Shown here piece after piece: positions 1 to 64,000 of a DNA stretch of 64,000 nucleotides (position 1 is the first letter of the stretch; every line of letters starts with the position of its first letter). Both the position numbers and the translations under genes were made by a program. Source of the DNA: an uncultured candidate division Zixibacteria bacterium. GTDB lineage: Bacteria > Zixibacteria > MSB-5A5 > UBA10806. A model generated the notes under the pieces. That model was not told the origin of the DNA. It did no database searches and saw only the letters and a program-made list of their open reading frames with translations. The stretch covers positions 64,001-128,000 of the forward strand of contig CAWFQL010000012.1 of the NCBI GenBank assembly GCA_963817915.1. The letters are read 5' to 3'.

Positions 1-2
1 CA

Positions 3-740
3 GGCAGGGATGATGCTCTTGATATGCCGGTGGTTAATATTGATCAAAAGGATCTCCTGAATGCCCTGGCAGTCCCTTGCAAAGGTGAAATAAAAGACCC
101 GAGGAATATCACTTATATGAAAGTCATGCTTGAGGGTATCGAGCCGGGGATTTTCGATCTTAACGATGATTTCCAAAAAATAGTATCGACCAATCCATTG
201 GAACTGGAAATTCATCCCGGAGCCATAGATTCATCGAAACTTGAAAATTATGACAAGTTTCTAAAAGCTGAATCATTTATACAGGTCGATGATCCGAGAA
301 TAATCGAAGCTTCCAATAGCATTGTCGGGCAGACAAAGAATCCATTGAACAGGGCAGAGAAAATCGGCGATTGGGTTTTTGCAAATCTCAAAAAGGATTA
401 CGCGATATCATTGCCGTCAGCCGTGGATGTCCTCAAAGTTCGCAAGGGGGATTGTAATGAGCATACTACGCTTTACGCCGCCCTGGCACGTGCCGCAGGG
501 CTGCCGACGAAAATCTGTATCGGGATTGTCTACAAGGACGGGTATTTCTACTATCACGCATGGCCAGCCGTTTACGTGGGAGGCTGGAGGCCCCTGGATC
601 CCACATTTGGGCAAAAGACTACCGATGCCACCCACATTAAGCTGCTCGAAGGGGGTCTCGAACGGCAAGCCGACCTGATGAGGATTGTCGGGAAACTATC
701 TGTGACGATATTGAAATATTCCAACGGGGAAAAATTATAA
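3..740 (+). CDS. Transglutaminase-like domain protein, 5'-partial
   Basis: GDCNEH / YHAW / DPT Cys-His-Asp motifs; frame is open back to the window edge; paralogous to 45461..46927. Confidence 0.85.
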   Translation, partial: GRDDALDMPVVNIDQKDLLNALAVPCKGEIKDPRNITYMKVMLEGIEPGIFDLNDDFQKIVSTNPLELEIHPGAIDSSKLENYDKFLKAESFIQVDDPRIIEASNSIVGQTKNPLNRAEKIGDWVFANLKKDYAISLPSAVDVLKVRKGDCNEHTTLYAALARAAGLPTKICIGIVYKDGYFYYHAWPAVYVGGWRPLDPTFGQKTTDATHIKLLEGGLERQADLMRIVGKLSVTILKYSNGEKL

Positions 741-744
741 GTAT

Positions 745-1497
745 ATGATTGAAATAAAAAATATTACTAAGAGCTTCGATAAGAAATTAGCTGTCGATGA
801 TGTTTCTATTCAGGTCGGAAAAGGCGAATTTTTCGCATTTTTGGGGCCTAACGGCGCCGGTAAGACGACTACAATCAAAATGATGACGGGACTGCTGAGG
901 CCCGATTCTGGAAATGTGAAAATTTGCGGAATCGATGTTATCAAAGACCCGGCCGCGGCCAAAATGAAAATTGGATTCGTGCCCGATACACCTTATCTAT
1001 ATGAACGGCTGAGCGCGCGCGAGTTTCTTAAATTCACCGGCGGCCTTTTTGGAATGACACCTGAGAAAATTAAATCGCAAATCGAATGGCTATTCGAACT
1101 TTTCGGGATGGAAAGCTGGGCCGATAATCGCTGTGAGGAATATTCCCATGGAATGCGTCAAAAGTTGGTTTTCTGTTCCGCGTTTCTGCACGACCCGGAA
1201 GTATTGATAGTCGATGAGCCGATGGTCGGTCTCGATCCGCAATCGGCACGTCTGGTTAAAGATATGCTCAAGCTATACTCAAAGCGCGGTACCACGGTAT
1301 TTATTTCAACTCATACATTGAGCGTGGCAGAGGAAATTTGCGACAAGATCGGAATTGTCAATAAAGGCAAATTAGTGGCCTGCGGAAACCTTGGGGAATT
1401 GAGAAAGATGGCTGAATCCGAGGGTCAGAATTTGGAGCATCTTTTTCTAAAAATCACCGGCGGATTAAGAACTGCCAATATCCCCTCAGGAGAATAA
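745..1497 (+). CDS. ABC transporter ATP-binding protein (exporter type)
   Basis: Walker A GPNGAGKTT, signature YSHGMRQK, Walker B LIVDEP, H-loop STH. Confidence 0.95.
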   Translation: MIEIKNITKSFDKKLAVDDVSIQVGKGEFFAFLGPNGAGKTTTIKMMTGLLRPDSGNVKICGIDVIKDPAAAKMKIGFVPDTPYLYERLSAREFLKFTGGLFGMTPEKIKSQIEWLFELFGMESWADNRCEEYSHGMRQKLVFCSAFLHDPEVLIVDEPMVGLDPQSARLVKDMLKLYSKRGTTVFISTHTLSVAEEICDKIGIVNKGKLVACGNLGELRKMAESEGQNLEHLFLKITGGLRTANIPSGE

Positions 1498-1498
1498 G

Positions 1499-3196
1499 GT
1501 GAGCAGCTTATCCCACATCCTCCAGTATAAATCTATCGCGGCCGGTTCATATCTGAAAAAGACCGATAGCGAACAGCTCCTGAAAATCATTGTCGGGGTA
1601 TTAGTTGTTCTCTGCTTTTTTTCCGGCGGCCTGATCTTTTTTTACAAGATATTTTCCTATCTCGCCGGCTTAAAGGATATCGGAAATCTCCTGATGAATA
1701 AAATCATGTCTCTGGGCTTCCTCGCGATTTTCATTATGCTTATAATCTCCAACCTGGTCACATCCATATCGACTATTTACAATTCGAGGGAGACAATTTT
1801 TCTGCTCTCGACACCGGCGGCCTATATAAGCGTCTTCATCGCGAAATTCATCGATAATATGGTTTATTCGACCTGGGCCGTACTGCTTTTAGGGCTGCCG
1901 CTGATTATCGCCTACGGACTCGTGCATGATTTTGGAATCTGGAAATATGTTTTCGAATTGTTTTGCGTGGTAATTCCATTTGTAATTATACCGGGCTGCA
2001 TAGGAGTCGGCCTTTCGATGATGATGTTTCTAATGTCCAAGTATGTTCGGCCAAGGACATTGATATTGTTTTCGGCGGCCATGATTGTTTCGGCGATAAT
2101 ATTGTATTTTAAATTCGGGCAACCTTCGTCTATGGCCTTGAATGTAATCTCGGACTGGCGCGTGCTAAACCGTTTTCTCGGCTCAATGGGCGCCACGTCA
2201 TTTCCATTTTTGCCGAGTTATTGGATATCGGAAACACTGAGGATACTCGCGTCGGGCGGCGGGAGGACATTATTTATCTACATGCTGGCGCTGGTTTCGA
2301 CAACGCTTCTCGCGGTAAACATACTATTTGATCTGGCTGAAAAATATTATTACAAAAGCTGGCTGGCGTCGTTCGAATATCATTCCAGCCGTTCAAAAAA
2401 GCTGGTGCGTCCGCAAAAAGCATCGCCATTCTTTCGTCTACCACATTGGCTGCCCTCGGATTTTAGCGCAGTGCTCGCAAAAGATCTTAAGCTCTTTATC
2501 CGGGAGCCTGCACAGTGGGCTCAATTCTCGATCCTGCTTGTCCTGCTTTTCATCTACCTTATCAATTTGAGATTTTTCCCTACTGATATAAAAGATATTT
2601 TTTGGAAGACTCTGATAGGCTTTGGCAATTTCGCGTTTTCGGGATTTATTCTGGCGACATTATCAGTCAGGTTCGTATTCCCGACAATCAGCCTTGAGGG
2701 GAAGTCATTCTGGACAATAGCATCCTCACCGATGCCGCTCAAACGATTATTCTGGGAGAAATTCTGGTCGGCGTTCCTGATATTTCTTTTTATCTCGGAA
2801 ATCCTCGCGCTTGTTTCCAGTGTGATGCTGGGCTTACGCGGCATATTGATGGTTCTAACGTTTTTCTCGGTTTTGCTGATGTCGGCATCGCTAACCTGTC
2901 TTTCAGTCGGCATGGGAGCGATATTCCCTCGTTTCGAAGAGCGGAACCCCGGCAAGATCGCATCATCGGCGGGAGGCATGCTGACTACGGTCATAAGCCT
3001 TATTTATGTCGGCCTTATGGTCATAATTGCCGCGCTTCCGGCGCACCGTTATTCAATGTATAAATTTGATTCAACTCAGCCATTTCCCAAATTCGAAATT
3101 GGGATTTCTCTCGCATTTATGTTTATATTGAATTTGACAACGATAATTATGCCCCTTAAATTAGGGCTTTCATCGATGAAGAGACGAGATTTTTAA
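1499..3196 (+). CDS. Putative ABC exporter permease (12 or more TM segments)
   Basis: Polytopic hydrophobic ORF starting 1 nt after the ATPase stop; KDLKLFIRE and SLEGKSFW motifs. Confidence 0.8.
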   Translation: MSSLSHILQYKSIAAGSYLKKTDSEQLLKIIVGVLVVLCFFSGGLIFFYKIFSYLAGLKDIGNLLMNKIMSLGFLAIFIMLIISNLVTSISTIYNSRETIFLLSTPAAYISVFIAKFIDNMVYSTWAVLLLGLPLIIAYGLVHDFGIWKYVFELFCVVIPFVIIPGCIGVGLSMMMFLMSKYVRPRTLILFSAAMIVSAIILYFKFGQPSSMALNVISDWRVLNRFLGSMGATSFPFLPSYWISETLRILASGGGRTLFIYMLALVSTTLLAVNILFDLAEKYYYKSWLASFEYHSSRSKKLVRPQKASPFFRLPHWLPSDFSAVLAKDLKLFIREPAQWAQFSILLVLLFIYLINLRFFPTDIKDIFWKTLIGFGNFAFSGFILATLSVRFVFPTISLEGKSFWTIASSPMPLKRLFWEKFWSAFLIFLFISEILALVSSVMLGLRGILMVLTFFSVLLMSASLTCLSVGMGAIFPRFEERNPGKIASSAGGMLTTVISLIYVGLMVIIAALPAHRYSMYKFDSTQPFPKFEIGISLAFMFILNLTTIIMPLKLGLSSMKRRDF

Positions 3197-3215
3197 TGAA
3201 AGTACGGGGAATTAA

Positions 3216-4142
3216 ATGAAAATATTGGTGACAGGCGGCGCGGGATTTATCGGCTCGAATCTGGCGGACGCATTACTCGGTGACAATCATTCGGTTGCTA
3301 TTATTGATAACCTCTCCACCGGAAAAATGGAAAATATACCGGCTAAAGCGGAATTTCATCAGATAGATATTGCCAGCCCGGTCGTGAATAAAATATTCGA
3401 GCGCGGAAAATTTGATGTGGTTTTTCATTTGGCGGCTCAAATGGATGTCAGAAAATCTGTCGAAAATCCGATAAACGACGCCGAGATCAATATACTTGGC
3501 GGAATCAATCTGCTGCAGGCATCCATAAAGCATAAGGTAAAAAAGATTGTTTTTTCATCGACTGGCGGCGCAATCTATGGCGAGCAGAATTATTTTCCCG
3601 CCGATGAAAAGCATGACGCCAATCCTGTCAGTCCCTATGGAATCTCCAAATTGGCGTTCGAAAAATATCTATATTTCTATAATATTCAGCATGGCCTGGG
3701 ATATGTCGCGCTCCGTTATGCCAATGTCTATGGGCCAAGGCAAAATTCCGAAGGCGAAGCTGGAGTCGTGGCTATTTTCTGCAAGAGACTTCTCAATGGC
3801 GATAAAGCCGTAGTCTATGGCGACGGCCTCCAAACGCGCGATTTTGTGTTTGTCGAGGATGTCGTCCGGGCAAATATGTTGGCTATGAATCATAAAGATT
3901 CAGATTCGTTTAATGTCGGCACCGGCATCGAGACAGATATTAATACAATCTTTGATAAGATAAAAGATGCATCCGGCTCAACTCAGAAGAGAATAAATGC
4001 CGAAGGCAAGCCGGGCGAACAAAGACGCAGTTGTATCACTCACGATAAAATTAAGAAGATTCTCGGATGGTCGCCGCAAATCAGCCTTGATATGGGAATA
4101 CCGAAAACTGTGGCGTTTTTTAAAGGCCAGTCAAAAAAATAG
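3216..4142 (+). CDS. NAD-dependent epimerase/dehydratase (UDP-glucose 4-epimerase-like)
   Basis: TGGAGFIG, YGISK (YxxxK), YANVYGPRQ. Confidence 0.92.
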   Translation: MKILVTGGAGFIGSNLADALLGDNHSVAIIDNLSTGKMENIPAKAEFHQIDIASPVVNKIFERGKFDVVFHLAAQMDVRKSVENPINDAEINILGGINLLQASIKHKVKKIVFSSTGGAIYGEQNYFPADEKHDANPVSPYGISKLAFEKYLYFYNIQHGLGYVALRYANVYGPRQNSEGEAGVVAIFCKRLLNGDKAVVYGDGLQTRDFVFVEDVVRANMLAMNHKDSDSFNVGTGIETDINTIFDKIKDASGSTQKRINAEGKPGEQRRSCITHDKIKKILGWSPQISLDMGIPKTVAFFKGQSKK

Positions 4143-4248
4143 AAACCAAGACGGATAGATACTATATTTATAAGCATGTATTCCCGTGTGTGGGATTGCA
4201 TGTTTATTTGTCTTAATCAGTTCGAATTTTAATATTATTGGAGGAAAT

Positions 4249-4668
4249 ATGAAAAAGGCCAGAGTAAAATGGGTGGAAAATCTGAAATTTATCGGAGACT
4301 CGCCATCGGGCCATAGTATCGCGATGGACGGTCCCAAAGAGCCGGGCGGAGATGATTCGGCAATTCATCCCGGTGAAATGACATTGGTGGCACTTGGCGG
4401 CTGCACCGGAATCGATGTCGTATCTATTCTAAAGAGAATGCGCGTGCCGTTCGATTCATTCGAGATAGCCATTGAAGCTGACGCCCGCGAAGAGCATCCC
4501 AAAACCTTCACGAAAATAAGGCTGAAATATATTTTGAAGGGTAAAAATATCGATGAATCCAAAGTCAAGCAGGCGATAGAATTGTCACAGGAAAAATATT
4601 GCTCGGTCTCCGCCATGATGAAAAAATCAGCCGAATTATCCTATGAATATGAGATTATCGAGGCCTAA
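4249..4668 (+). CDS. OsmC/YhfA family protein
   Basis: GGAGG-N4-ATG at 4249; ALGGCTG and EKYCSVS conserved Cys pair. Confidence 0.88.
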   Translation: MKKARVKWVENLKFIGDSPSGHSIAMDGPKEPGGDDSAIHPGEMTLVALGGCTGIDVVSILKRMRVPFDSFEIAIEADAREEHPKTFTKIRLKYILKGKNIDESKVKQAIELSQEKYCSVSAMMKKSAELSYEYEIIEA

Positions 4669-5531
4669 TCTGTTTTTCTAAGATATACAGTTCTGTGCGG
4701 GAATGGTATTTCGATGCCCTGCTTATCAAATTCATTTTTGACCCGTTTGCGAAACTCCCTGGCGACATCCCATTGCATTTGAGGTCTGGTCTTGAATATC
4801 ATTCCAATATTTACAGCGGAATCATCGAGCGATTCGACTCCCAATATTGTTGGAGGTTCTAAGATAAATTTCTTATAGTCAGCATCTTCCGCCATCTTAT
4901 CGCCCAGCGCTTTTAAGATATTGATTACGCGATCGACATCTTCTTTATAGGCGACTGAAAAATTCAATTTTGCCCGCGACCACCCGAATGTCATATTGCT
5001 GACAGTTTTGATTTCGCCATTGGGGACAGCATGCACTACACCTTCGATATCGCGTAATACGACTATTCGCAGCGTAATCTTCTCAACCAATCCGGTCACA
5101 TCACCCAGCTTGACCACATCTCCAACCCGAATTTGATTTTCCATGATAAGAAAAAAGCCGCTCACAATATCTTTCACCAATGATTGCGAGCCGAAACCAA
5201 TCGCTAGGCCGATAATTCCAGCGCCAGCCAGCACCGGTCCGATATCGAAACCCAATTCCTTTATGATACTAATTCCGCCAAAAGAAACAACGAGTACTCG
5301 GACGGCAAAATTAAAAATCTGCACTAATGTCTTGGTGCGCCGTTCACGTTCGTTTTCCGTGGTGGGATCGTTGTCTTCCGAAATATGAATAATCTTTCTG
5401 CCGATTACCTTGGCGATCATGATGAGGACCCACATCCCGACCAGAATCAGCAATATCTTTAGGCCGCGGGTAAACGCCCACTTGGAAAGGTATTCCAGCA
5501 GTTGGGGAATATTTTCGGGCAAATCTTTCAT
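4665..5531 (-). CDS. mscS: Small-conductance mechanosensitive channel family protein
   Basis: LAGAGIIGLAIGFGSQSLVKD, GD-V-G-VE, VPNG and GIEIPFP motifs. Confidence 0.93.
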   Translation of the reverse strand: MKDLPENIPQLLEYLSKWAFTRGLKILLILVGMWVLIMIAKVIGRKIIHISEDNDPTTENERERRTKTLVQIFNFAVRVLVVSFGGISIIKELGFDIGPVLAGAGIIGLAIGFGSQSLVKDIVSGFFLIMENQIRVGDVVKLGDVTGLVEKITLRIVVLRDIEGVVHAVPNGEIKTVSNMTFGWSRAKLNFSVAYKEDVDRVINILKALGDKMAEDADYKKFILEPPTILGVESLDDSAVNIGMIFKTRPQMQWDVAREFRKRVKNEFDKQGIEIPFPHRTVYLRKTD

Positions 5532-5674
5532 AATTTATTCCTCTAAAATCATCTCAAATATAATTTTGTTGTTCTCAGTCTCATACCCAAGGCTATTAGA
5601 ATATAATTGAGGAATTTTCAAGGGATTTATCCTGCGAAAAATCCCCGGAAAATATCGAAAAATCGACAAGATCA

Positions 5675-5703
5675 TTGATTTTTCGCTGGTTCGGCATTAT
5701 ACT
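5675..5703 (+). promoter_or_regulatory. Sigma70-type promoter, probably giving a leaderless yifB/comM mRNA
   Basis: TTGATT-N17-TATACT, then 6 nt and the ATG at 5710; no SD sequence. Confidence 0.6.
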
Positions 5704-5709
5704 TGTTAT

Positions 5710-7245
5710 ATGCTTGCCAGAATAACTTCGTCCGCAGTTTTTGGAATTGATTCCTATTTGGTTCAGGTAGAGGTCGATGTTTCATCGCAGCTACCGGCAT
5801 TTGCCACAGTCGGTCTGCCTGAAGCCGCAGTCAAAGAGTCAAAAGAAAGGGTTACGGCGGCTATCAAAAATTCCGGATTCATGTTCCCCGGAAGGAAGGT
5901 CACTGTTAATCTTGCGCCCGCTGATGTCAAAAAAACCGGGACCGCATTCGACTTGCCGATGGCGATAGGAATTCTGGCAGCGACCGGCCAAATAGACCGC
6001 ACTGATTTTGAAGATATAATCATCTTAGGCGAGCTTTCCCTTGACGGCACTATTCGCCCTGTTCCGGGGATACTCTCGATGGCAGTCGGAGCGATCAAAA
6101 AGAAAATCAAATCAATGCTGGTTCCGGTTGAAAGCGCCTCGGAAGCCGCTACTGCCGGGGGTGTCGATGTCTATCCAGTAAAGAATCTAATTGAAGCTAT
6201 CGAATTTCTCGAAAAGGGAAATACAATAATTCCCCATAAAGTCGATGTGCGCAAATTTTTCGAGGAAAATAGAAGATCGGATATCGATTTCGCCGATGTC
6301 AAAGGCCAGGAGCATACCAAACGAGCTCTTGAGGTTGCCGCCGCCGGTGGCCATAACATCATCATGATCGGACCGCCGGGATCGGGCAAGACCATGCTCG
6401 CCAAACGAATTCCCACAATCCTGCCTGATCTGACATTGGGCGAGGCATTGGAAACAACCAAGATATATTCTGTAGGCGGCCATCTGCAGCCAAATCAGGC
6501 GTTAGTAGCAGTGAGGCCGTTCAGGTCGCCTCATCATACGATATCCGATGTTGGATTAACTGGTGGAACGGGTTTGCTTCTACCGGGCGAAGTGAGTCTT
6601 TCTCATAATGGCGTTTTGTTCTTGGATGAGCTCCCGGAATTTAATAAATCCGCTCTCGAATCACTTCGCCAGCCGCTTGAAAATGGCTGGGTTACAATTA
6701 CGCGTGCCTCGGGTTCGGTTACCTATCCGGCCAATATGATGCTGGCTGCAGCGTTAAATCCCTGCCCTTGCGGCTATTTTGGCGACCCCAATCATACCTG
6801 CAATTGCACGCCGACCAATATCCAACGTTATATTTCGAAAATCTCGGGTCCGCTTCTTGATAGAATAGATATCCATATCGAAGTGCCGGCAGTCAAGTTC
6901 AAGGAGCTATCATCGGAATCAATGGGCGAGGGCTCGGAAGCGATCAGAAAAAGAGTCAACGCTGCCCGCAAAATACAGCTCGAAAGATTCCAGGAGCAGG
7001 AAGGTATTTATTGCAACGCCCAGATGGAGACTAATTTGATTCGTAAGATTTGCAAAGTCGACAACGATTCTCTATCGCTTCTCAAAACAGCTATTACCCG
7101 ACTTGGATTGTCTGCCCGAGCTTATGACAGGATATTAAAAGTATCGCGAACTATCGCCGATCTCGAGGGTTCCGAAGGAATTACATCGGCGCATATCTCT
7201 GAAGCAATCGGTTATCGCAATCTCGACCGAAATTATTGGCAATAA
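5710..7245 (+). CDS. comM: YifB/ComM family Mg-chelatase-like AAA+ ATPase
   Basis: [49 protein letters not shown]. Confidence 0.93.
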
Positions 7246-7303
7246 ATCGAACACTCCGAAATCACCTTGACATTTATTGAGTTTTAATCGTTTTTTATCT
7301 ATT

Positions 7304-7993
7304 ATGAATGCCGGAAAGCATATTTCGAGGCAGAGTCTTGCGGTTGGCATTTTAATGTTAATATTAATGACTAATTCTTGTAGCAAAAAGCCCACGGATC
7401 AATCCCGCCCCTTTGATGTCTTTGGCAGGATTGTTTTTCGGCCACTTTTGACTATAGATTCCGCGGCGGAATTTTATGTTTATTCTTACGGGCGCGCTGT
7501 TACCGATGCGGAAATTATTGTAAAGCAGGATACTATTCCTCTTTCCGATGCCGGGGCTGGATACTATACGAGGCCGATGCAACTCCAAATCGGCGATACC
7601 GTTAGCTATTCAATACGTTCGGAGAAGGGCTCGCTAAACGGCAGTGTTATTATTCCCGATACGGCATCCATTATATTTCCGCGATATTTCGATTCTTTGG
7701 CAATCGGTGTTGAATTTACAGCTATCTGGCATTTGACACCCAGGGCCGATGGATTTTTTGCCTATCTCGAAAATCAAAGAGGCTATGTCGGAGCGGTCAC
7801 TGAAACATATTATGATACTACTGCCACGCTACCCGCCGAAAACTCTATTAATATAGGCCATGACCGTTTTTGGGTAGAGACCCTCAGTGGAGCTTTCTCC
7901 AGCGCCATAACTCCGGGAAATAAAATCATGCCTCGCGGCGTGGTCGGAGCCGCCGGAAATAGCCGCGATGTTTATTTGTATTTGTCGAATTAG
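7304..7993 (+). CDS. Hypothetical lipoprotein (start uncertain)
   Basis: Hydrophobic stretch ending in lipobox-like TNSC followed by SKK; beta-rich mature part. Confidence 0.65.
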   Translation: MNAGKHISRQSLAVGILMLILMTNSCSKKPTDQSRPFDVFGRIVFRPLLTIDSAAEFYVYSYGRAVTDAEIIVKQDTIPLSDAGAGYYTRPMQLQIGDTVSYSIRSEKGSLNGSVIIPDTASIIFPRYFDSLAIGVEFTAIWHLTPRADGFFAYLENQRGYVGAVTETYYDTTATLPAENSINIGHDRFWVETLSGAFSSAITPGNKIMPRGVVGAAGNSRDVYLYLSN

Positions 7994-8043
7994 ATAAATA
8001 TTTACACAATCTTAATGATACTAGATTTAAATCGGGTGAATTC

Positions 8044-9447
8044 ATGACTGAACTTCAGAGGACAATTAAGAAACCGGCCAGCCTTTCAGGGGTTGGGTTG
8101 CACACAGGCGAAAAGGCGACAATAACATTCAGACCGGCGCCGATTAACCACGGGATAACCTTTATCAGAACCGATCTTGAAAATGCTCCGGAAATTCCTG
8201 CCGATGTCGAACATGTTGTAGATTTAAAACGAGGCACCAGTTTGGGAATCGACGGTGTTAAGGTTCACACAGTAGAACATGTCTTAGCTGCATTGGCCGG
8301 TTTGCAGGTCGACAACCTGAAAGTCGAACTTTCGAATTCCGAGCCGCCAATCGGCGATGGCTCCGCCTATCCCTATGTAGAAGTAATTCTCGAAGCGGGT
8401 ATAGTCGAACAGGATGCGCCTAAACAGTATCTTCAAATTGAAACTCCAATAGCGTATTCAGAGAAAGACCGCGGGGTCGATTTGGTGGTAGTGCCATCGG
8501 AAAAGCTTAGAATTACATTTATGGTCGATTACAAGAATCCTGCCCTCGGAACTCAATATACAACTCTGTATGATCTCGATGACGAATTCGTCGAAGAGTA
8601 CTCGAAAGCAAGAACGTTTTGTTTCCTGACCGAGGTCGAAGAGCTTTTCAATTCAGGCCTGATAAAAGGCGGGAGCATTGATAACGCGATCGTCATAATG
8701 GATCAGGAACTGACTCCCGAGATGATAACCAAGCTCAAGGGCCAATTCGATTTGACTCGTGAAGTATTCGCCGGGAAAACCGGTATCTTGAATGATATCC
8801 CTCTACGATATTATAATGAACCTGTTCGTCATAAGGCGCTCGACCTGCTTGGCGATTTATTTCTTATAGGGGTTCCTCTTAAAGCGCATATTCTGGCTGC
8901 TCGTTCGGGGCACGCGGCCAATGTCGGCCTTGCCCGTAAAATCCGTTCAATATATCAGAAACGGTTGATTGCCAATAAATACCAGAAGGGCAAGGCTCCC
9001 AGTGAATTTCTTCTCGATATAAATGCCATAGCTAAAATTTTGCCTCATCGCTATCCATTTTTGATGATCGATAGGGTGCTCGATATCGATGGAACTTCAA
9101 GAATCGTCGCGATCAAAAATGTGACGATCAATGAGCCGTTCTTTCAGGGCCATTTCCCCGGCAAGCCCGTAATGCCGGGCGTTATGATAATCGAGGCTAT
9201 GGCGCAGGCAGGCGGTCTTTTGCTTTTGAATGCTCTCGAGAATCTCGAAACCAAGTTTGCATTTTTCATGTCAATCGACGGCGTCAAATTCCGCAAACCT
9301 GTTATCCCCGGCGATCAGCTCAGACTCGAAATCGAAATGCTCAACTTCAAACCGACATTGATAAAAATCTCGGGCAAGGCATATGTCGAAAGCAAATTGG
9401 TCGCGGAGGGTACATTTACCGCAGTGGTGGTTGATAGGGATATTTAG
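8044..9447 (+). CDS. lpxC: Bifunctional UDP-3-O-acyl-GlcNAc deacetylase / 3-hydroxyacyl-ACP dehydratase (LpxC-FabZ)
   Basis: QRTIK-GVGLHTG, TVEH, HKALD and SGH (LpxC); LPHRYPFL and FQGHFP-PVMPGV (FabZ). Confidence 0.96.
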   Translation: MTELQRTIKKPASLSGVGLHTGEKATITFRPAPINHGITFIRTDLENAPEIPADVEHVVDLKRGTSLGIDGVKVHTVEHVLAALAGLQVDNLKVELSNSEPPIGDGSAYPYVEVILEAGIVEQDAPKQYLQIETPIAYSEKDRGVDLVVVPSEKLRITFMVDYKNPALGTQYTTLYDLDDEFVEEYSKARTFCFLTEVEELFNSGLIKGGSIDNAIVIMDQELTPEMITKLKGQFDLTREVFAGKTGILNDIPLRYYNEPVRHKALDLLGDLFLIGVPLKAHILAARSGHAANVGLARKIRSIYQKRLIANKYQKGKAPSEFLLDINAIAKILPHRYPFLMIDRVLDIDGTSRIVAIKNVTINEPFFQGHFPGKPVMPGVMIIEAMAQAGGLLLLNALENLETKFAFFMSIDGVKFRKPVIPGDQLRLEIEMLNFKPTLIKISGKAYVESKLVAEGTFTAVVVDRDI

Positions 9448-9456
9448 GAGGAGGGA

Positions 9457-10227
9457 ATGGAACAGCATCCAACTGCAATAGTCTCGAAGAAGGCGCAAAT
9501 CGGGACCGATGTCAAAATCGGGCCTTTTTCCATTGTTGAAGATGATGTTATTATTGGCGACGGTTGCTTTATCGATTCCCATGTTTCGATCAAGTCGGGA
9601 GTCACACTTGGGAAGAATATCAAGATCTTCCACGGGTCCGCTATAGGCGGCCCGCCGCAGGATTTGAAATACGCCGGCGAAAGAACCGAGCTGATAATTG
9701 GTGATAATACCGTTTTGCGCGAGTTCGTAGATTTGAATAGGGGAACTGTCGCTCACGGCAGGACTGAGATCGGAAAAGACTGCTTCTTTATGGCTTATTC
9801 CCATGCCGCCCATGATTGCGTTATTGGCAATAGTGTTATCATGGCGAATTCGGTCAATATGGGGGGACATGTTTCCATAGGAAATTACGCTATTATAGGT
9901 GGCTTAACCGCAATTCATCAATTCTGCAAAATCGGCGATTACTGCATGGTCGGCGCGGGTTTTAAAATATCACAGGATGTATTGCCTTACACCATGGTTG
10001 CCGGGTACCCGGTTAAATGTATGGGATTAAATCTTATCGGATTAAGGCGTCGCGGCTTCTCGCCTAAGACAATCGACATTTTGAAAAAAACCATGAGAAT
10101 TCTGATGTCGTCGAAATTAAATACTACACAGGCTCTAAAACAGATCGATAACGAAATCGAAAAAATCCCAGAAGTTTTGAAATTGCTCAAATTTATAGAG
10201 AACAGCGATCGAGGAGTTTACAAATAA
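9457..10227 (+). CDS. lpxA: Acyl-ACP:UDP-GlcNAc acyltransferase
   Basis: Hexapeptide repeats, PQDLKY, AHDC, IHQF, GLNLIGLRRRGF. Confidence 0.96.
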   Translation: MEQHPTAIVSKKAQIGTDVKIGPFSIVEDDVIIGDGCFIDSHVSIKSGVTLGKNIKIFHGSAIGGPPQDLKYAGERTELIIGDNTVLREFVDLNRGTVAHGRTEIGKDCFFMAYSHAAHDCVIGNSVIMANSVNMGGHVSIGNYAIIGGLTAIHQFCKIGDYCMVGAGFKISQDVLPYTMVAGYPVKCMGLNLIGLRRRGFSPKTIDILKKTMRILMSSKLNTTQALKQIDNEIEKIPEVLKLLKFIENSDRGVYK

Positions 10228-11217
10228 TTGGATAAGGTGAGAATAGGACTTGTCGGCTGCGGGCACATGGGGAAATTCCATGCCGGTAAGCTCGCGGATT
10301 CCGACAATGCCACATATGCGGGCTGTTTCGATATCGATAGCGAAAAATCGGAAGAGATAGCCTCAAAATACAGGACGAAAAGCTTTGGCAATCTCGATGA
10401 AATGATAGGCGAGGTTGACGCTGTCAGTATCGCGGCCCCGACCAGTCTTCATTTCGAAATTGCATATAAATTTCTGCAGGCAGGGATCGCGGTGCTTCTT
10501 GAAAAACCGATCGCGCATGATCTCGAATCTGCCGAGAAATTGGTAGCGCTCTCCGAATCGAAAAATATAGTTTTGCAGATAGGCCATTCGGAACGATTCA
10601 ACCCCGCGTTCCTGGCAATTGAAAAAGGAATTTCCAATCCGAAATTTATAGAGACTCACAGGCTGGCGCCATACAAGGGACGAGGCGACGATGTCGCGGT
10701 TATTCTCGATCTGATGATACACGACCTTGATTTGATTATGGCTCTTACTCATTCAACTCCTGAGAGTATTGAGGCCGCCGGAGTGTCTGTTATTACCGAT
10801 ACAATCGATATTGCTAATGCCCGTTTGAAATTCCCGGGCGGCTGTGTAGCCAATGTCACCGCCAGCCGAATTTCGATAAGGGAATTGAGAAAGTTGCGAG
10901 TGTTCCAGAAATCGGGATATACATCGATCGACATGGCTACTCGTGCCGCTGAGCAATACGCAGTAGCCTCACCGGGCGATTTGGAATACAAAGAAGCCCC
11001 ATTGTTCGGGAAATTCCGTTTGCAGGATGGACGGGCGATTGTTAGAAAATCACCCAGGGTTCCGGGCGGCGACAGTCTGAAATTTGAGATCGAATCCTTT
11101 CTTGAAGCAGTAAAGGGCCAACATCCGGCGGTTGTCTCCGGGCGGGATGGCCTTAACGCTCTCAGGGTCGCCACTGAAATCGAAAGACTTTGCGGCGAAT
11201 ACATCAAAAAGATTTGA
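10228..11217 (+). CDS. Gfo/Idh/MocA oxidoreductase, GnnA-like (UDP-GlcNAc 3-dehydrogenase)
   Basis: GCGHMG, EKP, GHSERFNP, DLMIHDLD, ANVTASRIS; located between lpxA and lpxB. Confidence 0.85.
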   Translation: MDKVRIGLVGCGHMGKFHAGKLADSDNATYAGCFDIDSEKSEEIASKYRTKSFGNLDEMIGEVDAVSIAAPTSLHFEIAYKFLQAGIAVLLEKPIAHDLESAEKLVALSESKNIVLQIGHSERFNPAFLAIEKGISNPKFIETHRLAPYKGRGDDVAVILDLMIHDLDLIMALTHSTPESIEAAGVSVITDTIDIANARLKFPGGCVANVTASRISIRELRKLRVFQKSGYTSIDMATRAAEQYAVASPGDLEYKEAPLFGKFRLQDGRAIVRKSPRVPGGDSLKFEIESFLEAVKGQHPAVVSGRDGLNALRVATEIERLCGEYIKKI

Positions 11218-12350
11218 GCAGATCAATCCTTATAATAGCGGGCGAGCCATCGGGTGATACTGTTGGCGGGCTTCTCAGCGCAGAATTAAAACTGCTGAGA
11301 CCCGATCTGGAATTGTTCGGGCTTGGCGGGGATCGTATGGATGTCTCAGGTGTCGATCTCCGTTATCATGCCAATCAATTATCGTTTCTTGGCTTTGTCG
11401 AAGTCTTAAAGCATTTGCCATTCATACGAGAAGTTGAAAATGATATTATCGAGCAAGTAAAGATTCGGAAGCCGTCGCTGGCGATTTTAATCGATTACCC
11501 CGGCTTTAACCTTCGGATCGCGTCGAAGCTAAAAAGTTTGGGCATACCCATAATGTATTATGTCAGCCCGCAGGTATGGGCTTGGGGTCGTGGCCGTATC
11601 GCCAAGATAAAAAGGCTTGTCGATAAAATGGTGGTCGTATTTGAATTTGAAAAGAAAATGTACGAAAAAGAAGGTATGCCTGCCGAATGGTATGGCCATC
11701 CGCTTCTGGATATTGTTCATCCCAAGTACGATAAGAGCGAGTTTTACAAAAAGCTGGATTTGAATCCAAACCAGAAATATATCGGCCTTTTCCCCGGCTC
11801 AAGGAAACAAGAAATTGAAAAGATACTACCGGTTATGAGAGACACCCTGGAGATTCTGAATAAACATCATTCCGAATATCTGGGAATTGTCGGATGCGCG
11901 CCGGGTGCCGATATTGAAAGCTATCGAAAGCTTGGCGGCAATCAATTGCGCTATGTCAGCGCGCTCACATATGATCTGATGACATATTCGGAAATGAATC
12001 TTGTCGCCTCCGGCACTGCCACCTTAGAATGTGCCATATTGGGCAGGCCATTATTTATACTTTATGAGACATCATTCATAACTTATATCGTCGCTCGAAG
12101 CCTAATCAAAATACCATATGTAGGCCTGGTAAATGTTGTCGCGGGTGAGAAGATAATCCCGGAATTTATTCAGAACGATTGCCGTCCCGATAAAATAGCC
12201 GTAGAATTAAACGAATATCTATCAGATCGTAACGCTCAAGCACAAATAATCGGACGATTGTCCAAAATTCGATCTCATCTCGGTGAAATTGGATCCTCAA
12301 AAAGAGTGGCCGAATCAGTCCTAAAAATGATAGATATTCACGTCAATTGA
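11214..12350 (+). CDS. lpxB: Lipid-A-disaccharide synthase
   Basis: AGEPSGD, IDYPGFN, SPQVWAW, GHP, PGSR, SGTATLE; TTG start overlaps the upstream TGA. Confidence 0.95.
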   Translation: MSRSILIIAGEPSGDTVGGLLSAELKLLRPDLELFGLGGDRMDVSGVDLRYHANQLSFLGFVEVLKHLPFIREVENDIIEQVKIRKPSLAILIDYPGFNLRIASKLKSLGIPIMYYVSPQVWAWGRGRIAKIKRLVDKMVVVFEFEKKMYEKEGMPAEWYGHPLLDIVHPKYDKSEFYKKLDLNPNQKYIGLFPGSRKQEIEKILPVMRDTLEILNKHHSEYLGIVGCAPGADIESYRKLGGNQLRYVSALTYDLMTYSEMNLVASGTATLECAILGRPLFILYETSFITYIVARSLIKIPYVGLVNVVAGEKIIPEFIQNDCRPDKIAVELNEYLSDRNAQAQIIGRLSKIRSHLGEIGSSKRVAESVLKMIDIHVN

Positions 12351-12375
12351 CATTCCCGGAAATCTAAGATACATT
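12347..12375 (+). promoter_or_regulatory. Internal sigma70-type promoter upstream of DUF374-waaA-lpxK
   Basis: TTGACA-N17-TACATT overlapping the lpxB stop codon. Confidence 0.55.
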
Positions 12376-12385
12376 CTTGCTTGCC

Positions 12386-13024
12386 ATGGACAATAATTAC
12401 TCATTTGGTCAACGGGTTTTGCTCATGGTAGCGCAAATATTGGGACCGGCATTTCTCTGGCTGATCGGATTTACCTGGCGAGTGAAATATGAAGGGGTTG
12501 AAAATTACGAAAATGCCATCAAGCTTAAAAATAAAGTGCTGTTTTGTTTCTGGCATTCGAGGTTATTGGGATTGTGCTACACGCATCGTTACCAGGATAT
12601 CGGGATCATGGTCTCCAAATCATTTGACGGTGAATGGATAACCAGAATCGTAACGCAAGTAGGCTATCGCACATTTCGTGGCTCATCCAGCCGCAACGGC
12701 GCGGTAGCGTTTATCGAGATGTTGAAAAATCAGGATAAGGGGGATCTGGCGCTGACTGTCGATGGTCCCCGCGGACCCGCGCAAAAAGCCAAGCCAGGAG
12801 CGATTCTTCTGGCAGCTAATTCAGGCCTGCCATTGGTGCCGATCTCATATATCGCCGATAAGGCGTGGCGCTTGAAATCCTGGGATAAGTTCATCGTGCC
12901 GAAACCGTTCTCAACGCTTACAGTGAGATATGGAAAACATATAGTAGTGCCGGAAAGTCCGTCCCAATCGGATATCGATGATTTTACATTGAAAATTGGA
13001 GAGGCTATTGATCAATTGGGATAA
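12386..13024 (+). CDS. DUF374 lysophospholipid acyltransferase family protein (LpxJ-like lipid A late acyltransferase)
   Basis: FWH, SKSFDGE, RGSSSR, DGPRGP, WDKFIVPKPF; located inside the lipid A cluster. Confidence 0.85.
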   Translation: MDNNYSFGQRVLLMVAQILGPAFLWLIGFTWRVKYEGVENYENAIKLKNKVLFCFWHSRLLGLCYTHRYQDIGIMVSKSFDGEWITRIVTQVGYRTFRGSSSRNGAVAFIEMLKNQDKGDLALTVDGPRGPAQKAKPGAILLAANSGLPLVPISYIADKAWRLKSWDKFIVPKPFSTLTVRYGKHIVVPESPSQSDIDDFTLKIGEAIDQLG

Positions 13025-13030
13025 ATTTGT

Positions 13031-14278
13031 ATGATATTAATTTATAGAGTTTTATTTCTTATTGGACTTATAGTCTGCTCTCCCTATTTACTCGTAAAAG
13101 CAATTTGGGGCAGGCATGGTATTCTTGAACGGCTTGGATTTATTGGCCATTATAAGATCAATTCCCGTCTGTTCTGGTTTCATGCGGCATCGGTCGGCGA
13201 ATTGAAAATCCTCGCAATGGTTATTCCTGAGATTAAGAAAAGGCTCCCGGATATCTCAATTGCGATTTCGACTACAACCGCCACCGGCAAGCGGAGGGCT
13301 AAAGAGATTTTCGATAAAGATACTATAATATTTCTTCAGCCGCTTGAAATCAAAACTGTCATCGGGAGAGTACTGAATACACTTAGGCCCGAAAAATTGA
13401 TAGTAGTAGAAACAGAGCTCTGGCCGTTAATGCTCACGACCGCTCATGAAAATGGCACAAATATCTATCTTATCAATGCTCGCATGAGTCAGCGATCATT
13501 TAGGTTTTATAAAATACTCAAATCCTTAATTTCGCCTGTTCTGCGAAAATTCAATGAAATCCTAACTCAGACTGAATCAGATACAAAACGATATTCCATT
13601 CTTGGAGCCAAATCGGCTCACGCGATCGGAAATATCAAATATGATCAAGTCCTTGATCTTTCCAACAACGGCAAATCCAGCCTGAAAATAGATCATGGAA
13701 ATGATCTCATCTTCGTGGCCGGTTCTATTCGTAGGGGAGAAGATGAAATTTTCGCCGACCTGATTCATAAAAGTATCAATGATAAGTTGCCAATGTTATT
13801 TATCCTTGTTCCCCGTCATATGAAGGATTTAGACAGACTCAAAAATCTTCTTGAGAGCAGAAGTATATTATTCGATCTCTGGTCTGTCCAAGATGGAAGC
13901 ATCGATAGATCTCATAAGGTGCTTGTAGTCGATACGATGGGTGAGTTGCGAGAGTTCTATAGAATTGCCAATCTCGCATTTGTCGGAGGCTCCATGGTTT
14001 CGATAGGGGGCCACGACCCTGTAGAACCTGCCGCGTTTGGCAAACCGATATTATTTGGTCCGTATATGCAGAATGCCGCCGAGGCTGCAAGATTGCTGGT
14101 GCAATCAGGCGGCGCCACTATAGTCAAAGATATCAACGAACTTGAGAAGTCTGTTCGAAACGCCGTGCAAAATCGTGATGAGCTCGCGAAAAATGGCGAA
14201 AAATGCCGTCAGGTCATATTATCCATGACCGGAGTTTCGAAAAAGACCGCGGATATTTTATTAAGAGATTTAAAATGA
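13031..14278 (+). CDS. waaA: 3-deoxy-D-manno-octulosonic acid (Kdo) transferase
   Basis: WFHAASVGE, ETELWP, NARMS, GNIKYD, VPRH, DTMGEL, GGH. Confidence 0.95.
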   Translation: MILIYRVLFLIGLIVCSPYLLVKAIWGRHGILERLGFIGHYKINSRLFWFHAASVGELKILAMVIPEIKKRLPDISIAISTTTATGKRRAKEIFDKDTIIFLQPLEIKTVIGRVLNTLRPEKLIVVETELWPLMLTTAHENGTNIYLINARMSQRSFRFYKILKSLISPVLRKFNEILTQTESDTKRYSILGAKSAHAIGNIKYDQVLDLSNNGKSSLKIDHGNDLIFVAGSIRRGEDEIFADLIHKSINDKLPMLFILVPRHMKDLDRLKNLLESRSILFDLWSVQDGSIDRSHKVLVVDTMGELREFYRIANLAFVGGSMVSIGGHDPVEPAAFGKPILFGPYMQNAAEAARLLVQSGGATIVKDINELEKSVRNAVQNRDELAKNGEKCRQVILSMTGVSKKTADILLRDLK

Positions 14279-15246
14279 GGGCGATCCTCTTATTCCCCTT
14301 TACACTCGTATATTATCTAATAAATCTTATCTGGAATTTCTATTGGAGCCGAAAGACTCCAATAAAAGTGAATTCGAAAGTTATCTCCATTGGCAATATT
14401 GCGGTTGGCGGAACCAGCAAGACTACCTTGACTATACATATCGCCCGCAGGCTGCAATCAACCGGCAGGAAAATCGCAGTCGTTGCGAGAGGATATAAAA
14501 GGAAATCATCGGCGGCCCAGATAATTTCATCCGATAGCGATATTTCCTGGGCAGAGTGCGGTGATGAGCCGATAGTTATCGCCAGATCGGTTCCGGGCAT
14601 AAGTGTTTATATCGATTCAGATAAGACTTCCGCGGCTATTCGCGCGGCCGATGACGGTAACGATATTATTCTTATTGATGACGGCTTTCAGCATCGCAAG
14701 CTTCATCGCGATATCGATATTGTTTGTATTAATTCTCATAAACCGTTCGGCAACGGACTTCTGTTGCCATCAGGCATACTTCGCGAGCCGCCAGGATCGC
14801 TTGATAGAGCCGATATTATAGTTGTCAATAAAGACAATAACGATTCACGCTCAATGGATTTTAAATCCAATAAGGCGGTTTTTAAATCATCCAAGATTTG
14901 CTCAGGTGTAAAATCGATAAGAGGCGATTCGGTCAGAATTGATGAAAATCCGGTAGTCGCTTTTTGTGGTTTAGGCAATCCAGAATCATTTCGTTCGAGC
15001 CTGGAAAGTGAAAACATAAAAGTTGCCGATTTTATCCAATTTCGCGACCACCATATCTATTCGACAAGGGACATTGATAATATTATCGATATTATGAAGC
15101 GTTCCAATGCCGCCATCGCCGTAACAAGCCTTAAAGATATTGTCAAACTCGAAAAAATCTGGCCCGCGAATTATAATTTATGCTATCTGGATATTTCGAT
15201 AATACTTGATAATGAATCCGAGTTTTATAAATTGCTCAGCATATGA
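14275..15246 (+). CDS. lpxK: Tetraacyldisaccharide 4'-kinase
   Basis: GNIAVGGTSKT, RGYK, GDEP, DDGFQH, LPSGILRE, DHH; ATG overlaps the waaA stop. Confidence 0.93.
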   Translation: MRAILLFPFTLVYYLINLIWNFYWSRKTPIKVNSKVISIGNIAVGGTSKTTLTIHIARRLQSTGRKIAVVARGYKRKSSAAQIISSDSDISWAECGDEPIVIARSVPGISVYIDSDKTSAAIRAADDGNDIILIDDGFQHRKLHRDIDIVCINSHKPFGNGLLLPSGILREPPGSLDRADIIVVNKDNNDSRSMDFKSNKAVFKSSKICSGVKSIRGDSVRIDENPVVAFCGLGNPESFRSSLESENIKVADFIQFRDHHIYSTRDIDNIIDIMKRSNAAIAVTSLKDIVKLEKIWPANYNLCYLDISIILDNESEFYKLLSI

Positions 15247-16850
15247 TTAGCGATTCTGACATCCTGGTTATCGGCTCAGGCATTGGCGGCTTGTACTTCG
15301 CGCTTAAGGCCGCTGAGTTCGGCAAAGTGGCCGTGATTACAAAAAAAGCCCGAATGGACGCCGCCACGAATCTAGCACAAGGCGGAATCGCTTCTGTAAT
15401 GTCTAATATGGATTCGTATGATGCCCATATCAAAGACACTCTTGTCGCGGGCGCCGGTCTTTGTCACTCCGATATAGTCGAAAAAGTTGTCAAATCGGGC
15501 CCGGAATGTATCGATCAATTGGCTAAGATCGGTGTCGAATTCTCATCGAGCACTCAAAAAGGTATTCTCGATTTGGGACGTGAAGGCGGCCATTCCCAGA
15601 AACGAGTAGTTCACGCCGCCGATTTTACCGGCAGAGCCATAGAACAGGCGTTGATAAACAAGACTCGAAGCCATCCCAATATAGAAATTTACGAACATTT
15701 TTATGCCATTGATCTGGTAACCCAGCACCATCTCAAGGGCCGCGGCGCCAAGGTTGATGGTCCAGTATGCTATGGCGCGTACGCTCTCGACACTTCATCC
15801 AATAGAGTGCGCGCATTTCGTTCGAAGATAACCATGCTCGCCACCGGTGGCGGCGGACGGATATACTACCATACTACCAATCCGGATATTGCCACTGGAG
15901 ATGGTGTCGCTATGGCATATCTGGCAGGCGCACGAATCGGCAATCTTGAATTTGTGCAATTTCACCCGACAACATTGTATCATCCCGAGGGCGATTCATT
16001 TTTGATTTCCGAGGCTGTCAGGGGAGAGGGCGGTAAACTTGTTCTGAAGAGTGGTGAACATTTCATGAAGAAATATCATCCTCTGGCCGAACTGGCTCCT
16101 CGCGATATAGTCGCTCGCGCCATCGATTCGGAACTAAAAAAGGCCGGTGAGCAATGTGTATATCTCGATGTTACTCACCTTGGCAGGGAATTTCTCGAAA
16201 AACGTTTTCCTACAATATTTAAACGATGCCTTGAATTGGGAATCAATATTGCCAATGAGCCGATACCGGTCGTGCCCGCGGCGCATTATTTCTGCGGCGG
16301 AGTTGTATCCGATGAATACGGAAGAACTGATATCCGCAATCTCTATGCTTGCGGCGAAGTTGCCATGACAGGTATGCATGGTGCAAATCGTCTGGCCTCC
16401 AATTCATTGCTCGAGGCGGTCGCGTTTTCCGAATTTGCCTATGAGAAAATACAAAACGAATTTCCGAAAATTGAAAAGCCGGCCGATATACCGCCCTGGG
16501 ATGAATCAGGTGTGTTCGATTCCGAAGAATGGGTGATTGTTTCTCATGATCGCAATACGCTTACAAGGATGATGTGGGATTACGTGGGAATAGTCCGTTC
16601 AGATAATCGTCTTCAAAAAGCCCATGAACGTTGCCAGCTCATGACCCGCGATATTATGGAATTCTATAAGAAAAATCCGGTAAGATCCGATGTAATCGAA
16701 TTGCGCAATATGGCTATCACCGCTGATCTGCTTATCAAATCGGCTATCATGCGCAAGGAATCGCGCGGCCTGCATTACAATATTGATTACCCTCTGAAAG
16801 ATGACGTTAATTTTCTCCGGGATACGATCATAGGGGAGGGGCCTAAATGA
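15243..16850 (+). CDS. nadB: L-aspartate oxidase
   Basis: GSGIGG, AQGGIA, REGGHS, QFHPT, ISEAVRGEG, HGANRLASNSLLE, ESRGLHY. Confidence 0.96.
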   Translation: MISDSDILVIGSGIGGLYFALKAAEFGKVAVITKKARMDAATNLAQGGIASVMSNMDSYDAHIKDTLVAGAGLCHSDIVEKVVKSGPECIDQLAKIGVEFSSSTQKGILDLGREGGHSQKRVVHAADFTGRAIEQALINKTRSHPNIEIYEHFYAIDLVTQHHLKGRGAKVDGPVCYGAYALDTSSNRVRAFRSKITMLATGGGGRIYYHTTNPDIATGDGVAMAYLAGARIGNLEFVQFHPTTLYHPEGDSFLISEAVRGEGGKLVLKSGEHFMKKYHPLAELAPRDIVARAIDSELKKAGEQCVYLDVTHLGREFLEKRFPTIFKRCLELGINIANEPIPVVPAAHYFCGGVVSDEYGRTDIRNLYACGEVAMTGMHGANRLASNSLLEAVAFSEFAYEKIQNEFPKIEKPADIPPWDESGVFDSEEWVIVSHDRNTLTRMMWDYVGIVRSDNRLQKAHERCQLMTRDIMEFYKKNPVRSDVIELRNMAITADLLIKSAIMRKESRGLHYNIDYPLKDDVNFLRDTIIGEGPK

Positions 16851-18386
16851 CACCATCCCAGAAAATTCTGATAATCGATTATGGCTCTCAATATACGCAG
16901 CTTATCGCGCGCCGAGTTCGAGAGCAGAATGTTTTTTCCGAGATAATCAGCTGCTATCGCAAAGTTGACGATTATGATTTTTCGAATGTTGTCGGAATAA
17001 TTTTATCGGGCGGGCCATCGTCGGTATTTGATAAAGGTGCGCCAAAATTAGACAAGAATTTTATAAGGCTCAACATACCTGTTCTGGCTGTCTGTTATGG
17101 GCTTCAGCTTGCTGGCTCACAATCTTGGCGGCAAAGTAGCTCGTTCCCATAAACGAGAATACGGCCGGGCGGAAATGGCAATCAAGGGAGAATCGATACT
17201 TCTCGCTGGAATGCCATTGAAAAGCCAGGTCTGGATGAGTCATGGCGATCATGTGGATATCCTACCTCTGGGTTATAAGACTATCGGGTCTACAGAGACA
17301 ATTCCACACGCGGCGGTCATGAACTCCGAATTAAATATTTACGGTGTGCAATTTCATCCCGAAGTCGCTCATACGGAATATGGCTCGATAATTCTTCGCA
17401 ATTTCCTTTTTGATATCTGCAAATGCCGCGGAGACTGGTCGCCGCAATCGTTTATTGAAAACACTATCGATGAAATTCAACGGCAAACATCCGGCGGCAA
17501 GGTAATATGCGCCTTATCGGGCGGAGTCGATTCCGCGGTCGTTGCAATGCTTCTAAATAGGGCTATCGGTAAGAAAGCGATTTCGATATTTATCGATAAT
17601 GGTCTTTTGCGTTTGAATGAAGCCAAAGAAGTATCTTCGGCTTTCAGGAAATTCGGGATAAATCTAAAGACTATCGATTCCTCGAAGCTTTTTCTCTCTC
17701 GTCTTAAGGGCATCACCGATCCTGAAAAAAAACGAGCCCGAATCGGAAGGGCATTTATCGAAGTTTTTACTAAAGAGGCGGCCAAAATTGGCAAGGTCGA
17801 TTTTCTCGCGCAGGGGACATTATATCCGGACCTGATCGAATCGGTTTCATTCAGGGGGCCGTCACAGACAATCAAAACTCACCATAATGTCGGCGGTCTC
17901 CCCAAACGGATGCGGCTGAAATTGATCGAACCGTTAAAAGAGCTTTTCAAAGATGAGGTCCGCGCGGTTGGGCGACAGCTTGGGCTGCCGGATGAATTCA
18001 TTAAACGGCATCCATTTCCGGGGCCTGGACTGGCGGTCAGAATCCTCGGTTCTATTACGCCTGAACGGTTATCGATTCTTCGTCAGGCCGATAATATCTT
18101 CATCTCGGAATTGCGCAATTGGGAATTATATGACGATGTCTGGCAGGCGTTGGCGGTACTGCTTCCTGTGCAATCGGTCGGTGTAATGGGCGATGAAAGA
18201 ACTTACGAGAATGTGATCGCCTTACGCGCGGTTACTTCGCTCGATGCCATGACTGCCGATTGGGCCCGGCTGCCCGATGATTTCCTATCGTTTGTATCCA
18301 ATCGGATAATCAATGAAGTCAAAGGCATTAATCGCGTAGTTTACGATATATCATCCAAACCACCAGCAACAATAGAGTGGGAATAA
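16847..18386 (+). CDS. guaA: GMP synthase (glutamine-hydrolysing), split by one extra base near 17108
   Basis: [14 protein letters not shown] and CYG in one frame; WMSHGD, QFHPEV, SGGVDS and KPPATIEWE in the next; deleting one base restores [13 protein letters not shown]. Confidence 0.93.
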
Positions 18387-18437
18387 GAATTTAATCGAAA
18401 ATTAGAATATAGTTTTTTAGAATATTATTTAGAATTT

Positions 18438-18461
18438 GGGGCGTATTGCGTAATACGCCCC
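18438..18461. terminator. Palindromic hairpin between convergent guaA and acyl-CoA dehydrogenase genes (terminator or REP-like)
   Basis: GGGGCGTATT-GCGT-AATACGCCCC. Confidence 0.65.
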
Positions 18462-18479
18462 TTAAATTTATCGGACGTT

Positions 18480-19691
18480 TTAGACGTCACTCTTGAACGG
18501 CCAGGCCGGCAGATTGCATCGACGAGGATGATCCGTGCGGAATCCAAGCGCGTAATCTGCCTGCATCAGCTTATGGATTTCGCGTGTGCCCTCATAGATC
18601 GATGCTCCCTTGCAATTTCGGTAGAACCGCTCGACAGGATATTCATCGGAGAAACCATATGCTCCGTGCACCTGAACCGCGTCGGAGGCAGCCTTTTCGG
18701 CTTCCTGACAGCATATCCATTTAGCCAGCGATGTTTCTCTGGTGGCCCGCTTTCCTTGATTGCGAAGCGATCCGGCCTTTAGCCAGAGCAATCGAGAATA
18801 TTCATATCCGGCAATCATGCCAGATAACATTTCCTTTACCAGTTGATGCTCGGCTATCGGGACAGTAAAGGTGTGACGGGTATGGGCGTAGTTGAGCGAA
18901 GCGTCCAGACAGGCTTTCACTAATCCTGTCGATCCCGCCGCGACAGTATATCTACCTTGCTCCAGACAGAACATGGCGATTTTGAAACCTTCACCTTCAT
19001 TGCCAAGCAGATTTTCCTGAGGCACTTCAACATCCTGCATGGCAATCGAGCCCGTATTTCCAGCGCGAACACCGAGCTTGCCGTGAATTGTAGCGGTTGT
19101 CACTCCCGCGAATGACCGTTCCACAATAAATGCCGAGATACCGCTATGGTCGCGCTTGTTTTTCTTGGCTATATCTGTCCAGGCGAAGATCAGGAAGTTG
19201 TCGGCGACATCTGCAAGACTGATCCACATCTTTTCGCCGTTGAGAATATACTTATTTCCCTTTTTGATCGCGGTGGTCTGAATACCTACAACATCCGAAC
19301 CGGCATTGGGCTCGGTTAATCCAAAGGTCGCTATTTTTTCGCCTTTGGCCTGAGGAACGAGATATTTCTCCTTTTGGGCTGGATTGCCCCAGGATAGCAT
19401 TGTCAGTGAATTAAGGCCGATATGGACAGATAAGATTACGCGCGCCGATGTGTCAACATATTCCAATTCTTCGCAGGCCAGGCCCAAAGAAATATAATCC
19501 ATGCCTGCCCCGCCGTATTTTTCAGGCAGGCAGATTCCGAGAATATCGGCGTCCGCCATTTTGGTCAGGATCGAACGATCAAATTTTTGAGTGCGATCAT
19601 TTTCCTGAATAGTCGGGACAATATTCTTAGCCGCGAAATCCTTGCATAATTTTTGTACTGATATGTGGTCGTCGTTAAGTTCGAAATTCAT
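18480..19691 (-). CDS. Acyl-CoA dehydrogenase family protein
   Basis: LTEPNAGSD, LNGEKMWIS, KLGVRA, VQVHGAYG, IYEGTREI. Confidence 0.93.
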   Translation of the reverse strand: MNFELNDDHISVQKLCKDFAAKNIVPTIQENDRTQKFDRSILTKMADADILGICLPEKYGGAGMDYISLGLACEELEYVDTSARVILSVHIGLNSLTMLSWGNPAQKEKYLVPQAKGEKIATFGLTEPNAGSDVVGIQTTAIKKGNKYILNGEKMWISLADVADNFLIFAWTDIAKKNKRDHSGISAFIVERSFAGVTTATIHGKLGVRAGNTGSIAMQDVEVPQENLLGNEGEGFKIAMFCLEQGRYTVAAGSTGLVKACLDASLNYAHTRHTFTVPIAEHQLVKEMLSGMIAGYEYSRLLWLKAGSLRNQGKRATRETSLAKWICCQEAEKAASDAVQVHGAYGFSDEYPVERFYRNCKGASIYEGTREIHKLMQADYALGFRTDHPRRCNLPAWPFKSDV

Positions 19692-19843
19692 ATTTTTCTC
19701 CTGTAATCAATTCTAAGCAAGATCGCCTTTTTGGCGTAAATAGATAAATGGGACTCTGCCCAAAATACTGCCGTTGACTATAATAAATTTGCCTCCGAAT
19801 ACCAAATAAAATTATCAGGAGCATTTGCTGATAATACCTGCGC

Positions 19844-19877
19844 AAAAAAAACCGCGAATTACATCATAATTCGCGGC
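19844..19877 (-). terminator. Rho-independent terminator of the DUF1573 gene
   Basis: Minus strand CCGCGAATTA-loop-TAATTCGCGG followed by T8. Confidence 0.8.
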
Positions 19878-19907
19878 TTCAATAATCCGATTAAACTAAG
19901 CGAAATT

Positions 19908-20825
19908 TCATGGTCCGGTTTTGGGCTTAGCCTTGGATGTGTCTATCGTCCCCATTGTACCCTTTTGGGGTATATTCTTCGCAGCTGAGGTATCTGCCGG
20001 AAATGCCTGAATCTTGAATGCGGAACTGGAGTCCGGTTTTGTCTGGAATCCTTTTTGTCCCGGAGTAGGAGGCGAGAATGTTTTCTGGGCTGGAGTCGTT
20101 GGCGCCGGTTTTGGCAGCTGTACCGGCGGCGGTTTTAGGCCCTTCATAACAACCGGAATCGTAAATTTTTGCTGGCCATTTCCGGTCAAAGCGAAGGTGA
20201 GTGCCTGTGTACTGTCCAGATCGAAAAACTCGCCTTTCCATTGAAACTCGATTGTACCCTTATCATGCGGTTTTATTTTCTCATCCTTGATTTTCATTTT
20301 CAGATCGCCCTCAGGGCCGAAAAGCGAGGCTAATTGCAAGGTTGAATCGCTTTTATTCTCTAAAACCAATTTGACCTTTTTATTGGCGTCTTTGGTAAAA
20401 TTGACAATGCTCGGCGTATACTTGAATGGCAGCAATGAATCATTTTCCGCGAAAACCTTAGCTGAGAATCCGATTTTCACACTGAGGCTTGTGGAATCAT
20501 TGCAAGATATCGTCGCGTTTTTAACGACTGCCGACTTGGTGTTTCTTGTATTGAAAATTAATTCCACGACCGTGGAATCACCCGGCGCCAATTTGTTTTT
20601 ATGCAATGGCGCGCTTGTGCATCCTCACCCAGGCTTGACGCTGAGTATCCTCAACGTGTCATCGCCGATGTTTAAAATCCAATACGCGTGACGCGCAATC
20701 GAATTCTGAGGAATATTGCCGAAATCCCAATCCTTCTCGGGAACCGAAATCTTCGGGCCGGCGAATACAATCGATGACAGAATCAGTAAGAATATCAACG
20801 CCAAAATTGTCATTTTTTTCATCAA
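19908..20825 (-). CDS. Secreted DUF1573 (Ig-like) protein with an in-frame TGA at 20625-20627; probable selenoprotein (U-G-C motif)
   Basis: ORFs 20625..20825 and 19908..20606 share one frame; junction reads VKPG-TGA-GCTSAPL where DUF1573 has xCGCT; signal peptide; DFG and N-G-L-I motifs; Pro/Thr-rich tail. Confidence 0.8.
20581..20624 (-). promoter_or_regulatory. Candidate SECIS-like hairpin 3' of the in-frame UGA
   Basis: GCGCCA/UGGCGC stem starting 13 nt after UGA with an inner UUG/CAA stem; the A-rich loop is non-canonical. Confidence 0.35.
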
Positions 20826-20896
20826 GAATCCTCCGAGTTGCTCAAATAGAACTCAATTACTCATTCGCCGTTAATATCGGCATTTTATTTTAGCAG

Positions 20897-21811
20897 TCAA
20901 CCTAATTTTGATCTCTTTGCCAGGTATCCGAAAAGCGCCTTGTCAAATGGGACTGATGTATCCAGTAAGTGATAGTCAATCTGGGATTCCCGGCATGCCC
21001 TGGAAATTTTCTCGATATATATATCGAGTCGTTTGATGTATTCGCCGCGTATCTGCCAGGGGTCGGTCAGGAGCTCGGCGCCGGTCTCCATGTCCCTAAA
21101 ACGGGCTTCTGTGCCGTAGTTAAAATTTCTTTCAAATGGGTCGAGCACCTGAAATACTATTACCTCATGCTGGCGATGACGGAAATGCTTAAGTCCCAAA
21201 ATCATCTTGTCAGGATCATCAAGCAAATCTGAGATAACGATAATCAAGCCCCGCCTCTTAATGCGATCAGCCAATTCATGAAACGCGATCGAGGATTCTG
21301 TCCGGCTTGAAGGCAGAGTACTTCCGAGCTGCTGTAGAATTGGAGTTATATGAGATCGAGCCCCCTTGGGAGGGATATAATTGCGCACCTTTTCATCGTA
21401 AACGAGAAGCCCTGGCGCATCCTGTTGGCGGAGCATAAGATAGGACAATGCCGCCGCCAGATAAGATCCATATTCGAGCTTGGTGATTCCGTTGGATTTG
21501 TATCCCATCGAATTGGAAGCATCAAGCAGGATGTAGGCTTTTAAGTTGGTTTCTTCCTCGAACTGCTTGATATAAAAACGATCGGATTTTCCGTAGATTT
21601 TCCAATCGATATGCCTGAAATCATCACCCGGCATGTACTGCCGATGCTCCGCGAATTCGACCGAAAATCCATGATATGGGGATCGATGCAACCCGACTAT
21701 AAAACCCTCGACCACAAGACGGGCTTTAAGTTCAATTGAAGCCAATTTGCTGACAGTCGCAGGGTCAAGGAATTTGCGATAATCGCTTTGTTTTACCCGT
21801 TCTTCAGACAT
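20897..21811 (-). CDS. DUF58 domain protein (MoxR/VWA-associated)
   Basis: [46 protein letters not shown]6-ATG suggests a leaderless mRNA. Confidence 0.93.
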   Translation of the reverse strand: [304 protein letters not shown]

Positions 21812-21908
21812 TAAAACATTATACGCATTTATAAGTAATATTGGCAGATTTTTTTGTCATTTGGGGATTGATAGATATAATTTATGGAGTGTAAGCATCA
21901 CTTTAGGC

Positions 21909-23102
21909 TTACTTGAGCAAAACCAGCCTTGTTATTTCTTTCTTTTCACCCGTGGCCAATAAGGCAAAATATACTCCAGATGAAAAATTGCCGGCATTCC
22001 AGATAACCTCATGCGATCCGGACGACATCTTCCTATCGAGAAGCGTTACCATTTTCCGTCCAAGAATATCGTATATATCGAGTTTTATATTTTCCTCACG
22101 GGCCAGGCTAAATTTAATGATTGTCTGAGAATTAAAAGGATTTGGATATGATTCTATCGAAGACAGAGTCCGAGGCAGTTTTATTTCGTCCGTCGAAGTT
22201 GCGGTTTTTTCGGATAAGAAAAGCTGCGAAAAATAATCTGTCCCGCCGAAAATATATTTATCGAAGAAAAGTAGATTGCCGCTCTCGGTTATAAATGAAT
22301 TTTCATTGATGCAGGCTGACATTGTGTCGGGCCATTCGAACCTGTTGATATTGTTGGGGAGGGCTACGGCTCGCTGCCAGGCTCCATTTTCATAACGGGA
22401 TTTCATCAAAAGATTGATTCTTCGGGAATATATATAATCTGTAAAATAGAGGCTCAATTCGCTCGGATCATAAAAAGCGCTGTAATCGTAGTGACCCTGT
22501 ATATTGATAACATCAGGCATCCGCACCGCTGCTTGCCAGACGCCGTTAACAAATTCGCTTTTGTAAATAGCTCTATTATCGCCGGAGCCGACCCGATCGA
22601 AAAATAGACTGTTCGATCCGGCCGCCAGGCTGGGTTTGAATTCCTCGCTGGATGTGTTAATCGAATCACCCAAATTGGTCGGTGTTTGCCAGACGCCATT
22701 CGATTTGATTGACATCCAGATATCGGAATTTCCCCTGGTTCCGGGCCTGTCTGAACAAAACAGCAGCGTGTCGCCGCCGCCATTAATAAAGGGCATAGTG
22801 CTGCCATAACCTTCGATATTGATTGGCGCGGCCATAAGTGTGGGCGTAGTCCAATACCGCTGGCCGTTATTGCTGAAAGTCATGCGCGATGTATATATCC
22901 TGGCATCTCTGAAATGCCAGAAATAGACGTGGCGGCAATATGTATCGAAATATAATGTCGAATCTTGTTCGCAATATGACGGATTGAAATTTCCGGGATA
23001 TATCGGTTGGCCTATTTCTATGGGTTGATAAGGTCCCCAATCCTGGGCGTACGATAAGGAGCATGCTCCGATGATTGTCAATGATACTACAAATTTAAGC
23101 AT
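21909..23102 (-). CDS. Secreted PD40/TolB-like beta-propeller protein with T9SS type A C-terminal domain
   Basis: Signal peptide SYA|QDWGP; repeats such as SDRPG-DIW-W-P-NLG-IN; C-terminal YPNPFN-IYDILGR-SSGVYF-LLK. Confidence 0.85.
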   Translation of the reverse strand: MLKFVVSLTIIGACSLSYAQDWGPYQPIEIGQPIYPGNFNPSYCEQDSTLYFDTYCRHVYFWHFRDARIYTSRMTFSNNGQRYWTTPTLMAAPINIEGYGSTMPFINGGGDTLLFCSDRPGTRGNSDIWMSIKSNGVWQTPTNLGDSINTSSEEFKPSLAAGSNSLFFDRVGSGDNRAIYKSEFVNGVWQAAVRMPDVINIQGHYDYSAFYDPSELSLYFTDYIYSRRINLLMKSRYENGAWQRAVALPNNINRFEWPDTMSACINENSFITESGNLLFFDKYIFGGTDYFSQLFLSEKTATSTDEIKLPRTLSSIESYPNPFNSQTIIKFSLAREENIKLDIYDILGRKMVTLLDRKMSSGSHEVIWNAGNFSSGVYFALLATGEKKEITRLVLLK

Positions 23103-23127
23103 GGCAACTCCTTGGAAGACTAATTAC

Positions 23128-24330
23128 TTATTTAAGCAGAGTAAGCTTGATACTTTCGAATTTATTCGTTGTCTGCAATCGAGCGAAATAAATCCCGGTG
23201 GCAACATTACCTGCATCCCAAGTTATACTATGATTACCTGCCGATAGGTTCCGGTCGACCAACGTCTCGACCTTCCGGCCCAACAAATCATAAATATCAA
23301 TTTTCACTGCGTCACTGGCCGAGAGATTGAATTTAATCGTCGCCTGCGAATTGAAGGGATTAGGATACGATTCAATGGCCGAAAAGTTCTTGGGCTGATC
23401 CAAATCGCCTTCGATTCCAACTGCCCTTTCGGAAAAATACATAAACGAATAATGGTCCGGATATTCACACAGTATAAATTTATTGAAGAAAAATTTCGTT
23501 CTGTCATAGCTCATAAAAGCATTTTCATTGGTGCAGTACGATAGAGAATCGGGATCGATGCAGGAAAAACCGTTGATATTCTCATCGAGCGGCTCCGGTT
23601 CCTGCCACGAGCCGTTAACATTAGCTGATTTCATCATTAGTTGAATTCTTCCATATGGATCACTATCGGTATAATATAAGACATTTTCTAAGGGGTCGAA
23701 AAACGGCGCATATGTATAGTACCCGGGTGTATTAATAATATCGGGCAGACGCTGAGCCGATTGCCAGACACCATCGATAAGCTCGCTTTTATAAATACCT
23801 TCATAATTAGCTATGCCAAATCGCGAGAAATACAAAGCATTTGCCCCCGACACGAAACATGGTTTTAAATCAGATAAATATCTGGAATTAATGGAATCGC
23901 CGAGATTAGCGGGTTCGGTCCAATTTCCATCTATTTGTATGGTGAGCCAGATATCCGCAAAACCTTCTGTTCCCGGTCTTATGGCACTGAAAAAAAGTGA
24001 ATCACCCCCGGCAGTGATAAATGGCATTGCGCTTCCATATTCGTCAATATTAATCGGCGCCGGCATCGCGACGGGATCTGACCAAAATACCTGACCATTT
24101 TGATCTCTTGATAAATGAGACGTATATATCTTGGCATCACTGTGAAAAATACCGGGAAAGGAATTAGTACTGAAATATAGAGTAGAATCACGATCACAGT
24201 ATGATGGGCTAAAATTACCAAATGGGCTATCAGGCGCATTAATATTAATGGCCTGCGCCGGGCCCCAATCCTGCGCGTAGGAAATCGAAACAATTCCCAA
24301 AGTTGCGAAAATCAAAAACAATCTATTCAT
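23128..24330 (-). CDS. Paralogous secreted PD40 beta-propeller protein with T9SS type A C-terminal domain
   Basis: SYA|QDWGP; same repeats; YPNPFN-IYDLLGR-ATGIYF-LLK. Confidence 0.85.
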   Translation of the reverse strand: MNRLFLIFATLGIVSISYAQDWGPAQAININAPDSPFGNFSPSYCDRDSTLYFSTNSFPGIFHSDAKIYTSHLSRDQNGQVFWSDPVAMPAPINIDEYGSAMPFITAGGDSLFFSAIRPGTEGFADIWLTIQIDGNWTEPANLGDSINSRYLSDLKPCFVSGANALYFSRFGIANYEGIYKSELIDGVWQSAQRLPDIINTPGYYTYAPFFDPLENVLYYTDSDPYGRIQLMMKSANVNGSWQEPEPLDENINGFSCIDPDSLSYCTNENAFMSYDRTKFFFNKFILCEYPDHYSFMYFSERAVGIEGDLDQPKNFSAIESYPNPFNSQATIKFNLSASDAVKIDIYDLLGRKVETLVDRNLSAGNHSITWDAGNVATGIYFARLQTTNKFESIKLTLLK

Positions 24331-24523
24331 AATCCCCTCCGATTATTATCAAATTGTCTTAACACCTTAATCAAATGCCTTTTAAAAATAAAAATCACTA
24401 TGATTCATGCCGCCTTTCGCGCGTCAATTTTCTATTAAATCCCTCTCGAACAAATATGTAACGACAATCCATCATTGTCAAGTGAAATCAACAATATGGA
24501 TGGGGTTTGCTATATGAATTTGA

Positions 24524-25653
24524 TTAATTAAAAAAATGGCTCAATTCGAATAGCGGCGCAGTTAATGCGTAATACTTTTTTATGCTTGATACGAATTTAT
24601 CGACATCATCCAAAGTATGTGTAGCCATAGGGACAATTCGCAGGCAGCTTTTAGTCGCGCCGGCAATTTGAGAATGGACATCGATTGTCAAAAAGCCATC
24701 GTCGAAAAGCGACTGCTGAAGTTTTTCAATATTCTCCGCCGGCAGAAGCAATATCATGCTTTCGCTTACAACCAAGAGGGAGATTATGCTCTTTGCATTT
24801 AAGGATTATCTGCTTTTTTACTATTTCTAAGCGATTCCAAAATCGATCTGTCGTTTTGAATAAGCTCCAGCGCCTTCAATGCCGCCGCCGCCGATACCGT
24901 AGATAATGATGTCGAATAGTCGAATGTCCTGAAAATTGATTGCAGCGATTCGCGGGCCTTATCATCGAATGCCAGGAAGCCACCTTGCGAGCCCAGGGCC
25001 TTGGAGAATGTCCCCATGATGAAATCGGCCGTTCCCTTTAGATTGAAGTGCTCTTCCAGGCCGCGGCCGGTCGCTCCGACAACTCCGGTTGCATGGGCTT
25101 CATCGAGTATCAAAATGAAATGATATTTCCGTTTCAATTCCGCGAGTTTATCCAATGGCGCTATATCGCCATCAACAGTAAATACCGACGGCAGACTGAC
25201 AATATTTATCATTCCCTTGTTAGCCTTAAGAGCGGTCTGCAAGGTATCGAGATTTGAATGTTCGAATTTGATTGTTTTCGATGCTCTGGCCAGCCGAGTA
25301 CCGTCTATTGCCGACGGATGATGTCGTTTGTCTATGTAAAATACCGCCCTTTCGCTATCCAATGAATGATGAATAGCCTGGTTGGCCTGATACCCCGATG
25401 CAAATAGGACGCAATTTTGGCGCGATTTAAATTGCGCTATCGCGGAAGCCAGCTGGCGGTGAATGATAGTAGTCCCGGTCGTGCCCGGAGCCCCGCCTGT
25501 GCCGATACCGAATTGATGGGCTGCCTCAGCAGCTGCCTTCAGGACCTCTGGATGGGCAGACATACCCAGATAATCATTGGAGCTGAATATCGTGACCTCG
25601 CGACCATTAACTGTTGCCTTGCATCCCTGTCTTTTCTCAATCAGATATTCCAT
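24524..25653 (-). CDS. PLP-dependent alpha-oxoamine synthase (BioF/Kbl/SPT family), frameshifted near 24776-24819
   Basis: SSNDYLG, DGD, DEAH, GTFSKALG; removing two single bases gives LRNSKKQIILKCKEHNLPLVVSESMI joining the C-terminal LRIVPMATHT. Confidence 0.8.
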
Positions 25654-25810
25654 ATATATTCAATTTCATTCAAAATTATCGGCAAATCCTCGATATTAAT
25701 ATGCCTCCAAATGCAATGCTAGACAACATAAAACTGTTGCGCATAGCGCGGCGAATTCATATTATTTCTGCCCTTTAGGCGACAGCAGTAATCTTTCAGG
25801 AGAAGCAACA

Positions 25811-26188
25811 ATGGCAGTACATGACAACCCCGAAATCTGCACCAAATGCGACGCTAAATGCTGCAGATACTTTATGCTCGAAATAGATCGTCCCACGAAC
25901 AAAACGGATAACGAGAATATACGCTGGTATCTTTCACATAAAGACACGACTATTTATGTCATTAGGAAAAAATGGTATTTGCATGTTGACAGCTCCTGCC
26001 GTTTCCTCGACGGTAAAGGGCGATGTACCAATTACGAAAATCGTCCCAAGATCTGCCGTGAGCACGACCCCGGCCAATGCGAATTTCATACTGATTTCGA
26101 TTCCGATCTATCATTCACCGATTTAAAGCAATTCGATGATTATCTTAAGGCGAAACTGGCGCATAAAAAAGCAAGAAGGCCAAAATAA
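25811..26188 (+). CDS. YkgJ family cysteine-cluster (CxxCxxxCC) protein
   Basis: CTKCDAKCC, CRFLD, C-Y-RP-CR. Confidence 0.88.
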   Translation: MAVHDNPEICTKCDAKCCRYFMLEIDRPTNKTDNENIRWYLSHKDTTIYVIRKKWYLHVDSSCRFLDGKGRCTNYENRPKICREHDPGQCEFHTDFDSDLSFTDLKQFDDYLKAKLAHKKARRPK

Positions 26189-26247
26189 TAATAAGAAAAT
26201 CCCAATCGATGACGAATCCAAGAAACTGAATATTACGACCCAAATTT

Positions 26248-26280
26248 AAACGCGGCCCTAAACTAATAAGGCCGCGTTTT
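26248..26280. terminator. Bidirectional terminator
   Basis: AAACGCGGCC-loop-GGCCGCGTTTT between convergent genes. Confidence 0.75.
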
Positions 26281-26303
26281 ACCATAAAAGATTCCAGGAA
26301 GAG

Positions 26304-27117
26304 TTAAGAGCTATGATAATAATGATCCCATTCCCAGAAATTGCCATTTTTAACGAACTCGGCGTGGTAATGATCCGGGAAGAAGGTTATGGTCAGTGTC
26401 GCGTCAATATGGACTGGATGATTGGCACTCTCAACATCCAAAACCAATGAGGCGGTAAGAGTTCCGGCGAATGGATGCCGATCATCGTCACTGCCGAATC
26501 TTGAAGTATAAAATTTCAGATCAGTCAAAGTGCCGTTGACTAACCCGATTGAATAATCTGTGATCATTGTCTCCATACCAGCGGCGATAGAAATCGCCAT
26601 TAAGAGTCGCAACCGTATCAACCAACCCGCTCCAACGAATATTACGATCGCGGACCTTGATCCAGTTTGTATCGGGGCCGCCGTGCCGTTCGAATGTATA
26701 GGTTTTCTTGAATCGTCGTTCGAATATGTTAGTGGTCGAATCTCTGAAGCGAGTATAATGATCATTTGAATCCGTGAAACGGAAACTATCGGCGACCGCG
26801 AATTGCAGCATCGCAGTCGTATCCGCTTTCAGGCGCAGGTGCCATCCGGTTAAGGTGTCATAGCTGACCGTATCCACCACTATTGCGCCATGCTGCCATT
26901 CACCGGATACAATCCAATCGGCATCCTCGACAGCATCGCTATTTAATTCCACTATTGTCGTATCCGCCTCGGGCTTTGCTACGACAAAGCTTTGATCCTG
27001 AGGATCACCGGGGGTTAAATTGCTGCTGGTGCTCTTGCTGCTCTTACTACATCCCGAAATGCCAACCAAAATTGCTACGATAATAAATCCGGCTAAATAC
27101 AGGTGTTTCTTCATCAC
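26304..27117 (-). CDS. Hypothetical lipoprotein, frameshifted at about 26545 (extra G)
   Basis: GGAGG SD; lipobox ISGC; both ORF halves align to the intact paralogue 27332..28129 (RLFNR-VNGTLTDLKF vs RLFDRTVQGTLDSLKF). Confidence 0.8.
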
Positions 27118-27273
27118 TGCCTCCTAACTTGCATAAAATACTCGCCATCTGCCTGTCTGGTTCCACGACAATGGGCGAATTTTTAATCATCGATATATTG
27201 TGTATCTATATTCAATAGACATCAAATTTATCCGTCGAAGCTTTCGTAGCAAACAATCTACGGAGTTCATAAT

Positions 27274-27309
27274 AAAAATGGCCACGATCCGTTGATGGAT
27301 TATGGCCAA
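27274..27309 (-). terminator. Probable terminator of the 27332..28129 gene
   Basis: Minus strand TGGCCATAATCC-loop-GGATCGTGGCCA followed by TTTTT. Confidence 0.6.
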
Positions 27310-27331
27310 TTCTGAAATAGTTTTGCGATGT

Positions 27332-28129
27332 TTATGGCAGGTAATAATGATCCCATTCCCACCAATTATCTCCTCGCACCAGTCGCGCGTGATAGTGGTC
27401 AGAATAGAATGTTATTGTCAAGGTACCTTCCAGGTGTACCGTACGGTTCGGCGTCTGTACATCCATTACCATATTGGAAATCAATGTGCCCGAGAATGGA
27501 TGAGGATAAACATGGTTGAATAAATCTGCCGAATGGAATTTCAGGCTATCCAATGTTCCCTGAACTGTTCTATCAAACAATCTCCGTTCGTTGTCGCCGG
27601 TCCAATGACGATAGAAATCGCCATTAAGCACAGTCACGGAATCGGCCAGACCTTCCCAGCGGACATTACGGCGACGTTCCTTCGTCCATGCTGTGTCTGC
27701 TCCGCTGTGACGTTCAAATGTGAATGTCTTCTTGAAATGACGCTGGAAAATATCAGTAAGAGAATCAGGGAGTCGAGTAAATTGATCATTGCTATCGCTG
27801 AAACGGAAACTATCGGTGAGCGCAAACTGGAACCAGGTCAGGGAATCGGTTCTAGTGCGAATATGCCATCCGGTCAAGGTGTCATAAACGACAGTATCGG
27901 CCAGGATTTTTCCATTTAATACGATTAACGGACTAATTGACGCGCCGTCTTCCACAATATCGGTATAAAGCTCGGCAGCCGTGGAGTCGGCATCGGGCTT
28001 CGCCAATATAAAGCCTTGATCATTGGGATCGCCTTCTGTCGAACCGGTTTTTGTGCTCTTGGAACAGCCTGCTGTCATAATCAGGATCGCCAGCCCCGCG
28101 AATGCGATTAGAAAAAAGAATTTCCTCAT
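27332..28129 (-). CDS. Hypothetical lipoprotein (paralogue of the downstream gene)
   Basis: GGAGG-N5-ATG at 28129; lipobox TAGC; C-terminal WEWDHYY shared with the paralogue. Confidence 0.85.
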   Translation of the reverse strand: MRKFFFLIAFAGLAILIMTAGCSKSTKTGSTEGDPNDQGFILAKPDADSTAAELYTDIVEDGASISPLIVLNGKILADTVVYDTLTGWHIRTRTDSLTWFQFALTDSFRFSDSNDQFTRLPDSLTDIFQRHFKKTFTFERHSGADTAWTKERRRNVRWEGLADSVTVLNGDFYRHWTGDNERRLFDRTVQGTLDSLKFHSADLFNHVYPHPFSGTLISNMVMDVQTPNRTVHLEGTLTITFYSDHYHARLVRGDNWWEWDHYYLP

Positions 28130-28407
28130 TTTTGCCTCCGTTTTCATATTGTTCTGCATTATTTGACACCGAATATAATCAGACGTTTAAAATTATTATC
28201 GGCACAATTTTTATGGTTTGTTAAAGTTAACCATATAGAAAGCAAAGGCTTAATCGTCTGCGCCGAAATAGGCGATATGGCTGCGATTTTATAAATGGTA
28301 ACGATTGCCGGTGTCATATTCGGAATGTTGACATAATACTGTATTTTTGACTTGAAAGAGCTCGAAGTCTCATAATATTATACTATAACGTATAAGAAGG
28401 AGGGCTC

Positions 28408-29688
28408 TTGGATAGAATTGATTTTCCATTGACAGGTAACAGCCTCATAATGGCGATTGTCATTCTTATTCATGTATTTCTGGCGTTTATCGCAGTCGGT
28501 GGCTCTACAATGGCGGTCTATTCAGAGTGGCGGGGAAGAAGAAAAGAAGACGAGGATTTTGTGACTCTTGCTCGTCGTGTATCTAAATTTTTGTCGGATA
28601 TGATGAAAATCAACGGCGTGTTAGGTGTCGCCATAGTTGTCCTATCAATCGGGTTATGGGGGACATTTTCCCGCCTGCTGTATTCTGCACTATTCTGGCC
28701 ATTCGTAATCGAAGGCTTATTCTTTTTGATTCTAATGACTTTTTCGATTCTCTACAATAATTCCTGGGATAAGGCATCAAAGAATACTCATTTATTCTAT
28801 GGAATCATGACAGCCCTGGCGGCGATTGTGTCGGCGTTTTTGATAAATTCAATATGGGCGTTCATGATGATTCCCGGTAATTGGATTGTGTCGCAAAATC
28901 GCTGGGACGCCTTTCTGAATCCGATCGTATTCGAATCATTCCTGCATATGCTGATCCCATGCCTGCTTAACGCTTCTTTGGCGATCTTTCTATGGACATA
29001 TTGGAAATCCAGGAGCGGTTTGGATTTTGAATACTATCTTAAAATAAACAAGACGTTCGCCAAGATCGCCGGTGTGCTGATATTCCTACAGCCGTTGTCC
29101 GGGCTTGGTTTCCTGCTTAAAATAAAGTCGGCGACTCAAAATTTGACGGCGCCTAATCCCTGGGGGCAGATTGCCAATGGTTTATCGACGCCGTTTTTCC
29201 AGTCAATGATAGGGCTGGCATTACTGGCAGTGATTTGTGCCATTCTATTTTGGATTTTTGGATATCAGAAAGGGCGGAAATTTCTCATTGGAGTCGCGGT
29301 GTTCGTTTCCATCGCTTTTGTTTTTGGCGCTTTCACTCGAGAGCGAGCCCGCAAGCCTTATTTGGTTTGGGGTGCGATGTATATGAACCAGAAAATGATG
29401 AATGAACTGGTCGAGATTAATGCGGCGACCGACCCAACCCAGACGCTTGCTATTAATGGTGAGCGATTATTGAAAGACTGGGAATGTCGTTCATGCCACA
29501 CGCTTCAAGGCACGGGAGGCAATACCGGTCCCGCGCTATTGGAATTGGACAGCAAATACAATGAGGAAAATCTAGCCCTATATCTCAAGAACCCACCCGC
29601 AGACATGCCGCCATTTACGGGAAGCGAAGCGGATCTGCAAACTCTTGTGAAATATCTGCTTCATTCTTCAGAACACAAGGTCGAATAG
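28408..29688 (+). CDS. Cytochrome bd subunit I (CydA)-superfamily protein fused to a C-terminal cytochrome c
   Basis: His in TM1 (IHV), WxFxIE, SAFLINSIWAFMMIPG, FLH, RERARKPYLV; CRSCH heme-c motif with distal Met (MPPF); AGGAGG-TTG start. Confidence 0.8.
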   Translation: MDRIDFPLTGNSLIMAIVILIHVFLAFIAVGGSTMAVYSEWRGRRKEDEDFVTLARRVSKFLSDMMKINGVLGVAIVVLSIGLWGTFSRLLYSALFWPFVIEGLFFLILMTFSILYNNSWDKASKNTHLFYGIMTALAAIVSAFLINSIWAFMMIPGNWIVSQNRWDAFLNPIVFESFLHMLIPCLLNASLAIFLWTYWKSRSGLDFEYYLKINKTFAKIAGVLIFLQPLSGLGFLLKIKSATQNLTAPNPWGQIANGLSTPFFQSMIGLALLAVICAILFWIFGYQKGRKFLIGVAVFVSIAFVFGAFTRERARKPYLVWGAMYMNQKMMNELVEINAATDPTQTLAINGERLLKDWECRSCHTLQGTGGNTGPALLELDSKYNEENLALYLKNPPADMPPFTGSEADLQTLVKYLLHSSEHKVE

Positions 29689-29704
29689 AAGTCAGCAAAA
29701 AGTA

Positions 29705-30223
29705 TTAATTTTTGAAATCGAAATTTCGTCTTTTCCCGAACCATCGCGGTGTCGATCTTATGTAATTGACATAAGTTTCGCCGTGTTTCTTTATCAGGTG
29801 CGGCTCCTCGCCGAAGACAACCATGAGATGAAAATAAATCCACATTACTATTGCATAGATCAAAATCGCAGGATATCCAAAGAAGATTGACTCGCCAATT
29901 AGAACGGTGATAACGCCCAAATACATCGGGTTTCTCGAATATCGATATATTCCAGCATTAACCAGGAGGCCGGGCTCTTCGCCTAAGATTGCCTTAAATG
30001 GTTTTGAGAAGTATATGGCAGGGGTACCTTTGCCCTTGGAAACAAAAAGACCCGCGCATCCGATATAAAGCAGAGCCCCAGCCGGCATCAATATAAGCCC
30101 GATATATTTTAAAGGGCCGATATCAATTCTATATGCCCACTCCTTCGCAATCAGGTATGGGACAATTGTCGTACCTATACCGGGTATGGCCATTGTAAAT
30201 ATGATTGTGCGAATAATATTCAT
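29705..30223 (-). CDS. Isoprenylcysteine carboxylmethyltransferase / PEMT family membrane protein
   Basis: GKGTPA, GIYRYSRNPMYLG, EEPHL-Y-Y-TPRW. Confidence 0.88.
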   Translation of the reverse strand: MNIIRTIIFTMAIPGIGTTIVPYLIAKEWAYRIDIGPLKYIGLILMPAGALLYIGCAGLFVSKGKGTPAIYFSKPFKAILGEEPGLLVNAGIYRYSRNPMYLGVITVLIGESIFFGYPAILIYAIVMWIYFHLMVVFGEEPHLIKKHGETYVNYIRSTPRWFGKRRNFDFKN

Positions 30224-30261
30224 TTTCGAACTCGATCTTCCTTATCATCTCAAAGCAGTCT

Positions 30262-30292
30262 AAAACAAAGGGGTTCAAAATTTTGAACCCCT
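30262..30292 (-). terminator. secA terminator; perfect 24-bp palindrome (REP-like)
   Basis: AGGGGTTCAAAATTTTGAACCCCT at 30269-30292, followed on the minus strand by TTGTTTT. Confidence 0.7.
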
Positions 30293-30312
30293 ATGAAACA
30301 GCTTATTCGATT

Positions 30313-33300
30313 TCATTTCCCATGGCAGTGCTTATATTTTTTGCCGCTTCCGCAAGGGCAGGGGTCATTGCGGCCAGGAGTTTTTTCGACTCGAATGGGC
30401 TTAATTTTTTCTTCGCCTCGCTCGGCGGCCTCTTCCATAGGTGAGACCCGGCCTTCCGGCAATCCGGCTGAGATTCCCATTCCGACTGCTGATTGCTTGG
30501 CGGCGACCATTTGGCCGCGCGGCATCCTGGTCGGTTCGCTGGCGGGCTTCATCTTGTAAATCATCCCGACAACTTCTTCATCCATACGGGCCATCATGGT
30601 TTCGAATGCGGCGTAGGCTTCTTTTTTGTATTCAATAACAGGGTCGCGTTGGCCATAGGCTCTCAATCCGATACCGGTTTTGAGGTGATCCATCTCATAG
30701 AGATGCTCTTTCCAATTGTTGTCATAGACCGAGAGAAACGCAAATCGTTCCAATTGCCGCATGATCTCTTCGCTGAGAATCTGCTCTTTATCGTTGTAGA
30801 TTTTGAGAGCGGCATTGGTAACATCTTCGATTACCTTATGCTGATTGAGATTTTCGATCTCATTTTCAGGGTAATGAATATCAAGCAGGAATATTTTTCG
30901 CAGCTCTTCACGAAGGCCGAGCAGATTCCAATTTTCAGGATATGATTTTTCAGGGCAATACTCCCATACCTTTTTCTCTACAATAACATGCACCATTTCC
31001 TGCGCGTCATTTTTCAGATTCTTGCCCTGCAAAAATTCATTGCGCCGTTCGTAAATAACCTCGCGCTGTGAATTCATGACATTATCGTATTCGACCAGGT
31101 TTTTCCTGATCGAGAAGTTATTGTACTCGACCTGTTTTCTGGCGCGTTCGATTGCTTTTGTAACCATGCTGTGATTGATTGCCTCGCCCTCTTTCCAGCC
31201 GAGAGTATCCATGACTTTTTCAATTCGTCCGCCGCCGAAAATACGCATCATGTCATCTTCGAGCGATAGATAGAATGTGGAAGACCCGGGATCACCCTGA
31301 CGGCCCGCGCGGCCTCTAAGCTGACGATCTATACGGCGCGATTCATGCAGGTCGGTACCGATGATATGCAGCCCGCAGGGGACATCATCATCACATATCA
31401 ATTCTTTATAGAATGGGCACTCATTATCGGGATTCATGCGCGCGATCAGCATGCAGGCATTTGATTTGACTACTTCTTTGGCTAATTTGATATCTGTTCC
31501 GCGGCCTGCCATATTGGTGGCAATAGTTACCGCCCCCTGATTGCCTGCCTTGGATACTATTTCCGCTTCCTGCTGATGGTATTTGGCATTTAGGACAGAA
31601 TGTCCGATACCCTGACGTTTGAGCATCTTCGATAATGTCTCCGAGACCTCGACCGAAATCGTACCGACAAGAACCGGGATATTTCTACTATGCAGTCTGA
31701 CAATCTCTTCAATGATAGCATTATATTTTTCTCTGCGTGTGCGGTAAATCGTATCATCGAAATCTAATCGTCGCACAGGCTGATTGGTTGGGATTACTAT
31801 TACATCGAGTTTGTATATTTCAAAGAATTCAGCCGCCTCGGTCTCGGCAGTACCGGTCATACCGGCCAATTTGCTGTACATTCTGAAAAAGTTTTGCAGA
31901 GTGATAGTGGCCAGAGTCTGGGTTTCGCCCTCGATATTTACGCCTTCTTTGGCTTCGATTGCCTGATGGAGTCCGTCGGAGTAACGGCGCCCCGGCATCA
32001 TTCTGCCGGTGAATTCATCGACAATCAAGACTTTGCCTTCCTGCACGACATACTCGACATCTTTTTCGAATAGCTGGTAGGCACGCAGAAGCTGATTGAT
32101 GGCGTGATTTTTCTCCGACTTTTCACCATTGAGCGTATAGAGCTCTTCTTTTTTCTGATTTTTTTGAGCGTCAGTGAGTTCGGGATCGGAATCGATTTGC
32201 ACTAATCCTTCGTTGATATCAGGGATTTCGAAAAGCTTCTGGTCGTCGGGGGCCATCATCTTCAATCCGATATCATTGAGATAGACCGTATGCTCTCGCT
32301 CATCGATTGTGAAATAGAGCTTTTCATCAATCGTATGGAGAATTTTGTCGCGGCGAAGGACAAGCTCTCTTTGCTCGACATACTGCCTAACGCCTTTTTC
32401 TTTATACAGTTTTATCAATCTCTTATTTCTCGGCGCGCCTCGATGGGCCAAGAGCAATTTTTCTGAGGCTTCCTCAACATTGCCTTCTTCGAGAAGCTTT
32501 TCGGCATCGCCGATTAATTGCGCGACCATCTGGTTCTGCTTCTTGACTACATTGGCGACCAACGGCCTCATCTCATCGAATCTGAAATTGAGCGTCGATT
32601 CCACCGGGCCCGATATGATAAGCGGGGTACGGGCTTCGTCTATAAGCACCGAATCGACTTCATCGACTATGGCATATGCGAAACCGCGCTGGACCTGATC
32701 GATCGATCGTACCGACATATTATCGCGCAAGTAATCAAATCCGAATTCGTTATTGGTCCCGTAGGTAATATCGCAGGCGTATTGCACCCGGCGTTCCTCG
32801 TTGTTCATCTCATTTTGGATACATCCGACTGTCAGGCCGAGGAATTCGTAGACTTTGCCCATCCACTGAGCGTCACGGCGGGCGAGGTAGTCGTTGACTG
32901 TAACAAGATGCGCGCCGCGGCCAACAAGCGCGTTTAGATATAATGGCATGGTCGCCACGAGGGTCTTGCCTTCGCCGGTCGCCATCTCAGCGATTTTGCC
33001 CTGATGAAGCACAATCCCGCCGATAAGCTGGACATCGTACGGCACCATCTCCCATCTATATTCGATTCCGCTGACATCCCAGGTTTTACCTACCAGGCGG
33101 CGGCAGGCCTCTTTGACCATCGCGAACGCTTCCGGCAGGACTTCGTTAATTTTGACATCTAATCTTTGCTGATGCTCTTTTCTATATATCGCGGACTCCA
33201 TGGTTTCTTTGTCGAGCTCGGTGTCGAGCTGATCGAGGAGCGATTTGAATTCGGCCTTGAATTCTCCTGAACGCTGAGGAAACCACTCATCCGGCTTGTC

Positions 33301-33408
33301 ATGGAGCGTTTCGAAGATTTCGTTGATCTCATCGACTATGGGCCGGAGCTTTTTGACGTCTCTATCTGATTTATTTCCGAATATTTTTTCTAATGCATTC
33401 CCAAACAT
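30313..33408 (-). CDS. secA: Preprotein translocase subunit SecA
   Basis: MATGEGKT, DEVD, GMTGTA, ATNMAGRGTDI, QLRGRAGRQGD, C-terminal SEC-C CPCGSGKKYKHCH. Confidence 0.98.
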   Translation of the reverse strand: MFGNALEKIFGNKSDRDVKKLRPIVDEINEIFETLHDKPDEWFPQRSGEFKAEFKSLLDQLDTELDKETMESAIYRKEHQQRLDVKINEVLPEAFAMVKEACRRLVGKTWDVSGIEYRWEMVPYDVQLIGGIVLHQGKIAEMATGEGKTLVATMPLYLNALVGRGAHLVTVNDYLARRDAQWMGKVYEFLGLTVGCIQNEMNNEERRVQYACDITYGTNNEFGFDYLRDNMSVRSIDQVQRGFAYAIVDEVDSVLIDEARTPLIISGPVESTLNFRFDEMRPLVANVVKKQNQMVAQLIGDAEKLLEEGNVEEASEKLLLAHRGAPRNKRLIKLYKEKGVRQYVEQRELVLRRDKILHTIDEKLYFTIDEREHTVYLNDIGLKMMAPDDQKLFEIPDINEGLVQIDSDPELTDAQKNQKKEELYTLNGEKSEKNHAINQLLRAYQLFEKDVEYVVQEGKVLIVDEFTGRMMPGRRYSDGLHQAIEAKEGVNIEGETQTLATITLQNFFRMYSKLAGMTGTAETEAAEFFEIYKLDVIVIPTNQPVRRLDFDDTIYRTRREKYNAIIEEIVRLHSRNIPVLVGTISVEVSETLSKMLKRQGIGHSVLNAKYHQQEAEIVSKAGNQGAVTIATNMAGRGTDIKLAKEVVKSNACMLIARMNPDNECPFYKELICDDDVPCGLHIIGTDLHESRRIDRQLRGRAGRQGDPGSSTFYLSLEDDMMRIFGGGRIEKVMDTLGWKEGEAINHSMVTKAIERARKQVEYNNFSIRKNLVEYDNVMNSQREVIYERRNEFLQGKNLKNDAQEMVHVIVEKKVWEYCPEKSYPENWNLLGLREELRKIFLLDIHYPENEIENLNQHKVIEDVTNAALKIYNDKEQILSEEIMRQLERFAFLSVYDNNWKEHLYEMDHLKTGIGLRAYGQRDPVIEYKKEAYAAFETMMARMDEEVVGMIYKMKPASEPTRMPRGQMVAAKQSAVGMGISAGLPEGRVSPMEEAAERGEEKIKPIRVEKTPGRNDPCPCGSGKKYKHCHGK

Positions 33409-33532
33409 GGTTAAGACTCCCTTGCTATGATCGAAGTATATGGAGATGTATATTCTGATTCAAGCGAAAAGTTGCAGGGCGGAAAACGGGGGATTACTCG
33501 CGCGGCCGATGGACTCACGCGGACGATGCTTT

Positions 33533-33556
33533 GCGTCGGGTAAGGCGACCCGACAC
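33533..33556. repeat. GC-rich intergenic hairpin (REP-like or terminator)
   Basis: GTCGGGT-AAGGCG-ACCCGAC. Confidence 0.45.
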
Positions 33557-33590
33557 CGTGAAAATATTATCCACTCCTTTTGTAATTAAT

Positions 33591-35066
33591 TTAGTATTCG
33601 CACCAGCCCGGTTCCGGGGCTGGGCCTCGTCCTTTGTAATAGTTGACCATGAAAGTAACATCCAAGAGATTCACAAGACAATCACCATTGGCGTCCGCCC
33701 GCAGGCGAGGTTCAGGAATTGGATCGGGATGGTATTTTATGTAGTTTACCAAATAGATCATGTCCAATCCGTTGGTCACGCCGTCTGCGTTAACATCGCC
33801 CGGGTAATAGCTTGAAGCTACTCTTAAGACATCGGTCAACACTTGTGTAGAGGTTTTAGGGTTTAGTATAATATCACGGCTGCCGGGGGTTTTGAATTTT
33901 CTAATATATGAATAATTATTTGATGCCCTGAATCTTAATATTTCATCCCAGGTATTATTCGCCGATGATCTCAAAATTACTACGTCGGAACCGATACATA
34001 ACGCTATTTCGGAATCGCTTTCCCCCGTAAAATTACCTACCACCATATCGTCATCGGAAAACCCAAAACCGCTAAATTCTTGCCTATAAACCAACTCAAA
34101 TCGGTTATCTCCCGTAGCTTCAAATATTGAGAAAGCCTTGCCTTCCATACCACCTGACGCGACCATAAATTCATTAATGCCGTCATGATCAGTGTCGCCG
34201 ATAAATTCGGTGGAATAGGCGCTTGGCCCCCCAGCATAATCCTGCCAGACGAAATCATATAAATCATTACCGATATTTTCGAATATGATAATTTCTCCAT
34301 GAATTCCCCCGGCAAATATCTCAATTCTGCCGTCTCCATCGAGATCACCCCAGCTTGGCTCGCCTACATAGTCATTAACATAATCACCGAATCTAATCGC
34401 GGCCTTATATTCAAATTCATGTTGGTCATTAATGCCGTAAATTTGATATCCAACCCATGTTCGGCCATTAGGATAAAACATTATTTCGTCTAAACCATTA
34501 TTGTCTATATCGCCTAATTTCTGGTTAATGATGCAATAGCAGTTCTGATTAATAAACCATATTAAGGAATCGGGATAACCGTAATAATTTGAGCTCTCAA
34601 AAAGAGATAATCCCGATTCACTATAAGTTAATAATTCCATAAAATTGTCACCATCAGTATCTCCAAATCCTCGGGGTACTACAGCGCCGATCGGGCCCAA
34701 ATTGATAATTTCAAAATTCCAAGGCGACGTAAGAGTGTCCAAATATAAATTCCCCATGTACCATCCATAAATCTCTTCAGTACCGGAGTGATTCAAATCG
34801 CCAGTTTCTATATCCGCGTACCAGGGCAAGGTTGTTAATCTTTCAAAATAATACCAGGGTCTTATGGAATCTTCAGTGGCAATTTCTGGCGGAGCAGGTT
34901 GATCATTATCCCGGCCGGATGGCCCTATCCAATAAGGCCTAATATACCCTGTTCTTAGGTCTTTAATCTCTATTCTATTGTTGTCCTGGCTGACAATCTC
35001 AAATCCCGGGGGGAAATCAATCGCCATCGCCATGACAGGAATCAGCCATATTATCAGAGCTTTCAG
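33591..35066 (-). CDS. Secreted FG-GAP/VCBS-repeat protein with C-terminal dockerin; probable CTG start
   Basis: Repeated GDxDxDGxxE loops; dockerin pair GDVNADG-NGLD and DANGDC-NLLD; GGAGG-N4-CTG opens signal peptide KALIIWLIPVMAMA. Confidence 0.85.
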   Translation of the reverse strand: MKALIIWLIPVMAMAIDFPPGFEIVSQDNNRIEIKDLRTGYIRPYWIGPSGRDNDQPAPPEIATEDSIRPWYYFERLTTLPWYADIETGDLNHSGTEEIYGWYMGNLYLDTLTSPWNFEIINLGPIGAVVPRGFGDTDGDNFMELLTYSESGLSLFESSNYYGYPDSLIWFINQNCYCIINQKLGDIDNNGLDEIMFYPNGRTWVGYQIYGINDQHEFEYKAAIRFGDYVNDYVGEPSWGDLDGDGRIEIFAGGIHGEIIIFENIGNDLYDFVWQDYAGGPSAYSTEFIGDTDHDGINEFMVASGGMEGKAFSIFEATGDNRFELVYRQEFSGFGFSDDDMVVGNFTGESDSEIALCIGSDVVILRSSANNTWDEILRFRASNNYSYIRKFKTPGSRDIILNPKTSTQVLTDVLRVASSYYPGDVNADGVTNGLDMIYLVNYIKYHPDPIPEPRLRADANGDCLVNLLDVTFMVNYYKGRGPAPEPGWCEY

Positions 35067-35081
35067 AAAGCCTCCAGTTGT
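34993..35081. repeat. 89-bp direct repeat, copy 1 (RBS plus signal peptide)
   Basis: 86 of 89 bases identical to 36519..36607 by manual alignment. Confidence 0.9.
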
Positions 35082-35094
35082 CCGGGAAGTGATT

Positions 35095-36592
35095 TTATCC
35101 ATCTAAATCGTTTTGACACCAGCCTGGTTGCGGGAGCGGTCCAACGCCTTTTATGTAATTAACCAGAAAAGTGACATCTAAAAAATTAATTGTGCAATCG
35201 CCATTGGCATCCCCGCGCGCAAAAGGCCCAGGCAGACTCTGTATTCTTCCTTTCAAGTAATTGACCAGATAGACAACATCAAGACCGTTGACTTTGCCGT
35301 TGTCATTAACATCCCCAGGCAAAAATTCATCGGAAGTCTTTAAAATGCGGGTTTTCCAAGGAGGGCCTGAAACCGTATTTATTATAAAATCATTATAATT
35401 TTGATTAAACTTGCAGGGGAATAATTCTAGATATAAATCGATGTTTCTATAACGTGCGATCTCTCGCCAGTCATTATCTCCAAATGCCCTGATAATTGTA
35501 ATATTCCATCCCGTGCAAAGAGCAATTTCCCTATAGCCATTGCCGGTAAAATCGCCAACTACAATATCGCCATCTGAAGCCCAATATCTATTTATCCCCT
35601 GCCGCCAGGCTAATTGAAATTGGTTATCCGCTGCCAGTCGCCTCATAGATGGAAAAAACAATTCCCCCATATCCCCATATATCATTTCCTGCGACCATGA
35701 ACTCGTTTAATCCGTCTCCATCGGTATCGACAAGATATTCGGTGGAATAGGCATTGGGAGCCCCGGCGCTATCTTGCCAGACAAACTCAAAGGAATCATC
35801 TGCCACATTCTCATACATGATGATTTCGCCGTGAATTCCTCCCGCGAAGACCTCGTTTCTGCCGTCGCTATCTATATCCCCCCAACTCGGCTCACCGGTA
35901 TAATCATAAACATGATCGAAAAACCTGATCGCCGTCTTCCATTCGTAACTGCTGTCGCCATCAAATTCATATATCTGGTAGCCATAAGCCCTCTGACCGA
36001 AGTAAAGAAGAATTTCTCCAAGACCATCAGTATCTAAATCGCCTAATTTTTCATTCCTAAGGCAATGACAATCTTCATTTATACAAAAAAGCCTTCTTGA
36101 AAGGGGATAATCGTAGTATGCATCGCTCTCATATAAAATTATAGATGTATCCTGAACCGCAAGTAACTCCATTAGCCCATTGTTATTAGTATCACCAAAA
36201 TATTTTGGGCGGCCGATGTCTCCTAAATTACGCTCATTAAAAATCCATTCACCTGATAGAGTATCTAGGTATGTATTCATATCTGCCCACCCATAGATTT
36301 CCGCAATCCCCGAATGGTTTAGATCGCCGGCTACAGCATATCGATACCAGGGCAATTCCGCGACCTGGTTGAAGTAATACCATGGCCTGACAGTATCTTC
36401 GTCGTCCATCTGATCCAGCGTTATAGAATTTATATCGAAATTTGAGGGGCCGATCCAATATGGCTTAATATATCCAGTAAGCGTATCTCTCACCTCAATA
36501 CGATTGCCATCCTGTTTTACAATCTCAAATCCCGGCGGGATATCAATCGCCATCGCCATGACAGGAATCAGCCATATTAACAGAGCTTTCAG
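35095..36592 (-). CDS. Paralogous FG-GAP + dockerin protein, frameshifted near 35630; probable CTG start
   Basis: Halves align to the paralogue (IYEATG then DNQFQLAWRQ vs FEATGDNRFELVYRQ); dockerin GDVNDNG and GDANGDC. Confidence 0.8.
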
Positions 36593-36607
36593 AAAGCCTC
36601 CAGTTGT
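36519..36607. repeat. 89-bp direct repeat, copy 2
   Basis: 86 of 89 bases identical to 34993..35081. Confidence 0.9.
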
Positions 36608-36614
36608 TTGTATA

Positions 36615-36643
36615 AATTTAATAATCGACTCCCAAATTGTCAA
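36615..36643 (-). promoter_or_regulatory. Sigma70-type promoter for the FG-GAP/dockerin pair
   Basis: Minus strand TTGACA-N17-TAAATT just downstream of the kinase terminator. Confidence 0.65.
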
Positions 36644-36650
36644 TATAAAT

Positions 36651-36685
36651 AAAAGGAGCCCGGCAACCATACGCTGCAAGGCTCC
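36651..36685 (-). terminator. Terminator of the kinase gene
   Basis: Minus strand GGAGCC-GCAGC-loop-GTTGC-GGCTCC followed by TTTT. Confidence 0.6.
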
Positions 36686-36707
36686 CACCTTTATCTTGAA
36701 AAAATAA

Positions 36708-38984
36708 CTATATCAATTTTCGCAGGATTTCGGCGATATCCCTGGCCTTCTGGAAACGAAGCTCCGGGTCTTTCACGATTGCCTTAGTAACAATCTTATC
36801 GAAAATCCGCGGGATATCGAGATTTATCTCTGATGGCAACGGCGGATTGGTATGCAATATAGAATATATCAAGGCCGATATGGTTTCGCCCTTGAATGGT
36901 CTCTCCATCGTGAGCAATTCATAAAATACAACACCAAGCGAGAATATATCGGAACGTCTATCTACCGGCATTCCCTTAAGCTGTTCGGGGGAGATGTAGT
37001 TGGGAGTGCCTAATGTCGTACCGGTCTGAGTCATCGACGCTGATTTATCGACTCTGGCTATGCCGAAATCCATGACCTTGATCTTGTTGGCTTCGAGTAC
37101 CATGATATTTGCGGGCTTGATGTCGCGATGGACAATGCCGTTCTCATGGGCGTAGTCGAGGCCGTCGCAGACCTGTATCATAATTTTCGATAATGTCCTG
37201 TAATCCCAGTCGGCTCTTCTCCTGATAATGCTTTCCAGAGTCTCGCCTTCCAGATACTCCATAGCGATATATTGGATAGGGCCTTCTTCGCCGGCATCGT
37301 AGATAGTAACGATATTGGGATGAGAAAGCTTTCCCGCAGCCTTGGCTTCGCGCGTCAACCGTTCTTTTAATTCACCAACATCGATTGAATCTGCTATCTG
37401 GTCAACACGAATAGTCTTCAATGCTACCAACCGATCGATTGCCGGATCAAGACCCTTATAGACCATGCCCATGGCGCCTTTGCCGATCGGGCCTATAACC
37501 TGATATCTTCCGAAATGATCCAATTCCTCCTCGGGCGCGACCGCTACGGATGAGCTCCGCTGAGATAATGGGCGAGTGGACTGGCCGCGATCTTGGCCTC
37601 TCTTTCCCGGCGTATTACCCGAATTACCTTTGAAATTTTTTGATTTTTGCCCTCGTGAATCTCCTTCGATCTCGAAAGCCGAATTATTCGATGACAACAA
37701 GGTTTCATAATCCACTTCCTCGTCATCTTCTTCATCCGCTTTTTTGTGGAATGATATCCTGCCGTCCATTCTAACAATAGGAGCGGCTATCATGAAGATC
37801 ACGATTTCAATAACCGGATACAAAGTCTTGGTTACGATATTGAATGATGAAAACAGTACATAATTGAGATTCACTATAACGATCATGAAAATTACCAACG
37901 CGGCGACTCGTAATAATAATGATATCTTGGGCAATACAAATGCCCCGAAAAGACCTATGATAAGTATTATCGCCAGGTTGATATTGATATTTCCGCTGGC
38001 TCCCTTTAATAAATTGCCATGTATGATATTTTCGATAATATTCGCCGAGATTTCAGCGCCGTTTATTCTCTTCGACGATGGCGATGAAAAAAGATCCGGC
38101 GTGCCAAATGCGGTATAGCCAACGATGACAAGCCTGCCGCTCAACTCGTTGGGAGCGGTCCTTTTATTCATGATATCGGAAGCCGAATAATATTTGAATG
38201 TGTTCTCGGGCCCGTTGAAATTGATTCTGATTCGTCCCTTTGAATCTGTCGGGATTTCTCGTTGTCCCAATACCAACCCTTTGCCAACCTTAATTCTCAG
38301 TTCAGATTGCCTGAGATTATAGAAATGAGCGACAGCTTCTACTTGAGCCGATGGGAAAAATTCGCCTCTATAACCGATAATTAATGGTTGCCAGCGGATA
38401 ATCTGGTCAGGGTCTGGATCGTGATTGTTAAAACCCAATCCGGCGGCAGAATCGACAATGCCTGCCTCGGGAATATTAATCATTGACGCCGCTTCGGGAG
38501 GGTATTTGGCAAATAATGAAGGGTCATCAATTGATGAGATAACATTCTCCGCGAAACCTGCCGGCAAAAATCGTCCGGCGCCCGGTGTCGCATTTTTCGA
38601 ATAATCATATCCGAGAACAACATTCCCGGCGGCGGCCAGGGCGTGGGGAAGAGAATCAATTTCCGTAGAATCAGATTCGATTTTGCTTGATGGTAATGGT
38701 AAATCGAGAAGAATTGTTTTTGGATTCTGCGCCGCAATGGCATCGATCAGTCCCGCGATTTTATCATTTTTCCAGGGCCAGATACCGAATTTATTCAGGC
38801 TGGGGTCATCAACCGCGACTATAACTATATCCTGCGGAGTTGGGCCCTGCCCTCGCAAACGGAACATATAATCCTGAATCGCCAATTCGACTTTTTCAAA
38901 GTTGTTATGATGGTCGAGATATAGGCTTAAAACCAGAACTGTAATCAATATATATAGAATGAAGCCTGAATATTTTTTCAACAT
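36708..38984 (-). CDS. CHASE2 sensor domain / Hanks-type Ser/Thr protein kinase
   Basis: IVIVAVDD-WPW, DPDQIIR, G-EI-AN (CHASE2) plus 3 TM segments; GKGAMG, VALK, HRDIKPAN, DFG, GTPNYISPE. Confidence 0.92.
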   Translation of the reverse strand: MLKKYSGFILYILITVLVLSLYLDHHNNFEKVELAIQDYMFRLRGQGPTPQDIVIVAVDDPSLNKFGIWPWKNDKIAGLIDAIAAQNPKTILLDLPLPSSKIESDSTEIDSLPHALAAAGNVVLGYDYSKNATPGAGRFLPAGFAENVISSIDDPSLFAKYPPEAASMINIPEAGIVDSAAGLGFNNHDPDPDQIIRWQPLIIGYRGEFFPSAQVEAVAHFYNLRQSELRIKVGKGLVLGQREIPTDSKGRIRINFNGPENTFKYYSASDIMNKRTAPNELSGRLVIVGYTAFGTPDLFSSPSSKRINGAEISANIIENIIHGNLLKGASGNININLAIILIIGLFGAFVLPKISLLLRVAALVIFMIVIVNLNYVLFSSFNIVTKTLYPVIEIVIFMIAAPIVRMDGRISFHKKADEEDDEEVDYETLLSSNNSAFEIEGDSRGQKSKNFKGNSGNTPGKRGQDRGQSTRPLSQRSSSVAVAPEEELDHFGRYQVIGPIGKGAMGMVYKGLDPAIDRLVALKTIRVDQIADSIDVGELKERLTREAKAAGKLSHPNIVTIYDAGEEGPIQYIAMEYLEGETLESIIRRRADWDYRTLSKIMIQVCDGLDYAHENGIVHRDIKPANIMVLEANKIKVMDFGIARVDKSASMTQTGTTLGTPNYISPEQLKGMPVDRRSDIFSLGVVFYELLTMERPFKGETISALIYSILHTNPPLPSEINLDIPRIFDKIVTKAIVKDPELRFQKARDIAEILRKLI

Positions 38985-39189
38985 AAATCCAAAACATCCC
39001 CTCCCATCAAGGGCACGGAATAATTTTCGGTGTCTGCGCCTGTCAGCAACGTTCTTCCCCACTAATTAAATCGTCATAAATGCTCAAAGATTTAGCAATT
39101 AAGGCAACTATTTTGCCTTATTATTAAGGCGAGAGATGATTATAAAAAATAAGTGGTTGTATTAGATTAATATAAAGGAATATCAGGGA

Positions 39190-39918
39190 TTATCTGCCTA
39201 CCGCAAGCCTATCAATCAGGTATTCGGGCAGGCCGATTTTAGCCATGCTTTGCTGAGTGGATTTAATATCGTAAGCGACTCTCTTGAGCGTGACCGTATT
39301 TAGCTTATTGTCATAAATAAGATAACAGCTTCTGGGATCGCCATCGCGGGGCTGTCCCACTGACCCAATATTTATCAGATATCGACGTTCGGGCTTGATC
39401 GGTTCAACTGTCTCTTTTGAGAGATCGGCGGCCTGGTTTTCATCAACCGAGACTATATATGGCCTGTGTGTATGGCCTACTATACATATTTTTTGTTTGA
39501 AAAATTCGAAGTTTTCCTTGGCATCTTCCATATCGAGAATATAATGCCACCGCTCTGGTTCTTTCGGAGACGCGTGAACCAATAGCATATCGCCGAGTTC
39601 GTAAGAAATCTCGAAATTGGACATTACTTCAATGGTCTTTTTGGAAATTGAATTTTTGGTCCAGCCCATCGATTCGGCGGCGTATTGATTGAAGAAATCC
39701 GTATCCATAAGTCCAAGCGCCGCATAATCATGATTGCCCATCAATTTGATCTCGGCAATATCCTTGATCAGGCGAACACACTCGTCTGGATTGGGGCCAT
39801 AACCGACAGCATCACCCAGAAAAAATAATTTATCAATTTTTTCGGAACGGAAATCTATGATGCAGGCCTTTAGGGCCTCCAAGTTGGCGTGAACATCAGA
39901 AAAAAAGCCGTATTTCAT
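39190..39918 (-). CDS. Metallophosphoesterase family protein
   Basis: SDVHAN, LGDAVGYG, GNHD, GHTH, NIGSVGQPRDG. Confidence 0.92.
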   Translation of the reverse strand: MKYGFFSDVHANLEALKACIIDFRSEKIDKLFFLGDAVGYGPNPDECVRLIKDIAEIKLMGNHDYAALGLMDTDFFNQYAAESMGWTKNSISKKTIEVMSNFEISYELGDMLLVHASPKEPERWHYILDMEDAKENFEFFKQKICIVGHTHRPYIVSVDENQAADLSKETVEPIKPERRYLINIGSVGQPRDGDPRSCYLIYDNKLNTVTLKRVAYDIKSTQQSMAKIGLPEYLIDRLAVGR

Positions 39919-40610
39919 TATGCTCTATTTTCTATAAACCTGTAAAACGTCTTTCCTACCTGGATGATATCATCATTCCTAAGCATGCGGCGATCGATAT
40001 CCTCGCCATTTACCTTGGTTTTGCCTTTCTTGCCCAAATTGACCACCCAAAAGCCATCGTCTTCCTGCATAATCTTAGTCTGAATGCCGGATATAAACAT
40101 TCCCTTGGCCTTGATATTCGCCAATGATGATTTTCCGATAGTAACTACGTTTTTGTCGAGGACAAATTGCTCGACCTCTGAGCCTGCTTCGCCCAAAAGC
40201 AGCGAGGTCCCGACTTTGCCGGTAAGCTCTTTATTGCGCTGATCTTTTTCAATCAATTCTCGTTGCTTGCGAGTCTGAAGAACCATGGTACCATCCATCT
40301 CAAATGGCGCATTTTGTTTTTCAGGTATCGGGTGATACACTAGTGTGTATTTTCCGATATTAATTGAATCGTTTTCCTTAAGGATCTCTTCTGAAATACG
40401 GCGAGAATTTACGAATGTGCCATTTAGACTTTCGTTATCGATTATGACCGCCTGATTGTCATTAAATTCAATCTGGGCATGTCTCCGAGATACGCCGCGG
40501 TTATCAAGAGTGATGTCATTATCAGGAGTGCGCCCGATTGTCACCCTTTTCTTTTCAGTGATAAATTTCTCGATGATTTTGTCTTCATATTTGACTATTA
40601 TTTCAGGCAT
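39918..40610 (-). CDS. Tandem FHA-domain protein
   Basis: IGR-VSRRHA-SLNGT (canonical FHA) plus a degenerate second FHA; GGAGGAG SD. Confidence 0.88.
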   Translation of the reverse strand: MPEIIVKYEDKIIEKFITEKKRVTIGRTPDNDITLDNRGVSRRHAQIEFNDNQAVIIDNESLNGTFVNSRRISEEILKENDSINIGKYTLVYHPIPEKQNAPFEMDGTMVLQTRKQRELIEKDQRNKELTGKVGTSLLLGEAGSEVEQFVLDKNVVTIGKSSLANIKAKGMFISGIQTKIMQEDDGFWVVNLGKKGKTKVNGEDIDRRMLRNDDIIQVGKTFYRFIENRA

Positions 40611-40696
40611 AGACTCCTCCCCCAATAGGGCGCGATAGAAATTTGGGCAAACTAACCTTAATTGTCAATCAAATGTTTCTTGAAGCCAGAATCGTC

Positions 40697-40725
40697 TTGC
40701 TGGTCATCCGAGCTTCATGTATATT
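40697..40725 (+). promoter_or_regulatory. Sigma70-type promoter, probably giving a leaderless dusB mRNA
   Basis: TTGCTG-N17-TATATT-N6-ATG(40732). Confidence 0.55.
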
Positions 40726-40731
40726 GTCGGA

Positions 40732-41736
40732 ATGATGCAGCCAAACTTTAAGGATTCCCGGGCAATCATATATGCCCCAATGGCAGGCATAAGCGACTCA
40801 CCGGCAAGAAGAATCGCTCGAAAATTTGGTGCTGATTTCACTTTTTCCGAACTTATTTCGGCAGAAGGTTTTATAAGGGGTGGGCGACAATCCATTAACC
40901 TCGCCAAATTTGATTATACTGAGAGACCAATCGGATTGCAGATTTTTGGTTCCAATCCGGAATCTATGTCTTTGGCAGCCAGAATCTTAGCTCAGCAGAA
41001 CCCGACTTTTATCGATATAAACTTTGGCTGTCCGGCCCGCAAAGTGGTCGATAAAAATGGCGGCAGTTCAGTTTTGAAAAATCTAGAACTCCTGAAAGAG
41101 ATAGTAGACAAGGTAATTTCGGCGGTCAAAATCCCCGTAACTGTTAAAATGCGTGCGGGTTGGGATGACGATTCGATCGTTCACCTAAAGGCTGGGGAGA
41201 TAATTGAATCGTGTGGGGCATCGGCAATTGCTCTTCACCCAAGAACCAGGGCGCAGGGATTTTCAGGGAAAGCCGATTGGTCGTTGATTAGAGAATTGAA
41301 GAATGCGGTCAAAATCCCTGTAATCGGAAATGGCGATATTGCAGGCCCGGAAGATGCATTAAGGATGTTCAATGAGACCGGATGCGACGCCGTCATGATT
41401 GGACGGGCTTCTATTGGCAATCCATGGATCTTCAATCAGATAAAATTCTATCTAAAGAATGGTGAATTACTTCCTGCGCCCAGTCCCAGAGAGAGGATTG
41501 AAATGGCGTTCGAGCATCTCGAAATGCTGATAGATGAAATCGGTATCATGCCGGCTATTTATAAAATGAGAACTCATTTTTGCTGGTATATGAAGGGCTT
41601 GCCGCAGATTTCCTCGGTACGAGCCAAGCTGGTGCGTTTGAATGAAGCCAACGAGATCAGGAGTCTTTTATTGGAATATCTCGATAAGCTTGAAACCATA
41701 GCAAGCTCAGAAGATCAAGAACTTGTCGCCGGATAA
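40732..41736 (+). CDS. dusB: tRNA-dihydrouridine synthase B
   Basis: APMAG, DINFGCP, TVKMRAGW, HPRT, GNGDI, MIGR-GNPW. Confidence 0.93.
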   Translation: MMQPNFKDSRAIIYAPMAGISDSPARRIARKFGADFTFSELISAEGFIRGGRQSINLAKFDYTERPIGLQIFGSNPESMSLAARILAQQNPTFIDINFGCPARKVVDKNGGSSVLKNLELLKEIVDKVISAVKIPVTVKMRAGWDDDSIVHLKAGEIIESCGASAIALHPRTRAQGFSGKADWSLIRELKNAVKIPVIGNGDIAGPEDALRMFNETGCDAVMIGRASIGNPWIFNQIKFYLKNGELLPAPSPRERIEMAFEHLEMLIDEIGIMPAIYKMRTHFCWYMKGLPQISSVRAKLVRLNEANEIRSLLLEYLDKLETIASSEDQELVAG

Positions 41737-41767
41737 ATCATAGATACTGCCAGAGACCAACTATATA

Positions 41768-42520
41768 ATGAATCAAAACAATGTGAAAAAAATTCTCGAT
41801 AGTGTTGCCAATGGCAAATTGTCAGTGGAAAATGCTATCAAGAAATTATCGATAATATCATTTGATGATATAGGTTTTGCCAAGCTCGACCATCACAGGC
41901 TTATGAGAACAGGTATCCCGGAAGTCATTTTTGCCCCGGGGAAGACCGACGATCAGATCGTAAAAATCGTGGGGAAGATGATCGATGCCGGTTCTGATAT
42001 TATTATTTCGAGGGCCGAAAAATCGATATTCATCAAACTTCGCACCAAATTCAAAGGATTATCGTATAACGAGACAGCAAAAATGATTCTGAGAATGCCG
42101 AAGAAAAAGAAGCAATTGGATAAGCATATTGTTGCTGTTATAACGGCAGGGACGTCTGATATAAGGGTGGCGGAAGAGGCCGCGGTGACATTGGACGCGT
42201 TCGGCGCGAGAGTGGAAAGGATTTTCGATGTTGGAGTCGCGGGTATTCATAGGCTTTTCGCGCAGAGCGATAAAATCCGCGAGGCCGATGTTATTATTGT
42301 TGTCGCTGGCATGGAGGGCGCGTTGGCTTCGGTTGTTGGCGGGCTGGTTACCGCACCTGTTATCGCGGTGCCGACATCGGTAGGCTACGGGGCATCTTTC
42401 GGGGGGCTGGCGGCGCTTTTGGCAATGCTGAATTCGTGCGCGCCTGGTGTAACAGTGGTCAATATCGATAATGGATTCGGGGCTGCCATGGCTGCATTGA
42501 AAATGGCTAAGATTAGATAA
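41768..42520 (+). CDS. larB: Nickel-pincer cofactor biosynthesis protein LarB
   Basis: PEVIF, AGTSD, DVGVAGIHRL, AGMEGAL, PTSVGYG, NSCA, NIDNGFGA. Confidence 0.95.
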   Translation: MNQNNVKKILDSVANGKLSVENAIKKLSIISFDDIGFAKLDHHRLMRTGIPEVIFAPGKTDDQIVKIVGKMIDAGSDIIISRAEKSIFIKLRTKFKGLSYNETAKMILRMPKKKKQLDKHIVAVITAGTSDIRVAEEAAVTLDAFGARVERIFDVGVAGIHRLFAQSDKIREADVIIVVAGMEGALASVVGGLVTAPVIAVPTSVGYGASFGGLAALLAMLNSCAPGVTVVNIDNGFGAAMAALKMAKIR

Positions 42521-42521
42521 T

Positions 42522-43682
42522 ATGAAGATCGCGTATTTCGATTGTTTCTCAGGGATAGCGGGCGATATGATAATCGGCGCCTTGCTTGACTCCGGCCTGC
42601 CATTCGATGATTTCAAATTGCAAATCTCCAAATTAAATCTAAGCGGATATGAATTATCCAGCCAGAAAGTGACTCGCAATCATATTTCAGCGACCCAATT
42701 CAATGTGAAGGTCATAGAAAAACAGCCGCATCGCAGCCTTGCCGAAATCGAAGATATAATATCTAAATCCAAGTTGGAGGATGCCGTTAAAGCGGATTCA
42801 ATCAAAATATTCCAACGTCTCGGCGAAGCGGAAGCAAAAGCGCACGGGGAGCCAATCGATAAAGTTCATTTCCATGAGGTTGGCGCTGTAGACGCCATAA
42901 TCGATATTTGCGGGGCAGTTTTGGGTTTGCGAAAGCTCGGGATCGAAAAGATATATTCATCGCCATTATCATTGGGAAGCGGCATGATAAATACCGATCA
43001 CGGCTTGATGCCTATCCCTGCGCCGGCGACTGCGGAATTAATAAAGGGCATACCCTCGAAGATAACCGATATAACAGGCGAATTAACCACGCCGACCGGT
43101 GCGGCGATTATAACGACATTAGCGAAATTCGAAGACCCCGGCGTTTTCAATATTCAAAGTACCGGATATGGAGCCGGAGGCAGGGAGCTGAAAGAAATTC
43201 CGAATCTCTTGAGAGTTAATATCGGCGAAAGTTTAGCCGATTTTGAATATGATTCCGTAACGATGATGGAGACAAATCTTGACCGGGTTACTGCCGAAAA
43301 TCTTGGGGGATTGATAAGTGAGCTGATGCGCGCCGGGGCTCTCGATGTCTATATTACCCCTATAGTAATGAAAAAAAACCGGCCGGGTCATCTTCTTTCA
43401 GTCTTGTGCGAGAACGATAAAAAAGATAAATTGGCCAAAATGATTTTTCATTCGGGCAAGACACTCGGAATAAGGACAGATTCGACAAACAGGATAAAAT
43501 TGGCACGGCAGGAAAGATCAGTCAATATTAATGGCGCTGAAATAAATATTAAAATTGCAAAATTAGATTCACAATCAATAATATTCGCGGAATATGACGA
43601 TATGGTAAAGGCAATGGAAAAACTTAGTAAAAGTTATGATGAAATTTATTGTGAGATACTACGCTCCGTGGGAAAGGATTAA
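42522..43682 (+). CDS. larC: Nickel-pincer cofactor nickel insertase LarC
   Basis: DCFSGIAGDM, VHFHEVGAVDAIIDI, PAPAT, ELTTPTGAA, MKKNRPG. Confidence 0.95.
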   Translation: MKIAYFDCFSGIAGDMIIGALLDSGLPFDDFKLQISKLNLSGYELSSQKVTRNHISATQFNVKVIEKQPHRSLAEIEDIISKSKLEDAVKADSIKIFQRLGEAEAKAHGEPIDKVHFHEVGAVDAIIDICGAVLGLRKLGIEKIYSSPLSLGSGMINTDHGLMPIPAPATAELIKGIPSKITDITGELTTPTGAAIITTLAKFEDPGVFNIQSTGYGAGGRELKEIPNLLRVNIGESLADFEYDSVTMMETNLDRVTAENLGGLISELMRAGALDVYITPIVMKKNRPGHLLSVLCENDKKDKLAKMIFHSGKTLGIRTDSTNRIKLARQERSVNINGAEINIKIAKLDSQSIIFAEYDDMVKAMEKLSKSYDEIYCEILRSVGKD

Positions 43683-43685
43683 GGA

Positions 43686-44678
43686 ATGGCTAACGGGATA
43701 AGGATTTTGACATTTGCGGAGATAAAGGATGGCAAATTAGCGCCGGTTTCCAGAGAGGCTGTTGGAATCGCGCGAAAGATGGCGGATGAAAAATCAGGAA
43801 TGGTAATTTCGGTTTTAATTGGCGATCGTATAGCGTCCATGGCCGACAACTTGATAAGGCTCGGCGCTGATAAGGTAATAATTTGCGAATCACTGCAATT
43901 GGCGGATTTTGTAGATGAGTCTTACTGCAAGATAATGGAAGATGCCATAGCAACCGAAAATGCCACTGTAATTCTCGGCGGGGCGACATTCACCGGGAAA
44001 TTCCTGTTTGGCCGTCTCGCCGCGAGACTATCATCTGGGCTGGCCGCCGATATTACGGCATTGGAGTGGGATAACAATAACATACTCGCGACCCGGCCCG
44101 CATATGGGGGCAAGGCGATCCTGAAAGTTTCGCCGGTTGGCCCCGGCCCGCAAATGGCAACCTTAAGACCCAAGGCATTCCCGGAGCCCGCATCGGAACC
44201 ATCGAGGACAGGGGAGAAGGTCAATTTGGTATTCGACGAGACCAAGTTCGGAGCAAGAACCAAAATCCTTCAAAGCGTTTCCGAGCAGGGAAACGAAATC
44301 AGTTTGACCGATGCCGATATAATTGTATCCGGCGGACGGGGCCTGCGCGCGCCCGAAAATTTCAAATTGGTTCGTGATCTTGCAAACGCGCTTGGCGCCG
44401 CGGTAGGAGCATCGAGAGCCACGGTCGATGCCGGCTGGATTCCTTACGCGTACCAGGTAGGACAAACAGGTAAAACAGTTAACCCCAAGCTGTATGTCGC
44501 CTGCGGTATTTCCGGAGCGATTCAACATCTGGTGGGTATGCAATCATCCAAAACTATCGTGGCAATCAATCGTGATGAAGAAGCGCCGATTTTTAAAGTA
44601 GCGACTTACGGAATTGTCGGGGATATATTTGAAATCCTGCCGAAGCTGACTGAAAAAATCAGACAGAAATCGGCATAG
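43686..44678 (+). CDS. etfA: Electron transfer flavoprotein alpha subunit
   Basis: RPAYGG, VSGGRG, GASRA, QVGQTGK, GISGAIQH. Confidence 0.95.
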   Translation: MANGIRILTFAEIKDGKLAPVSREAVGIARKMADEKSGMVISVLIGDRIASMADNLIRLGADKVIICESLQLADFVDESYCKIMEDAIATENATVILGGATFTGKFLFGRLAARLSSGLAADITALEWDNNNILATRPAYGGKAILKVSPVGPGPQMATLRPKAFPEPASEPSRTGEKVNLVFDETKFGARTKILQSVSEQGNEISLTDADIIVSGGRGLRAPENFKLVRDLANALGAAVGASRATVDAGWIPYAYQVGQTGKTVNPKLYVACGISGAIQHLVGMQSSKTIVAINRDEEAPIFKVATYGIVGDIFEILPKLTEKIRQKSA

Positions 44679-44710
44679 ATTTTCATCGCTCATATTAATA
44701 GGAGTTAAAT

Positions 44711-45376
44711 ATGCCCGAAGCGACATTAGCGATTCTCCTCTGGACAGCGGTATCGATAGGGTTTATTCACACTCTTATTGGCCCCGACCATTATTTGCCG
44801 TTTATAGTGATCGGCAAGGCGCGTAATTGGACCATAACCAAGACTTTGTTTATAACATTCTTATGTGGTATCGGTCATGTGCTATCATCGGTGCTGATTG
44901 GCGCGATCGGTATCGCCATTGGGAGCGCCATCGGCGATCTCCAATCTATAGAGAAAGTCCGCGGAGATATTGCCAGCTATTCGCTGATCGGTTTTGGAAT
45001 TGCCTACGGAATTTGGGGATTGTGGAGAGCGCGAAAAAGCCACGGTCACAGCCATCTGCCCGGCGGTAAACATTTGAATCAGGAAAATGCGCGATCAGTC
45101 ACTTTTTGGACATTGTTTATTGTTTTTGTTCTCGGACCATGCGAGCCATTGATACCGTTGCTGATGTTTCCGGCGGTCAAACATGACTGGCATGGTGTTG
45201 TCGTGGTTACGTTGGCGTTCGGCATAGTCACTATTGGCACAATGTGCGTAATTGTTTATTCGGCGGCCAGGGGACTCGCGACGTTAAAAACACAACTGAT
45301 GGAAAAATATGTACATGCCATGGCAGGCGGTATAATCGCTCTTTCCGGGATGGCGATAAAAATATTTGGGATTTAG
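44711..45376 (+). CDS. Putative Ni/Co transporter (UreH/RcnA-like)
   Basis: HTLIGPDH, GIGH, HGHSH loop, GPCEP; about 6 TM segments; near larBC. Confidence 0.75.
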   Translation: MPEATLAILLWTAVSIGFIHTLIGPDHYLPFIVIGKARNWTITKTLFITFLCGIGHVLSSVLIGAIGIAIGSAIGDLQSIEKVRGDIASYSLIGFGIAYGIWGLWRARKSHGHSHLPGGKHLNQENARSVTFWTLFIVFVLGPCEPLIPLLMFPAVKHDWHGVVVVTLAFGIVTIGTMCVIVYSAARGLATLKTQLMEKYVHAMAGGIIALSGMAIKIFGI

Positions 45377-45460
45377 AAATTATTTCGAAATGAATAAATG
45401 AATAGACAATTATATCGAGGATTATGCATTATCAGAGTAAATGATAATGAAAGGGATTAG

Positions 45461-46927
45461 ATGAAATCAAGAATATCGGTATTATGTGCCTCTCTTATTT
45501 TAGTAATATCATTGTCAATTTCGGCGGCCCCGAATATTGATTCTACGAGATTCGATCCGCTGATTAAGACACAATGGTACGGCATGTATATGCAAGGGGG
45601 TAAGGTTGGATATGTTCAGATAGGTCTTGATAAGATTAATTCTCCGATAAGCGGTTGGTGTTATAAAACCATTATGACGATTGAAACCAAAATGGGAGAT
45701 ACATCGGTCAAAATGGTCACCAACGACTCCAGGTTCTATCGATCGCCCGGCGGAGAACTCGACTCGTCCTACCTCATTATTTCCAGCCCCACTGGAGATA
45801 ATAATGTTATTGGAAGGAGAGATGGCGAATCATTTAAAGTCGTTTCGAATATCGGGGGGCAGACAAAAGAAAAATCATTTAATTATCCGATGGATTTCCT
45901 CGATAGCACCACATTCCTGGAATTGAAAATCCTTAACGGCCAGATATCGGTCGGCGATAGTTTTAGTTTCTCGAACTTCGAGCCCACGCCGCCATTGACT
46001 GGAATTATTCATCAGAAAGCTAAGGTAAAATCCAGGGATGAATTTGTATTTAACGGCGTTCCGACGGAGGTTTTGACAATCTCCGGGTACATTCCTGAAT
46101 TGGGAGTAACCGTCGAGACAAAAGTTGATCGAAACGGCAATCAGCTGGAAAATACTTTGGGCCAGGGAATCATGCTAAAACTTGAATCAGAGACGCAAGC
46201 AAAACAACTGGATAATACATTCGATTTGCTATCCAATAGTCTCGTTAAAGCGGATAAGAAAATTGATGATCCGAAGGCGCTTAAATCTATGAGAATAAAA
46301 CTCAGCGGGATTTCGTCGAACGATATAATTCAAACGGACATGCAAAAGAAGAGAACTGATAAATCAGGCGGTCTGATATTGACAATTAAAGCTCGTCAAC
46401 TGCCGCCCAGCGCTATCAAAATACCGATTAAATCAAAAGTGTTTTTGCCTGATTTAGCAGCGGATCCCCTGATTCAATCTGATGATCCCCAGATTATCGC
46501 TCTGGCCAAGCAAATTATCGGCGACGAAACGAATGCATGGCATGTCGCCCAAATGATAAACAAATGGGTTTTTGAAAATATCGACAAGCAGTTCACTCCG
46601 GATTTCTCCAACGCACTTCAGACATTGCATTCCAAACGAGGCGATTGCGGAGAGCATTCAGCATTAATGGTTGCTCTGTTGAGGGCAGTAGGCATTCCCT
46701 CCCATGTTGTTGCGGGGTTGATCTATTGGCCGCCAGGAAATGGTTTCGGATATCATGCCTGGGTCGAGGCTTATGTCGGTCACTGGAGGCAACTGGATCC
46801 AACATGGAATGAGGATTTTCCGAATCCCACTCATATCGCATTGGCCCGCGGCGATATCATAAATCAAGCTATGGTCATTGGAAAGGCCATGGGTAATTTG
46901 AAAATAGAAATTCTGGGAACGGAATAA
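45461..46927 (+). CDS. Secreted transglutaminase-like domain protein
   Basis: Signal peptide; GDCGEH, YHAWVE, DPT. Confidence 0.88.
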   Translation: MKSRISVLCASLILVISLSISAAPNIDSTRFDPLIKTQWYGMYMQGGKVGYVQIGLDKINSPISGWCYKTIMTIETKMGDTSVKMVTNDSRFYRSPGGELDSSYLIISSPTGDNNVIGRRDGESFKVVSNIGGQTKEKSFNYPMDFLDSTTFLELKILNGQISVGDSFSFSNFEPTPPLTGIIHQKAKVKSRDEFVFNGVPTEVLTISGYIPELGVTVETKVDRNGNQLENTLGQGIMLKLESETQAKQLDNTFDLLSNSLVKADKKIDDPKALKSMRIKLSGISSNDIIQTDMQKKRTDKSGGLILTIKARQLPPSAIKIPIKSKVFLPDLAADPLIQSDDPQIIALAKQIIGDETNAWHVAQMINKWVFENIDKQFTPDFSNALQTLHSKRGDCGEHSALMVALLRAVGIPSHVVAGLIYWPPGNGFGYHAWVEAYVGHWRQLDPTWNEDFPNPTHIALARGDIINQAMVIGKAMGNLKIEILGTE

Positions 46928-46951
46928 TACAGGTTTTAAATATTAAAAAGC

Positions 46952-46983
46952 AAAGGCGGCATTCATGAATGCCGCCTTTTTTT
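46952..46983. terminator. Bidirectional terminator (perfect 28-bp palindrome)
   Basis: AAAGGCGGCATTCATGAATGCCGCCTTT plus T-run between convergent genes. Confidence 0.85.
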
Positions 46984-47004
46984 CATTTATCTTCTGAATT
47001 CTGT

Positions 47005-48378
47005 CTACTTATCGTCGACACTTTTTACAGTCACCGGCCCAATAGTTTTCAGCGCTTCTTGTATATCCGACGCCTTTGACACGATACAGAAATCCATGTT
47101 GTCGGGATCGATATATTTTTGAGCGGCCGCAAGAATATCTTTTTTAGTTACCTTCTTGATATTCGCGGTAAAATCCTGAATGTAGGAAACAGGCAAACCA
47201 TAGAGCTTGATTTTCACTATTTCCGATGCCACCCTTGACGGAGTTTCTAGCGACATTGGATAATACCCCGACCAGAAATTGACAGCCTCATTGAATTCCT
47301 GATCCGTTACCTCTGCGGTTCGCATATTCTTGATGACCTCGATGGCCATTTTAATCGCCTTGAGAGTCGAATCGTTTTCTGTGAAGGTATTGCAGTAATA
47401 GGCCGCGGGTAATTTATTCCATTCATTTGTGGTACGGATATCGTAAGTCAGGCCGCCTTCAACACGCACTTTTTCCGTAAGGCGTGAGGTGAATGACGAA
47501 CCCAGAATATAATTCATAAGGAGCAAGCTGTAATAATCAGGACTATTGCGAGTAATCCCGAAATGGCCAAAACGAATATTTGCCTGAGACGCGTCAGGTT
47601 TGTTTATCAATAGAATCTTGTACCCTTTAGGCGCTTCAGTGGAAGGGAAATTGACTGTAGGGATATCGCTTTTGGACCAGTTCTTGAAGGCAGAATTGGC
47701 TTTTTTAATGATATCATCCGGTTTCACGTCACCAGCGACAATAAACATGGCGTTATTGGGATGATAATAATCCTTATAGAATTTCACGATATCGTCGCGC
47801 GTGATTGAATTGACTGTCGCTTCGGTGCCTTCCTGCGGCAGACCGTAGGGATGAGCGCCAAAGAGCATCGAATTAAAACCATTCTCTACGAGGCTGTTAG
47901 CGTCATCCTTCGCCTGGACAATGCCGCTGAGGATTTGATTGCGCAATCTGGAAATTTCCGTCGTATCGAAAACAGGGTTTTGAACAATATCCGCAAGTAG
48001 ACTAAGGCCAACATCAAAGTGCTTCAATAACACACTTGCGCTGGCGGCAGTGTAGTCGCGATTCGATGAAGCGTCGAGCGAGCCGCCGACAAAATCGATT
48101 GCCTCGGATATTTCCACGGCGTTTTTGGTTTTCGTACCTTTGCGCAGCATTCCGGCAGTGAAATCCGCCAATCCCGCCTTGCCTGCAGGATTGAATGACG
48201 AACCGGATTTTATTACTACCTGCATTGCCACGATCGGCAATTCATGATTTTCGATTATGATTACGTTAAGACCATTATCAAGAGTCTTTTCCGTAATCGG
48301 GGGGAGTTTGAGATCGCCAGCAAGAGCCAGAGAAAATCCGAAGGCGATCATTATCATGATAATAATATTCTTCTTCAT
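47005..48378 (-). CDS. M16B peptidase, non-catalytic subunit
   Basis: Signal peptide; HXXEH is absent (ADFTA); SRL-VRVEGGLTY. Confidence 0.88.
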   Translation of the reverse strand: MKKNIIIMIMIAFGFSLALAGDLKLPPITEKTLDNGLNVIIIENHELPIVAMQVVIKSGSSFNPAGKAGLADFTAGMLRKGTKTKNAVEISEAIDFVGGSLDASSNRDYTAASASVLLKHFDVGLSLLADIVQNPVFDTTEISRLRNQILSGIVQAKDDANSLVENGFNSMLFGAHPYGLPQEGTEATVNSITRDDIVKFYKDYYHPNNAMFIVAGDVKPDDIIKKANSAFKNWSKSDIPTVNFPSTEAPKGYKILLINKPDASQANIRFGHFGITRNSPDYYSLLLMNYILGSSFTSRLTEKVRVEGGLTYDIRTTNEWNKLPAAYYCNTFTENDSTLKAIKMAIEVIKNMRTAEVTDQEFNEAVNFWSGYYPMSLETPSRVASEIVKIKLYGLPVSYIQDFTANIKKVTKKDILAAAQKYIDPDNMDFCIVSKASDIQEALKTIGPVTVKSVDDK

Positions 48379-48391
48379 ATTGCCATTCTCC

Positions 48392-49732
48392 TTAATTCTG
48401 GCTGGTAGGCGGTTGCTGTTTGGGTTTCTCCGGAATCAAATTTATCACGGTGCGATTCCAGTCAGAAAGATACTTATTCGCCGCCTTCATTACATCCTGT
48501 GCGGTTACGGCCTGAATTTTATCGGGATAATTATAGATATTCATATAATCTTCGGTATCTATCTGGAACGATCCCACGGAGCTTGCGCGATCTTCATTGG
48601 ACTGCAGACCCATAATGAATTCCGCTTCCATCTGGTTTTTCGCTTTTTGAAGTTCATTTTCGGAAATCGGCTCTGTCTTAAGCTTGTCTATCTCTTCGAA
48701 CATTTCCTTTTTGATATCATCCATGCTTACGCCGGGATTGGCTTGAGACATCACATAAAACAACGCCGGGTCATGATGTTCAGCAGCTTCGCCTTCTACG
48801 AATAAGGCTTTTTGCTCTTGATATACAAGACGATGGTAGAGTCTCGATGATTCGCCGTTAAAAAGCACTCTGGCAGCAATCTTCAATGGCACGATATCCG
48901 GATCGGTAGCCGCTGGAATCTTATAACCGGCAATCACGGCAGGCAATTGAGCAGTTCTGTGAAAATCGATTCTCTTTTCGCCCTTTTGTTCTGGCTCGAC
49001 TGTTTTCACGGTCGGCAGCGGAGTTGTAGTTTTGATTGAGGCATAGTATTTCTTAACAATATTCATTGTTTCTTTAGGATCGATATCGCCTGCGATCACG
49101 AGGAAGCTATTGTTGGGCGAGTATTGCGTATTGTAGTAATTTAAACAATCGGCCAACGAAAGATTTTTAATGTCGGACAAAAATCCGATTGGCAGCCATC
49201 TATATGGCTGTGCAACGAATGCATTATTGAAAAGCATCTCGTACATCGCGCCGAATGGCGAATTCTCGAAACGCCAGAGCCTTTCGTTGACAACAACATT
49301 TCGCTCGGAGGTTACATTCTCCTCATTGATCTTAAGGTTTCTGGAACGATCGGCCTCAAGTGATAGCGCGATTTCAAGTTTGTCACTCGGCATCACTTCG
49401 TAGAATGTCGTATTGTCGAATGAAGTCCAGGCGTTGTTAATTCCGCCATTGCCATTGACGAGACGATCGAAGACATCTTTAGGATATTTTTCTGTTCCCT
49501 TGAACATCATGTGCTCGAATAGATGAGAAATGCCGGTAATTCCCGGGCGTTCATTGCGGCTCCCGGTCTTATACCATACTTGCACAGTTACCGACGGGCA
49601 GGAATGGTCCGGAATCATAACGACCATCAGGCCGTTATCGAGCTGCTGTTTCTCTATCGGGAACGCCAGCTCGCCCGCGAATGCCGTCGCTGTAATCAAA
49701 AGCAATGCTAACATCACGGTACAATATTTCAT
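48392..49732 (-). CDS. M16B zinc peptidase, catalytic subunit
   Basis: HLFEH motif, NAWT, ER-VV-E; GGAGG SD and signal peptide. Confidence 0.92.
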   Translation of the reverse strand: MKYCTVMLALLLITATAFAGELAFPIEKQQLDNGLMVVMIPDHSCPSVTVQVWYKTGSRNERPGITGISHLFEHMMFKGTEKYPKDVFDRLVNGNGGINNAWTSFDNTTFYEVMPSDKLEIALSLEADRSRNLKINEENVTSERNVVVNERLWRFENSPFGAMYEMLFNNAFVAQPYRWLPIGFLSDIKNLSLADCLNYYNTQYSPNNSFLVIAGDIDPKETMNIVKKYYASIKTTTPLPTVKTVEPEQKGEKRIDFHRTAQLPAVIAGYKIPAATDPDIVPLKIAARVLFNGESSRLYHRLVYQEQKALFVEGEAAEHHDPALFYVMSQANPGVSMDDIKKEMFEEIDKLKTEPISENELQKAKNQMEAEFIMGLQSNEDRASSVGSFQIDTEDYMNIYNYPDKIQAVTAQDVMKAANKYLSDWNRTVINLIPEKPKQQPPTSQN

Positions 49733-49795
49733 TGTTCCTCCAAACAAAATCTAATGGTTTCATATTTCCGCTGCGATTTCATTCGTCTAATCCGA

Positions 49796-51688
49796 TCATT
49801 TTTGCAGGTATTTCGCCAGGAATTTTTCCATGGCATCATAAAATTCAAATCTGTTTTCCTCGTTGTGAAATCCATGGCCTTCATCATTTTTGACAATATA
49901 AGTGACGTCGATACCCTTTTTCTTTAAGGCATCGACAATCTGGTTGGATTCATTGATATTTACTCGAGGGTCATTGGCTCCCTGCGCGACCAACATCGGT
50001 ACTTTAATATTGTCCGCGTGAAAGACCGGCGATGTTTCGGCCAATTGAGTGCTGTCCTTTTGAGGATCGCCTACCATTTCATAAAACATATCGAGGTATG
50101 GCTTCCAGTATGGAGGTATCGATTTCATGAATGTAAACAAATTGGAAACTCCAACATAATCAACACCACAGACATATAGATCAGGCGTGAATGTCACACC
50201 TGCCAGTGTTGCATAGCCGCCATAGCTGCCGCCGTAAATTGCGATATGCTTGGGATCGGCAATTCCCTGATCGATAAGCCATTTAACTCCATCGCTGATA
50301 TCATTCTGCATGGTTTTGCCCCATTGCTTGAATGACGCTTCCCAGAATTTCTTTCCATAACCGGTCGAACCCCTGAAATTCATCTGCAAAACCGCATATC
50401 CTCGATTAGCAAGGAATTGGATTTCAGGATTGAATGTCCAACTATCTCTATACCAGGGGCCGCCATGGGGATTTACAACTACGGGCAGATTTTTGGGGTC
50501 TTTGCCCTTAGGCAATGTCAGATAGCCATTGATGGTGAGGCCATCTCTTGATTTATAAGTAATTGGTTTCATCTCTGCCATGTCATCGGCATTTAGCCAG
50601 GGATTTCTGTCAGCCAATTTCGTCAACTTGCCGGTTTTAGTTTCATATAGATAGTAGGAGCCCATAGTCCGGTCATTGTAATTGCGGATAGTGAAGACAT
50701 CTTCGCTTTTATTGTTTGAGGTAATAAGCACTATCATACCCGGAAGTTGTTTTTCGATTTTGGCGTAGATATCGCCGGTTTCTTTATCGAGAATTTTTCG
50801 TTGCGGTTTCCAGGTCGTATAGTCTATTTCTGTCAAAACCTTTCTTTTTTTCGAGTACGACATCGATTCTACATCGACATCGGGGTTTTCGTAAATGACT
50901 TCCAATTCTTTATTGCTGGCCAAATCATATTTTACAATTGCCACTTTGTCGCGTCCCAGATTTGATGCCGCGTAGATATTTTTATTGTCAAAAGTAAAGA
51001 ACAACGGGGAGAATGATTCTTTAAAATTGGTGCTTAGGATAGTCCGGAATGAATCCTGTTCGGTCGCCCTATATAATATGCTGGTATTAACACCGTCGGT
51101 TGTTGTCGCAATTCTGATCTTGCCTTCATGATCGGTCCTCCAGCTTGTGATATTACCGGGATTCTCCGCGATCATCTTGAGCTCCCCCGTAACTACATTA
51201 AGCCGGTAGGCGTCAAAAACCTGAGGATTTCGTTTGTTCATTTCGATGATGATATCGGTATCGTTATCCTCCAGATCGTCTACAATAGTTACCCTTGCTG
51301 AATCGAAAGGAGTAAGATCGGATTCTTTGGTACCATCCGTATTTACCGCGAATACGTGGAAATTCTCGTTACCGCCGAAATCTTTTAAATAAAGAATAGT
51401 ATTATTACCCTTCCAATAATATTCGGAGATGTCGCGATCGGTTATTGTGGTGACTCTTTTAGCCTCAGACGAGCCCATGGGCCGGACAAATATATTCATG
51501 CGATTTTCGAACGGCTGAATGAATGCCATAGACTTGCCGTCGGGCGAGATCTGAAAATAGGCGATTTCCGGATTTTTGAAAAAATCTCTCATAGGGATTA
51601 ATTTCGCAGTCTGCGCGAATACTGCTGAGATAGAGAACAATAGCAAAAATGCCAGTCCAAAATTAAATGTCATCATTGAGTGCTTCAT
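49796..51688 (-). CDS. S9 family (prolyl oligopeptidase-like) peptidase
   Basis: HGGP, NFRGSTGYG, GGSYGG, DPRV, EGHGF; signal peptide VFA|Q. Confidence 0.93.
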   Translation of the reverse strand: MKHSMMTFNFGLAFLLLFSISAVFAQTAKLIPMRDFFKNPEIAYFQISPDGKSMAFIQPFENRMNIFVRPMGSSEAKRVTTITDRDISEYYWKGNNTILYLKDFGGNENFHVFAVNTDGTKESDLTPFDSARVTIVDDLEDNDTDIIIEMNKRNPQVFDAYRLNVVTGELKMIAENPGNITSWRTDHEGKIRIATTTDGVNTSILYRATEQDSFRTILSTNFKESFSPLFFTFDNKNIYAASNLGRDKVAIVKYDLASNKELEVIYENPDVDVESMSYSKKRKVLTEIDYTTWKPQRKILDKETGDIYAKIEKQLPGMIVLITSNNKSEDVFTIRNYNDRTMGSYYLYETKTGKLTKLADRNPWLNADDMAEMKPITYKSRDGLTINGYLTLPKGKDPKNLPVVVNPHGGPWYRDSWTFNPEIQFLANRGYAVLQMNFRGSTGYGKKFWEASFKQWGKTMQNDISDGVKWLIDQGIADPKHIAIYGGSYGGYATLAGVTFTPDLYVCGVDYVGVSNLFTFMKSIPPYWKPYLDMFYEMVGDPQKDSTQLAETSPVFHADNIKVPMLVAQGANDPRVNINESNQIVDALKKKGIDVTYIVKNDEGHGFHNEENRFEFYDAMEKFLAKYLQK

Positions 51689-51751
51689 TTTTAACCTCCT
51701 GTCAAATTTTATGTCATTAGAAAACGCGTTGGTCATGATGATAGTTCCAAA

Positions 51752-54124
51752 TTACTTGATATCCAGATCAAATGGCATTTTATAGGCAATTGATTCATTG
51801 TCCCGGCCTTCAATCAGTTCGGCCACTTGCCATCCGATACTTGGGAATTCGAAAAGCTGCCGTATGGAGAATGGATATTTGGGATAAGAATCAATAATGA
51901 TATGATCTTCGGAATCAATTCCGGCTTTGGTTCGCGCCAGATTTATGGCGTCCCAAATTCCACCATAGGAATCGACCAATCCTTTTTGAAGTGCCTGGTG
52001 ACCTGTCCATACTCTGCCCTGTCCGATGGCATCAACGGAATCATATGGAATTTTGCGCCATGTAGAGACTTTATCCACAAAGCTTTCGTAAAATTGATTT
52101 ATCATTTTTTTTGCCTTCGAGATTTCTTCATCTGTCAAGCCGCGAGTAGATGATCTAATATCGGCATGGATGCCACGTTTGAGGGTTTGCTTGTTTATGC
52201 CGATTTTTTCATAAAAACCGGATAAATCCATTTTCCCTTCGATAACCCCAATCGATCCGGTTATGGTAGCGGGAGAAACCAGGATGTCATCGCCTATACA
52301 TGAAATATAATATCCTCCCGACGCTGCCACTCCGCCCATCGAAATTATCAATGGCTTCTTGCCTTTTATTAATTCCAGTTCACGAAAAATTTCATCCGAC
52401 GCGAATCCGTCGCCCCCGGGCGAATTAACTCTGAGCACGATGGCCATGATATTTTTGTCATTTCTGATCTTTTTCAGCGCGTCGGATACGGTAGTCGATC
52501 CCATCGTTTTGCCCATAAAAAGGTCTTGACCGCTCCGGCCCGTCTTTATGGCGCCATCGGCGTATACAATGGCGATATGCTGCGGCTCTTTCCAGCGAGT
52601 GTTGGAATAATCCTTTTTGTAAAATTCGCAAATATCAACCGGACCGGCCATATTTAGGTCTTTGGTCTTAATAATTTCGTCGTAATGTTTTAGCCCGTCA
52701 ATAAGGCCGGAGTCGTAAGCGTCCTTTGGCGTATATGGTCCGGCATCAATAATTTTCTTAACGTCTTCTGATAATATTTTCCTGCTTGCGGAGATTCCCT
52801 CGACAAATTGCGCGTAGAGATCGTCAAGCAACCAATCCAATTGTTCTCTGGCTTCTTTGGACAATTCTGTTTGAGTAAATGCGTCTCCGAATGTTTTGTG
52901 GGGGCCGGTATGTATCATCTGGGCCTTAATTCCCAATTTGTCCATAGTGCCTTTGTAATATGTCGCGGTGGCCGAAAGCCCATCGAGCTCAAGCAGCCCG
53001 GTTGGATTCATATAAATCTTGTCAGCTACTGTTGCCAAATAATAATCAAGATTCCCGCCGTTATCGATATAGGCGATAATCGGTTTACCTGTTTTCCTAA
53101 AATCGATCAGCGAATTTTTCAATTCTTCGGCTGAGGCGAAACTTGTTTTTACGGCGTCAAATCGCAATATCAGGCTATTGATATTTTTATCGTTAGCGGC
53201 CTCATGAATAGCATCGATAATATCAAAAAATGAAGTTCCCCTTGAACCCAAAAAGCCTTGAGGGGGCTCTTCCTTGATCGGGCCGGTTAGATTTAATATA
53301 CCGGTCTTTCCCTGGTCGGCCATCGATTCCTGATTCCGTTTCCCGGTAATTTCGACAAAATAGCTGCCGCCGCTATATTTATTCGAGCTATTTATATTTC
53401 CCTGAACGCCTGTGCGATATTGATCAAAGAGGAATGTCACTCCTACACGCCACTGTCCTTCGGTTCGGTATTCGGAATTAAACATAACGCCCTTGAATGG
53501 CCCGATCTTTAAGCCGAAATTCCCCTGGCTCCTGGATATTTCATCCCCCTCATTCCAGCGGCCGTCAGCCCATATCGTTAACTTTTCGCCGATTGGACGA
53601 AGGGCTATTCCCGGTCTATAAAGACGCCATTGCTTGCGCCCGCCGAATCTCGGCTCATTGAGCCTGTCGACAACCAAACCCAATGATGCAAATGGCTTGG
53701 GATGATACAGCATGCCTATTTTCCAATCTTTGCGATTTTTATAAAACGCGTTATCACCGTTAAACATGCTATAAGAAATGCCCAGGTAAAAATTGGGAAA
53801 TATTCTATCGCTCAACGCGAACGTAAATTTTCTTCGGAATATATTGTCGTCACGTTTTAGCCATTCGATCGAGAAAAACCCGCCCTGAGAACTCGCCAAA
53901 AAGGCGTCGTCACCTTTATAGGTTGTCGAGTGGAAATTGTGAGTATAATGAATCCCGATATCGTCCCAGAACGCCAGCCCCGCGGGATTGATGAGGCCCG
54001 CTGTGATTTGATCCGCTGTGGCTACTGATTCGGATTGATAATCCACGCCGTCAACCGGATTTGAAAAGGCCGAGCCCAACGGAACTAAAATCATAATGAA
54101 AATCGCAATAGTTATAAATTTCAT
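51752..54124 (-). CDS. sppA: Signal peptide peptidase SppA (two S49 domains) with an N-terminal beta-barrel-like extension
   Basis: YYLA, GPHK, RVNSPGG, AASGGYY, TGSIGV, GRVWTG; about 250 extra N-terminal residues containing NPAGL. Confidence 0.88.
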   Translation of the reverse strand: MKFITIAIFIMILVPLGSAFSNPVDGVDYQSESVATADQITAGLINPAGLAFWDDIGIHYTHNFHSTTYKGDDAFLASSQGGFFSIEWLKRDDNIFRRKFTFALSDRIFPNFYLGISYSMFNGDNAFYKNRKDWKIGMLYHPKPFASLGLVVDRLNEPRFGGRKQWRLYRPGIALRPIGEKLTIWADGRWNEGDEISRSQGNFGLKIGPFKGVMFNSEYRTEGQWRVGVTFLFDQYRTGVQGNINSSNKYSGGSYFVEITGKRNQESMADQGKTGILNLTGPIKEEPPQGFLGSRGTSFFDIIDAIHEAANDKNINSLILRFDAVKTSFASAEELKNSLIDFRKTGKPIIAYIDNGGNLDYYLATVADKIYMNPTGLLELDGLSATATYYKGTMDKLGIKAQMIHTGPHKTFGDAFTQTELSKEAREQLDWLLDDLYAQFVEGISASRKILSEDVKKIIDAGPYTPKDAYDSGLIDGLKHYDEIIKTKDLNMAGPVDICEFYKKDYSNTRWKEPQHIAIVYADGAIKTGRSGQDLFMGKTMGSTTVSDALKKIRNDKNIMAIVLRVNSPGGDGFASDEIFRELELIKGKKPLIISMGGVAASGGYYISCIGDDILVSPATITGSIGVIEGKMDLSGFYEKIGINKQTLKRGIHADIRSSTRGLTDEEISKAKKMINQFYESFVDKVSTWRKIPYDSVDAIGQGRVWTGHQALQKGLVDSYGGIWDAINLARTKAGIDSEDHIIIDSYPKYPFSIRQLFEFPSIGWQVAELIEGRDNESIAYKMPFDLDIK

Positions 54125-54188
54125 TTCCTCTCCTATAAAGATGAACTAAGCTGGGTACATTTAAATAATAATGTGGAAAATCCAGAAA

Positions 54189-55331
54189 TCATTGGCCTCT
54201 CAAATCGATTACACCGATGCCGCTGATTTTTAATTCAATCCGTGAATCGCCGCCACCAATCGTTCCTTCCAGCCGAGTTAAATCCAATAATGTCGGCTTA
54301 ATTGAAAGATTTTTGGTATGAATACGACCGCCTTCATCGACAGACGCGATGATAGATGCCGAAGTATTGGTCGGGATGGAAAGATTGATATTATTGTATG
54401 TATCCGAGATGAAAAGCTCACAATTTGAAATGGCATTCAGTGCGGCGTCGATGGATGAGTAACTTGTTTCAATCTTCGAATGTCCGTGTGTCAACCTGCT
54501 GTCGCTAACATGAATGGTATTGAATGATGTTTCGCAGACCAATTCGCCTGAAATATTATCCGCCCATATAGCGCCGTAGTTTGTTCTCAGAACCACGGAT
54601 CCATCGGCGGTCCGAATATTTTTGGCGGTAATCTCCGAAAAATTAGTATACGCCTCGACCGCCCCGCGAATATCCTCTAAAAGTATGCTTCCGCCGCCGC
54701 CCCTGAAAATTGCGCTTCCATTGGGTATGTCTATATCACGGGCGCCAATAGCACCATGCTCATTCGACGCCTCGATTGATCCCCTGATTGATCTAAGGTT
54801 TATAGTTTCAAATGAGGTGGAAACATTCACGGGACCGGTTATATTTTCAACATTGATTGGAGAAAAGGCCGATTCTAATGACACCCCACTAAACGGCCCG
54901 ATTACCGATAGCTTCATAAATTTCAGATTGCCTTCAATGGTCATATTTTCAGGCACTTCAATTGATATTTCTAATCTTACGCTGTAATTACTACCCTGCC
55001 AGGGCGCGTCGATCGGAGTCAAGATTTTCAATATAGCCCTGTCGTCGGTGGGCGTAAATAATCTGAGATCGATCAAATCGAGGAAACGACGCCCCTGGGA
55101 TTCTTCCAGGGCCGACGCTGATTTCGAAAAAACCACTTTTATATTCTTTTCAGTACCTGAACTTATGGCAATAGAGCCGCTCAAATTATTGCTGCCCTGT
55201 ATCTCGAAGACTGTCTGGTCTGTTAAAAGGATATTGAGATTGCCGGTTTCCTTAGCCGGCTCGCCCGCAAAAGAATACGCAAAATACCCAAAAATTGCGA
55301 TGATTAAGGCATATTTCGAGAACCGCTTCAT
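54189..55331 (-). CDS. DUF4097 / adhesin-like beta-strand repeat protein
   Basis: Signal peptide; repeated I-G-V-T-(F/Y)-I beta-solenoid units. Confidence 0.75.
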   Translation of the reverse strand: MKRFSKYALIIAIFGYFAYSFAGEPAKETGNLNILLTDQTVFEIQGSNNLSGSIAISSGTEKNIKVVFSKSASALEESQGRRFLDLIDLRLFTPTDDRAILKILTPIDAPWQGSNYSVRLEISIEVPENMTIEGNLKFMKLSVIGPFSGVSLESAFSPINVENITGPVNVSTSFETINLRSIRGSIEASNEHGAIGARDIDIPNGSAIFRGGGGSILLEDIRGAVEAYTNFSEITAKNIRTADGSVVLRTNYGAIWADNISGELVCETSFNTIHVSDSRLTHGHSKIETSYSSIDAALNAISNCELFISDTYNNINLSIPTNTSASIIASVDEGGRIHTKNLSIKPTLLDLTRLEGTIGGGDSRIELKISGIGVIDLRGQ

Positions 55332-55381
55332 ATCTTCACCATTCCACTTTAGTATACGATGACTTATAGGTACTGTTGCAA

Positions 55382-56296
55382 CTAAAACTTTGTAATTCTT
55401 TTATCAAAAATTGCAGTAAGTATTACCCTGCCAACCTTTGCCAATGAAGATGGTGTGCATTTATCCGGCGTGTCGTCATGAGTGTGCCAGTATGGGTAAT
55501 CAAAATCAATAATGTCAATGGCGCGCAGGCCGCGCGAAATCAAGGGCACATGATCATCGGAAATAGTGTATTTTACCGAATCGCTGAAATTGGTTACCCC
55601 TATTTCATTCGCGATATTCCAGATGTAGTCATTAATATCCTTGGAATATCTTTCCGAATATCCTTCACGATAAATTTGAAGGCTTGAATCTCCGACCATG
55701 TCCAATAATAACGCGAACCTTGGTCGATAAAGGCCGAGGTTTTCGCTAAAATATGTAGACCCCAAAAACCAACCTTCCTTTTCTTTACTCAGCCCATAAT
55801 CCTCGCCATCGAAAAGCACGATATCTACTCCAATTGGAGGCTTGCGGATTTTCAGAAGGCGGCCGATTTCCAGTAAAATCGCCACACCCGACGCGCCATC
55901 ATTGGCCCCCATTAAAGGCGTATGCCAATAGCTCGAATCGGGGTCCTGGTCGCAGCGAGGGCGACTATCCCAATGTGCGCATAACATGATTCGCCTGGTA
56001 TCTTCAGGCCTGAAGGACGCGATTAAATTGAAGAGCTTCAATTCCTTCGACGCGGAAGAATCATAGTACGTGAATTTTTGTATTCGGCAATAATCAGTCG
56101 ATAATTTAAGGCTATTATATAGAAATTCACCGGCTTTCGAATGCGCCTCGGATTCGGGAACCCTCGGTCCAAAATCGCACTGCTTTATAAGATCTTCATA
56201 TGCCCGCTGAGAATTAAACTCGGGCGGCTTGCCGCAATTAGAAAAGAATGCAACGATAATTGATAATAAAATGAATTTATGACTGAATATTCTCAG
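55382..56296 (-). CDS. M28 family lipoprotein, glutaminyl cyclase-like; CTG start overlapping the sprA stop
   Basis: Frame is open 85 codons upstream of the called TTG: signal peptide with FSNC, FGPRVP; AHWDSRP, GANDGASG, DGEDYG, DMVG, DDH, YWHT. Confidence 0.87.
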   Translation of the reverse strand: MRIFSHKFILLSIIVAFFSNCGKPPEFNSQRAYEDLIKQCDFGPRVPESEAHSKAGEFLYNSLKLSTDYCRIQKFTYYDSSASKELKLFNLIASFRPEDTRRIMLCAHWDSRPRCDQDPDSSYWHTPLMGANDGASGVAILLEIGRLLKIRKPPIGVDIVLFDGEDYGLSKEKEGWFLGSTYFSENLGLYRPRFALLLDMVGDSSLQIYREGYSERYSKDINDYIWNIANEIGVTNFSDSVKYTISDDHVPLISRGLRAIDIIDFDYPYWHTHDDTPDKCTPSSLAKVGRVILTAIFDKRITKF

Positions 56297-59200
56297 AATC
56301 TAATCTCCGTCCAGATGCCCAGTCGTCTGATATGATGCTTGCGCTGCGTTATTTTATTGTTGGTATCAGTCCAGGCGCCATTTAGTCCCCCGGTAATTGC
56401 CCTTGAAAATTGATACGATAGTTTGGGTTCAATCGTTAAATCAACCGTCTTGGAAGTGGGAGTCCTGACTGACTCGACTAAATTCTCGGCAATCGTATTT
56501 CTGATAGTTATATCGAGAGCCATTGAAAGCTGACTGTCGAATTTGATCTTCTTCAAAAGCGGCAATTTTATTCCCTTGGGGGCGCTTAGGCTGTACGAAA
56601 AACTTATCTTGAGCGTGTTATCCGAATTTTCCGTATTCACCTTTGACTGCCCCTCTCCTCTAAGATTTTCGGTCTTGCCAGTTTTGCGATCATAGCGAAT
56701 TGAGGCCGAAACATTATTTTTAAATATAAATTTGAGAGACATTAAAGGATAAAAATTCTTTACAGTTTCTCTATTACGAACTTCTTTGGTATCAGCTTGG
56801 CCTTTGGTTGTGACAATCTTTTGAAATGCTGTCTGTAAATTCACGCTGCTCGATAATTTTGTCAGGAACGACAGCTTTTCGAGGCCGTTCAAAGTAAAAT
56901 TGAGGTCGGGGAACGTTGCCGATTTGTCGAATAGAGGTTCATTGGAAGATCGGGTCACGGTATATTTATATTGGTATCCGGTCGTGACGCTTAAACTGGT
57001 GAAGGGCTGGAGGCCCGAAGAAATTTCGATATTGTTGGAAGTTGTCGATTGATTGGGAAGCTGGAGATTGGGCGTATCCTTTACTAAAGCATGGGGATTT
57101 TGCGAAAACCCGAATATGTACGCCATCGATGGACGATTCACCAGGCCCCGAAGCGAAAGATCCTTATTCTTTTGATAATTAGCCTGTATCGGCTGGATCA
57201 TGCTAAGGGCGCCAACCATTTTTTTGAGTATCCATTTGGGCGATCCTTTTGAGGGCTGGCCATTATTGTCGTCTTTAGGCTTGTCGTCAGATTGACCCGG
57301 TTCAGTGCCTTCGTCTGATTTATTATCATTGCCCTTATCCGGGGGAGGAGCCATCTGAGACTTGCCCCTGTCTTTGGGAATGAGCATCGGAACATTTAAT
57401 CGAGTCTCGATCCTTATCCCGTTTTGGGCGCGAGTGCTTCTGGTGCCGTCGCTATTTTGGCGGATATCGGTATTTTCATCATAGCTTGAGTTGAATGTAA
57501 ATTTGGTATCAAATAATTTAGATAATTTAGGTATGAAATTTGTATCAAATCTCTGGTTCAGGGTTTTTTCTTTCCCCAGTTTTATTTTCGAAGGATTTAT
57601 GCTCATTTTGAATGAGGCAGGATCGCTGATATCTCTTGTCGAACCCATACTGTAATTGGTTCTTGTCGAGGAAAAAAGATTAAGCCCGGTCGAGGCGGTT
57701 AGTGTCAGGTCTTTGACCCTCGAGTATGTCTGAATGCTTGAGGGCAGCCTTTCTGTTTTATTCGAGCCATCAAGATTCGCGGTAAATTTAAATTGCGTGG
57801 GGAGGGGGAAGCAATCGGCCCCAGATATAACTTTCGGCATCAATAAATATTTCGTCCAGACCAAAGGTTTAAACGATGGCTTTGCTTTCGGAGTAAGATC
57901 ATATGCTCCAGTCATCTTGTAACTCAGAAGCCTGCTCAACGGCAGGGCCGGGGAATTATTTTGCGAAATACTATAAAAATAGCTGGTGTTAATTCTGTTT
58001 AATGTCAAATTCCATAGCCAATTATTTGTATTTCGGTTAAATGCTTCCGAGAAACTGTAACTTGCTGATCTTGTTAAAGATTTTTCTATCTGCTGGGATT
58101 CTCGATTCAGAATAATATCTGATCCTGGTTTTAGTCGGGGTAATGATATTTGTGTCGAGTATGTAAAAGTAGCCGGCAGAGCTAAGCCTAAATCGGGGGA
58201 AAAGAATTTATCGAGTTTCGTTGATAATCTGATCGATTTGTTTGTCGTGGCCATCCCGCTTGGGATTTTTGAAGAAAGCATGACAAAATCCGAACCTGTT
58301 TTATTATATGCCAGCGTAAGGTCCAAAAAGTCCGCGAATTTGGCGTTGACTTGAAGCTTTCCCGCAAAATCTGTTTTCTTTCTGACATTTGAGACACGCA
58401 TTTCATCGAGCCAGACTTCTCCAGTATAGGTCCCGGTTGCCGAAGTATCGATTTCTACGCCTGCCCAAAAACCGCTGATTTGTGATAGCGCGGGATTGCC
58501 GTGTACGCGATAATGACCGTCAGTGGTATCTGCGTATAGCAGTGATTCTGGCCGAACCCGCTTCATCATCTCGTATTTCAATGCTGTCATTTTATTGAAA
58601 TCAATTTCCACCCAGTTATTTTCATTCCAGTCCGGCTGAAGGACGGTGCGGTATTCGTAATAGTTTTCGGTGTTCTTTGTGCCAAGCCTGAAGAAAAAGG
58701 TCACTTTGCCGGATGAAGAACTGGAATCGCCATGAACGTACATTTTGAGGGTTTGATAAAGCGTATAATTCTCTGATTGGTAAAGATCCCAGTACACCTG
58801 GCCTGCGTGTCCCGCCGTCATTTCCTGATAAGATAGCACCAGCGATTGCTCTTTTTCCCTAATTCCAGTGGCTCGATCAAGATTTCCGGCAATTCCGGGC
58901 GGCGGATAATAGCTTGAATTTTCCTGGGTATTCTTGACTGTAACCTCTAATTTCTCGTTTGGCCCCAATGGCGCGCCATATGTAGCTCGGACAGTATCTT
59001 CCTGCCATTTATTTCCCACCAATTCAAATGACGCCATCTTCATGAAATAAGGCTCGCTCGCTCCCGAAAACCACAAACGTGCGTAATTCAACTTGGTGAA
59101 ATCCGCGGATGCTCGCGCTCCCATAACGTTATAAGCATTAGGGTCCTGCAACGGTATTCTCAACAATTTCCAGGTGCCGCTGGGAGCGACAGATTGATCG

Positions 59201-62199
59201 ACAACAAACAGAGTATCTTTTAAATGAACCGTATATTCGAAATACCCATTTTGCATATTCAGCGAGCCACTATTATCAATATCCTCAGTATCGAATCTTC
59301 CCCTGCGATCAGGGTCATTGTTGTTGTTCTTTGTGCCGTTGATATGAGAATAATCTTCGCGTCTGTCGGCGCTATAACTCCATTCGTCATCTCGAAGTAT
59401 GCCAAGCCCGGTGTCTTCGTTTAGAGTGAAAACATTATCATGGTTTGAATCTTCCGAATCCAATTCCGTGTTGTCATTGAGATCCTCGGAGATTTGACCG
59501 AAATCAATATGCAAAGTTGGATCGTCGGTTCTGCTTGCGCTATTCGGATCGGGGAGATACCATATTTCGATAAACTTGGTCAATGACTGGTCGGCCATCC
59601 CCGAATAAATTGATCTCATGATGCCGCCCCAGCGCAAATCCGGACTGGTAGAAGTCGATTCCGGAGTTGATGCCGACGAATCAGGATTGAAATTGAAATA
59701 TAAAACGTCCTGGCGGTCGTCTTCAGAGCGGACTTGCCTATTGGGCCATATTGATTTAATCGAAACAACGTCATATGGATTGTACCACCAGAAGAAGCCC
59801 CTCCTGGTCAGATTGGCCTTCTGATTGGCAGAATCAACAGGCGGCGAACATATAGTCCATATAGAACGGCGCATGCCCAAATCGGTTGCTGTCTTGGTTC
59901 CTTCGAAATCATCAATGAAAGCTTCATTTTTCGTATTTGGATTTGGCAAGCTCTGCGCTATCTCGCCTGTTATTTCCAATGAAGATTGAGCGTCGGATTC
60001 CACAAGCGGCAAAGCATCAACCATCTTGGTCATCAGGTCCGGCTGGAATCTAAATGAGAAATTGCTATCCCATACAAATCCTTTGGTGGGCTCTCTGCCG
60101 ACTCGAGGCCGGGGATCAGATGCCGCTTCCGAACGATACATGGCTGCAATTGAGATATTCGAATTTTCCAAAAGCTGATATTGACCCGCGATTCCGAATA
60201 ACGTTTTCTTTTCCGGCATGAAGAATGGCGCGTAAGCAAAATCAACCGAGACATTAGCGGCAGGATTCATAGCTTCTTCGCTCAGGAATGTAATCTGCCC
60301 AATATCATAGACTATATTATAATCAACCCCGCGTCTTAATACCGTTCCATCTCCAAGCTTAACAACCTCACTGCCTTCGATAATATTCGCTCTTCCAAGA
60401 GGATAAGACGATGATCTTTGTGAAGTCTTAATCCTCAAATAATATTTGCTGAATTCCGAAAGACGGGAGCTGCCGGGTGTGTATTGATAAATCTCCGGTG
60501 TCCTGACAGTCAAGTTAGGACTATCAAATGGATGTCTTTCCGGGAAAATTAGATGCCCTTTGCTGGCATCTATGACCGTATTGTTAAAATCAAAAATACA
60601 ATCCGGAGTACGTACCGACGGATTGTTGTTATTCAGAGAATCAAGCCCGAGTAAGGTAATAAAGCAGACGGAATTCTGATTGTCGACATCGTTGATTTGG
60701 CCGCCCTGTCCTCCCTGCCCCATATAAATCTTAAGATCAAATCCTTCGCTGGAAATATTCCTCGAACCGAGATCGTATACATTACGCCACATTAAATTCC
60801 AGGTCGCGTACGTTGGGTTTGAGTTGGTGAGCTTAAGCAATTTTAGAACCAACGTCGTATCGGGGCTGGTATTAGGTCTGTAGCTCAAACTTCCGACTGT
60901 CATTGTATCAATTATATTCCCTCTATAGCGAACATATTTTATATAAGCGCCCAAGGAAATATTTTCATCAAGTTGCTGATCCAATACCACAAAGCCTGAT
61001 GCCTTATAAAGCTCATATTGCGTCTGATCGATTTGCTCGAAATATGTAGAAAGATATTCTCCTCCTCTTGCGGAATCTGCCGAGCTGACAAATGGCAAAC
61101 TATCAAGCGGCGTAACACAGGCTAACCCGCGTGGATACGATTCACCCTGCTGGGGCTGGCCATGGCTCTTATATAATTCAACGGACCTTATGGAAATAGA
61201 ATCTGACAACGCTCTTAAAGAGTCAATGCCTAACCAAAAGTAGGTGTTTGGCAAATATTGCCAATCCTTAAGTTCGTTCTCGGTTCCCCTTGCACCCGCA
61301 TTAAATGTGGCTTTTTCGGACGATCCCTTTTCCTGGCTGGTGATCATTGTCAGGTCCAAATTCCCGACCCGACCGGTAGCCTTTATTCCGAAGAGCCCCT
61401 GAACATTCTGCGAGTACCCGATGAAAGTAGCGTTGGGCAGGGATAAATTAGTATTTCCGGCTTCGACCGATTGGACTATATCGTTTTCATCGCCTTTATA
61501 TCGAAGTTTAATCGTGTTGGCCAGGTCGACATCTCGCTGGGAATCCTGATCAACTTCAACTGTAATCTTTGATCCGATGGTGCCGGTAACTTTGAATCGT
61601 GATTTTTGCTCCATCTGGAGCGATGGAAATTTCGATTGTTTGAATGTACCGGTATTTTCAAGGCCATCTTCCCATTCGCTCTTACCCGAAAAGCTGATTG
61701 AACGATATCCGCTTACTTGAATATTTGATTTGCCTTCGCCGATAATGCTGGAGATGACTTTAGGAGTTTCAATTGGAATTGTAAATTTTACTCCGCCCTG
61801 GTCTGTGCTTTTATCGATCTTCCCCAATGAAGTTTTTAGATCGTCCTGCCAGGTTTCATTGAATGTATATTGCCTGCGGTATCCGAGGAATTCTTTAAAT
61901 GAATAAGTCTGAGATTCCGAAAGATCGTAATCGCCGGCCGAATCGGTTATATAGACGTAATCACGGTTTTTGGAGAATGATATATCGCGGCTATATCTTA
62001 TTTTATTGAACTTAAATAGATAGCAGGCGGCGTAACGATTGAGGCCTGTCCTGTCTGAAGGCGGTCCAACCTCATTCCTGACAACAAAATCGCTCTTGAT
62101 CTGAAGCGGAACCTTTATATCAGCAAAGTCACCACCGTAGGCGGCTGAATACAGGCCCAAAAACAAGAGCGCGAATTTTATTTTAGTCAAAAAAGACAC
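56293..62199 (-). CDS. sprA: SprA/Sov-family T9SS outer-membrane translocon (start uncertain, about 62190-62217)
   Basis: About 1970 aa; AGNTNLSLP-QGLFG, GVDYNI-G-I, IDDFEG, DTED-G, GE-W-DE-R; amphipathic beta-strands; terminal Phe. Confidence 0.88.
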   Translation of the reverse strand: MSFLTKIKFALLFLGLYSAAYGGDFADIKVPLQIKSDFVVRNEVGPPSDRTGLNRYAACYLFKFNKIRYSRDISFSKNRDYVYITDSAGDYDLSESQTYSFKEFLGYRRQYTFNETWQDDLKTSLGKIDKSTDQGGVKFTIPIETPKVISSIIGEGKSNIQVSGYRSISFSGKSEWEDGLENTGTFKQSKFPSLQMEQKSRFKVTGTIGSKITVEVDQDSQRDVDLANTIKLRYKGDENDIVQSVEAGNTNLSLPNATFIGYSQNVQGLFGIKATGRVGNLDLTMITSQEKGSSEKATFNAGARGTENELKDWQYLPNTYFWLGIDSLRALSDSISIRSVELYKSHGQPQQGESYPRGLACVTPLDSLPFVSSADSARGGEYLSTYFEQIDQTQYELYKASGFVVLDQQLDENISLGAYIKYVRYRGNIIDTMTVGSLSYRPNTSPDTTLVLKLLKLTNSNPTYATWNLMWRNVYDLGSRNISSEGFDLKIYMGQGGQGGQINDVDNQNSVCFITLLGLDSLNNNNPSVRTPDCIFDFNNTVIDASKGHLIFPERHPFDSPNLTVRTPEIYQYTPGSSRLSEFSKYYLRIKTSQRSSSYPLGRANIIEGSEVVKLGDGTVLRRGVDYNIVYDIGQITFLSEEAMNPAANVSVDFAYAPFFMPEKKTLFGIAGQYQLLENSNISIAAMYRSEAASDPRPRVGREPTKGFVWDSNFSFRFQPDLMTKMVDALPLVESDAQSSLEITGEIAQSLPNPNTKNEAFIDDFEGTKTATDLGMRRSIWTICSPPVDSANQKANLTRRGFFWWYNPYDVVSIKSIWPNRQVRSEDDRQDVLYFNFNPDSSASTPESTSTSPDLRWGGIMRSIYSGMADQSLTKFIEIWYLPDPNSASRTDDPTLHIDFGQISEDLNDNTELDSEDSNHDNVFTLNEDTGLGILRDDEWSYSADRREDYSHINGTKNNNNDPDRRGRFDTEDIDNSGSLNMQNGYFEYTVHLKDTLFVVDQSVAPSGTWKLLRIPLQDPNAYNVMGARASADFTKLNYARLWFSGASEPYFMKMASFELVGNKWQEDTVRATYGAPLGPNEKLEVTVKNTQENSSYYPPPGIAGNLDRATGIREKEQSLVLSYQEMTAGHAGQVYWDLYQSENYTLYQTLKMYVHGDSSSSSGKVTFFFRLGTKNTENYYEYRTVLQPDWNENNWVEIDFNKMTALKYEMMKRVRPESLLYADTTDGHYRVHGNPALSQISGFWAGVEIDTSATGTYTGEVWLDEMRVSNVRKKTDFAGKLQVNAKFADFLDLTLAYNKTGSDFVMLSSKIPSGMATTNKSIRLSTKLDKFFSPDLGLALPATFTYSTQISLPRLKPGSDIILNRESQQIEKSLTRSASYSFSEAFNRNTNNWLWNLTLNRINTSYFYSISQNNSPALPLSRLLSYKMTGAYDLTPKAKPSFKPLVWTKYLLMPKVISGADCFPLPTQFKFTANLDGSNKTERLPSSIQTYSRVKDLTLTASTGLNLFSSTRTNYSMGSTRDISDPASFKMSINPSKIKLGKEKTLNQRFDTNFIPKLSKLFDTKFTFNSSYDENTDIRQNSDGTRSTRAQNGIRIETRLNVPMLIPKDRGKSQMAPPPDKGNDNKSDEGTEPGQSDDKPKDDNNGQPSKGSPKWILKKMVGALSMIQPIQANYQKNKDLSLRGLVNRPSMAYIFGFSQNPHALVKDTPNLQLPNQSTTSNNIEISSGLQPFTSLSVTTGYQYKYTVTRSSNEPLFDKSATFPDLNFTLNGLEKLSFLTKLSSSVNLQTAFQKIVTTKGQADTKEVRNRETVKNFYPLMSLKFIFKNNVSASIRYDRKTGKTENLRGEGQSKVNTENSDNTLKISFSYSLSAPKGIKLPLLKKIKFDSQLSMALDITIRNTIAENLVESVRTPTSKTVDLTIEPKLSYQFSRAITGGLNGAWTDTNNKITQRKHHIRRLGIWTEIRF

Positions 62200-62290
62200 T
62201 ACCCACCATGTCCACAAAAAGCGGACCCTTAGTATCTCATATTTTAATCATTAGCAATATTCCCTAAAGCCTCCTTTTGTACGGGTTTCA

Positions 62291-63202
62291 TTACGGCCCA
62301 ATATACAAAATTTCCCTTTTCAAGTCCACACCAAATTTATCCAAAACAGCTTTATTCATATTGCCTATTAATGTCTTTACATCGCTTGAAGTTGCGTGGC
62401 CCATATTTACGACAATATTACAATGTTTGTCAAAGATAGCCGCGTCTCCAATTCTCATATCCTTTACTCCAGCTTCCTCAAGTAGTTTTCCCGCCGGTAT
62501 AACATTCTTGGGGTCTTCCAGAGTTCTTAAATTTTTAAACACCGATCCGGCAGACCCTAATCCCACCGGATGCCTATCCTGTCGGAATTTCCTTCTCTCA
62601 TTTACTATTTCGGCTAATTTATTCTGGTCTGCAGGATTAAGCCTAAGGTAGACCGAAAGCACTACATCGCCGCAATCCGATAAAAGCGACTTTCTATAAG
62701 CGAATTTAAAATAATTATTATCCACAATGACGATTTTGTCCTCGTGATTATAGATTACGCCCTTCTCCAGAATTTCATTGATTGCATGCCCGAATGCGCC
62801 GGCATTGCCATATACAGCGCCACCGATAGTACCGCGAATACCCGCCGCGTATTCAAGTCCGCCCAATGATCTTTCGACCGCGACATCGACCATGCTATCG
62901 ACAAGCGCACCGGACTGGGCCGCGGCTCCCGTAGAATCGAATTGGAAATGCCTGCACTCATCTTTAATTATCATGCCGTCGAATCCCTGATCATCAATAA
63001 GGATATTCGATCCGCCGCCAAGAATAAAATATTTGATATCATTTTTGCGCGCGGCTCTTATTGCCCGGATAATTTCTGTTGGAGTTTGAGCCGTGATAAA
63101 ATACCTGGCAGGGCCGCCGATCCCGAATGATGTATATGGCGCCAGGATTACATTTTCCTGCAGAGCAATGCCCAGTGTTTTAATTGGTGTATTATTATTC
63201 AT
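62291..63202 (-). CDS. murB: UDP-N-acetylenolpyruvoylglucosamine reductase
   Basis: TSFGIGGPA, GGGSN, GIRGTIGGA-NAGA, AGSVFKN, H-N. Confidence 0.95.
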   Translation of the reverse strand: MNNNTPIKTLGIALQENVILAPYTSFGIGGPARYFITAQTPTEIIRAIRAARKNDIKYFILGGGSNILIDDQGFDGMIIKDECRHFQFDSTGAAAQSGALVDSMVDVAVERSLGGLEYAAGIRGTIGGAVYGNAGAFGHAINEILEKGVIYNHEDKIVIVDNNYFKFAYRKSLLSDCGDVVLSVYLRLNPADQNKLAEIVNERRKFRQDRHPVGLGSAGSVFKNLRTLEDPKNVIPAGKLLEEAGVKDMRIGDAAIFDKHCNIVVNMGHATSSDVKTLIGNMNKAVLDKFGVDLKREILYIGP

Positions 63203-63219
63203 AATGAGATTCTGATGTC

Positions 63220-63999
63220 CTATTGACCGGGGTTCCATTCCATATTTTTAATTTTCCACATTGAAATTGACAACGACATAATCATGAATATTCCGGCGAT
63301 AACAAAAATTGGGAATATTGGAGAGATTCCGTTGGAAAATAGAATCTTTGGCATAAATGAGGCCAGATATAAGAGCGCCACCGTGAAAAATGTCAAGATA
63401 ATATACAAAAAACCGCCAAAGCCTTTTAGTATTTTATTTGATTTTTCCCATTTGAAATCGCCGTAAAATATCCCCATTGGTAACCCGGCGGCAAATCCTG
63501 CCCAGGAAAAGCTTACCATAATAAATAGATACGATATTTCATTTGCTTTTCCAAAGATCAAATGAATAATGGAGATCATTGTTGCGCCGAGAGTAATAAA
63601 TAATAACCCTAAGAGCGATTTGCTGATCAGAGTCTGTCTTTGTCCGTCGGGGATAGCGATATTCCACCAGAATGCTTTTCTCTCCATAAGGACGATACGA
63701 CTTCCGACCTGTCCTCCAAATAATGCGGCAAACATGCCGCTGACGGGGGAAATAGTTCCTGAAAAGAAATTCGTAGAATCATTTCCTGTAAATGCGATAA
63801 ATGGAAACAACAAGAGAAATATCATTATGACGACATTGGACATCATGATTTCGGTTTCTCTAAAAAATAAAATAAAATCTCGTTTAAAATGCGCCACAAT
63901 AGGAGAAGTCCCGACATTAATATTCGCCGTTTTTTCTGAAGCCAATTCCGGTATCTCTTGAATAATTCCGCTGAGATAATGACGCGCGGTTATTTTATA
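63220..63999 (-). CDS. Putative ABC exporter permease, 5'-partial
   Basis: Frame is open to the window edge; KRDFILFFRE and MERKAFW resemble motifs in 1499..3196. Confidence 0.65.
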   Translation of the reverse strand, partial: YKITARHYLSGIIQEIPELASEKTANINVGTSPIVAHFKRDFILFFRETEIMMSNVVIMIFLLLFPFIAFTGNDSTNFFSGTISPVSGMFAALFGGQVGSRIVLMERKAFWWNIAIPDGQRQTLISKSLLGLLFITLGATMISIIHLIFGKANEISYLFIMVSFSWAGFAAGLPMGIFYGDFKWEKSNKILKGFGGFLYIILTFFTVALLYLASFMPKILFSNGISPIFPIFVIAGIFMIMSLSISMWKIKNMEWNPGQ

Positions 64000-64000
64000 T

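Follow-up and report, generated by a model that had tools for sequence, protein, structure and literature searches.

The minus-strand frame at positions 19908..20825 of the window analysed here, a 64,000-nt stretch of contig CAWFQL010000012.1 from a Zixibacteria genome, very probably encodes, judging by its sequence, a single exported protein of approximately 304 aa, in which a signal peptide precedes two Ig-like domains of the DUF1573/ASH type and a disordered tail, with selenocysteine (Sec) at codon 67. The in-frame UGA at this codon is almost certainly decoded as Sec by the organism's own SelA/SelB/SelC/SelD, such that a predicted U-G-C motif replaces the C-G-C of most homologues. DUF1573 selenoproteins as a family are not new, and this gene is a new, more distant member; what it adds is a phylum-wide expansion of the family accompanied by Sec/Cys switching, together with a SECIS that lies outside the consensus model. 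Two hairpins follow the UGA within the coding sequence, and we lean towards a reading in which they jointly form the recoding signal.

Two open reading frames, 20825..20625 (66 aa) and 20606..19908 (232 aa), share one minus-strand frame, and the sole break between them is the TGA at 20627..20625, in the context GTC AAG CCT GGG TGA GGA TGC ACA (VKPG-U-GCT). Translation of this TGA as U leaves no stop between 20825 and the terminal TGA at 19910..19908, yielding 305 residues from the TTG at 20825 with Sec as U67, or a read-through product of 304 aa when counted from the ATG at 20822. The ATG is the likelier of the two starts, and reading of the sequence places a GGAGG at 20834..20830, 7 nt before it. 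The gene's own terminal stop is therefore also a TGA. Beyond the in-frame TGA the frame stays open for 238 codons, the first in-frame start in this part being a TTG at 20606; its sole Shine–Dalgarno-like stretch is a GAGGA approximately 15 nt upstream, which, as read from the sequence, is not a usable distance. A first-pass annotation of this DNA had proposed that the two ORFs constitute one 305-aa frame split by the TGA, that the downstream half has no Shine–Dalgarno sequence or ATG of its own, and that a terminator follows it. The first of these proposals agrees with the ORF list, the translation and a DUF1573 match that runs across the TGA, and the second with the poorly placed GAGGA. The third is matched by a terminator-like stem–loop and T-run past the terminal TGA (approximately 19844..19877, minus strand), which was read by eye and is absent from the list returned by a pattern scan. 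The protein database contains just the 232-aa downstream half of the gene (P0002), gene callers having split the frame. A look for public sequencing runs covering positions 19850–20900 returned none.

At the N-terminus, the sequence MKKMTILALIFLLILSSIVFA, followed by GP, reads as a signal peptide (20760..20822, minus strand), given its hydrophobic character by eye and a helix at residues 2–20 of the structural model, with probable cleavage after VFA, immediately before the GP. The Pfam domain DUF1573 (PF07610) covers aa 27–113 and extends across the Sec codon (20487..20747, minus strand; 74.4 bits versus a cut-off of 26.1, E = 7.6e-21), and PF22544 also matches, at aa 24–121. An AlphaFold model generated with a 22-row alignment (mean pLDDT 82.1, pTM 0.69) displays an N-terminal helix, two beta-sandwich domains with strands at residues 32–125 and 134–227, and a tail with pLDDT below 50. 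The first sandwich corresponds to the DUF1573 domain, whilst the second, at approximately aa 134–227 (20145..20426, minus strand), has a weak ASH match that falls under the cut-off. The tail (19911..20123, minus strand) is rich in Pro, Thr, Lys and Gln, is found in the closest homologues only, and has pLDDT values below 50 at residues 257–294 and 296–298. The signal peptide, Ig-like domains and P/T-rich tail that had been described from the letters alone are thus all recovered.

Within the first domain, U67-G68-C69 sits between the strand at residues 58–65 and the next short strand, and model and alignment together place the next conserved patch at P81-G-D-S-T85. Because the protein is predicted to be exported, and because Sec and Cys lie two residues apart, the U-x-C pair in this loop might conceivably act as an extracytoplasmic selenylsulfide redox centre, or alternatively as a centre that binds soft metals or metalloids. 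Structural comparison of the model to the PDB using Foldseek gave fold-class matches and no functional lead, the hits being generic Ig/ASH-type folds only (HYDIN-like ciliary proteins, the SPD-2 domain of CEP192, and 2qsv, a functionally uncharacterised Porphyromonas protein), and a sequence-profile search of the PDB for a solved relative returned 0 matches.

With regard to previously described families, the protein matches NCBIfam NF041425, the OS_HP2 family (seleno)protein, over positions 1–97 of the 98-position model (61.3 bits, E = 8.7e-17); since this score is under the cut-off of 100, the gene represents a more distant branch outside the curated NF041425 subfamily. Amongst the prokaryotic selenoprotein families tabulated in PMC9312934 is a DUF1573 domain-containing protein (pfam07610, UGC), a 2026 review (PMC13188914) likewise lists DUF1573/PF07610/UGC, and the two trace this entry to a paper on Olavius symbionts (PMC1976440), in Table 2 of which OS_HP2 is given with 2 selenoproteins and 0 Cys homologues. 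OS_HP2 is equated here with the DUF1573 entry on account of the NCBIfam match and of the matching order of rows in the tables of the two reviews and of PMC1976440. OS_HP2 from the Olavius algarvensis symbionts and the protein described here have in common the PF07610 domain and a U-G-C motif in which Sec takes the place of the first Cys of CGC. They differ in that the present gene adds a second Ig-like domain and the P/T-rich tail, and in that the OS_HP2 host belongs to the Desulfobacterota rather than the Zixibacteria; furthermore, no SECIS is shown for OS_HP2 according to the legend to Figure 5 of PMC1976440. No description of the selenoproteome of Zixibacteria was found in the literature searched.

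A protein-database search retrieved 190 homologues at E ≤0.001, the best 120 of which were examined as a list and 21 of which were aligned. The residues P65 G66 C67 G68 C69 T70 are invariant in 21/21 of the aligned homologues, the U67 column being Cys throughout, and the UGA does therefore align to the conserved Cys of the CGC motif, as first reported. Since gene callers cannot show U-forms, genomes were then searched in six frames. Every one of 201 genomes of the phylum contains a match, and amongst the 150 phylum matches listed a hand count gives 83 with exactly one TGA, 57 without a stop and 10 with other stops. A search of the order (24 genomes) demonstrates that the best match of all 13 genomes of the same family carries exactly one TGA. 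The loci retrieved comprise 37 distinct U-forms and 20 C-forms, so that relatives carry either TGA or a Cys codon at this same position; TGA forms the first position of PG-U-GC-T/S in 37/37 U-forms, with the second Cys always retained, and is found at the same codon in 17/17 orthologues from the order. A separate pattern search of genome contigs for related loci yielded Cys forms, mostly titled Zixibacteria and some labelled Ignavibacteria; that Cys forms alone were obtained is explained by its pattern, which contained PGCGCT.

The gene lies between DUF58 and acyl-CoA dehydrogenase genes, and DUF58 is found upstream in 13 of 16 loci from relatives with a protein identity of approximately 80–83 %, the DUF1573 selenoprotein itself displaying 41–49 % identity to its relatives in full-length matches. 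A tree of the 57 sequences requires 9 Sec/Cys changes, at least 8 of which are forced by well-supported branches, and the DUF1573 Sec/Cys paralogues in Zixibacteria are numerous and often arranged in tandem.

The 72 nt that follow the UGA fold into two hairpins at −23.3 kcal/mol, as compared to a shuffle mean of −17.0 (z = −2.37), with 6 of 200 shuffles folding as well. Hairpin 1 (20585..20612, minus strand), with the stem GCGCCA(UU)/(AA)UUGGCGC, begins 15 nt past the U of the UGA; its minimum-energy apical loop, CAUAAAAA, located approximately 21 nt past the UGA codon, contains no G, and the hairpin without a loop G noted at first pass is thus real. Hairpin 2 (20563..20576, minus strand), UCCAC-GGUC-GUGGA, has 9 pairs in this gene (20580..20559) and a loop that begins 53 nt past the UGA. 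This GGUC loop fits the pattern G[G/U]NN, and the apical loop of E. coli fdhF also reads GGUC. The 12-nt core of hairpin 2 has a single occurrence in the genome. A pattern scan had flagged this hairpin as a transcription terminator, an assignment rejected on the grounds that its U-rich tail is not conserved in orthologues. More generally, GGUC-loop hairpins number 181 in the genome, and 13 of them lie 20–65 nt past an in-frame TGA with frames open on both sides; only two of the 13 fall in recognisable genes, namely selD (8 bp) and the DUF1573 gene (9 bp), whilst one intergenic-looking match also has an 8-bp stem.

The bacterial SECIS consensus, as set out in PMC13188914, calls for an apical loop of 3–9 nt on a stem of 4–16 bp, a G amongst the first two nucleotides of the loop, a spacing of 16–37 nt between UGA and loop, and a folding energy of ≤ −7.5 kcal/mol. 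These criteria were applied using our own implementation, distinct from bSECISearch, and within the 16–37 nt window of this gene no qualifying hairpin was found in either strict or bulge-tolerant mode. Hairpin 1 lacks the required loop G, and hairpin 2 passes every criterion but spacing (53 nt versus 16–37). An Rfam scan of positions 19500–21200 with E-values up to 10 returned no SECIS family, giving two unrelated matches at chance level.

Comparison of the Sec and Cys forms reveals that both hairpins are specific to the UGA-bearing forms. A G-G-loop hairpin is present at a fixed spacing in 36 of the 37 U-forms, this spacing being 53 nt in the 17 orthologues of the order and 42 nt in a 19-member sister group, within which the second copy carried by this genome stands at 41 nt. 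Hairpin 2 of the sister group takes the form GCUGUC-GGN-GACAGC, with 6–7 bp and a GGU, GGC or GGG triloop, and directly follows hairpin 1. Hairpin 2 is fully paired in 16/17 order orthologues and 18/19 sister-group U-forms, and amongst the 20 C-forms full pairing occurs in none on the order-group helix and in two (L044 and L054) on that of the sister group. These two keep both hairpins and are nested in U clades, marking them as young U-to-C switches, with L044 being a tandem copy whose branches are very short; in older C-forms the pairing is gone. If both hairpins serve Sec decoding alone, such retention in young C-forms and loss in older ones is what would be expected. Hairpin 1 displays a corresponding difference, with a median of 7–8 of 8 pairs in U-forms versus 3–4 in C-forms.

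The two hairpins are conserved in distinct ways. For hairpin 2, the 13 columns TCCACGGTCGTGG are invariant in 17/17 order orthologues, and the final A differs in 1/17. Included in these invariant columns are four 4-fold degenerate third positions (TCC, ACG, GTC and GTG), whilst adjacent degenerate positions vary freely; for Ser in the conserved D-S-T motif the order group uses TCC, and the other groups AGC or AGT. In the sister group, U-forms read A-V-G versus A-P-G in most C-forms, the GUC that encodes this Val being paired to the GAC of Asp. For the order group and the sister group alike, RNAalifold independently predicts hairpin 2. The hairpin is without variation in the order group and, as it never varies, it offers no covariation. 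For hairpin 1, structure is conserved more than sequence, with 85 % of cells paired across the 17 orthologues; a control in which the 3′ partners were slid by 1–3 columns, calculated for the whole two-hairpin structure, gives 24–49 %. In three sequences the stems of hairpin 1 are shifted, and the residues differ. Covariation in this hairpin, which the first-pass annotation had suggested analysing, is modest: one pair changes on both sides, being AU in 7 sequences and GC in 6, but 29 of 500 shuffles reach the same score, and RNAalifold did not recover hairpin 1.

On balance, although by no means firmly, we favour a bipartite recoding signal for the DUF1573 gene, with hairpin 2 as the putative SelB site and hairpin 1 as the putative spacer. 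SelB would bind the invariant distal hairpin 2 (UCCAC-GGUC-GUGGA), and the variable hairpin 1 would fold an extra 28–31 nt out of the path, so that the distal loop could reach a ribosome halted at the UGA. Once hairpin 1 is folded away, the path left would measure approximately 10 nt plus the stem, which is near the 11-nt geometry of E. coli. Hairpin 2 is favoured as the SelB site because selD hairpins share its design, and because the GGUC hairpins that fall in recognisable genes are those of selD and of this gene. In the selD genes of 16 relatives there is one hairpin only, of 7 bp, whose triloop (GGU, GUU or GGC) lies at +23, without an intervening hairpin. This is the same design as hairpin 2 of the sister group, and the small G-G-U-type loop on a short stem in the present gene resembles it, although the selD loop occupies the canonical +23 position and hairpin 2 of the DUF1573 genes is distal. 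The selD of this genome is exceptional in having a small hairpin and then an 8-bp one whose GGUC apex lies at +35.

A distal SelB site would be unusual, as in E. coli the stem–loop bound by SelB is described as lying at a fixed 11 nt from the UGA (PMC8659212); the same source names G23 and U24 as essential in the fdhF apical loop. As in the canonical bacterial SECIS of the E. coli fdhF type, the putative signal here lies within the coding sequence just past the UGA, and hairpin 2 has a short stem and a small loop that begins with G and then G or U. Unlike in the canonical type, the G-loop hairpin is found at 53 nt (42 nt in the sister group) versus the 16–37 nt of the consensus and the 11 nt to the stem in E. 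coli, and an extra hairpin, specific to Sec forms, fills the canonical place. More tentatively still, the DUF1573 selenoprotein genes of Zixibacteria as a whole may use a bipartite SECIS, in which a SelB hairpin whose stem is invariant and whose loop is of the GG(U/C/G) type, 42–53 nt past the UGA, would be brought into range by a spacer hairpin of conserved structure but variable sequence; we regard this broader proposal as possible, and somewhat short of probable. No two-hairpin bacterial SECIS was found in the literature searched, and one may still exist in print.

The position of hairpin 1 invites a different assignment, in which the protein is a true selenoprotein and the hairpin at the canonical position is itself the SelB-binding SECIS, with hairpin 2 being accessory (as a pause site, a stabiliser or a protection for the mRNA) or serving some other purpose. 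Starting 15 nt past the U of the UGA, with a loop some 21 nt beyond the codon, hairpin 1 occupies the place of an E. coli-type SECIS; it is specific to Sec forms, and several of the sister-group hairpin 1 loops (GAAA, GAUA and GACA, at a spacing of 21) satisfy the consensus. We nonetheless consider this assignment rather unlikely, as hairpin 1 fails the consensus in 15/17 order orthologues, including in this gene, and its loops are variable, some being without any G. Moreover, U-forms are no richer than C-forms in hairpins of the consensus type within the 16–37 nt window, whether these are defined strictly (4/37 versus 1/20) or with bulges allowed (11/37 versus 5/20), and the sole sequence-invariant element is hairpin 2.

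As for the residue inserted, the genome analysed (3.33 Mb in 22 contigs, 94 % complete) contains all four of selA, selB, selC and selD, the genes by which the Sec reading was to be judged, in one cluster. They are contiguous on the minus strand of contig C6 (198041–202493), and profile searches place each above its curated cut-off: tRNA-Sec at 202401–202492 (66.5 bits versus an Rfam gathering score of 47), selD at 201342–202265 (357 bits), which itself has one in-frame TGA, selA at 199909–201228 (484 bits) and selB at 198041–199900 (362 bits). Across the phylum, selD was found in 61/61 sampled genomes, with TGA in 51 of 66 amongst the matches listed. ARAGORN calls the C6 tRNA as tRNA-SeC with the anticodon tca, and this tRNA, adjoining selD-selA-selB, is the only one of the 45 tRNAs in the genome with a UCA anticodon. 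TGA is the stop of 415 out of 1432 open frames of at least 300 codons, and the code of this genome is therefore not reassigned, in agreement with the first-pass view. A genome-wide reassignment of UGA (codes 4 or 25) is likewise at odds with what is found, namely that TGA is common as a stop and that the UCA tRNA is tRNA-Sec alone, with no Trp or Gly tRNA bearing UCA.

That a suppressor, or a tRNA resembling tRNA-Sec, might decode the UGA as Cys or some other standard amino acid is consistent with the Cys found at this position in most homologues, and insertion of Cys by a dedicated UCA tRNA had been offered at first pass. We judge such decoding to be highly improbable: the only UCA tRNA scores above the Rfam threshold as tRNA-Sec and stands beside selD-selA-selB, SelA and SelD are intact, selD carries a TGA too, and the frequent use of TGA as a stop in this genome speaks against its decoding as Cys. 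Still less probable is a nonsense mutation or sequencing error that leaves a pseudogene or two separate products, for although gene callers split the frame and the database entry is the 232-aa downstream half alone, conservation of the UGA at the same codon in 17/17 order orthologues and in 37 distinct relatives, together with conserved neighbours, excludes error or decay for practical purposes, and the frame remains open for 238 codons past a TGA that the Pfam domain spans, the downstream half is without a proper ribosome-binding site, and the upstream 66 aa would amount to a signal peptide and half a domain. The other option of the first-pass annotation, an exported U-x-C selenoprotein with an atypical SECIS, is supported, given the presence of the sel genes, the conservation of TGA in 37 relatives and the lack of a consensus hairpin in this gene.

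Further candidate selenoprotein genes were detected in the same genome. A second DUF1573 gene of the U-form is located at 29789–30100 of contig C5, where the frame in the assembly shifts ahead of the second domain. An exported thioredoxin-like protein with the motif W-U-G-A-C is encoded at 120087–121271 of contig C6 (minus strand), and its Thioredoxin domain, at aa 35–109, spans the U. By eye, this gene has an ordinary hairpin with the loop CGUGA approximately 21 nt past the UGA, which is not part of the minimum-energy fold. A coding-potential scan of the genome for more selenoprotein genes gave 438 candidates, the majority of which are neighbouring genes that share a frame; the VYDPA-U candidates that recur on contig C18 were rejected, as they are antisense to an ORF of 1152 aa.

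For annotation, these observations mean that dozens of relatives of this gene are likewise split by gene callers, and that the standard bacterial SECIS model misses the DUF1573 Sec genes of Zixibacteria. According to BSepDB, a canonical SECIS is present in 87.4 % of bacterial selenoprotein genes, with around 1 in 8 lacking one; if the bipartite SECIS is real, it would constitute a distinct class of bacterial SECIS and could account for part of this remainder. The proposal is also a testable hypothesis on the distance from the UGA at which SelB can bind, for which the 36 Sec forms with two Sec-specific hairpins, set beside Cys forms in which the hairpins are more decayed the older the switch, provide a clean natural data set. 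Zixibacteria carry a large and dynamic set of DUF1573 paralogues, within which switching between Sec and Cys has been frequent.

The genome contains a second DUF1573 gene, located on the forward strand of contig C5 (29789-30503, or 1417-2158 of the fetched locus L023), which carries a TGA at the same codon as the main gene, in the context VSPG-U-GCT, and which also possesses both hairpins. Approximately 45 codons past this TGA the frame shifts, such that the domain-1 frame stops and homology is carried on by an overlapping frame, which points either to a mistake in the assembly or to a gene copy undergoing decay. Directly 3′ of this gene is a 241-aa ORF (L023:2172-2897, forward strand), which harbours three copies of a His/Cys-rich motif (GMNPPHGQPNHRCDI..VGAPL) and has no match in Pfam or NCBIfam; its product is a possible metal-binding partner. 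Upstream within the same locus lies a gene for an ABC-transporter ATPase.

With regard to hairpin 2 of the main gene (core UCCAC-GGUC-GUGGA; extended stem at window 20580..20559, reverse strand), a simple terminator scan scored this structure and the AUUUUC that follows it as terminator-like, a role that was rejected because the U-rich tail varies among orthologues. Upstream of the neighbouring DUF58 gene, two paralogous proteins of approximately 400 aa each are encoded on the reverse strand (window 21909-23102 and 23128-24330), both with a C-terminal Por_Secre_tail, the sorting domain of type IX secretion.

The Sec genes form a single selC-selD-selA-selB cluster on the reverse strand of contig C6 (198041-202493), within which selD is itself a selenoprotein gene with one TGA. 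Past this codon there is first a small hairpin, then a second one of 8 bp with GGUC at its apex. In 13 other genomes of the phylum (L085-L097), none of the 13 top-scoring selD matches contains a TGA, and the open frames that hold them are 713-796 aa long, suggesting a fused, Cys-type SelD in these organisms; some additionally possess an ordinary Sec-type selD. A further candidate selenoprotein gene is also found on the reverse strand of C6 (120087-121271; L115:291-1472), its predicted product comprising a signal peptide, a thioredoxin domain with W-U-G-A-C and a TPR-like tail. Here the TGA falls within the Thioredoxin Pfam match, and a hairpin with a CGUGA loop, read by eye, lies about 21 nt past the UGA. 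Repeated read-through candidates of the form VYDPA-TGA-VKSG (C18:35235-39298) were rejected, as they are antisense to a repetitive 1152-aa ORF and are taken as artefacts of its repeat.

Across the family, DUF1573 paralogues with Sec or Cys at the first position of the CGC motif often occur in tandem on one contig (L037, L043, L044, L047, L064 and L076), with L037 harbouring three in a row in the order Sec-Cys-Sec. The DUF1573 tree (57 sequences) requires at least eight switches between Sec and Cys.
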